Assembly: GCF_009914755.1 (NCBI RefSeq)
Contig: NC_060934.1
From: the human T2T-CHM13v2.0 reference genome, Homo sapiens
Length of the DNA stretch: 64,000 nucleotides
Strand: one strand, 5' to 3'
The notes beneath the pieces are model-generated. The model was not told the DNA's origin and made no database searches. It saw nothing but the letters and a program-made list of their open reading frames with translations. Positions 1 to 64,000 of this stretch are shown here, piece by piece; the first letter of the stretch is position 1; the number at the start of each line of letters is the position of its first letter. The position numbers were made by a program, and so were the translations under genes.

Positions 1-148
<148 letters not shown>

Positions 149-149
149 A

Positions 150-440
150 TTAAGGACTCCCAAAACCTTTGGATTATGTAGGGTTTTATCTATGGGTATT
201 TGCAATATTAGACATTAAAACTGACAGCGTAAAAACTATATCTCTTAATTCATTTAGCATTAGTAATAAACCCAGTTAACATAAATAACATTTCAATGAA
301 GTTTAACTATTTTCTCAAAAAAAAAAAAATTAGTGAGCAGAGTGGCACTCCTGTACATTTTTATAAATCTCATTGTTTAATAGAAGACAGCTAGATTCCT
401 GCATCTGTTTATGTATTAAATCTCTTCTGATCTGATGCTT
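150..440. mobile_element. hAT-Charlie (Charlie1-like) DNA transposon fragment
   Basis: Resembles recalled Charlie1 consensus (TTAATAGAAGACAGCT.GATTC.. segment). Confidence 0.6.
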
Positions 441-744
441 TTGTGAGGACCCATTCAAAACTCAGAGTTGACATAATCATGATTTTAAGCTGAAGACATC
501 TGATATTCAATGAATGCAGGAAGAAGCCCTCTCCATACTTCCCTTATATGATTAAAAGCAGAAACTGTGACAAATGAGGCTGCCATAAATTCCCTCTTCA
601 ACGGTTTACTCCCAGGAAGGAGATCAAGAGTAAACGTACCATAATTCCCCTGTCTAGGAGGAGTTTTATGGCCATGAAGAAGAGGAAAAGACACTCCCAT
701 CTACACAAACATTATCACAAGCTTTCTTATCTCTTAATTTGTTA

Positions 745-925
745 GGAGGGGAGGGGAGGGGAGGGGAGGGGATGCTAGGGGAGGGGAGGGAGACAGGCAG
801 GAAGGTGGGGAGGGGAGAAAGGAAAGGAAGAAAAGAGAAAAGAGAAAAAAGAAAAGAGAAGAAGAGAAGAGAGAAAAGAAAAGAAAAGAAAGGAGAAAGG
901 AAAAGAAAAACTAAAAGCAGCAGGA
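745..925 (+). repeat. GA-rich low-complexity purine tract (GGGGA then GAAAA units)
   Basis: About 180 nt with very few pyrimidines. Confidence 0.95.
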
Positions 926-989
926 AATAAATGACTCATCATATTCTCCATGGTACATGGGAACCACAAAAAGATTAACAGCTGACTTA

Positions 990-2830
990 TCCTCAGAAAC
1001 CAGGGAGGCCAGAGACAGTGGAAGGACATAAAGAACTCAAAGAAAAAAAATGTGAACCAAGATAATTATATTCAGCAAAACTATCTTCAAAAATGAAGAT
1101 GAAAAATACATTCATAGATAAACAGAAACTCAGAGAATTCATTGCAAGTGGATGCACCTGAAAAGAAATACTAAAGGAAGTTCTTTGAGTTGAAAGCATG
1201 TACTGCCAAACAGTAGTCAAAAGTAACTGTGTAACTATAAGACAATATAAATGCATATATATTTTGCATATATATTTTCCTTTCTTAAATAATTTAAAAA
1301 GGAATTATATAAAAACTATGTTTATAATTGTATTGTTAAACCTATAACATAAAGAAATGTAATGTATTTAATAGTAATACAAGATAAGTGGGTACAAAGT
1401 TGTCATCATTATACTAATATCAGACGAAACAGAATTCAGAAAATTTTACCAGAGATAAAGAGGGACTTCTACTATGAAAGGTTGGCATAAGGAAATGATA
1501 TCACATGGAAACTCTACACTGAAACAAATGAAGATAATAAGGAGTGCTAACTTTAAAATAACAAACTGTATAAACATATAATGCTCTCCTTTCCTTTATG
1601 TCTTTAAAAGACAGTTAAATAAACTAATAACTGCTACAATGTATTGTTGGGTTTGTAACATAAATAGATATGTATAAACAATAATTAGTAAAGAAATAGA
1701 GGTACATAGGAGGAATCATTCTATGTCTTACAGGAATTAAATCAATATGAATCTGAAGAAGATTCTGTTAGAAAAAAATATATATATATAGTAAACCCTC
1801 AACCATTAAGAAAATAATTTTTTAAATAGCATTAGAAATCTTTTTTAAAAATCATTTAAGGAATTAAAATATTACAATACAAAATAATGCAAAAGAAAGC
1901 AATAAAGGAAGAACACAGGAACAAAAATGGCAAGACACATAGAAAACAAAAAGTAAAATGGCAAACAAGCAAACCATATCATTAATAGCATGAACTGCAA
2001 ATGGATTAACAAATCAACAGGAAGAGTTGTCAGGATGTACAATAACACAAAATCCAGTTGTATTCTAAGTTCAGGAGATACAATTAGACTCAAAATTATA
2101 AACAGGATTACAGTAAAAGAAGCAAAAAGATACATAGCACAAAAACAACCACCATAAAAAGGGGTAGTCATTATATTAATATCAGATAAAAAAGACTTAG
2201 GAAAATTTTACTAGAGCTAAAGAGGGACTTTTACTATGATAAGGTCAACCATCATGAAGGTATAATAATTATAAATATATAAGCACCTAATATGAAAACC
2301 ACAAAATACATAAAGCAAGAACTGACAGAGCTGACTGAAAAACAGATAATACTTGCAGACTTCAAAATCCTGCTTTCAACAATGAACAGCCGAGCTATGT
2401 AAAAGACTTGAACAGCACTAAACCAACTTGACCTAACAGACATCCACAGAATACAAAACCCAACAACAACAACAGAATATACATTCTTCTCAAGTGCACA
2501 ACAACAGACTATAGAGTAGTCCACAAAACAAACATCAGTAAATGTAAAAGGACTCAAATCATATACAGTATGATTCTGGCTACAACAGAGTTAAACTTTA
2601 GAGTTAAATGTTATTGTTTATCAACAGCAGAGAGAAACTACCAAATTCACAAATGCGGAAATTAAACAACAAAATCTGAAATAACCAGTAAATCAAAAAA
2701 GAACTCACCAAAAAAAAACTAGAAAATTTATTTGAGATTCATAAAAATGAAGTCACAAAATACCACACTTACACAATGCAACTAAAATAGTGCTTAGGGG
2801 GATATTTATAGCTGTAAATGACAAGATTAA
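990..2830 (+). mobile_element. Ancient L1M fragment (ORF1 end, inter-ORF, ORF2 endonuclease region), degenerate
   Basis: L1-like motifs such as AGAATATACATTCTTCTCAAGTGCAC; A-rich plus strand; no intact ORF. Confidence 0.8.
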
Positions 2831-2839
2831 AGAAAGGTA

Positions 2840-3011
2840 CAGAGAAAACGCAGTCATATGTAAGTCAGAAAGAAAGGCCTACCAGAAACCAAATTTTCTG
2901 GCAACGTGATTTTGGACTTCTTGTCTCCAAAAATGTGAGAAATTAAATTTCTGTTACTTAAGCCACCCAGTCTGTGGTATTTTGTTATGGCAGCCTGAAC
3001 AGACTAATACA
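2840..3011 (+). mobile_element. MLT1 (MaLR) LTR 3' fragment
   Basis: AAGCCACCCAGTCTGTGGTATTTTGTTATGGCAGCC...GACTAATACA terminus. Confidence 0.85.
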
Positions 3012-3114
3012 AACATCTACTAAAAAACTACAGGTAACATTATACTTAATGGTGAAAGATTGAATGCTTACTCCCTAAATTTTAACAGCAATTCTATCTG
3101 CTTTCACCATTTCT

Positions 3115-5630
<2,516 letters not shown>

Positions 5631-5639
5631 TTCTACTAT

Positions 5640-8544
5640 TCTGATGCATCATAGTGCCAAAAGTTCTAGCCACCACAATTAGGAAAATAAACAAAATAAA
5701 AGGCATATATATCAGAATGAAAGACATAAAAATCTCTATCTGCACATGACATGAATGCTTATGTAGAAAATCCTAAGGTATTAACAATAGCAACAACAAA
5801 GTCCTCGAAGGAGTCCAGCAAAGTCAGAGGATACAAAATAGACATACAAAAATTAACTGCATTGTTATATATATATATACATATATATAACACACATATA
5901 GCAATGAACAAAAGAACTCACAATTACTATTATAGAGCCACTCTAAAAAAACTGAAGTATTTAGGTGCACATCAAGTAAAACATGAATCTGATTGCTGAT
6001 GCTGCAAAAAAAATTGATCAAAAATGATCTCAACATATAAAAATACATACTGTTCCTGGAATGAAAAATTCAATATAATGTAAGCTGACAACTCTTCCCC
6101 AAATTGATAAACAGCTTAAACATAATTCCTATCAAAATTCTAGCAAGTTTTTTTTTTTAGATATAGACAGGTTATTCTAAGATTTATATGGATAGGCAAA
6201 GGAACTAGAATACTTAAAACAATCCTAAAGAATCCTAAAAGAATAAAAAAACTGGGAGAAATCCATCCATCCAATTTCAAGAACTAATATACAGCCAGAG
6301 TAATCACTACTGTGTGGTACTAGTGAAGAACCAGACATAACCATCAATGGAACAAGACAGAGAATCCAGAAATCAACCCATACAATATGCCCAACTGATT
6401 TTTAAGAAAGCAATTCAATAGAGGAAAGAGAATTTTCAACAAATGATGCTGGAACAAAGCAATGAACTTTGACTTGAGTCTCAAACTTATACAAAAATTA
6501 ACTCAAAATAGTTCATGGACTTCATGTATAATCTAAAACCATAAAACATTTTAAAAAATAGGAGAAAATCTTCAGGATTTAAGGTTGGGCAAAGAGTTCC
6601 TATACTACACACCCAAAGCAGGATCCATTTAAGAAACTGATCAATTAAACTTCATCAAAATCAGAAACGTTTGCTCCATGAAAGACCCCGCTAAAAGGCT
6701 GAAGATAAAAGCTATAGCCTGGGGGAAAATATTTGCAAATGAATATCCAATTAAGGACTAGTATTTAGAATACAGAAAGAATTCTTAGACCTGAACATTT
6801 TTAAAAATCCAATTAGAAAATAGGCAAAACATGTGAAGGGACATCTTAATGAATAGGATACTCAGATGGCAAATAAGCACATGAGAAGATGTTCAACATC
6901 ACTGGCCATTAGATAAATGAAATTAAAATCACAATGAGATATTACTACACACCTATCAGAATGGCTAAAAATTTTTTTTTAAATAATGACATCACCAAAT
7001 GTTGAGGATATAAAGAAACTAGATCACTTATATATTGCTTGCAGGAAAATAAAATGACAGTTATCCTGGAAAAAACTTTGGAAGTTTCTTTAAAAATTAA
7101 ACATGAAATAGCTATTGCTCTCCTGAAGATTTACCTTGGAGAAATGAAAACACATGTTCACATAAAAACCTATAGGTGTCTATAGCAGCTTTGTTCAAAC
7201 AAATGTCCTTCAACAGGTAAACGGTTAGAAAACTGTGGTCCGTGCATAACATGGAAAACTACTCCACTAGTAAAAAGGAACAAACTATTGATAAACACAA
7301 ACCTGGAAGAAATCTCCAGAGAATTACACTTAATTTAAAAAGCCAATCCCAAATGGCTACAAATTATTCCAAACAGTAAACGAGAAAGTACGGTGCTGGC
7401 AAATATTTGAAGAAATTTGTTAAAATTTTCCCAAGTTTGGAGAAGGACATAAACCTATGCATTCAAAAAACTGAATGAACTACAAGAAACCTATGCCCAG
7501 GCATACCATAGTCAAATTAATGAAGACAAGAAGAAATCTGGAAAGCAGAGAGAAAAAAAGGATGCATTACTTATAGAGGAACAATGATTCAAATGACTGT
7601 GTCTTGCTCATCAGGAAACCCTCAAGGCCAGTAGTCAGAAGTAACATCATTTTTCAAATATTGACAAAAGAGACCTGTTTACCTAAAACTAAGTATGTGG
7701 TGAAAATATATTTCAGGAATGAAGGGAAATAAAAACAGTCACAGACAAAGAGTAACAACAAGATTAGCAACCAACAGAACTGCTTAAAAGAAATTCATCA
7801 CATGGAAGGAAAATGATACCAGAAAACAATGTGTATATCAGCAATAAAGAAAGAGCAACAGAAAGGCTAAGCATTCAGACAAAAACAATTGACTATTCTT
7901 TTTCTCTTGATTCTTTACATTTGACGGCTGAAAGCAAATAATAATAATAATAATACATTCTATGAGGGGCTCTGAAGGTATGCAATGTAGAATGTAAGAT
8001 AACTGTAACAGAAAGGGGGAAAGTGAAAGTTGTGATATATTTTCTATATTTTAGCGAAGTTTCTACACTACAATTGAAGTAGCAAAATACTGATTCTAAA
8101 TAGACTCTGAGAAGTATGTATTTTGTAACTCATTTTTTAAAAAGCAAAGAGATAGTCAAACTCCAAATAGATAAATATAGCAACAATTAAGTGTACATAA
8201 ACACTGCAATTACAGGACACAAATGTGGAGAACTGACTTTTTAAAAAAACAACCAATTATGGCCGGGCACGGTGGCTCACACCTGTAATCCCAGCACTTC
8301 AGGAGGCTGAGGCGGGCAGATCACGAGGTCAAGGGATCAAGACCATCCTGGCCAACACGGTAAAACCCCGTCTCTACTAAAAATACAAAAATTAGCTAGG
8401 CATGGTGACGTATGCCTGTAATCCCAGCTACTCAGGATGCTGAGGCAGGAGAATTGCTTGAGCCCGGGAGGCAGAGGTTGCAGTGAGCCGAGATATCGTG
8501 CCACTGCATTCCAGCCTGGCGACAGAACGAGACTCCGTCTCAAA

Positions 8545-8583
<39 letters not shown>

Positions 8584-9170
8584 AATAAAAACTAAAAATA
8601 AATAAAAAACAACCAATTATATGCTATCTATAGGAAACTCGTTTCATTGATACAGGTAGTGTAAAATAAAGGAATGGGAAAATATATACCAAGCAAACAC
8701 AAATAAAAATTTCCAAAAGGTAGAAACAACTCAAATGTCCATCAACACATAAATGGAGAGACAAAATGTGGTACTATCCATACAATGGAATATTATTCAG
8801 TCATTAAAAGGATATAAATACTGACACATACTACAATATGAATGAACCCTGAAAACATTATGCTATGTATGTAAAAGAAGCCAGTAGCAAAAGATCATAT
8901 ATTATATGATTCCATCTATATAAAATGTCAAAAATAGGCAAATCCACAAAGACAAAAAGTAAATTCGCAGTTACCAAGGATTGTGGGGATGGGAGAATGG
9001 GGAGTGACTGCTAATGGGTAGAGGGTTTCATTTTCGGGTGATGAAAATGTTCTGGACTGGCACAGTGGTGGCAGCTGTACAACCTTATGAATACACTAAA
9101 AATCTACTAATTGGGCACTTTAAAAGGGTGATTTAATGGTATGAAAGCTGTATCTCAACTTTTAAAATAT
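5640..9170 (+). mobile_element. Patchwork of ancient L1M fragments (ORF2 3' half, ORF1 region, L1MB 3' end)
   Basis: Degenerate L1 motifs such as CACACCTATCAGAATGGCTAAAA and CAAATGTCCATCAAC. Confidence 0.75.
8261..8600 (+). mobile_element. AluS (Sc-like) with (TAAA)n microsatellite tail
   Basis: Full dimer; TSD AAAAACAACCAATTAT on both sides. Confidence 0.95.
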
Positions 9171-9180
9171 ACTAAGGTCT

Positions 9181-9510
<330 letters not shown>

Positions 9511-11682
9511 CTATACACCTTGTTTTTTCTCCAGTGTTTTTTCTGTATAAGCTAATCAATACAGGACACCAGCTATCTAATTACAAGCCATTAGCACAAA
9601 GCTAGCACTGGATATTGGAAATTTAAGTGAATGGACACTCACTCAGAATCTAACAACAAAACACCATACAGTATGAATTTCATTCTTATACTGTAAACAT
9701 GGTGAATAAATATAGCCAATTTTCTTTCTAGATGGTGTTTCCTAAATTTAAAGAGGATACTAATGACTATAATCAGAGCTAAGGATGTCAAGATTCATGT
9801 TCGCGTATCTGGCATGTTTAAAAGAAAAATATGCCAATTTGCTGAAAATACTGTCACTTTTAGCACTAGTATTTCCCTTACTGCGTCCCTCTTCCTCCTG
9901 AGTAGGGGCTTATACTGAGTGGCCAGAGATCATTAACAATTCCGACATTCTACAAAGGTGGCCCTACATTCTGCATTTCTACTTTTATAAGAGACATAAA
10001 TTTCATTTTATTGCTCATTTCGAGCTGTTAATTATATATACAATTAAGCACTTATGCCTTCTTGCCTTTAATCAAGATCTCACTGTTCAAAAAACAAGAC
10101 ATATTATTAATCCAGCTACTCCTGAATAAGAAAGAAGGATTGCCTACTTCACAGCACAGGATCAAGACCCGCCTTGATGGCTCCCTCCATGGCTCAGTTT
10201 GTCCCTATCACAAATCAGAGTTTCCAACACTATTCTCTCCTTTACCTTCCCCTGAAGAGCCCTAAACTTCTCAGCATTGACTTTCAGTAGGATTGGGTCC
10301 CCACTCCCAGTCCTAGGGGTAGACACTATCCTAAAACAATCCCTGTGGCAAGAGACTGCCTGACTTCACTTGTATCTATTAAGCCAATTTCACATATTAG
10401 GGTCTGTTACTTGCAACTACCCAGTTGCTATCGCCAAATTCTGTTACAGTTAAGTTGCTATCCATTTATTTGTTTTTAATCAATACCACAGGCTTGTAAT
10501 TAATGCCAGATGTGATCTAGTTACTGTTTAAGCCAGAAAACTTCTGTTTCCCAGCAACATTCTACCCCTACTTTTTCCCACAGTGACTGGTTGAAGAACA
10601 AGATAACATTAATTGCTTTAGGCCAATTAGAGCCATCTGGAGCTACAGGTGATTCTATCCTATTCAAACCACATGGCTGTGAAATTTGGGACCTCCAACA
10701 AATTATTTCCCAATGGGGATTCGGTTTTATGGTCTGGCCATTTTATAAAAATCTCTAATCTTTGTGAATGGTTTAATGGGTGAGCAACTATAAATAGTCT
10801 GGTTTGTTAGTTTTTTTCTGTTTGTCTATTTGTCTGTTCTCACCACGAATCAATTAAGAATTCATGCTCACTGGGAAGAGAGCAACTCTTTGACACGGAC
10901 TGATGAGTTTTATAATTCTGTATTTGCCATGGCCCCATAGTTGAAATTTCAGAATTGAAGTCATAAACTCTTTCCGCATCTGCGTGTCTATGTGTAATTC
11001 AGAAAGGCTGTTGTCTTTCAATGTGTGAAGGTGCAATAATTTTCTACCTCAGAATGGGATTAACAAATTAGATTATAAAATCTACTACATTATGAAATCT
11101 CTTAAAGTAATATATTCTGATTTACTCATAGAGGTAAATAAGTACATATATAAACAGAATATTCCTAAATTTCCCAGAAAATAAGGAGGTTGAAGATCTA
11201 ACACTTTCAAGAAACCAATTATTGAGCTGTATTAAGAAATCAAGTTCACATAAAAAAAGCAAATCTTTGGAAATGGGACCAGTTTAATATTTATGGTTTA
11301 AAAGAAACAGTTGTATCTTTACTGATTTATCAATATTAAGTATAAGCATAGACTTTTATTCTATTTGGGTACGTCATTCATAAACCTATACAGGTTTACT
11401 GATTGAATAAACTAGCGTTACTTCTACTTAATGTTTAAGATTATGGAAAAGGTAAATTTGTGTTCAACCAAACAAAATCATTATTCTGATGACCTTGTAT
11501 TTCAACAGTAATTATGTCTTGCAATATATCAGCTTGAAGACAAATTTCCAAGATCTTTAGGAAACTTAAAAACTCGAACTGGTATCAATTTGAATTAACT
11601 AATGAATATGCACTCAATACTGATCTCAATTCTAAGTAAGACTGAATATTGAGACATTTATAACTAAGCATAAATTTAATAT

Positions 11683-11920
11683 TGTCACGCACGTCCATGT
11701 GAAGAGACCACCAAACAGGCTTTGTGTGAGCAAGAAAGCTTTTTAATCACCTGGGTGCAGATGGGCTGAGTCTGAAAATAGAGTCAGCAAGGGGAGTTGG
11801 GGTGGGGCAGTTTTATAGGATTTGGGTAGGTAGTGGAAAATTTTCACTTCTTTTGTGATTCTTCAGTTGCTTCAGGCGATCTGGATGTATACATGCAGGC
11901 TTGGGCTCAGAGGCCTGACA
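11683..11920 (-). mobile_element. Solo HERV-H LTR (LTR7B-like), internally deleted, 238 bp
   Basis: Minus strand starts TGTCAGGCCTCTGAGCCCAAGC and ends GCGTGACA; 5-bp TSD AATAT at 11678-11682 and 11921-11925. Confidence 0.92.
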
Positions 11921-12319
11921 AATATACTTGTTTCTTATTTTTATATGCTACAAAGAGGCTATGTCTTTGGCTCTTTTAATCAGTTAAATGTGTTCATTTT
12001 TGCCACTCTTGAGACTTGTACACAATGAAAGTGTACACACAGTTAAAGTTGTGTTAGCTCTGGATGTTAGCTCTGCTAGTTTGCTAAAACAGTGGCATGC
12101 AACAGCTCACAATTATCCACTCCCTAGTTTTCTCTGTGTAATAAAAGTTACTTTGGCTAAAAGTTATCAATAACATGTGAATGAGACTACTAGAACAATG
12201 GTGGCAGGCAGGTACAACACTACGTGTGAGGTAGTAGGATGGGTTTTGTTTATTAAGGAAAAAAAAATAGTTTTGTCCTAAAATAAAAGGGCTGGTTGTT
12301 CCAGAACGAGAAAGAGGGT

Positions 12320-12738
12320 TGTCTCAGTCTGTTCGCATTACTATAAAGGAATACCTGAGGCTGGGTAATTTATAAAGAAAAGAGGATTATTTGGCTCATG
12401 GTTCTGCAGACTATACAAGAAGCATGGTGCCAGGATCTGCTTCCAGAGAGACACTCAAGAAGCTTCCCATTCATGATACAGGGAGAAGGAGAACAGAGAT
12501 TACAAGGTGAGAGGAAGGACGACAGGTCAAGAGAGCAAGGAGGGAGGTGTCAGGCTCTTCTTAATATGATCTCAGAGGAACTAAGTGAGAATTTATGCAT
12601 TACCCAGAGGAGGGCATTAAGCCATTCATGAGGGATCCGCCTCTATGACCCAAACCCCTCTCAGAAGACCCTACATCCAACATTGGGGATAACATTTCAA
12701 TATGAAATTTGGAGGGGACAAATATCCAAACTACATCA
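12320..12738 (-). mobile_element. MST (MaLR) solo LTR
   Basis: GAGGCTGGGTAATTTATAAAGAAAAGAGG...ATCCAAACTACATCA. Confidence 0.9.
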
Positions 12739-15169
12739 GCTGTAAAGGACAAAAATTGATATAGAAAGTTGTAGAAGATTTGAGAAAAGATAATTTTACT
12801 TGCCTTGGCCAAAGTTAGCTCAGTTTTGAAAAAAAAAAAAAAAAGATTTTATAAAAGTGCTTGTAGTTCCTGTAGTATCAAATATTACACTGATACAATA
12901 CTGGAGTTTGGTTTTCTCTGTTGAAATTAGAAAATTTTCTTGGATTATTGATCTGCCCTTAGTAAGAGATTGTAAGATATCTGCTGTATAAATAACAAAG
13001 ATTCTGTTTTACCAAAATAGTTTTCTGTGCTTTTCATGTTGATTGTACAATGTCCTTGATTAAATATTTCTCACTTATGAAAGAGCCAAATGCTTTACAA
13101 TCATGTAACCTTCACTTTATTTTCAAATGTTTGGATGTCACTTTGAAATGAGTAGGAAAGTATTTCTCAGGCACCTATGATCTGATTCCTAAGTGTTGAA
13201 ATCTCCTGGTAACTTTTCATTTATGTCTTTACAAATTCAAATCCTAAATGTAAAATAAAATAAAAAATTTGAGATACTTTTGGGACTAAAACTGTCTCTG
13301 AGATTTATAAGAGGGCCCATGAAAGAGGACAAAAATTTATTCTTTCACAGTAAAAAAAAAAAAAAAAAAAAGTACTGGAAATAATTGTGTTTGTTACTAT
13401 TGATGAAACTGCATGGGAGGAATTAGCAAATCAGAAGAGATTTGTCAATGCTCTCACTGTCATGATTAGTTTCTATTTATCAAAGTCCTGATACTCTGCA
13501 CTGTATAGCTGTTATCACTCTTATGTTTTAAAATGTTAACTTGGTTACAACTTCACTTTTCAAATGTGAATGCAGCATCTTCTGGGCCAGTGGTTTTCAA
13601 TTAAGGATTCACATAATTTACTATGGAGATGGAGTTTCATTAATATACAGAAGCTTAGGACCCACTCCAGACTTACTAGATCTTTTCACTTGATATTCTG
13701 GATACATTATTGGTACATAATATCTAGGATTATTGCTATATTTCAAGATTCATTTCTCTGTAAAGTTTATGCTCATCTGCTTTTATAAATCAGATATAAT
13801 ATTACATCCTTTAACTATAGAGTTCATTATTACATTTTAAATTGTTTAAAATTTTTTTATTGACTTTATTATCTTGTTTTGCATGTCACAGAAACCAGAT
13901 TTCCTTGTCAGTTATATTTTTCTCAAACTCTCATCAGATCCTTCATTTTTTGAAAATGATCAGTAAAAAATTAACTGCAGCCATTTTAAATGTTTTTATC
14001 TGCAGACATCTATTTGTTGCTGTTTTATTCTGATGTTTCCCTCAGAGCCTTTTCAATCAGCTACAGGCCAGAAGGAATCAGAACCCCATGGAAAAGGGCT
14101 ATGCCAGGTACTTTGGGGCACAGGCTTCTAAATGACATTGCTTAAACAACTTTCAGACCATACCAGTGGCCTAAGTCAGAATTTCCAGGACTCTTATGAG
14201 GAAGCCGATGGGTTGATAATACTACTAACCCCACATCCAGTGGAACAAAAATTAACTAGATATGGCTGAATGAGCTAATGAGGGATGACTGTAGTTTTTG
14301 TCTGGAATATTGTTGATGCTGTTTGAATGTATTTTCCAGACATATAAGGAAGCCTTTTCTCTTTCTTCTTAAAGCTATCTATAATTCATAACTTAGTAGA
14401 CTCTGCTTTTGTATACTGAAATGAAACACTTGTAAACATCTTATTCTCCCTGCTTGAGCCCTCCAAAGTTCAGAAACGTAATAAATATTCTATTTTCAGG
14501 GCAATAAAGTTATTTGCATAGATTAAATAAGAATCTGTCCTCTTTTTTACTAGGACATAAGTGGAAATATTGGTTTTGCAACTAAACTCACATTTGAAAA
14601 TGATGCTCATTCAATCAAATATGACTAAACACTTTTAAGTGTTCTGGAACTAAGGAACTAAGACTGCCTTTACAGAGTCATCCTTACAAAGCCTTCTTTG
14701 GAAAAACTGGCTTACAGAGTTCCCAGCCTTGCAGGTGAGTAAGAAAAGCCACTTCCTGGGAGGCCCATGAGTCTTAGGATATTTTAGGGACCTCAAGAAA
14801 TGAGGAATTCTTATAAATAAAACAGGTGAAATCTGATATAGAGTTATTGGCATAGCTTCCTAGCCTTAAGATCACTAGTAACAAGAGGCTTTAAAAAATC
14901 CAATCTGAGATTCCTAAAGAAAACGTGCAGCAGAGCAAACTTAAGAACTTTAAGGAACTTTTAACACTCTTGCTGTGCCCAGCTGAACAACGCCTGTAAT
15001 CTGGGGAAAGAAGACTAAACATCTCATACGTGCCTGACTTGAAGAGTAGCGTAGGGAGAAGACAGAATGGGATAGAGTAGTACAGTCTCTCAAATTTTTA
15101 AACAAATTCTAACATCGGGAGGTTGGAAACTAGAATTATTCAGCTTACAGATGCTTTCAGCTTGTGCAC

Positions 15170-15352
15170 AGAGAGAAGGCCATGTCAAGACATGGAGAGA
15201 AGGCCAGCAAGAGAGGCCACACCAGAAACTGCACACTGCGAGACCCTGATCTTAAGACTTTCCTACCTCCAGAACTTTGAGAAAATGAATTCTATTATTT
15301 AAGCCATGCAGTCTATGGTATTTTCTTATGGCAGCCCAAGCAGACTAATACA
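15170..15352 (+). mobile_element. MLT1 LTR 3' fragment
   Basis: CTCCAGAACT...TTTAAGCCA...GGCAGCCCAAGCAGACTAATACA. Confidence 0.8.
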
Positions 15353-16393
15353 GTTAGTAAAATAGATTTGGGAAAATTATGACATAATCTACATCTATCT
15401 CAAACATAAAAGGAAAAGCCAAGTCGTCTTAAGGAATAACAAAAATGGCATAAAGTACCATTTTACAAGAAGTTCAATTTTGAAATAAAATTTAGTACAT
15501 ATTTTAGTCACTAAAATTTTAACTCAGGAAAAAAACAATTACATCACAGAAGTCAAGACAGGAAAATTTATTTCTTATAAAACTATATTTCAACAAACTA
15601 AGGTAATTTATTTAAAGTAACGTCAAAATGCATCAATATTTGTCTTCAGTATAATAATATAGTCCAAATTTCTAGTAATGTGATTATCTGTTTCCACCAC
15701 TGCTTTCTTTTTTAAACCTCATTGTGGCAATAATGAAGTTAACAAGCAACTAGAAAATATGAAACAACCAAGCACAAGACCATAACAGCCACACATTTGT
15801 TCTAAGCCATTCATCTAGGGTCTCTGGATTTCAGCTTTCTCCTCTATAAAGTGGACTATGTGGAAGTGGAAGGAGGAGGAGAGTAGAGTTAATGAAGATG
15901 ACCCCTTTGGTTCCTCTGAGAGTCAAATATCTATGGGGAATATGTTGCCCTGCTTAGCGCTGCTCAGCACCACACACTGCAGCTGAAAATTCACCCTTAA
16001 AGTTATGAAAAAATGGATTTATAGTTCCCCAAGCCTTTCTAATATAGACTGATAAATTAAATGCTTTTTAAAAGTTACATATAACATATGATTAGAATCA
16101 TAATATTTTAGTAATGTACTGAAGAATACAATCTTTTCCAAATGCTTTCTCCATTAAGTATTTTTCATTTTCATTTTCTGAATATGAAGTAAGGGTTTGC
16201 TAAAAACAAAGGTCTTTGTATTCATTGCTGACTTTTTAAAAATCTTAATTATACATTAGTAAAATGAACAGATAAATTTCTGCCATTTTAAAATAATGTA
16301 TCCAATAAATACACGAAAACCTTGAAATAATCTATGTCAATATAAGTCAGAATTCATTTGCTGTAAAGGTTGTTATAGAAATTATAACACTGT

Positions 16394-18269
16394 GCCCTCT
16401 CCCTCTCCCTCTCCCTCTCCCCACGGCCCACGGTCTCCCTCTCCCTCTCTTTCCACGGTCTCCCTCTGATGCCGAGCCGAAGCTGGACTGTACTGCTGCC
16501 ATCTCGGCTCACTGCAACCTCCCTGCCTGATTCTCCTGCCTCAGCCTGCCGAGTGCCTGCGATTACAGGCGCGCGCCGCCACACCTGACTGGTTTTCTTA
16601 CTTTTTTGGTGGAGACGGGGTTTCGCTGTGTTGGCCGGGCTGGTCTCCAGCTCCTAACCGCGAGTGATCCGCCAGCCTCGGCCTCCCGAGGTGCTGGGAT
16701 TGCAGACGGAGTCTGGTTCACTCAGTGCTCAATGGTGCCCAGGCTGGAGTGCAGTGGCGTGATCTCGGCTCGCTACAACCTCCACCTCCCAGCCGCCTGC
16801 CTTGGCCTCCCAAAGTGCCGAGATTGCAGCCTCTGCCCGGCCGCCACCCCGTCTGGGAAGTGAGGAGCGTCTCTGCCTGGCCGCCCATCGTCTGGGACGT
16901 GAGGAGCCCCTCTGCCTGGCTGCCCAGTCTGGAAAGTGAGGAGCGCCTCTTCCTGGCCGCCATCCCGTCTAGGAAGTGAGGAGCGTCTCTGCCCGGCCGC
17001 CATCCCATCTAGGAAGTGAGGAGCGCCTCTTCCCGGCCGCCATCCCATCTAGGAAGTAAGGAGCGTCTCTGCCCGGCCGCCCATCGCCTGAGATGTGGGG
17101 AGTGCCTCTGCCCCGCCGCCCCGTCTGGGATGTGAGAGCGCCCAGCCGCGACCCCGTCTGGGAGGTGAGGAGCGTCTCTGCCTGGCCGCCCCATCTGAGA
17201 AGTGAGGAGACCCTCCGCCTGGCAACCGCCCCGTCTGAGAAGTGACGAGCCCCTCCGCCCGGCAGCCGCCCCGTCTGAGAAGTGAGGAGCCCCTACGCCC
17301 GGCAGCCACCCCGTCTGGGAAGTGAGGAGCGTCTCCGCCCGGCAGCCACCCCGTCCGGGAGGGAGGTGGGGGTCAGCCCCCGCCAGGCCAGCCGCCCCGT
17401 CCAGGAGGGAGGTCGGGGGGTCAGCCCCCCGCCCGGCCAGCCACCCCGTCCGGGAGGTGAGGGGCACCTCTGCCCGGCCGCCCCTACTGGGAAGTGAGGA
17501 GCCCCTCTGCCCGGCCAGCCGCCCAGTCCGGGAGGTGAGGGGCGCCTCTGCCCGGCCGCTCCTACTGGGAAGTGAGGAGCCCCTCTGCCCGGCCAGCCGC
17601 CCAGTCCGGGAGGGAGGTGGGGGGGTCAGCCCCCCGCCCGGCCAGCCGCCCCGTCCGGGAGGTGAGGGGCGCCTCTGCCCGGCCGTCCCTACTGGGATGT
17701 GAGGAGCCCCTCTGCCCGGCCACCACCCCGTCTGGGAGGTGTACCCAACAGCTCATTGAGAACGGGCCGGGACGACAATGGCGGTTTTGTGGAATAGAAA
17801 GGGGGGAAAGGTGGGGAAAAGATTGGGAAATCGGATGGTTGCCGTGTCTGTGTAGAAAGAAGTAGACATGGGAGACTTTTCATTTTGTTCTGTACCAAGA
17901 AAAATTCTTCTGCCTTGGGATCCTGTTGATCGGTGACCTTACCCCCAACCCTGTGCTCTCTGAAACATGTGCTGTGTCCACTCAGGGTTAAATGGATTAA
18001 GGGCGGTGCAAGATGTGCTTTGTTAAACAGATGCTTGAAGGCAGCATGCTCGTTAAGAATCATCACCACTCCCTAATCTCAAGTACCCAGGGACACAAAC
18101 ACTGCGGAAGGCTGCAGGGTCCTCTGCCTAGGAAAACCAGAGACCTTTGTTCACTTGTTTATCTGCTGACCTTCCCTCCACTATTGTCCTATGACCCTGC
18201 CAACTCCCCCTCTGCGAGAAACACCCAAGAATGATCAATTAAAAAAAAATAAATAAAATAAAATAAAAA
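16394..18269 (+). mobile_element. Full-length SVA retrotransposon (D-like), antisense to MARCHF8
   Basis: (CCCTCT)4 from 16395, Alu-like region, GC-rich VNTR about 16830-17740, SINE-R to about 18237, A-tail; perfect 17-bp TSD AGAAATTATAACACTGT at 16377-16393 and 18270-18286. Confidence 0.98.
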
Positions 18270-18361
18270 AGAAATTATAACACTGTAACTGCTTCCTACA
18301 GTGCTATATGAGCAAGTAACCTTTCTAGAAAGACAGTTAATGGTCTTTAGTGCAGAATGTA

Positions 18362-18470
18362 CTCATTCAGAAACACGTTTATTAACCACCTACTATGAGC
18401 CAGGTACAGGTCCAGCCCCTGCGAATGATGAGTGAACAAAACAAAGATCCCTGCTGTTGTAGAGCTTATG
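18362..18470 (-). mobile_element. L2 3' end fragment
   Basis: TTTATTAACCACCTACTATGAGCCAGG...ATCCCTGC. Confidence 0.7.
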
Positions 18471-19350
18471 AAAACAGTGTAGAAAGAGATTGTCCATTTT
18501 CTCTGGTTGTCTCAGAGCTCAGGGCTTGTGTTCAGGGGATGTTTGTTAGAGTTTTAAAACTATAAATGATATATTTACTGATGAAATAGTGTATTCAATT
18601 TGGCCTGGATTCCTTAATACTCTGGCTCTTTTCATCTTTGCTATTTGCATGTCCCCACAGCTCAAGAACATCTCATAGCCTCAGCAAAGTTAACAGAGAC
18701 GGCATCCACAAAAAATCAGACAGAGGGAGCAAATGGCAACACTGGAACAGCCCTGCCAAATGAAATTACATGTCTGGCTTACACACACACGTGGGAAATA
18801 ATACCACAAAACAGAACAAAGACCCTTTGTTCTGTCTTCTATGCATTTTTCCACCCTATGAGAAGCTAAAAGATCTTCCCAGAATGAATGCTCCAGCAGA
18901 AAGAATTGGAGTGGCTTCTGAAAACAACACTTCCTCTAGAAAATAGCAATAGAGCCTGAAGGTGCGTTCATTAAAATTATGAACTCAGTTGTCTTTCTCA
19001 GGGTTTTTCAAAGCCATAACTCCATAATTTAAGTGGGCAATATTATATCAATAAAAAAGATTTTTTTACATCAAGAATAAGACGATACATTTAAAAATGC
19101 TATAATCTATATGTTTAAATGCTTACTGGCTTAAGAATACTTTTCGCAATTTCAAGAAACAGTTTTGTTAGAAACAAAGTACATCATTGAAAATGAAATT
19201 AAAATTAAACTGCTAAGTTTTTCTGGCTGGGAACCTCAAGAGTGAGGCATCCTTGAGCAACTCTGGGTTCTACACGTCTGTTCCATAAAGCCTAATGGCA
19301 TCCCTGAATCAGTGAGAAACCAGGCACAGCTGACAGGGCACGTCTCCTAC

Positions 19351-19380
19351 CTGAAGCTTCATTTTCCAACAAGAATGCAT
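19351..19380 (-). CDS. MARCHF8: Candidate alternative first coding exon of MARCHF8 encoding MHSCWKMKLQ
   Basis: ATG CAT TCT TGT TGG AAA ATG AAG CTT CAG|GTAGGA; phase-0 donor, same phase as the canonical exon; peptide matches my recollection of the Xenopus March8 N-terminus. Confidence 0.75.
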
Positions 19381-19620
19381 TGGTGTGCGCTCAGTGCAGC
19401 GCTTCCCCGCAACATGGTCCCTGTGCTTGATGCCGGGGAACAGGCGCTGCCTGCACAGCAGCTGCCACCCTACAGCTGCCAGCAGCAGCACATGGCTGGC
19501 TGTCGCAGCTGGACTTGTGAGGGCTTGCTGAAGCCCTCAGCATACCACTCCTGCCATCAAACTGGACTACTTCCTCCAGCTGATTTTCAAGGAACGAGGC
19601 AGTGAATGAATAATTCATGA
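19381..19620 (-). promoter_or_regulatory. Candidate internal promoter / 5' UTR for the alternative exon
   Basis: Non-repetitive, locally GC-richer sequence with several CpGs and clustered CAGCTG E-boxes. Confidence 0.5.
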
Positions 19621-21337
19621 CAAGTCCATTCTAGCAACCAATTTCACCTCTGCCTATAGTCTCCCCATAGCAATCTGCAATGTAACGATTCTAAGACTTA
19701 CTCGGTGCCATACAAGGAATGAAAGCTCAGTTTCCCGTCAATGACAGTAAATGTTACAGGATCTGTTTGCTCTTCCTGTGTGCCAACCTGTCACCCAGAC
19801 TTACTTGAAATATTTTTTTTAATGTAGAAAAGCTAAATGATTAACCACAGATGTCTGACAGAACAAAACAAAATTTTTTTCCCCACAAAACCCACCCTAC
19901 ATAATGAGTTCTGGATGCAGAAAAAGCAGCAAAATGCTTGCCCTGTGATCAGCAGGTCAGTATTTACATTTAGTAAAAGATCAGTTCCTGCAGACCATCA
20001 TCACAGGGTGGGGGAGGGGAGCTCTGCGTATCAATGCCAGGAAACAAACTGCTTCAAGGAGGAATTTTCCTGGTTTCAGGCTATAAATAAATCGTCCATC
20101 TCATTGGTATTCTTCTAGGAAGTACATGAATATTCATTTTCACCAATTTGTCCATGCTTACATATTTCCAAATGAGTCATATCTAAAGAAGTCAATTTTC
20201 TGCAACTTAAAATCATCATTCCAAGACAAACTTGAACCAGAGAAGGGAAGGCCAATAATGGTATCATCTCAACTGCACCTGTAGGCAGTCCAATCACCTG
20301 TAATGTTCTCCACCTGTTTCCCATAGCCGTCCTTTTTTCTCACTGCTGCAATGTTTTCTCTTCTGAACTCACTGTAAACATCTCAAGCTTTTGCTGTCAC
20401 TAAGGTAATTTTTCAGCCATGAGTATTCTGTTCCTCGCTGCTTCTAATTTATTTGTTGTTATGCAACAAACAAGTTCCCCAAGTGTTTCTTGCCCTTGTA
20501 TTTTCCCTTTTCACCTTCTTCTTTTCACCTATTTTATCACTTCTGAACTTATGTTTTATAAACTTCTAGTTCCTATTATACTATTCCACAGTAGATAGGA
20601 ATTCTCTTCCTTTTTTGCAGGGAAATAATGATTTCTTCCAGTACAGACTCTGCATCATTCCACAAGCACTGAGCCTTTCACTGTCCGGACATGTGTACAG
20701 AGGCCTCACCAAGTCCCCTCATTGCCTTCCACTTCACAAGGACATTCGATCTGGCTTGTGTGTGTGTGATGCCGTGTTGTCTAGGGGAACCCTTCCTCTT
20801 CCAGCTATTGGGAGCTGATGCCGCATTCAAGCAGCTTTCTGCAGGCATGCTGCGGAGAGGGCAGTTCATGGTGTGTGGTAAAGAGACAAAGGAACCAGTC
20901 TCTATTGAAAGCCCTAACTCTGTTCTCTTCTCCCAGGGATATCCTTTTCCTCAACATTCTGTAATCCCCTCAATGTCTTACGAGATTTCATGTCCACCAG
21001 AAAGTGTCTAGCCCAAGTTGTTCTCTTCCCCTTTTGAAGTGACATTCCTTTTTCTCCAAATCCTGACCACCCACTCCCCTACCCCATCCCATGAATGAGA
21101 GGATAAGAGGGCCTATCACCTGAGGCTCACAATGTGTCCCTTCTTCCACTTCCTGTTCTCTACAGAGACTTATTTCCTTGATGTTCTCTTTTGCCCTGCG
21201 TTCTGCTAACTCCCAGTTTCCTGATGAAGATAATCAGTTCTAAGGTTGATCACTATGCTTCTTGTCTTCTCTACTTCATTCCCAGCCTAGACACAAGAGA
21301 TCACTAAAACAGTGATCTCCAGTATGTTTCATTTTGC

Positions 21338-21467
21338 TAATTATTTTTTGTAGAGACAGGGTCTTACTATATTGCCCAGGCTGGTCTCAAACTCCTGGCC
21401 TCAAGAGATCTTCCTGCCTCGGCTCCCAAAATGGTAGGATTATAGGTGTGAGCCACTGTGCCTGGCT
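21338..21467 (-). mobile_element. Alu left monomer (FLAM_C-like)
   Basis: Single left-arm monomer. Confidence 0.9.
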
Positions 21468-21498
21468 CAAACTGATTGATTATTAAGAATCAAGTGTG

Positions 21499-21804
<306 letters not shown>

Positions 21805-22328
21805 CTAAGAGTGCACAAAAAAATCCTCAGAATTAACAGCGACATAAAGATCATTTAGTCCAACCCAATCCAGAGCCTCAATCCTATAAAATGGCAACCC
21901 CAGCTGTTTCTCTCAACACTCCCAGACAGCTCTCCAGTCACCTGCCAAGGCAGCTAAATCTATTCACTCTGCTAAAATATATGTATGTACCTCCTTATTA
22001 ACAGCCAGGCTCACCCTTTGGCCTGCAGTATGTATGGGAACACTGGATTGTAAAAGCAAATTAAAAGGACAGACAGTTTGGCACAATGGTGGCAACAGTG
22101 GTGAGTAGCACAACAGGAAGTCAAAACATGGACACCAAATTTCCCTGGAGTATCAGCTAGTTGACAGTAGAGTTGTGAATCCACTAGCATTTAACCAAGT
22201 TATTAAAAACTTTTCTTATGGACTATACACGTGAACAATTCTACCGATGTTTTAGGGCCTCCTTCCATTCCCCATCCCAAGAATAGTAATATGAATATAA
22301 TGTAAAAAGAGAACCTCTTAAGAAGGGC

Positions 22329-22734
22329 TCAAAATAGTTTGGATATTTGTCTCCACCAAATCTCATGTTGAAATTTAATTGCCAATGTTGGAGGTGTGAC
22401 CTGGTGGGAGGTCGACTGGATCATGGGGGCTGATCCCTCAGGAATGGTTTTTACCACCATCCCCTTGGTGCTGTCCTCATGATAGAGTGATTTCTCAGAA
22501 GATCTGGTCATTTAAGAATGTGTGGCACCTCCCCAGACCTCTTGCTCCTGCTCTCGCCATATGAGACAACACTCTCCCTCTGCCTTCTGTAAGCAGCCCA
22601 AGGCCTCACCAGAAGCTGAACAGATGCCGGTGTCAGGCTTCCTGTACAGCCTACAGAACCACGAGGCAATTAAACCTCTTTATGAATTACTCAGTCTCAG
22701 GTATTTCTTTACAGCAACAAGACAGCCTAACATA
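22329..22734 (+). mobile_element. MST (MaLR) solo LTR
   Basis: ATAGTTTGGATATTTGTC...CTCAGGTATTTCTTTACAGCAA; AGGGC flanks both ends. Confidence 0.88.
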
Positions 22735-24464
22735 AGGGCTTAGAACTGCTATAACTAAAACTTCACACAAAAAGACTCTGGAATACAGTGCCCTTCACAT
22801 TTTCTTGTATACCTTCATGAAAGTCTATATTCTCCATGTCCTCCTTCGCAGACTGATGTCTGGGTGAACAAATATATAACACAGGCAAGGATTTGCAATG
22901 TTTTTTCATGACAAATGTCAAACAAGCATAAGAGACTGCTAGGCACTATTAATTGTAAGTGATAAACTAACCCTCCAATTTTAAGATGATCGTGATCTTA
23001 GCAATCTATGTTTCTTGAATATTTTAAGTTAAAACTTAATTTTTTTGCATTATCAGGTACTTCTCTCAGAGACTAGGCTTCCTGGCAGCTAATACAAGAG
23101 GTGATGAGTGCACATCGTATCTCAGGTGTCTCATAAAGAATTCTGGTTGCTCTTGGTTGTCTGAGATAAAAGGCCTGATGACTATGGAGGGGCAGGCTTT
23201 CATAAGAATTATCAATGAAGGCAAGGTGATGGTTATCAGGCAAGTCCTTCCAACCTTCAGAAGAACTCTGAATTAAAGTTGGACTGACCCCTGAGTATCT
23301 GTGATTCTACCATCACAGTGCCACATCAGTACAGAAAAGAGAGCTCCGATGACACAGAACGCAGTTTGCAGCTTGATGACATGTGTATTCTCGCACTGCT
23401 GACATTACAACCAAGACCTCAGAACTCTTAAGACAACAGCAATGGTATGTCCTTGAGGCAGCAGGAAAGTATCAACAACCTACCTGCCTGCAGTTCACCC
23501 ATTCATGGATTTTCCCTGCCTAGACTACTGCTCTAAAGACTCTGATCTGAAGAACTTTTGCTTTCCATGATCTTCAAAACCTGCCTCCTCAAACACTGCC
23601 CAATACTCTAGACGAGATATCCAGTTTGCTCTGACCTTTACTGTACATGTTTGGTCCTTCCAGAATATTAGGAGCTTCCTCAACTCCTAACAGATTGCCC
23701 AAGGGAGCATCCTGTGGAATGGAAATCCGTTTCCACATTATCTCTGTAATGCCAATCCTGCTGATCTCAGTTCAGCAGCAAACTGTAACCCCTGGACACT
23801 GGTATGGTTCTAGAGCCCTCTTGTAACTTTCAAGAGCATTCCCAAAGCTACCAGCATCCTATCATTGCTCTTGGCCAGAATGGCTCTAATAAAGCATGTA
23901 TCATACACTAATCAAAATGGCTTAGCTTTTAAACCACTGTACTTGTGAGAGGACCTAGTAACACCTTCGTAACACTTCCTTTGTCAGTGTTACAAAAGAA
24001 GTAACAAGGATCCCACCACCTTGTAAAAGCTCTAAAAGATATGCTGGAAGGGAGTCTACACACACAAAAAAACTTCTGACAGATTTCACCAACTGCTGTC
24101 TTTTTCAATTTGATCTTAAAATGAAAATATAAAATATGTGAGTAAAAATTTAAAGTGCCATTCGTAAAGGATTGAATATATCTTCATTCAAGCATGGGTA
24201 TCATGTGGATACCATCCCTTTGTTCATGAGTAAGGTATCATCTGTACAATAAGGAGTTCCTACTCTATTACATGAGATAAACAGGTAAACAACTAACAGA
24301 TATGACTATGTGGCAAAACTAAATAAACGCCATATCAGAGATACAGATGCTAGTTTCTTGTATCCTCCCACTACCACCCATCCATCCACAATGAGAACAG
24401 AAAGGAAGGAGACATAAGGGAAGGTTTGGGAAGTCAGTAAGTAGACTACTGCAATAATCTAGAT

Positions 24465-24785
24465 CAAGGGTCAGCAAACTTTTTCTGTAAAGAGCCAGAG
24501 AGGAAATATTTTATGCTTTGCAAGTCATATTCTCTATTACACCTACTCAATTCTGCCATTGTCAGACAAAAGTAGTCACAAGGAAATGAGCATGGCTCTA
24601 CTCCAATAAAACTATATTTATGAAAACTGAAATTTTGATTTCATATCATTTTCATGCATCGTAAAATATTAATCTCTTGACTTTTCTCCAACCATTTAAA
24701 AATGTAAAAACCGTTTTTAGCTGGCAAGTCATAAAAAACAGCAGTGGCTGGATTTGGACCATGGGCTATGATTTGCCAGCCCCTG
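24465..24785. mobile_element. MER58B-like hAT MITE
   Basis: Imperfect TIRs CAAGGGTCAGCAAA / TTTGCCAGCCCCTG. Confidence 0.8.
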
Positions 24786-25049
24786 ACCTACACGGCTGCC
24801 TGAAATACAGCAGTAGCACCAGGGCAGAGAGGAAGGACAAAGAAAACATTTCAGAGGTGGAATCAGTAAAACTTATTGATGAGTGGCGCATTAAGAGCAA
24901 AGTCGGCAAAAGGAGCTCCCTAGTTTCTAGCCCAGGTGACTCAGAGGGAATGTCATGAACAAATAAGAGCAGCAGCTCTCCTTCACCTGAGGAGGACAAC
25001 AGCACCTGGAGTGCACCACTCACTGCCCAGGTGATGAGAACTACGCACT

Positions 25050-25275
25050 CAGCAGCAGTGACCCAAGACTCAAATCCCACCTCCATCAGTTATCACATAC
25101 CCAACCTTTTTGATTCTCAGCTTCCAAATCAATCCATAAAGTGATCATGACCACAACAGTAATGCCTACTTCAAAGGGTTGCTGTAAGGATTCAATTTAG
25201 TGAGTTAACATATGGAAAGTCCTTGGGACAGTGCCTGGCTCACAGTAAATGATATGTAAGTGTTAGCCATTATTC
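25050..25275 (-). mobile_element. MIR
   Basis: GGGTTGCTGTAAGGATT...ACAGTGCCTGGCTCACAGTAAATG. Confidence 0.75.
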
Positions 25276-28248
25276 GAAATATAAAAATTTTAATCCATAA
25301 ATGTTATAGAGGCAATTTATAAATACCATATGTTGGCCTACTTAAATACAGTAAAAAACAGTATTCACAGTAATAAACATTCTTAAGCATTTAAACCATC
25401 TGTGAATACTTGACATAGTATACAGCATTATTTAAGCTAAATAATATCAAATTAAGTTCCTTTCATACTGGGGAAAAAAATCAATGCTGAAGTAGTGCTG
25501 GCCAGGATAAACTGTACAAAGGTATGTGTGGTTCAGGGTAAAGCAAAGTCAGTCTTGAGAGTTAGAATGGGACGAGGGTCTAAAACAGGTGACAAGTACA
25601 ACTGTGGCCTGGGCTAGTCACCAGATTTCTGGGGGACTCCATCAGGCGCTTTTCTTATGTTCTAAGAATTTACCTAGTCTACAAGTTCCATTCTACCACA
25701 CGAGGGGGCGTGAAGCAAATACCAATGTGAGATTAAAACCTGCTGCAATTACTGTACTTCTAAAAACAAATCAGTCTGACAGCAAGAATGTAATTACATT
25801 TTTTATTAGGAGATAGAAAATACAAAATATTTTATGAGGATTAAATATAATTGGAATATTTTCTATGATTTGATAAAAAGAAGCATTAACTACTTTGTTG
25901 AATGATACACATTTCAACTGAAAGAAATCACAAAATACTTTTAACTTTGTTCTTTATCTGTAATATCTTGAAAAGTTGCTGTTCAAAGGTATATTGCTTT
26001 CTAGTTAATTACCCATCGTAGCAACTAAACCTGTGAACAGCTAAAAAAAATAATCAACTTATCTTTAATTACGTTACATTTTTTAGAAAACTATTTTCAT
26101 CACTTGAAACTCACTCTGCTTTGCTTTTAAGGGTCTTTTCCCCAAAAGTTCTTCATTGAAGAACAATTGATGGGGAATGAAGTCACTTTTATAAATCTAC
26201 CTATGATATATCTGAATCCAGAATGTGCCCAAATACCTTCATTTTGAAGCCTCTTGAATAAGACAGGAAAAGATAAACTGCCTAGGCAGGTATACCATGA
26301 TTTGATTAAGCAGTAAAAAAGATTACCCAAAACCAGTAATTCCAAGTATTCCTTTGTTTGATGACCTGATTTTTATTCCCTAGAACAATGCAGCATAGCA
26401 AAATTAAGAGACATAGTAAAATGTAGGGGCCTTTCCTTCTTCAGAGTCGAAAACTAGCTGCTCAGAAATGTGGGTGCATGAACAGTTTTAGGCTCAAGTG
26501 TATGTGGAAGGTAAAGATCTGAAAATGGAGTCGTTAAAACTGCCCATGCTTCTGCTCCTTTTGGAAAGTCTGCCTGTGCCTCCCAGACATGGTGCAAACC
26601 AATGTTTACATAAGATAACAAAAAATTTGGAATTAGATTTAAAATTATATGAATACCTAGGAAGTGTGAGATAACTTGCCCATTGGCCTTTAAATTATTT
26701 CGTATAATTTACTATTTATTATTGTCTACTGCGACGCTTTCTTCAGCTCACTTTCGGCAAGCATAATCTTTTATTTCCCAAAACTTTTGATTTGAAAAAC
26801 TTTAAATCTACAGAAAAGCTAAAAGAATAGTACAATGAATACCTGTCTGTCCTTCACCTAGATGCATCAACTGTTATAAAATCTGCCCATTTACTTTTTC
26901 TTTCTCTGATATACATATTCTGATGCATAAAATTAACTGTAATTCTATCATTATTATCTAATATATAGAAAATATTCAGCTTTCCCAGTTGTCCAAAAAA
27001 CACACCTTACAGGTATTTATGTTTTTAACATGTTCCACCAAGGTACACATATTACACTGGTTGTCTTTTTAGTTTTTTATAATCTAAGACAGTCCTCCCA
27101 CATTTTTCTGTTTTTAATGATAAACAACTTTTTAAAGTCAGGGGTTCAAGGTTCAAATTTCCCCCAAAAAACTCTGCATATTAATTTAATAAAATAATTT
27201 TTTCAGTTATTATCAAAGTTTTGTTGGTAAAAGATGCTAGCCTTGTGACTGTTAGATTTGGGGTGACAACTCTCAGTGGATTGGTATGGGAGGGCCACTG
27301 AGGCCTGAAGGACACTATCTGGGAGTGGACACACTGTGGGAGTGACTATCTCCCACAAAGTAACCATTTCATCTCCACCACTTTCCAGAAAATAAGCAGT
27401 CTCCTCCAAGTTCAGTAAGAACCCAAGGTCACACTGCTAATTAGATGAAAAGACCTTTGCTCTCAGGGAACAGACATCTACACACCTTGGGTAACAATCC
27501 TGGTCAGTTGAGCACATCTTTCCCAATTTGGGTGTATGACTGCTTAGAAGTGCTAATTACGTACACAGCTAGTAATACATAAACACTACCTTAATCATCC
27601 TAAGCCTAACTCAAAACCAAAGCCCTGAGGCAAAAGATGCTATTAAGATGTCCTTGTAATTCTACCACTGTTCATGTATTACCTGAACAGTGTGAATCCA
27701 ACAGCAGTGCCCTGCTCTGCTTTTAAAAAAACAGGCTTCTGAAATGTGGTAAATTGAGTTCTTCAGAAACAAACATGAAAAACACACAAATTCGGCATTA
27801 GGATGACTGGATGAAAGGGATGACAGTTCATTCCCTATGCAAAAGTGGTATGGAAGATATAAAACATTCCAAGCCAGGTGTGATGGCTCGTGTCTATAAT
27901 ACCAACACGTGGCCCCCCAAGTGAGCTATAATTGCACCCCTGCACCTCAACGTGGGCAACAGAATGAGACCCCTGTCTCTTAAAAACACAAAACTATTTG
28001 ATGCACAAATGAATGAAAAAATATGTGTGTGCAGTCTATATTCATGTGCAAGCATTTTTTTAGAGGAAACAAAACAATATGAAAAAAATATACAGTCAGG
28101 CATTTATCTTTGGTGCTGTTTTATTCATGTGTAAAATAAGGAAGTCATCTCAATAACATCACATATCAAAAGCCATTAACAACGATTACAGGACACTAGG
28201 ACTGTAGTATTATTTACTGCAATCTCTGCATTAAAAAATAAATTAGGG

Positions 28249-28545
28249 GCCCAATAGGGTGGCTCACACCTATAATCCCAACACTTTGGAAAGCCAAGGT
28301 GGGAGGATGGCTTGAGGCCAGGAGTTTGAGGCCAGCCTTGGCAACATAGCAAGATCTCATCTCTTCAAAATAAAAAATTTAGCCACGTGTGATGGTGTAT
28401 GCCTATAGTCCCAGCTATTCAGGAGGCTGGGATGGGAGGATCACTTGAGCCCAGCAGTTCAAGGCTGCAGTGAGCTATGATCATGCCACTGCACTCCAGC
28501 CTGTGAGAGTGAGACCCAATCTCTAAACTAAATAAATAAAAACAA
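28249..28545 (+). mobile_element. AluJ (a deleted Alu fragment also lies at about 27872-27985)
   Basis: GAGGCCAGGAGTTTGAG and GTGAGCTATGATC diagnostics. Confidence 0.9.
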
Positions 28546-30489
28546 AGAGTGAAAAATAAATAAATATATTTGAGTGGTTTTCTTATTTTCAAGTTACTGA
28601 CAGAAAATCTGAAAAATTATCTGCCACCTAGTTGTCCAATTCACACAGGACAGCTATAAGAGAGTAGTGACAACCAAGAAATCATAATCATCAAGTCCTA
28701 CAGTGATACCTAGACAAACGTATTCATACACCACCTTGACTCAACTTATATGCAACACACTGAAACCAACTGCAAATGCTTCACTTACCGCACAACCAGA
28801 CAAGACTCTTGGTTTTACCTAGATTATGTACACTCTTAACTAGCAAACTCTCACTAGACCAACATCCACAGAGGTCAGCTACAGTTATTCTGTGCATTCC
28901 TTCCATCTCTAAACTCTAAATAAATAAACAGCAAACCATTACCAGTTCTCAAGTTTTACGTGAGAATTGGCTGATATAGGTAAGCTGCTAATATATAAAA
29001 TAGCTGGAATCGATATTGTTGGCTTTTTACTAAGAATATTTAAAATTGCAGGACCTCAAAGTTGCACATAATTTTATCTGCATTTAAGCTTCAAAAATCT
29101 ATATATGCAAAAGAAAATGTAGATGTAGCCGTTCAAATGGGTCAACCTGAATTTAATGTTTTATAACAGCATACTCTTTTTTAATCTCTAGAAAAACATC
29201 AAAACTTCTCTTTATTCTCAAAGAAAACAAGCCTACAAAGCAGAAAATGACCATTTAGTAAAGAAGTCATCTTTGGTTCTTAAATGTTAAGCATGCTACA
29301 ACTTTCTATACATGTTTGAGCCAACTAGGAGATACTTCCAAGGGGTTTCAGAGATCGCTGTGATTACCAAATAGGAAAAACACGCTTGGAAGCAGAAGTG
29401 AAAGACTCCAGGGAGCAAGAACAGGTAAACAGGTGACAAAGAAATTCTGGTTTCCAGGTATGAGAAAATTAATCTCTTGTGGCCCTTGCAGGTAAGGTAG
29501 ATGGATGATTCAAGAAGCCACGCAAATGATCTCACAGATGGTGATGCCTAACCAGACAGTAATCTGCAACAGGTTTATTTTAAAGATGCATATTCATCTC
29601 TTCATGAAAACATACTTCTATAAAAAAGCTAGAAATGGTCTAAAAGACAGTAACTAGAATGCTGAGAGACCCAACTAATAATACGTGATTATAAGGGATT
29701 TTTATCCTGCAGAATAAGACTGGCAGTTCCTGGAAGCAAAAAGTAAAAGTGTCAGTAAGAGAAAGCTACAGACAGTTTGGTCTTATACTGTATCTCAAAT
29801 CTCTGGTAGCCCAAAAAAAAAAGCACAAAACAACCGCCTTTCGAAGTAGTGGGTTAGCATCAGGGCTGATGCCCTAATGGTGCCCTAAAAACAAACTGGC
29901 CATGATAATACAGAGTAGGTTCAAGCATTAAACTGGGAGTTTGCCCACATGGCTCTGGAGATACTGCAATGTTAAAATTCAAGAGGTTTTCTCCAAGTTC
30001 CTTATATTAGGTTTTTATTATTTAAAAGGGAAGAATTTATCTAATAGAGAAAAGAGAATAATTTTTAAGTAGTAAAAGTGTGGTGATTCTGTCTAAAGAT
30101 ATTGTTATCACTTGAACATTGTGAGGTCATTTTTTCAAAAGATGTTAGGTACAAATGAATACAGTATGATCTATCAATACTCATGTGTTTTTAGAGCAAA
30201 TACGAAATTGTGTTTACTGACCATCATCCTGATGCTGCATGGTAAAATCCTCCTTTTGACCTCAGTAGCAGGACAACAGGGCCAAAACTAGGACTGTTTA
30301 TAAATATATAAAATACCACTTTTATTTTCTGTGTAGCTTACTTTAAATATAAGTTGATCATTGAATTACCTTCTTACTTATCACCTTTCAGGAATCCTGG
30401 GATACAGATCATTTCTTTCAGGATCCCTTTATCAAGGAGGACAGGGCAGAAAATTGAAAAATGTATTTTTTGGACAATCTTGCAATTTG

Positions 30490-31113
30490 GGTTCCAGACA
30501 TGTAGAAGAATTCCAGATAATTCATGTAAAGACTCCACCTTCAAGGAGGGGGAGCACAACTCCCCATTCTTTAAAGTGGGCTATGCCTAGTGACTTCCTT
30601 CCAAAGAATGAAGTACAAAAGGGGAGAAAAAGAGTAACTTTATAGTGGAGAGACCTGATAGTCACTATATCAGCCAGGTGGTCAAGAAAATCAGTCATAA
30701 ATCATGTTGATAGTATACTCGATCTGTTGTGATGAACTGGTACATTGTATCTGTGGACTTCCATCCCAAAACCTATAACCCTAGTCTAGTCATGAGAAAA
30801 ATATCAGACAATTCCCATAGAAGGACATTCCACAAAATACCTGATCAGTATTCTTCAAAACTGTCAAGGTAATCTAAAACAAGGGAAGTCTGAGAAACTG
30901 TCATAGCCAAGAGGAGCCTAAGGAGATACAACAACAAAATGTAATATGCTACATCCTAGAGATGAGATCCTGGAACACAAAAAGGACATTAGTTAAAAAG
31001 TAGGGAAATCTGAATAAAGCATGGACTTTAAAACTATAATGTATTCATATTAGTTCACTAACTATGATGAATGCAGCACACTATTTTAAGATGTTAATAA
31101 TATGAGAAACTGG
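30490..31113 (+). mobile_element. L1MC/MD 3' UTR, split by an L1PB insertion (continues at about 35409-35495)
   Basis: Sequence runs on across the TSD of the nested element. Confidence 0.7.
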
Positions 31114-34100
31114 AAGCTTGGTTCAAGATGGCTAACTAGATGCAGCTAGTACATGCCTCTTCCATGGAAAGCTCCAAAACGGCGAGCAGATATTCACCCT
31201 TCAAATAGGTCATCTAAAACAGAACACTGGAATTCAACTGAAAAGCAACAGGAATCACTGATCACAAAGGAGAAGGAAGCAAGGCACGTGCTCAGCCAGG
31301 ATTGCTGAGAGATGAAAGAAGCTTCTAGATGCTGGGAAAGGGTAGATGAGAGACTCCCAGGGCTCCACATTCCCACCATGGACTTTTGCAACGCTAGCTG
31401 TGGGAGACCCCCTTGACCCTCGCAGGTCTCCAGCCTAATAGAGTGAGTTGCCTGGAGATTGACAGAGGCATTGCTCAAACTCACATGGGAGTACACAGGC
31501 TTCCGAGCCCTGAGCAGCTGCTGCTACCAGCCAACAAGCCAGGCTGAAGAGAGGAGGCCAAGCACTTTTACACAACCACTGTGCTTCTTGTACAGTCTGC
31601 AGAATAGTGAGCCAAATAAAATCTCTTATTTATAAATTACCCAGCCTTGGGCATTCCTTTATAGCACAAGAGGGGACTTCAACACCCCACTGACAGCACT
31701 AGACAGATCACTGAGACAGAAAAAAAAAGAAAAAAAAAACCCCACTGGATTTAAATTGGACTGTAGAACAAATAGACCTAACAGATGTTTATATAACAAG
31801 CTACCCAACAATCACAGAATATACATTCTTCTTATTAGCATGTGGAACATTTTCCAAGACAGACCTTATCTTAAGGAATGAAGCAAGTCTCAATAAATTT
31901 TTAAAAAACTGAAATCATTTCAAGTTGTCTTCTCAGACTACAGTGGAAAAAACCTAAAGTCAATTCCAAGAAGGACTCTCAAATCTATACAAATACATGG
32001 AAATTAACCTGCTCTTGAATGATTTTTGGGTCAGTGATGAAATTAAGATGGAAGTTTAAAAATTTTTTAAACAAAAGTAGAGACACAACATACCAAAACC
32101 TCTGGAATACAGCAAAAGCTTATAGTGTTGACTGTAAATGGATTCAAGAAAGAAAAGTTTATAGCGTTAAATGCCTAAATCGAAAAAAATAGAAAGACCA
32201 CAAGTTAACCTGACATAGTACCTCAAGGAACCAGAAAAACAAGAACAAACCAAACCCAGAAGAAAAGAAATGATGAAGAGCAGAACTAAATGAAATCCAG
32301 ATCATAAAAACCCAAAAGATAAAGAAACAAAAAGTTGCTTCACTGAAAAGATAAACAAAATTGACAGCCTACTAGCTACATTAACCAAGAAGAAAGAAAA
32401 TTCAAATAAGCACAATCAGAAATGAAAAAGACACTACAAATGATACCACAGAAATACAAAAGATCATCAGAGTCTACCATGAACATCTCTACACTAACGA
32501 ACTAGAAAACCTAGATGAAACAGGTAAATTCCTAAAGACACACAACCTCTCAAGAATGAACTAAGAAAGAGAAAGCCTGAAGAGACCAATAACCAGTAAG
32601 ACTTAACCAGTAATAAAAATAAAAAAAAATCTCCCAACAACAAAAAACCCCAGAAGCAGATGAATTCACAGCCAAATTCTACCAGACATAGAAGAATAGG
32701 TACCAATCCTATTGACAACACTGTTCCCCCAAATTGAAGAAAATCCTCTCTAACTGAAGCCAGTATCACCCTAACACCAAATCCAAGCAAGGACACACAA
32801 AAACAGAAACAGAATCAATCAGTACCCCTAATGAACACAGATGCAAAAACGCTCAAGAAAATACTAGCAAACCAAATCCAACAGCACATCAAAAAACATG
32901 GTACACCACAATCAAGTGGGTTATATTCCAGGGATACAAGTAGGGTTTAACATACAAAAATCAATAAATGTGATCTGCCACATAAACAGGATTAAAAACA
33001 AAAACCATATTATCTCGATAGATACAGAAAAAGCATTTGATAAAATTCAGCATTCTTTCATGATAAAAACCACTCAACAACTTGGTGTAGTAGGAACATA
33101 CCTCAAAATAATAAAACCCATATACAAGAATCCCACAGCCAACATCATACTGAATGGGGAAAGGTTGAAAGCATTCCCCTTAAGAAATGGAAGAAGACAA
33201 GGATCCCCACTCTTACCACTCCTACTCAACACAGTACTAAAAGTCCTATCGGGCCAGAGCAGTAATGCAATAGAAAGAAAGAAAAGACATCTAAATTGTA
33301 AAAGAGGAAGTTAAACTATCTCTGTTTGCTGATATAATTTTATACCTGGAAAACCCTAAGACTCCTCCAAAACACTCGTAAATTTGATAAATTAATTCAG
33401 TAGAGTTTCAGGATACAAAATCGACCTACAAAATCAGTAGTATTTCTTTTGTTTAGTTGGGGTTTGTTTCTTTGTTTGTTTTTGAAACGGTCTCACTCTG
33501 TTACCCAGGCTGGAGCACAGTGGCGCAGTCATAGCTTAGCGCAGCCTCGACCTCCTGGGCTCAAGTGATCCTCCCACCTCAGCATCCCAAGTCGCTGGGA
33601 CTTACAGGCACGTGCCACCACACCCAGCTAATTTTTGTATTTTTTGTTGTGAGGAGGAATCAGTAGCATTTCTATACAACAATGATATAATCAAGCTGAG
33701 AACCAAATCAAGAACCAAACCAAGAAGTCAATCCCATTTACAATAGCTACAAAAAAATAATAAAATACTCAGAAATACACTCAACCAAGGATGTGAAAGA
33801 TCTCTACAAGAAAAACTACAAAACGCTGACGAAAGAAATCACATATGACACAAACATGATCATGGGTTAGAAGAATCAGTATCATTAAAATGACCATACT
33901 ACTCAAAGAAATCTGCAGATGCAATTCCTATAAAAATACTAACATTGTTTTTCACAATATTAGAAAAAACAATCCTAAAATACCCAAGGAACCAGAAAAG
34001 AGCCTGAATGGCCAAAGCAATGGTAAGCAAAAAGAACAATACTTGAGGCATCAAATTACTTGACTTCAAATTGTACTATAAGGCTATAATAACCAAAACT

Positions 34101-35390
34101 ATTATAAAAAGAGACACACAGGTCAATGAAACAGCTTACAGAACCCAAATTAAAGACACATGCCTACAGGCAAATGATCTTCTTCAAAGTCAACAAAAAC
34201 ATACACTAGTGGAAGAACACCCTATTCTATACATGATACTTGGGAGAATTGGGTAACCATATACAGTAGAATGACACTGGACCCGTATCTCTCACCATAT
34301 ACAAAAATCAACTTAAGATGGATTAAAGACCTGAAAGTATAAAGACCTGAAAGATCTGAAACTATAAAGATTCTAGAAGAAAACCTAGGAAAAACTCTTC
34401 TGGACATTGGCCTAAGGCAAAGAATTCATGCCTAGGACCTCAAAAGGAAAGCTACAAAAATGAAAATAGACAAATGGGACTTAATTAAAATAAAAAGCTT
34501 CTACACAGCAAATAAATAATCAACAGAGAAAACAGACAATCTACAGAACAGGAGAAAATATCTGCAGACTATGCATCTTACAAAAAGCTAATTTGTAGAC
34601 TCTACAAAGAACTCAACAAGAAAAAAATAACCTTTTTAAAAAATGGGCAAAGGGCATGAACACATATTTTGCAAAAGATGACATACAAATGGCCAAGAAA
34701 CATTTAAAAAGTTAGAAATGCAAATAAAAGCGATGAAATACCATTTCACACCAGTCAGAATGGCTATTACTCAGGTGTCAAAAAAATCAATAACAGATGT
34801 TGGCAAGGATGCAGATAAAAGGGAATGCTCACAGACTGTTGTTGGGAGTGTAAACTAGTACAGCTGCTATGGAAAACAATATGGAGACTTCTCAAAGAAC
34901 TAATAGAAATACCATTTGATCCAGTGATCCCACTACTGGGGATCTACGCAAAGGGAAAGAAATCATTATATCAAAAAGATACCTGTACTCAAATATTTAT
35001 TGCAGGACTACTCACAATAGCAAAGACATAAAATCAATCTAAGTGCCCATCAACGGATGATTGGATAAAGTAATCCACATCATGGAATACTACTCAGCTA
35101 TAAAAAAAGAATGAATTCATGTTTTTTTGTAGCAACATGGATAGAACTGGAGGTAACTATCTTAAGTGAAATAACTCAGAAAGAGCAAGTCAAATATCAC
35201 ATATTCTCACTTACAGGTGGGAGCTGAAAAATATGTACACAGGGGCATAGAGAGTGGAATAATAACATTGGAGACTCAGAAAGGTGGGAGGATGGGAGTG
35301 GGTGAGGGATGAGAAATTACCTCATGGGTGCTTATGTGCACTATTCAGGTGGTGTAACAACACTGCACTTGTACTAAATCTATAAATAAT
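31114..35390 (+). mobile_element. L1PB-type element with 5' UTR start and 3' end but a large internal deletion; contains an MST LTR remnant (about 31575-31668) and a minus-strand AluJ arm (about 33448-33655)
   Basis: TSD AA(T/C)AATATGAGAAACTGG at 31096-31113 and 35391-35408; RT remnant [10 protein letters not shown]...[14 protein letters not shown] (32898-33314). Confidence 0.88.
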
Positions 35391-35503
35391 AACAATATGA
35401 GAAACTGGGTGTCAGGTATATGAAAATACTCCATCCTAGCTTAACAATTTTTCTGTAAATCTAAAACTAGTCTGAAATAAACTTTTACTTAAAAATGAAA
35501 CTG

Positions 35504-35815
35504 GGCCAGGTGCAGTGGCTCACACTTGCAGTCCCAGCAATTTGGGAGGCCAAGATGGGAGGATTGCTTAAGCCCAGGAGTTTGAGACCAGCCTGGGCAA
35601 TAGCAAGACCCCGACTCTACAAAATGAAAGAAAAACTTATCCAGGCATGGTCTATAGTGCCAACTACTTGGGAGGTTGAGGCAGGAGGATCATTTGAGCC
35701 CAGGAGTTCGTGGCTGCGGTATGCTGTGATCACGCCACTGTATGCTAGCCTGGGCAACAGAGCAAGATCTGTACTCAAAAATAAGTAAAAAATAATAACA
35801 AAAATGAAAATAAAA
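35504..35815 (+). mobile_element. AluJ
   Basis: Diverged full dimer. Confidence 0.9.
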
Positions 35816-37384
35816 CTGACCGAAGTGAGGGAGAAAAGCAAACTCAGAATAGTCACACATGCCAACAATGACAGAAAAGAGGACTAAAACTGTCATTATA
35901 GCTGTTATTTCATATACTAAAAAAGTTGCATAGAGACATGGAAGATATAAAAAAGATCCAAAACAAATGTCTAGTGATAAAACATGTCTGAGATGAAAAA
36001 CACACTAGACGGAATTACTGGCAGATTAGATATTGAAAAAGAAAATATTAATGAAATTATAAACAAAGTAATTGGAATATCCAAAATAAAATGCAGAAAG
36101 AAAAAATAACCTTAAAAAATTAAAAGTGCAGCAGTGGACAACTTTAAGCCAGTCAATGTGTATACTGGAGTCCCCAAAGAAAGAATGGGGGGACAGAAAA
36201 AGTATCTGAAGAATAGCCAAAAAGCTCCAAATTCTATGAAAATTGTAAACCCACTGATCCACAAGCACAACTTCAGAATACAAGAAACAAATAAAAAATA
36301 TTTTTTAAATAAAGCTGAAAGAAGTCATTGTCAGCCAACTCACATTATAAGAAATGCTAAAGTCCTTTAGACAAAAGAAAAATGATAGATGGAAATACAC
36401 CAGAAATGGTAATTATCTGAGTAAACAGATCTTTATTATTATTTAAAAGAAAAGTATTTAAAGAGAAAGTATTTTTTTAAATATATTCTAGGGTTTAAAA
36501 TTTATTAAAAGACAATAATGAAAAGGCCAGAAGGAAAGAAATGAAAGTATACTATTGTAAGGTTCTCATACTGTATTTGAAATAAAAGATCATCTCCACA
36601 GTGACATGACCCATATCACTGAAACTGAATTCATATTCACTCATTCATTCATTCATCAACTGTATTGAGTACTGTATAAAAGTCATTAACCCTCTGTAGA
36701 AGTTATGGGCTTCAGCGAGGGTGTGTTAACAGATTAGACTAAGCAAACAGGTGGATTATTTGAGTCTAGGTAAAATGCAAGGGTTCACTCTTCTTATGGG
36801 ACTCAGTAGGAATAATATCTCCCAAGCACAGGAGGATCAGAAATCATAGCAAAAGATTTTGGGTTGAACCTGTGCCAGGAAAAACTGCATAAATAAAAAT
36901 GGGCTCCACTGGACAAAAATTTACCTTTCAAATCAAACCTGATACCACAATTGAGACCCTAGAAACACAACCACTATTTTCATCCTGTGCCATTGCTGCT
37001 GAAGCTCTCACGGGGCCCTGCAAGTTCCTGGTTCAACTGCTCTTCCACTACTGCCACCTCATCTGGGCTCCACGACACCCTGAACTGTCAGGCTGCCACT
37101 GGGTGTTCAAACCATCCCCACACTAAGGTAAGACAGAATGGTTTCTCTTTCTTCCCAATACCAATAAAAATCCCCATTCTACAAATAATTGATTAATGCT
37201 ATTTATTTAGACCTTAAAAATCCCATCAAATAGATAAATTCAATAAGGCTTTATTAAATAACCACCTACAGTAAACCTGCAGTGAGGGTGTATATCAAAA
37301 AGAATCTCCCTTCCTGGCCTAACTGTTGGACATTTTCCTTTTTCTATTCCAAACAAGTTTGTATAGCTTCCCCATGTACACACT

Positions 37385-37755
37385 ATTATGGACTAAATGT
37401 TTATGTTTCCCACAAAACTTTTATGCCAGAACTCTAATCCATAATGTAATGGTATTTGGAGGTGGGGCCTTGGGGAGACAATTAGGTCCTAGGGGTGGAA
37501 CCCTCTCCATGGGATCAGTCCTTCTATATGAACAGCCACATGACAGCTTGCTTCCTTCCTCCCTCCATGCCATGTGAGGACACAGCAAGAAGGCAGCTGT
37601 TTATAAGTCAGGAAGTAAGACCTCACCAGAATCCAACCATGCTGGCACCCTGATCTCAGATTTCCAGCCTCCAGAACTGTGAGAAATAAATGCTTGTTAT
37701 TTAAACCACCCAGGCTATGGCATTTTGTTACAGCAGCTAGGGCAGACTAAGACAC
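37385..37755 (+). mobile_element. MLT1A-like solo LTR
   Basis: ATGGACTAAATGTT...CCTCCAGAACTGTGAGAAATAAAT...GACTAAGACA. Confidence 0.88.
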
Positions 37756-38113
37756 ATATTAAGAAATTCCAGCCATCTGGTGTCCAAATTTCACACTACG
37801 ATGAATAGGAAACTAGCAGCATCATGTTCTGAGAATCCAAAGAACTTAGTCACAGTGATTAACCAAAAATAATCAGGTAGATTTAACCAATGAAGATAAG
37901 TCATTTATAACCATTTATAAACAGTAGTTTACACCAAAATCTGAAAACCTAGAAATCTACAAAAAGACAATTCCTTCTGAGTACAACTATTTGTGTGCTT
38001 GTCAGTATATTATCAGAGAAAACCTGACCTTTAGAGTTTAAGCACTGTTCTAGGTCATCTTTAATAAAAATTTAATAAAAATAATGAAACTAAAAAAGAT
38101 ACTCTCCCAGTAC

Positions 38114-38215
38114 CTGTTCTTCCCTCTCCTTTTCTTTGGTCTTACTTCTGTAGACTCTAGCAGAGATGGCATCCTGGGATGGAATGGCAGAGATCTGATG
38201 CAGTGGCATGCTCAT
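38114..38215 (-). CDS. MARCHF8: MARCHF8 first canonical coding segment, residues 1-34 ([34 protein letters not shown])
   Basis: Translation recognised as the human MARCH8 N-terminus; donor CAG|GTACTG at 38113, phase 0; downstream exons lie left of the window. Confidence 0.96.
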
Positions 38216-38293
38216 CCCAACCTCTTATCTGGTCGTCTTCTTCACAGAAGAGAGTCTCCACTGGTAGAGTCATTTTGGGCCATGGATTTCAAG
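38216..38293 (-). other. MARCHF8: 5' UTR part (78 nt) of the MARCHF8 ATG exon
   Basis: Acceptor TCTCTTCATTTTCTCTCAG|CTTGAA; whole exon 38114-38293 is 180 nt. Confidence 0.9.
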
Positions 38294-38780
38294 CTGAGAG
38301 AAAATGAAGAGAGAATAAACATAACTCAGCTAAAACACTTTAAATTTCCAAGAGTGAGCTTAACATTTTATACTTATATTCATATGTATATTTAAATAAG
38401 TTACGGCAACATAAATGTTTGGTCTTCAAAAACAATAGAAGATGAATGTCTAAGGGGAAAATTCTAACATTTCTCATAATAAGATGGGAGCACCTGAAAG
38501 AGGCAGGTGGATCACGTACATGTATAATCAGAGATATAATCTTCCATTGGCTACTTAGGATTAAAACAAAGCAGTGCCACCATTTATTTTAAGAATATTT
38601 TTGAAGTTAAACTTTTTTTTTTATCATGACCAAGCATTTGTCCTGAAATAAGCAGTGATCTTTCCTTAAAACCACTGTCTGTGAGTCCACATAATGGTGA
38701 GATCAGAGGTTAGGAAGTCCAAATTAAACTCAAGGTATCTATGATCCATACTTAACCTTCCAAAAGTAGAGACTCTACAC

Positions 38781-39319
38781 GAGCTGTTGGCAAACTATTC
38801 CTATAAAGGGCAAGATACATATTTTAGGCACTGTGGTCCAAGTGTGTTCCAGCTAATTAACTCTGCCACTGTAGCATGAAAGCACCCATAGAGAGCATGT
38901 AAATGGGCCGGGTGCGGTGGCTCATGCCTGTAATCCCAGCACTTTGGGAGGCCAAGGCGGGCAAATCACGAGGTCAGGAGATCGAGACCACCCTGGCTAA
39001 CACGGTGAAACCCTGTCTCTACTAAAAATACAAAAAATTAGCCAGGCATGGTGGCGGGCGCCTGTAGTCGCAGCTACTCAGGAGGCTGAGGCAGGAGAAT
39101 GGCACAAACCCAGGAGGCGGAGCTCGCAGTGAGCCAAGATCGCACCACTGCACTCCAGCCTGGGTAACACAGCGAGACTCCAACCCTCCAACCTCCCCCC
39201 CACCAAAAAAAAAAGAGTATGTACATGAATGAGCATAGTTATGTTCCAATAAAACTTTATTTACAAAAATAGGCAGCAGGCTAGATTTGGCCCACCAGAC
39301 TATAGTTTGCCAAACACTG
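38781..39319. mobile_element. MER58A-like MITE interrupted by an AluY/Sc (38906-39213, +)
   Basis: TIR remnants GTTGGCAAACTA / TAGTTTGCCAA; nested Alu has a C-rich tail. Confidence 0.85.
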
Positions 39320-40214
39320 CCGTAAAGGGTTTCCTAGGGAATATGAAGGGTCACCATGACATGCCTAAGAACCATGAGAAAGGCTGCCTTTAGGTAAAAT
39401 AACAGTGTATGCATAAACTGTCTTCAGTGATTCCAGGTACTCCTGCCCTGTTTCTGGTTTTCTCTTACGCATCCCCCAAAATGTCTAATAATTGAATTGT
39501 GTGTTGTTCTTTCTCCCCACTTACCCACTGAGATCTATCCCACTCTGTATACAAAACCAATTAAACGTAAATTATCCAGAAGGTTTAATGTAGTAAAATG
39601 TTTCATGTTGTTCAAATTTTAACAGAAAATGGAAGCCTTCAACCAAAAGAATGAATCTCGAATTTGGAGATTTTCATTTATTAACCATGTGCTGGGGTAG
39701 GGGGTGGGGACAGGTGAGGCAGTAGGAAAAGGTAGGGTAAACAACAGGGCCTGACAACCCCAAGGTCACATTTGATAAGCAGTCACTTACTCTACCTCTC
39801 CCCAAACTCTACTCTGGATCAAAGGCAGGTGTTTGTAAGGCTGGTGCCAATTCTTAGTAGTGTCACTAAGCAAGCAGAGGAGCACCAGGAATCACGAAAT
39901 GGCTTCCTTCACACAACTCTAGAATCAATGAACAACAAAAAGGAACAAAAACTGGGAGGGATCAACACATAGAAGAAAATTAGCTAAAATAATAATCTGT
40001 TTATAAAGTCTAGTTTTACAGTAAGTGAGTGACCATTGATAATAACAACAAAAAAAGGAAAATAGAATAGGGGATGTTAGTGTCTAGGTATCACACACCA
40101 CCTACTCTATTTCAAGCCTTTGATGAGGCTGGCATAAGATGGAGCACTACTGTGCCCAAGAAACAGTCTGAATGTTTGTATTCAAGCACGTCACACAAAA
40201 CAAGAGGCACTTAC

Positions 40215-40375
40215 TGCGGAGCTGCCTTATACTCCCTGGGAGATCACAATAGTCAGTGGTAAGCAGTTTTTTCATCACTAATGCACTAACGTCCTCTATT
40301 ACAGATGACAAACTCCATGGGGCCTCTTGGAATACTTGGTCAAACTGACGATATCCACAGCCCTATACCTACCAT
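40215..40375 (-). other. MARCHF8: Probable non-coding alternative first exon of MARCHF8 (5' boundary uncertain)
   Basis: Consensus donor CCGCA|GTAAGT at 40214 in unique sequence 1.9 kb upstream of the ATG exon; no polypyrimidine acceptor upstream. Confidence 0.65.
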
Positions 40376-40919
40376 GCCAAAAGCTACCTGTGGTGCTTCT
40401 GATATAATCATCATTATTACATCATTGGTACATGCCCATGACAAGCCTGAGAAGGGCTATTTATGGCACAGAAACACAGATGCAAGAGGGTCTCAAATTT
40501 TTTACAGTTTTGAAGGACATCCCTCCTCACTGTCATTGAAGTTAGTCTTTTGATATGTACCACCACAACAAAGCAACAGACCTATAAGTTTGCCTGAAAC
40601 AATCTCCCTCCTATGCCACACATATTTAGGATAAAAATGAGTTTACAAACAAACGATAAAACAGGCCATGCCATTTTTTATGTGAAGATTTACATGAAAA
40701 ATACAAATCATATATTACATTATTTTCTTTGCATAATTTCCAAACATCTTTTATATCAACTAAATTAATCTTTACACAGAATAACAGTTAAACCTCAGCA
40801 CTATGCCTCACAATCCAGGCATGAGGGCTTCAATTTGACTAATGCTAACTTGCAAAATACAGCCCACCTAACATGAACATTCACATCTAGAAGAGATACT
40901 GCCAAAGCTGGTTGTTGAA

Positions 40920-42930
<2,011 letters not shown>

Positions 42931-43077
42931 ATAGTAAAAGGACTAAGATAGATAGAGAAAATTTTAATTTTTCCTTTGTGTTATCCCTAATCTAACTAAT
43001 CTAGATGACATGGAGATGGCTACTGTTGCCCTATCTCACTCACCCTTCCAGTTTTAAGAAGGCGATAGAAAGAGTAC

Positions 43078-46600
<3,523 letters not shown>

Positions 46601-47073
46601 TGCAAGTGAAAATATAAAGCAATTACTAACAACAACAAAAACTATAGAAGAAAGAAAATGTAATAATTTGGCTTTAAAATGAAACAAATTTCAACACGGA
46701 CAATGGTATAAACATTACAATCATATAAGCAACACAGATATAACCAAATTGGGAGGATGGGAAGAGGGAACGTTGGGTAAGAAAAGGAAGTCAACAGATA
46801 ATAGCTAATGTTTATGAACATATTATTTGAAAACATGGAAGCAACTCTCAGAAGATACATGCGGCTGCCTATGGGGAAGATTCTGTCCATTCCAACAACA
46901 AGGCTTTGGACTGTGCCAGAGCAAAGGACTACTGTTTTTCATTCTAGGACATTGGGTACACCAAGCTCCTAACCATAGTTCTAAAATTCAGAAAACTACC
47001 AAAATTAAAATTTTTTAAAAACCACTCTACCCTTTCTTTACTTATTTAACACTAAAACTTGATTGAACTCCTA

Positions 47074-47586
<513 letters not shown>

Positions 47587-48389
47587 CTAAAAACCTGAGA
47601 ATTTCTAAATTCTAAAATATTTCTGATCCAAGAGTTTTGAATAAGAGAGTATGGGCTTACAATTCATTTTTCAAAATGAAATGTATTACTTTTATTACAT
47701 GTATTTTAGTACACGTATTACTTTTATTTTTTAGATTTTGAAGGTATTCTGAAGAATTCAATGGAGAGAAAGTATAAAAAGAATAACAGGTATGAGACTC
47801 ATGTGACCTTAAACAGATCAACATCTAATGCCACACACTTTCCAAAAGTGGCATTATTCCTGGATCATTATTTAAGATAATAAATAAAGAGGTTACATTG
47901 TCTAATTAGAAATTTGAAAAAGAAGGCAAGAAAACTTCACTTGACTCCTCATTCATATCCCACTACTGTCCCATCTATCCTACTCTTCTAGGAAAAGGTG
48001 GTCTACACTCACATTCAACATTTCTTCACTTTCTATACACATTTCAACTAACTACAATCTGGCTTCAGTACAGTAAGGTCTACAATGCTCTCTATATTAA
48101 GCCTAAAAATTGTTTTGCAGCCCTCATGTTATTTGACTTGATACTTTTACTCTCTTCCTAGTCTTAAAATACTCTTTTCTTTGACTTAAATGACATAACA
48201 CCGTCCTAGTGTTCCTCCTGCTCCATCTCCACCTCTGCAGATCTATCCCCTATAGCATGACATTGTACACAGATATTCCTCAAAGTTCCATTTAACCCTC
48301 TCTGATTCTCATTCTGTGCTCCCTTTTCCTGGGTGATTTAATCCATAACTTTGGCTTGAATGCCCACCTTTGCAGATGTTATTTAAAAA

Positions 48390-49860
48390 GAAAATATTGA
48401 TAAATCAGACTTTATTGAATTTAAAACTTTTGCACTTTAAAAGATACCATTAATAAAACTCAAGATAAGCCACCGACTGGGGGAAAAATACTTGACAATC
48501 ATATATCTGATAAAAGACTTGTATCTGGCCGGGCACGGTGGCTCATGCCTGTAATCCTAGCACTTTGGGAGGCCGAGGCAGGCGGATCACAAGGTCAGGA
48601 GATCGAGACCATCCTGGTCAACATGGTGAAACCCTGTCTTTACTAAAAATACAAAAAATTAGCCGGGCACGGTGGCGGGCGCCTGTAGTCTCAGCTACTC
48701 AGGAGGCTGAGGCCGGAGAATGGCGTGAACCCGGGAGGCGGAGCTTGCAGTGAGCCAAGATCGTGCCACTGCACTCCAGCCTGGGTGACAGAGTGAGACT
48801 CCGTCTCAAAAAAAAAAAAAAAAAAAAAAAGACTTGTATCTAGAATAAAGAACTCCTACGTTAAGACAAACAACATAATTTTAAAATAAGCAAAATACAT
48901 TAACAGACATTTCATCAAAGAAAATATATGAGAGCCAGGCTCTCATATGTGCCTGTAGTCCTAGCTATTCGGGAAGCTGAGGCAAGAGGGTCGTTTGAGC
49001 CCATGTGTTCGAGGCTACAGTGAGCTATGATCACAACACTGTACTCCATTCTGGGCAACAGCATGAGACCCCGTCTCTAAAAAATAAAATAAAATAATGA
49101 AGACATATGAATAGCTAATAAACTCATGAAAAGATGCTAAAAATTAAAACCACAATGATATACCACTATACCCCCACTAGAATGGCTACAACCAAAAACA
49201 CTAGAATGGCTCCAATCAAAAAGACAGTCAATACTAATTGTTTGATATAGAAAAAATTAGATCTCTCATGTATTGCTGGTGAGAATATAAATTGGTATAG
49301 ATACTTGGAAAATAGTCTGGCAGTTTCCTAAAAAGTTAAACATAAACTTATCCTATGACCCAGGAACTGCAGTCCTTGGAATTCATCCAAGAGATATGAA
49401 AACATACGTCCACACAAAGACACATACATGAATGTGCATAGCAGCATTCCTCATAATAGCCCAAAACTGGAAATATTCCAAATGTCCACCAACTAAAGAA
49501 TAGATAAAAATGTGGCTTATCTATACAATGAAATTCTATTCAGCAATTAAAAGGAAAAAACCAATCATATACACTACAACATGGATGAACCTCAAAGATT
49601 ATGCAAATTGAAACAAGTCAGACACAAAAGTCTATATATTATACAATTCCGTTTTTATAAAGTGTCTTGAGAAGGCAGATCAGTGATTGCCTCATGTTGG
49701 GTGTAGTTGTGGGTACTATCTGCAAATGGGCAAGAGGGAACTTTGGGGGCAAAGGAAATGTCTCTAACTGGATTACAATGACACTGCACTACTTCAAATT
49801 TATTAATCACTGAATTGTACACTTATAATAGGTGAATTTTATGGTGCCTAAATTACACCT
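48390..49860 (+). mobile_element. L1MB/ME 3' portion within an L2, with nested AluY (48527-48830) and AluJ right arm (48933-49095)
   Basis: AluY TSD AAAAGACTTGTATCT; L2-like flanks at about 47950-48380 and 49870-50320. Confidence 0.8.
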
Positions 49861-51140
49861 CAAGATGCTCATTTAATACAGCTTACAAGGCCCTATGTTA
49901 TCTATCCCACCTCATTTTGTACTACCCCTCTCTCTATAGTCCAGCAACAGCAGTGTTCCTTCAGTCCCCTCAGACCTCCCAGCACCTTACCATCACAGCC
50001 TATATATATGGTATTCTCTGCCTGCAACACTCTTCCTTCCCCTTTTGGGCTAACTAACTCTTCCTCAACCATCTGACCATCCTGACAGAGGAAATTCCAC
50101 ATTCATAGTTCTTTATAGGATCAATGAAGAACCTCTACTTCATTAACAATGTTCACAGAATGTTACATTTATTGAGTTCTTTAATTAATGACTTTCTCCC
50201 CTACTCAGCCGTAAGCTCCCCAAAGGCAGCATATCTCATTTTGCTCACCTTTGTATCTCTCTTTCTGTGGCCCAATGCCTATCACATAAGATCTATTAAA
50301 TAAATGCTGGTTGGATCAATCTCCCTGAGACAGCAGGCAAAAATGGCTGAGAATTTCATTTGTAACTCAAACTATTAAGCAACACTGTTCTCTGTCTCAA
50401 ATCCTGATCAAGTACCCTAGTGGAGATTTGGAAAAACTAACAAAAATTCATGTTTGTCAACCTGGTACAATTCATTTCAGATGGGAAGAAACCCACTGAT
50501 CTTTAAATATCTGCAGCAGATTGACCACATCAGACTTAGTTGAAAATTGAAATGGATTTCAAATATAGTGGAATGTAATCTAAGTATCTTTAAGAATAAT
50601 TTTAGAAGATGACAAGTATAAGTAGTTAAGAATTACTGATCAAAGCATTTTAAGACAGAGGAAAACTTGAGTTTCCTAAGTTACAGATAAGAAATTTCAA
50701 CCTTTGAGTCAAAAACGCAATGCTGGATAGATAGCAAGTTATGGAAGCTTGCTATCCAACAGCTGAACGAGAGCCCAAATATGCTACTGCACTAGTATCA
50801 CCTCAAAGCCTTCTTCCCTTCACTCAGCCAGGAAAGAAGGCTCCCCCTGCCACATCACATCTCGCCCTCTGTCTCACTCTCACTTAACCACTGGTTAGCA
50901 AGGCTAACCTTAAGCTATAAAGCTATAAAGATTGCCCTGCTCCTGCCTTTTACTGAAACGAAGACCAAAATTAAACTTGAAAGCTCTGAGAAATTTCAGG
51001 GAAGATGACAGAGAAACACCACAAGGTCTCCATATGTTACCCACTAAAAAACAGTCTGATGCAAATTTTGTTATTTGGGCTTGGCCTGTTAAAACTATTA
51101 GCTTTAAAAACAGCGAGTTCATTTTAAAATATAAAAATGA

Positions 51141-51473
<333 letters not shown>

Positions 51474-51509
51474 TGAGCTGAAATTTTTTAATGCAACAAG
51501 AATAAAGCA

Positions 51510-51806
51510 GGCCAGGAGTGGTGGCTCACACCTGTAATCCTGGCACTTTAGGAAGCCAAGGCGAGTGGATCACTTAAGCTCCGGAGTTTGAGACCAGCCT
51601 GGGCCACATGGTGAGACCCCATCTCTCCTAAAAATATAAAAAAAATTGCTGGGCGTGGTGGTGCATGCCTGTGGTATCAGCTACTTGGTCGACAGATGGG
51701 AGGATCACTTGAGCCCAGGGGACAGAGGTTGCAGTGAGCCAAGATTGTACCACTACACTCCAGCCTGGGTGACAGGAGGAGAACCTGTCTCAAAAAAAAA
51801 AAAAAA
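51510..51806 (+). mobile_element. AluJ (followed by a FLAM_A-like monomer at 51952-52080)
   Basis: Full diverged dimer. Confidence 0.92.
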
Positions 51807-53730
51807 GTTAACTACCAGAAAATATATATGCAATTACCAATAGTGAAGAAATCATAAGACATACAAACATATCCCACAGACTAAAGTTTATCCAGAAACA
51901 AAAGACTGAAGTTTGTTAGTTTTTAAATCTCCTAGAGTAATTTAGAGCATTGCCAGTTGCAGTGGCTTGTATCTGTAGTCCCAGCTACTTGGGAGGCTGA
52001 GGTGGGAGGACCACTTTAGGCCAGGAGTTCTAGACTGGCCTGGGCAACATAGAAAGACCTTGTCTCCCCACCAAAAAAATTCAGATCATTACTAGAGGTA
52101 ATAAAGGGTACAATAAATGTTAAATAAAACAATAATAAATAAGCAATGCTGAAAATAAGTGGAAAATAAAATCCAAAGCATAAATAATTTAAACAGATAA
52201 AGTATATGAAGAAACTAAAAAGTATAAAAATACTGCCTGTCAATAATAATGGAGGAAAAAACTAGATGAAAGCATTTGTAAATCTTAAGTATTTTACATG
52301 CATATTTCATTTAAATCTCACAGCAGTGCCAGGAGGGAGAGAAACTTTTATCTCCCTTTCATGCATGGCTTAGAGAAATTAATCAACTTGCCCAAGCTTT
52401 CACAGCCATATTTCAAGGACTCTCAGCTGCCAGCATTTGCTTGACCTTACAGAAGGTGTCAACAAAAAGTTTTTATGCAACTAGACCATAATTATCCCTG
52501 ACTAAGCGGGGATTCCAAGGTGCCAATTTCAGAGATGTTAGAATGGATAAAAATGCACAACTTATGCTTGACTAAATGTGATAGTGTGCAGCAACCGATC
52601 AGGTGAACCTAAAATATGTAGCGGTTTTTTTGTTTTTTGTTTTTTTAATTTCACAGTGGCACTGCTACGGGAAGGACTAAGATAAAACATAATATGTTCC
52701 TGTCTTTGTTGTAGTAAAGAAGAGCTATTATAATCCCTATGGATATAGAAGACAACATGGAATTCACATTTGAAGTATTAAATAGTGACAGGCCTTTTGT
52801 TGTCTTTTTTGTCTATAGAGGGACAACTTAACCAAAGCAATGGTTATATCTGCCTAAAATTTGGCAAAGATAATAAATTAGATATTTCAAAAGTGGGTTA
52901 CTTTAAGGCACTAAGATACCCCTCAAATAGTTAGGTCGAATTCATGGCAGATATTTAACTGTAGCATTTTGAGTTCACTTGCAAATTTGTATCACAAGCC
53001 ACAGAAAAGAAACACTGCATTTAAAAACTATAGCCCACATCCTTATGTTCTTTCATCTTTATTCTAGTAGAAGATGCAAGGTAATTTTCCAACACATAAC
53101 CTCAGAGGTTGAAGCCAAGAGCGGCAGAATGGATGGATTCAAGGTGTGCCAACAATGCTACCCAGTAGGAAAAAATTCCATAAAAACTGGGCCCCTAAGG
53201 AAAACAACAAAGCCTAATGCTGAAGTCCTGTCCAAATGCAAGTGCTTGGCTAAGAGAGAGCAGTCAGGCTGTAGACTGAAAGGCAGTGTATGCAATTTAG
53301 AATCCCCAGAAGTAGAGTAACAGAGAGACACCACAGCTGCATGAGAGTGAGATGCTAATGTGGGGCAGGCAGGACTCGGCTCCAGACAGTGCATGCTATC
53401 AGGACACCTTCCATGACTCGGGAAGACCTCAGTACAACCACCGGGGCAGGTACGTGAATTAGGTAAACCAGGTGCAATTAACTGGAAAAAGGGCCTGGAC
53501 TAATGTCTGGGCTTTCTGAAAGATTTTGCATCTCAGGGAAATTATGGAATAGCCACAGTATTCCCTTGGTAATAGAATGCAAAAATACTGAAAACACTCA
53601 AAGTTAAGAAAAGGGAAAAGAGAAGATTTGTTAGGGTTCTTTTAGCATTTCACGTCTGAGAAACAGAACAGGTGTTTTCAACACTTGGAAAACACCTTCA
53701 ATCCATCAAGCACAGAAATAGTCTGCGTTT

Positions 53731-54037
<307 letters not shown>

Positions 54038-54600
54038 CTACCTTCTTGAGCTCCTACAAGAGCTCTTCAGTGCTTGCCCTGCAGAGAACAGTGTCTGATC
54101 CCTATAGATAACGAAAGGGGGATGAAGGAGAGGTCAAGGCTCCAGCAGCCCAGCGTTCTCCCTGGGTATTCAGCACATCATTAGAGAATAAACCTGTTTA
54201 CTTTGCTGCCTCCTTGAAGGCTCAGTAATGAAGCCATGATTAGAATTGCAGTCATGGATTCCAGCCACTTATCACAAGATGTTCCATTTTCTCTTGCTAT
54301 GTAACAAACTACCCAAAACTTTGTTGCTTGAACAGCCATGATTTCCTATTTCTCATAATTCCATGGGTTGGCTGGGCAGCTCTTCTGCTGCCCTTACCTG
54401 ACTTACAAAGGCTGCTTCGCTGGGCTCAGCAGGGAAGGCAGGGCCTTCTCCATGTGGCCTTTTCTTCTAGGCTTCTTCACATGTTGGCAGCAGCATCCCA
54501 AGACAGTTCACCCACTACACATGGTGCCTCTGCTTGCACTGTGTCTGCTGATTGAGACCAAAGTCAAGAAGGGGGAAAAGAGACTCTACCACTTGATGGG

Positions 54601-55001
54601 TCCTGTGGTTTGAATGTGTCCCCCAAGTTCATGTATTGGAAACTTAATCCCCAATGCAACAGTGTTGACAGGTGGGACTTGTAAGACGTGATCAAGCCAT
54701 GAGGGCTCTGCCCTCACTAATGGATTAATGCTGTTATTGAGGAAGTAGGTTAGTTATCATGGGAGTGGGTTCCTAACAGAAGAATAAGTTCAGCCTCCTT
54801 CCCTTCTCTCCATCCCAGGCACATGCTCTCTTGCCCATCTGCCTTCCACCATGGGATGATGCAGCAAGAAAGCCCTCACCAGATGTGAGCCCCTCAACCT
54901 TGGACTTCCCAGGCTGCAGAACTGTAAGAACTAAATCTCTGTACTTTATTAATTACCCCATCTCAGGTACTCTGTTACAGCAGCACAACACAGACTAAGA
55001 C
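54601..55001 (+). mobile_element. MST (C/D-like) solo LTR nested in an older MLT1
   Basis: TGTGGTTTGAATGTGTCCCCCAA...GACTAAGACA; TSD ATGGG. Confidence 0.88.
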
Positions 55002-55912
55002 AATGGGAGAAACAAGTGAAGTCATACTGCAAACAGGCAGAGCTGGGAGCGGGGACAGGGGGCAGTGATTCATTAGGAGCCGTTTTGTAACAATTTACCA
55101 CATGTTGTTTTCGCTGCTTTTTCCTCTGATAATAATAGTTTTTATCAGTAGAGTGTTTTTATAAGGTGTTTTCACACCTATTATAAATTCAAAGCTAATT
55201 ATGATCTTTATAATACGGGGAAAAAGGTGCTCAACTCTATTTCTACTACAGAATAACATTAATAAAGATCCAAAAATATTCCCAAGGTTTAGATACTTGA
55301 ATTCCTTCTAGCAATCCATACCGCTTGAAGATCTCACGTTCCTTAACAAACACATGGATCTTGTGAAGCATCTTTAGTAGGCTGACAGAGGAAGAAACTG
55401 TGGCCAAAGTTTGTAACAGAAAAATCGAAGGCAATTATACTTCATTTGAAGTGCTTCCTGCAGAAAGAATTCTCAGCATGTCATTGTACAATGCAGCATG
55501 TAAGGACAGTGGCACACACTGCTCTGCACCAGTCAGCTGTCATCTCAGGCCAGAACAAGCATATTCTCCACATACTGCAGTAAACCAGAAAAACCAGAGC
55601 AGAATTTGCCTCACTACTCACCTTACCCCCTGACCATCCGAGATATGTCTGCCCAGGCAGGACAAATCTTCTCAAGGACCCCTGTACATGCCATGTACAA
55701 CCTTACCCTTGTTCATTCTGTCCCACCTTCTTGGGATGCTCTTTCCTCTTTGCCCATCAGGCCCAAAATTCCCTGGCCTTCAGACCACACCTCAAAGCAT
55801 TTCTTCTCTACAAGCAAAACATGTTCCCCTTTCCCTTCTTTACAACCCATAGCAGTTACCCAATTTCTTTACAGGTGGACATTAGTCACATTAAAAACAG
55901 TCCTTCAATATA

Positions 55913-56926
55913 AGTGATGGTTAATTTCACATGTCAACTTGACTAGGCCACAATATGCAGATATTTGGTCAAACATTATTCTGAATGTTTCTGTGAAGGT
56001 ATTTTTAAGATAAGACTGACATTTAAATTGGCAGACTTTTTTTTAAGGCAAGACCGGATTTATTCCCATTTTATAGACGAGGAAACACTCAGAGAGGTCA
56101 AGTGATCCACCTGCTCTAGGTCAATACATGACTCAGCTGAAACTTCCTCTCCTAGATATACAATGAGAGTAATGCCAGACCTGCTTCTCAAAACAGATAT
56201 GCACAAGAAAACTGTTTTAGTCTCATTCTTCTGACAACTAGAAAGTAAATATTCACCAGGCCCTCCCTGTGCACATAACATTATCATAAGTCAGAAGTCT
56301 GTCATTAAGAACATAAAATCACAGTGCAGATTGGGAGTGGGAAGATACACAGAAAGGATACCAAGAGTTTCTGTCAACTGCCCCTGGTTTGAGTTCAACA
56401 TTTTTTTTAGAGATGCAATTTTTTTTTTTAGGAGATGGGGTTTCACTATGTTGCCTAGGCTGGACTTAACTCCTAGGCTCAAGTGATCCTCTTGCCTCAG
56501 CCTCCCAAGTATCTGGGACTATAGGTGCCTGTCACCACACCCAGCTTCTAAATTGGTGGATTCTGAGTAAAATATCCTGCTTTCCATAATGTGCGTGGGC
56601 CTCAACCAATCAGTTGAAGGCCTTAATATAAAAATGACTGACCTCCCCTAGAAGAAGAGGGAATTCTGCCAGCAGACTGCCTTCAGCCTTGAACTCCAGA
56701 ATCAACTCTTCCCTGAGCCTCCAGCCTGCCAGCCCACCCTACAGATTTTGGACTTGTTAGTCTCCACAATCATATGAACCAATTCCTTAAAATAAATCTC
56801 TCTCTCCCAATCTCATCTAGCTATCTATCTATATATATAGGTATATCTGTACACACACACACACACACACACACAGACACACACACCCTATTGGTTTTGT
56901 TTCTTTGCAGAACTCTGACTGATACA
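55913..56926 (+). mobile_element. MLT2 (ERVL) solo LTR with (CA)n, interrupted by a 0.5-kb retroposed insert
   Basis: GTGATGGTTAATTT...TGTCAACTTGAC start; CTGACTGATACA end; ATATA flanks. Confidence 0.88.
56037..56548 (-). mobile_element. Retroposed composite insert: Alu monomer + about 370 nt flank including a MIR + AATAAA + poly-A
   Basis: Flanking direct repeats TAAATTGGCAGACTT / TAAATTGGTGGATTC; AATAAA 14 nt before an A8 tail. Confidence 0.75.
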
Positions 56927-58098
56927 ATATATCACATAGTTTAGATCATTCCTTGCAGGGTACAAAGCCTGGCCTACTTAAAAGGCTATATGATCCCTGG
57001 AGTGTTGCATATTTTTTGGCAATTCCTACAGTCTTCTGTACCATCATGTTTCTTTAGTATTCCCTACGGTGTTCCATACAGAGCAGGGGTAAAAATATTC
57101 CAGGAACTTGAATTTGTGCTTCCTTATGACTAAACTTTGTATCCTTCCAGTTTCCTAACCTTTCTGCACCATTGACTGTGATATGTATACATACTAAAGA
57201 AGGTGAAAGAAAGAAAAGGAATACTGCTCCCATTTTCCCATGGTGAAATCCCAAAGGTGGTTAATGTCTATTAAAAACTAGTAGTTTTATTACTAACTGG
57301 CACACAGGTGGTAGAATTTAAAAAAAAAAAAAACACTATAAACTATTATTTGCTTTATGATCCTGGAATCCATTCTTTTCAATTTTCTCCACCTAGAAAA
57401 CATCTTTTAGTGAAAAAACTATAATAAAAGCAAAAAAATGTTTTAGTCAATCATCAAAATAATAACCCAAGACCAAATTTAAAGTAATATAAACGTAAAT
57501 CAGGAATAGTTTTTAAAGTCAGCTATCACGTCTTAGAGATTTTTAGTTTATTTTAAATCCCTTTGGGAAGACCTAGAATATTTCATTCATTTAACCTAAG
57601 CAAACAAATGGACAAGGACGTATTCTCATAGTCTGACCCAATTTTCCGAGCATCTTCCAAGTGCCAGGCTCCTACTAGGAACTGGAAAATTTTAGAAGTG
57701 AACTGGTGCTATCATTCGTCCCTAAAATAGATTAGTGAATGCCCAGAAAATAAAGAATGCTCACATTTAAGCTACTCTCTAACAATGTGCATATTTCTGC
57801 TACTACCAGTTGAATTGTGCACATTATCAAAAACCTATTGTTTCATCTCCAAACCTGTTTATGTCAGTTGTACTCATTCTGCAATGGTATAATTTAATTG
57901 AATACTATATAAACTGATCACAAATGGACAAACATGTGGCTACAAAAGTAAGAAGTTACTATTTCTATAAAACCTATGTTGAATACTTTGGAAAGCATCC
58001 ATACAGGCATATTACTTTCCTTAAAATTTTTTGACAAATTGAGTATATATAAAACAACTATAAAAGACTAGAAAACAACACTAAAATACCAGAATCCT

Positions 58099-58243
58099 GG
58101 CTAGGTGCAATGGCTCATACCTGTAATCCCAGTACTTTGGGAAGCTGAGGCAGAAGGATCACTTGAGGCCAGGAGTTTGAGACCAGTCTGGGCAACACAG
58201 CAAGACCCCATCTCTACAAAAAAAATTTACATTTAAAAAAAAA
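58099..58243 (+). mobile_element. FLAM_C-like Alu monomer
   Basis: Left monomer with A-rich tail. Confidence 0.9.
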
Positions 58244-59648
58244 GATAGAATTCTATGCTCTGACTGCTTCAGATGTTCCTAAAGTCTCAATCTACTTTAA
58301 ACAGAGTGAAACTAGAAAACACAGAAGCTACTCTATAAATGTGGTTTTTACAAGAACAATAATACAGAACTGAGAGGACCCATAATACTCAAAGAAAGAT
58401 TACTACCCTAGATCACAAGACTGGCCTTTTGCATCCTCCACTATTCCCAGAACAATCCATCAGTAGCAGTAACATTACGCTTGAATACTTCCTGAAGTCA
58501 AGTTGTTTTATTTAAAACTGAAATATCCCTCTAAAAGACAACAACAACAACAAAAAATAAGTATGTATATACAAGGTATTCACTGCAGCACTATTTCTAA
58601 CAGCAAGACACTAAAGACAATCCAAATGTCCATTAATATGGGACTGACAATAAACTGGTAAATTCACACAATGAAATAGACAAAAAGGCATGACAAATGT
58701 CTCTATATACTTCTATGGAGTGATCAGCAGGAAAAATAGGAAGACAAAAAAGCAAGAAGAAAATTATACATAGTGTGCTACCATTCACCTAAGACGGGAT
58801 TAGGAGGCAGAAACTATACGTGTGTGCACATGCATGGACATGCACACACACACACACACACACTCTTGCTCATGTTTTAAATGGAATGCAGGAAAAAAAA
58901 TAGAGGGAACCACAATCAGAGATGGATTTCTCTGATTCTGCCTTGTTTTACACATTTAGCTCTGGAACCATGTATATGTTTTCCATAATTGTTTAAAAAA
59001 TAATTGAAAAACTGTCATCTCTAAAATTCAAAAGCAAAATGAAATGACCCTAAATATTTGTTGAATTGGTGGTATAATCATGCAAAAAGGAATTATTTCA
59101 AATGATTTAAAACAGTTTTACCAGACATCCCTATAGGAATCTATCCTAAAAATGAAAAGAATTTGGGAAAGTGCTTTTAATTCTTAAACTATTTTCAGTA
59201 ATCATATTGTTAGCAGTAACACTGACAAGTAATGGTATCAATATGATTATGATCAAGAACCAAAATTTTTAGCATGAGACAAAGATAAAATTAAAGAAAT
59301 TCAACAAAATCATCTGTTCCTAAGTTTATAATGGAAAAATCAGTATGAAACTCATAAAATATTTTACCTTAAAAATAACGTATTTCCTAGCCCCATTCAC
59401 TGAAAAGGCCTAGAAGTAACAACCAATCTGTAGTTTCCAGACTGTGGTCACTAAATACAATTTCCCTCTGAAAGGAACCAGGGCTGGTTAAAGAAAGGGA
59501 TAATTCCAGATCTATGGCTGTTAATGTACAAGATGAGCCTGGACATCTTGTCACACAAGAAAGCAAGAAGCCATCAGAAGCACCCATGCCAAAATGACCC
59601 AGGAGCTAATGTGAAGGCACTCCCATTGGCCAAAGAAGAGACAATGTG

Positions 59649-60252
59649 GACCAGGTGCAGTGGCTCATGCCTGTAATCTTAGCTCTTTGGGAGACTGAGG
59701 CAGGGGGATCACCGGAGGTCGGGAATTCGAGACCAGCCTGACCAAAATGGAGAATCCCATCTCTAGTAAAAATATAAAATTAGGGCCGGGCGTGGTTGCC
59801 CACACCTGTAATCCCAGTACTTTGGAAGGCCAAGACTAGCGGATTGCCTGAGGTCAAGCGTTCAAGACCAGCCTGGCCGATGTGATAAAACCCCGTCTCT
59901 ACTAAAAATACAAAAATTAGCCAGGCGTAGTGGTGCGCACCTGTTGTCCCAGCTACTTGGGAGGCTGAGGCAGAAGAATTGCTTGAACCCGGAGGCAGAG
60001 GCTGAAGTGAGCTGAGATTGCGCCACTGCATTCCAGCCTGGGCGACAGAGTGAGACTCTGTCTCCAAAAATAAAAATAAGAAATAAAACATTAGCCGGGC
60101 GTAGTGGTGCATGCCTGTAATCACAGCTACTCAGGAGGCCAAGGGAAGAGAATCGCTTGAACCTAGAAGGTAGAGGTTGCAGTGAGCTGAGATCATGCCA
60201 TTGCACTCCAGCCTGGGCAACAAAAGCAACACTCTTGTCTCAAGAAAAAAAG
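59649..60252 (+). mobile_element. AluS with a second AluS (59784-60080) inserted in its A-rich linker
   Basis: Order is left arm, full Alu, right arm; outer TSD AAAGAAG(A/G)GACAAT(G/T)TG. Confidence 0.92.
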
Positions 60253-60285
60253 AAGGGACAATTTGATCATTAATAAGAATAACTG

Positions 60286-60888
<603 letters not shown>

Positions 60889-62056
60889 TCACTCATTTAA
60901 CCTGACTTCCCTGTATAAGCTATACCTCTGGGTAACTGAACAGTCTGTAAAAAGAGTCTTCTCTGTACTAGTATTCCAGCGAATAAATGAAAAAGGAATG
61001 ATGAAATTAGAATTGCAACATCTTGCATGCCCATGATTAAGTAATGGATCTATGTGAAGAATAAGTGGTCACTACTGTTTCAAAGCAAAAAAATCATTTC
61101 GCAAAATTCATATATAATAGTATGAGCAAGTGCACAAGATAAACGGCATGATTTTTTCAGTAAATAACATTTCAATAAGACAGAAAATAAGGAAAACCTA
61201 TAGCTTAAAAGATATTGAAGAAAACCTATCAACCGAATGTAATGTGTAGACCTTGTTTACATCCTGATGCAAACAAATCACAGTACACACAAACACACAC
61301 ACAAAACTGTGAAATAACTTTGGGATGATAGTGGTATTGTGTGATTCATTCTAAGAAAAACAGCCCTTATCTTTCAGTGAAAGTACTAAAATATTTACAG
61401 ATAAAATGAAAAGAACAAGAATGTACCCCCAAAAATGGACTGGGAGAGGGATATAAAGAAACAAAAGACGCTATGAGTGGATGCCAGCTAGAGCCAGGCA
61501 CAAGGCGGTTCACGGTATTCTTCCTTTACTTCTGTGTATGTTTTAAATTCTCCATAATAAAAGTTTTGAAACTTTGATGTATGACTGTATGTCTGTATGC
61601 TTTAATAATAAAATGTTAATGGCATATAAAATTTTTCAGGATTTCCTGCTTTATGTTAAAACGGCTTCTCCGGTTCTTTCCACAAAAGAGGCATCTGGGG
61701 GTCAAGTCCCTTATTTCTCTGAATTATCAACTTAAAGCATAGGGCCTGCTACCCAGGAAGTGCTCAATAAATGTTAAATGAACGAATTCTGTTTGCTATA
61801 CTTCTCTGCTCTGCTAAACCTTCCAAAACCCTAATCTAGTGATCCAACTTGTAGTAAAGGATGAGTAAATAGAATCAAGTATTAAAAAGACAAAAAATCC
61901 AAAACCCTGTATGTACTTAACCTTTTAAGTCTATGTTCCATAAAAAAATGGTTGTTTTTTTCTTGTGGTAAAAAACACAAAACATAAAATTTATCAAATT
62001 AACTATCTGTAAGTGTACAGCATTCAACAGTGTTAAGCATATTCACATGGTTGTGA

Positions 62057-62446
<390 letters not shown>

Positions 62447-64000
62447 CAAAAGGTGCTTATTCTTAATACTTCCTACCCATTGTCTATTCTATCCTACACA
62501 GACCTCTAGCTACCACAGCTTTCAAAGTATTATTTTCTGACAATATACATTGTGGATCACCAGCACAATAACATCAAATAGAAAACAACCAGTCCTTAAA
62601 GAAAATAGGAAGGGTCTTAAGTCTGACTGTGAACAGAAGACCATACGACCTCCTGTGCAGAGGAAATGAAGATAGGGCTGGAATGTGGTTTCAGGGTCAC
62701 TCTAAACGGAAGTGAGGAACCAAAACAGGAAGAGGCAGGCCCACAGCTAAGAGGAGGCCACACGGGCTGCAGAAGGACTCATTCCATGTCTGCATTTAAC
62801 AAAGGCTTACCACTGCTTAGGCAGCCCCATAACAATGATGGAAAGGCCCCTGGTAAGCACACAGACTCACAGGTGCCTTAGGTCAGGTACCTGGGGAAGC
62901 ACTATGCAAGTCTCATTCAACAGACTTTTAGTTAAATATGCTTATGCAGGCCTGCAAAAAAAATGACTTAGCTATAAATTTGGTAATAATAACTTAGTAT
63001 ATTATGTAAGAAATGTCAATGATCAGTATCAGTGACCAGTGATCACTGATATTTTTCCATGTGTTACTATAGTTCTAATTATCTTTGGTAATAGATGAAC
63101 GCTTAGTCAATCACTCCTTTTTCAAAATCATTTTCATACATTATTCTTCAGAAGCATGACTCCTAGCCTGAGTCTGCACTGGGACAACTCCAGGAAAGAT
63201 AGAGATTTTGTACATGACTGAGGATAATAGCAGAGTCAAGGCAGACAAGGACCTGTTTACCAAAAGCACCTAGAAATCTCCAGGGGGCAGGGATCTTGGG
63301 GAACGGACATTCATTCTACAGCAAGAGTTCAGGTTAATCCAAAGAAAGCCACAGACCATGAGAAGAGAGTAGTGGCTTGGAGGACAACATGGTATCTGTC
63401 ATTCACACTATCCTACATAAAAGCAAGGGATGATAGTGGTATTGTGTGATTTGTTCTAAGAAGAACAATCAAATTAAAGGCATTCTCAAAAGGCTCTGAA
63501 GAACAGTAACACTTCAAGGAATCAGCAGCACGGAAAGCAGCAGCTGTTGCCACAGGACTGACAGCAGCGTGGGTAACAAGGAACATCCTGATGGCCACAG
63601 CCATGACAGTTGACCTATCAACCAAACGATCTTTGCACTGACAACAGTGGCTGCACTTCTGGTGCCAGGCGCACGGTGGTGGCTCTCAGTTCTGCCTCCA
63701 GCACTAGCAGGCTGTGTGTACATACAAACATACATATGTGTATGTATGTATAACACCCAGCTACTGACAGTGAGACCGGAGAGCATGCGGGGAGAAAATG
63801 GGAGCAGAGGTACAAAGGATCTTTCACCTCTTCAATATTAACTGTTTTATAATTATGTAGTACCACAAATAAAACTTCTATTTTGAATAAATAGAACAGA
63901 ACACATTGAGGCCTAAAGGGAAGAAATATGTAGTAAAATCAGAAAAAAGAATTTATAATAAAGTCCCACTTGTGCTTTGACAATTCTTGCCTTTTAAACC

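What the first reader, a model, noticed from the sequence alone, without database searches (positions are those of the whole stretch)
19351..19380. Hidden alternative first coding exon giving MARCH8 a different N-terminus (MHSCWKMKLQ)
Seen: about 19 kb into the intron after the canonical ATG exon, the minus strand reads ATG CAT TCT TGT TGG AAA ATG AAG CTT CAG|GTAGGA. This is a 10-codon frame ending in a phase-0 donor, the same phase as the canonical EEQ|GT, so it could splice in frame to the next exon. Recalled, not checked: human MARCH8 continues NEKTLGH after EEQ, and Xenopus March8 begins MHSCWKMKLQNEKTLGH. Inference: this is an ancient alternative N-terminus retained in the human intron, replacing 34 residues with 10 (4 if the better-context AAAATGA Met is used). 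MARCH8 down-regulates MHC-II, CD86, transferrin receptor and viral glycoproteins. From recall, N-terminal isoforms of the paralog MARCH1 differ in activity, so this isoform could differ in stability or substrates. It may already exist in predicted transcript models.
Basis: partly seen in the sequence, partly recalled or inferred. Interest (0 to 1): 0.85.

Follow-up and report, generated by a model that had tools for sequence, protein, structure and literature searches.

The report
Conserved alternative MARCHF8 N-terminal exon
A ten-codon stretch inside a human MARCHF8 intron is the human copy of an alternative protein start that gene models use from sharks to macaques, but whether human cells use it could not be tested here.

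Summary
Window 19380-19351 (minus strand) reads ATG..CAG|GTAGGA and encodes MHSCWKMKLQ. The donor is phase 0. The next MARCHF8 exon (NEKTLGHFMSHSSNISK, 24.9 kb downstream, outside the window) has a phase-0 acceptor, so the join is in frame.

The shape alone is not special: 8 such mini-ORFs lie in the window. The peptide is. 78 of 197 MARCH8 proteins retrieved carry the decapeptide directly before the next exon, 42 of them identical to human. They include macaque (267 aa), rodents, birds, a turtle, frogs, axolotl, a caecilian, teleosts and sharks. The back-translated heptapeptide CWKMKLQ matches once in the 3.1-Gb genome, at this site.

In birds and frogs the same exon also serves as an in-frame cassette after the canonical start exon. 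The human upstream sequence still aligns with that cassette.

So this is the human orthologue of an ancient alternative 5' coding exon, already annotated in many species. It is missing from the 13 human RefSeq transcripts in the hub's table. Human transcription, start site, translation and function were not testable. Mammalian models with it are few. Moderate interest.

The parts
19351..19380 (-). Alternative 5' coding segment of MARCHF8: ATG (19380-19378) plus 9 codons, MHSCWKMKLQ. A second in-frame ATG (Met7) lies at 19362-19360.
   Evidence: sequence and translation; the same decapeptide sits at residue 1 in 48 retrieved vertebrate MARCH8 proteins and internally in 30; unique in the genome.
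19345..19350 (-). Splice donor GTAGGA after CAG, phase 0. It matches the recalled MAG|GTRAGT consensus at 7 of 9 positions; the canonical CAG|GTACTG donor matches at 6 of 9.
   Evidence: read from the sequence; the consensus is recalled. In the orthologous proteins the peptide is followed directly by the next exon (NEK..).
19381..19479 (-). Upstream part of the exon region. It is open in the same frame (AAVGWQLLCRQRLFPGIKHRDHVAGKRCTERTP) and homologous to the 5' part of the bird/frog cassette exon (ANVGQ...DT[HL]). In human it is either 5'UTR or former coding sequence.
   Evidence: MAFFT alignment with 11 bird, frog and rodent segments; tblastn of pigeon, eagle and other N-termini against the window, 19536-19351, E 6e-7 to 3e-6 in a small database.
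19480..19539 (-). Rest of the open frame (GLQQALTSPAATASHVLLL) up to the in-frame TGA at 19539-19537. GLQQA matches pigeon MAMLFGLQQA. The in-frame ATG at 19557 is closed by this TGA after 6 codons.
19359..19415 (-). Out-of-frame upstream ORF: ATG at 19415, 18 codons, TGA at 19361-19359 overlapping Met7 as AATGA. It matters only if the transcript starts upstream of 19415.
   Evidence: Its use is not tested.
38114..38215 (-). Canonical first coding exon part ([36 protein letters not shown], phase 0). The alternative exon would replace it.
   Evidence: and the hub's annotation table.

Best explanation
Window 19351-19380 (minus strand), with about 130-190 bases upstream of it, is the human orthologue of an alternative 5' coding exon of MARCHF8 that dates back at least to the common ancestor of jawed vertebrates.

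Proposed mechanism: a transcript includes this exon but not the canonical ATG exon. It either starts just upstream in the intron or is spliced in from a 5'UTR exon. Translation starts at the ATG at 19380. Leaky scanning or reinitiation could instead use Met7 at 19362. The phase-0 donor at 19351|19350 joins the phase-0 acceptor of the NEKTLGH exon 24.9 kb downstream. The product would be a 267-residue MARCH8 in which the first 34 residues, including the lysine-rich KTKEKEREE stretch, are replaced by MHSCWKMKLQ. The RING-CH domain and both transmembrane helices are unchanged.

Shown here: the sequence, the frame compatibility, the orthology and the deep conservation. Inferred: purifying selection on the peptide as protein. 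Not shown: a human transcript, its start site, translation, or any functional difference. By analogy with MARCH1.1/1.2, the most likely effect is on protein turnover or autoubiquitination and on the range of substrates, together with separate transcriptional control.
For: 1. ATG, 10 codons, a phase-0 GT donor, and a phase-0 acceptor on the next exon.
2; a search with the human RING exon returned vertebrate MARCH8 proteins. Macaca mulatta P0033 (267 aa, cluster of 9 member sequences) begins MHSCWKMKLQ|NEKTLGH.
42 are identical to human. Met1, Cys4, Trp5 and Gln10 are invariant in 78 of 78. Position 2 varies (H/N/Q), and position 9 is L or I.
4. Taxa named: sharks and a sawfish (Chiloscyllium, Rhincodon, Pristis), eel, zebrafish, carps and many other teleosts, axolotl, a caecilian, more than 10 frogs, Caretta, more than 15 birds, macaque, Jaculus and Callospermophilus.
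5. Residues 2-6, upstream of Met7, are conserved as amino acids. Two pipefish/seahorse proteins have lost Met7 but kept Met1. This favours Met1 as the start.
6; the CWKMKLQ back-translation occurs once in 3.1 Gb, control 0.
7; the homology extends about 100-185 nt upstream, in frame.
8; there is no in-frame ATG between the upstream TGA and Met1.
9; a local GC peak (0.59-0.60 at 19300-19600) stands in AT-rich intron (0.26-0.45), as expected for an exon-like island.
Against: - No human transcript evidence could be consulted. The hub's RefSeq table (13 transcripts) has no exon here.
- Mammalian models with this exon are few in what was retrieved: the macaque cluster (9 members), Callospermophilus (5) and Jaculus (3). 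Canonical mammalian clusters have up to 118 members.
- In rodents the peptide is drifting: MRSCWKMELQ and MYSCWKMKLQ. Naked mole-rat has VQSCCRMKLQ, with Met1 lost. This hints at relaxed constraint in mammals.
- Met1 has a poor start context (caccaATGc). If the transcript starts upstream of 19415 there are 1 to 7 upstream ATGs, and one uORF overlaps the start.
- There is no CpG island or clear TATA box upstream (read by eye).
- No cluster with this start carries the tags 'lgn' or 'ena', which mark unnamed short contigs, although canonical human-like clusters do. The meaning of those tags is not given by the tool, so this is weak.
- DNA of other vertebrates was not available. Synonymous versus non-synonymous change could not be measured.
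Confidence: 0.8

Rival explanations
1. It is an orthologous exon but a relic in human. It was conserved through most of vertebrate history and is now not used, or gives only rare, unproductive transcripts. Its intact state in primates would reflect a short time of neutral drift.
For: The exon is absent from the 13 human RefSeq transcripts (hub table). Few mammalian models carry it, and the peptide is decaying in three rodent lineages. Met1 has a weak context and upstream ATGs are present. From recalled neutral rates, 30 bases staying unchanged at the protein level since the primate-rodent split is unlikely but not extreme, roughly 1 in 10 (inference).
Against: Human and macaque keep 10 of 10 residues, the ATG and the GT donor, identical to birds, frogs and eel. 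Gene models in macaque and two rodents do use the exon. Such models normally rest on transcript data (recalled, not checked).
Confidence: 0.2
2. In human it acts as an internal cassette exon between the canonical ATG exon and the NEKTLGH exon, as in birds and frogs. It would add about 37-59 residues rather than replace the N-terminus.
For: 30 of the 78 proteins carry the peptide internally. Ostrich, falcon, chicken and several frogs read canonical ..EEQ + ANVGQ...DT[HL]MHSCWKMKLQ + NEK... The human frame is open for 62 codons upstream of the donor. Six upstream AG sites (first exon base at 19527, 19461, 19446, 19425, 19401 or 19389) would keep the frame open.
Against: At the position homologous to the bird/frog exon start (A-N-V-G, human A-A-V-G) the human sequence has ctg|gca, with no AG. 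The nearest AG (ggcag|CTG TAG) gives an immediate stop. None of the in-frame AG sites has a good pyrimidine tract, 7-13 of 20. An open frame of 52 extra codons at 60% GC is expected by chance about 1 time in 5 (own estimate). All three mammalian models with an intact Met1 start at residue 1.
Confidence: 0.08
3. The conservation is due to a non-coding function of the DNA or RNA, such as an intronic enhancer or a splicing or regulatory element. The reading frame would be incidental.
For: Conservation extends into the upstream 100-185 bases, which in human are probably not coding. No DNA of other species was available to test codon periodicity.
Against: The variation follows protein logic. Met1, Cys4, Trp5 and Gln10 are invariant in 78 of 78. 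Exchanges are conservative (L/I at position 9, H/N/Q at position 2). The exon always ends in phase with the next exon. Dozens of independent gene models translate it.
Confidence: 0.04
4. It is a chance ATG-to-GT mini-ORF with no relation to MARCH8 coding.
For: 8 mini-ORFs of this shape occur in the window.
Against: The decapeptide is identical to the start of MARCH8 proteins from shark-level relatives upward. It lies in the right intron, on the right strand and in the right phase. The heptapeptide pattern is unique in the genome.
Confidence: 0.01

Closest known systems
Macaca mulatta MARCH8, 267 aa (UniRef name A0A5F7ZI54_MACMU; P0033, cluster of 9 member sequences)
   Same: It begins MHSCWKMKLQ followed by NEKTLGH. 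Its length equals the human 291-aa form minus 34 plus 10. The first 17 residues are the same as the human exon plus the human next exon.
   Different: It is a database model of another primate. Residue 18 is S where human has F. No human entry with this start was seen by name, and the cluster members cannot be listed with the tools at hand.
Short and long MARCHF8 isoforms starting M[HNQ]SCWKMK[LI]Q in other vertebrates (e.g. Danio rerio X6/X8 P0166/P0165, Xenopus laevis X2 P0117, Gallus gallus P0124, Ambystoma P0122, Rhincodon P0158)
   Same: They share the decapeptide and the same junction to NEK[TAP]LGH. The rest of the protein is the same as the canonical isoform.
   Different: The isoform is annotated commonly in fish, amphibians and birds but rarely in mammals. 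Many are long forms (about 537-547 aa) that carry the large extra exon after ..SSQDIC.
Bird and frog cassette isoforms (e.g. Struthio camelus X1 P0082, Falco P0087, Engystomops P0133, Mixophyes P0141)
   Same: The same exon end (..MHSCWKMKLQ|NEK). The human upstream sequence aligns with their ANVGQ..DT[HL] part.
   Different: In those species the exon is internal and read in frame from the canonical start, adding 43-44 residues. The human sequence lacks an AG at the homologous acceptor position.
Human MARCH1 isoforms 1.1 and 1.2 (Villalon-Letelier et al. 2022, PMC9697684)
   Same: MARCH1 is the paralogous ligase. The two isoforms differ only in the N-terminal cytoplasmic sequence. The first 16 residues of one isoform lower protein level and block restriction of influenza A virus and down-regulation of CD44 and CD81 (abstract and discussion read). 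This is a working model for what a MARCH8 N-terminal swap could do.
   Different: It is a different gene, and no sequence similarity of the N-termini was shown here. The CWKMKLQ pattern has no second site in the genome. No functional data exist for MARCH8 N-terminal isoforms in the papers found.

Membership tests
Orthologues of the MARCHF8 alternative 5' coding exon (M[HNQ]SCWKMK[LI]Q) | Decapeptide sequence with invariant M1, C4, W5 and Q10 | tested here: met
   (human MHSCWKMKLQ); 42 of 78 pattern-bearing proteins are identical, with position-by-position counts.
Orthologues of the MARCHF8 alternative 5' coding exon (M[HNQ]SCWKMK[LI]Q) | Lies on the gene strand between the canonical ATG exon and the NEKTLGH exon | tested here: met
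   for human positions (38114 > 19351 > -5580). The order canonical - cassette - NEK in bird and frog proteins agrees. Genomic positions in other species were not available.
Orthologues of the MARCHF8 alternative 5' coding exon (M[HNQ]SCWKMK[LI]Q) | GT donor directly after the Gln10 codon, in phase with the acceptor of the next exon | tested here: met
   (CAG|GTAGGA). (cag|AAT GAG, phase 0).
Orthologues of the MARCHF8 alternative 5' coding exon (M[HNQ]SCWKMK[LI]Q) | Usable start: ATG present, with no open in-frame ATG further upstream | tested here: met
   the frame is open 52 codons upstream without a Met. In-frame ATGs at 19557, 19629 and 19668 are each closed by stops.
Orthologues of the MARCHF8 alternative 5' coding exon (M[HNQ]SCWKMK[LI]Q) | Transcript that joins this exon to the next exon in the species concerned (human) | not testable with these tools
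   No RNA-seq, CAGE or GENCODE data were at hand. The hub's RefSeq table lists no exon at 19351-19380.
Orthologues of the MARCHF8 alternative 5' coding exon (M[HNQ]SCWKMK[LI]Q) | Codon-wise (synonymous-biased) conservation at the DNA level | not testable with these tools
   No vertebrate genome other than the window's own is held. Only protein-level patterns are available.
Alternative-promoter N-terminal isoforms of the MARCH1/MARCH8 pair (as MARCH1.1/1.2) | Own transcription start upstream of the alternative exon | tested here: inconclusive
   a GC-rich patch but no CpG island (6 CpG in about 180 bases, counted by eye), no clear TATA box, and several upstream ATGs. Sequence alone cannot place a start site.
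Alternative-promoter N-terminal isoforms of the MARCH1/MARCH8 pair (as MARCH1.1/1.2) | Isoforms differ in stability or substrate range | not tested
   Shown only for MARCH1 (PMC9697684). No MARCH8 data were found.

The most novel reading that the evidence does not exclude
Human cells, perhaps only certain tissues or developmental stages, make a 267-residue MARCH8 from an internal, non-CpG-island promoter. Its N-terminal decapeptide has been kept almost unchanged for roughly 450 million years (dating recalled). The decapeptide would be a functional short motif, for example a turnover or autoubiquitination signal, a lipidation signal or a partner-binding signal. It would give this isoform a different half-life or substrate range from the 291-residue form used in nearly all MARCH8 experiments, as found for MARCH1.1 versus MARCH1.2.
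Probability: 0.3. Interest if true: 0.6.

Novelty: new member of a known kind. Interest (0 to 1): 0.45.

Why it matters
MARCH8 removes MHC-II, CD86, the transferrin receptor and many viral envelope glycoproteins from the cell surface (reviews PMC10501654 and PMC4897099, passages read; PMC9697684, introduction read). The reviews and papers I could search treat human MARCH8 as a single protein. None of them describes N-terminal isoforms of it.

For the paralogue MARCH1, swapping the N-terminal cytoplasmic sequence changes protein level, CD44/CD81 down-regulation and influenza restriction (PMC9697684). A second MARCH8 start, conserved from sharks to primates, means two N-termini have been kept side by side for a very long time. 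That argues each has a job.

If the human exon is used, overexpression and knock-down studies, antibodies and start-codon-directed reagents may have missed one isoform. If it is not used in human, it is a clear case of an ancient isoform being lost in mammals. Either way the answer is one database look-up and one junction search away.

Tried and rejected
2; a 40-residue window translation ending in the decapeptide found no candidate at all. later showed that the database holds dozens of proteins with the exact decapeptide. One search was therefore a false negative of the word index and is not evidence of absence.
3; a full-text paper search for the decapeptide gave 0 papers.
4; searches for MARCH8/MARCHF8 with 'isoform' and 'alternative', 'alternative promoter' or 'transcript variant' gave nothing on MARCH8 N-terminal isoforms. 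Passages were checked in PMC10920915 (citations in the reference list only), PMC10501654, PMC12583688 (MARCH8 promoter methylation, no alternative start), PMC3410884 and PMC4897099.
5; the zebrafish/Xenopus March8 paper PMC3994051 does not say which isoform was cloned.
6. AlphaFold2 on 13 short isoforms gave mean pLDDT 44.1 and pTM 0.23, with residues 1-53 below 50. Nothing can be said about structure of the N-terminus.
8; a weak tblastn match of a squirrel-specific alternative start (P0118) about 1 kb upstream of the NEKTLGH exon has no ATG-to-GT architecture in human and was dropped. Other bird-specific exons (VRQPQ.., RLLTLV..) had no convincing human match in the window or the 34 kb downstream.
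9. A paralogous exon in MARCHF1 was looked for only through the CWKMKLQ pattern (none). A diverged counterpart is not excluded.
10. Chance ORF: rejected, see rivals.

Full report
**1. The observation**

The minus strand of the window at 19380-19351 reads ATG CAT TCT TGT TGG AAA ATG AAG CTT CAG and is followed by GTAGGA. It translates to MHSCWKMKLQ. The canonical first coding exon is at 38215-38114. It encodes 34 residues ending ..EREEQ and is followed by GTACTG, so both donors are phase 0. The window is G000:C10:46376001-46440000 of a held 3.1-Gb assembly.

I fetched the 34 kb downstream of the window on the gene strand and found the next exon at C10:46370420-46370370, window -5580 to -5630. 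It reads ttcttgcag|AAT GAG AAG ... TCT AAG|gtagag, 51 nt, phase 0 on both sides, encoding NEKTLGHFMSHSSNISK. A splice from 19351 to that acceptor, an intron of about 24.9 kb, is therefore in frame.

**2. Is it more than chance?**

The bare shape is common. Eight ATG-to-AG|GTRRG phase-0 mini-ORFs of 4-61 codons lie in the window, and one has exactly 10 codons.

The peptide is not common. I searched the 5.8-billion-protein collection with the human RING-CH exon (L003:1456-1635, 60 aa). It returned 1315 hits, of which the best 120 were listed. By the names the sources gave, almost all were vertebrate MARCH8. Their N-termini showed the decapeptide at residue 1 in several proteins:
- Macaca mulatta, P0033, 267 aa.
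- A pigeon 'isoform B', P0043, 264 aa, 33 member sequences.
- Harpy and crested eagles.
- With one or two changes: Xenopus laevis X2, Caretta, Jaculus and Callospermophilus.

A profile of six such N-termini (A1) then found 472 hits, 120 listed. Of these, 48 are at residue 1 and 30 internal, and 42 are identical to the human decapeptide. Met1, Cys4, Trp5 and Gln10 are invariant in 78 of 78. Position 2 is H 57, N 13, Q 4. Position 9 is L 54, I 23.

Not counted in the 78:
- Two naked mole-rat proteins with a degenerate VQSCCRMKLQ.
- Two stickleback proteins with a two-residue gap.
- One minnow model that starts at Met7.

By the names, the carriers include three cartilaginous fishes, eel, cyprinids, characins and many other teleosts, axolotl, a caecilian, more than ten frogs, a sea turtle, more than fifteen birds, one primate cluster and rodents.

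The degenerate DNA pattern for CWKMKLQ matches once in the whole human assembly, at this site, with 0 for the reversed control. The surrounding 151 bases are single-copy.

One negative result must be set aside. A search with a 40-residue window translation ending in the decapeptide found no candidate. This is a false negative of the word index, because the same database demonstrably holds these proteins.

**3. What it is**

It is the human orthologue of an alternative 5' coding exon of MARCHF8, present at least since the common ancestor of cartilaginous and bony vertebrates. The macaque protein of 267 aa is exactly what the human splice would give (291-34+10).

The exon is more than ten codons. 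In ostrich, falcon, chicken, kiwi, parrots and several frogs the proteins read canonical ..EEQ + ANVGQ...DT[HL]MHSCWKMKLQ + NEK... In those species it is an in-frame cassette of 43-44 codons. Pigeon models that start just upstream read MAMLFGLQQANVG...

The human in-frame translation upstream of Met1 is open for 52 codons: GLQQALTSPAATASHVLLLAAVGWQLLCRQRLFPGIKHRDHVAGKRCTERTP. It aligns with the bird and frog cassette at AAVG~ANVG, LL, RLF and H.A.G. tblastn of bird N-termini hits 19536-19351 at E 6e-7 to 3e-6 in a small database. So about 130-185 bases are recognisably conserved, the last 30 almost perfectly.

The region is a GC peak (0.59-0.60) in AT-rich intron. It is not among the repeat stretches listed by the hub.

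**4. How it most likely works in human**

The likeliest reading is an alternative start. A transcript that contains this exon but not the canonical ATG exon would be translated from the ATG at 19380 and spliced to the NEKTLGH exon. Several points support Met1 as the start:
- Residues 2-6 are conserved as amino acids.
- Syngnathid fishes have lost Met7 but kept Met1.
- No in-frame Met lies between the upstream TGA (19539-19537) and Met1.

Met1 sits in caccaATGc, which is weak. Met7 sits in gaaaATGa, with A at -3.

If the mRNA begins upstream of 19415 it carries an out-of-frame uORF of 18 codons. Its TGA overlaps Met7 as AATGA. Further upstream ATGs lie at 19493, 19543, 19557, 19618, 19629 and 19668. 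Translation could then be inefficient or shifted to Met7. This is inference only.

A cassette use in human looks less likely:
- At the position homologous to the bird/frog acceptor the human sequence is ctg|gca, without an AG.
- The nearest AG would read CTG TAG.
- The six AG sites that keep the frame open have poor pyrimidine tracts.

I could not place a transcription start. There is no CpG island and no clear TATA box.

On function, the swap removes 34 conserved residues, including KTKEKEREE, and adds ten, including Cys4, Trp5, Lys6 and Lys8. The RING-CH and membrane parts are untouched. By analogy with MARCH1, I expect an effect on turnover or autoubiquitination and on the substrate range, plus separate transcriptional control. 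In MARCH1 the two isoforms differ only in the N-terminal cytoplasmic sequence, and the first 16 residues of one isoform lower protein level and block restriction of influenza A virus and CD44/CD81 down-regulation (PMC9697684; abstract, introduction and discussion read). This was not tested here. An AlphaFold2 model of the short isoform was too poor to use (mean pLDDT 44.1, residues 1-53 below 50).

**5. Evidence against present use in human**

- The hub's table of 13 RefSeq transcripts has no exon here.
- Among what was retrieved, mammalian clusters with this start are few and small: macaque 9 members, Callospermophilus 5, Jaculus 3, naked mole-rat 4 and 3. Canonical mammalian clusters reach 118 members. 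Only the best 120 of each search were visible, and clustering at 90% hides species.
- The rodent copies are drifting, and the naked mole-rat copy has lost Met1.
- With recalled neutral rates, identity of 10 codons since the amniote ancestor cannot be neutral. Identity since the primate-rodent split could be, roughly 1 in 10 (inference).

So orthology and long-term selection are firm. Current human function is open.

**6. Comparison with what is known, and novelty**

As an exon of vertebrate MARCHF8 it is already in public gene models of dozens of species. The human copy is not in the RefSeq table given. I could not consult GENCODE, Ensembl or UniProt for human, and the members of the macaque cluster cannot be listed.

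In print I found nothing. There were 0 papers with the peptide. No paper on MARCH8 N-terminal isoforms or alternative promoters turned up among the hits, nor in the passages read. Subscription journals and supplements were not searched.

I file it as a new (human) member of a known kind. Interest is moderate. It is a neat, very old pair of alternative N-termini in an immunologically and virologically important ligase, unstudied as far as I could see. It is also likely already visible in some annotation sets, and it has no human expression evidence yet.

Noticed in passing
window 19359-19415 (-): An out-of-frame uORF (ATG at 19415, 18 codons) ends with a TGA that overlaps the second in-frame Met of the alternative exon as AATGA. 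If it lies in the mRNA it could favour reinitiation at Met7.
   Followed up: partly
proteins P0082, P0087, P0125, P0130, P0133, P0141: In birds and frogs the same exon is used as an in-frame 43-44-codon cassette between the canonical start exon and the NEK exon. Its start, ANVGQ, is conserved between frogs and birds. The exon therefore has two modes of use in those groups.
   Followed up: partly
proteins P0168 and P0171: Naked mole-rat models read ..GTRVQSCCRMKLQ|NEKTLGH from an upstream ATG. Met1 is lost and Trp5 has become Cys, a sign of relaxed constraint on this exon in at least one rodent.
   Followed up: no
proteins P0111, P0114, P0115, P0120: Loggerhead turtle models named cytochrome P450 2H2/2C39 (918-966 aa) carry both a P450 domain and the MARCH8 RING-CH domain. 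They are probably read-through or merged gene models of neighbouring genes.
   Followed up: no
L015 8271-8321 (-), i.e. window -5630 to -5580: The exon after the alternative exon is only 51 nt, phase 0 on both sides, and contains an in-frame ATG (..GHFMSHS..). Some retrieved models (rat P0098, a woodpecker P0017) start at that Met.
   Followed up: no
The search for homologous proteins: A query whose last 10 residues are identical to the start of dozens of database proteins returned 'no candidate shares three 5-residue words'. Short exact matches at a protein's very start can be missed by this tool.
   Followed up: yes
window 19300-19600: A 300-base patch at GC 0.59-0.60 stands out from AT-rich intron (0.26-0.45). 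It coincides with the conserved exon region and is not a CpG island (about 6 CpG in 180 bases, counted by eye).
   Followed up: partly
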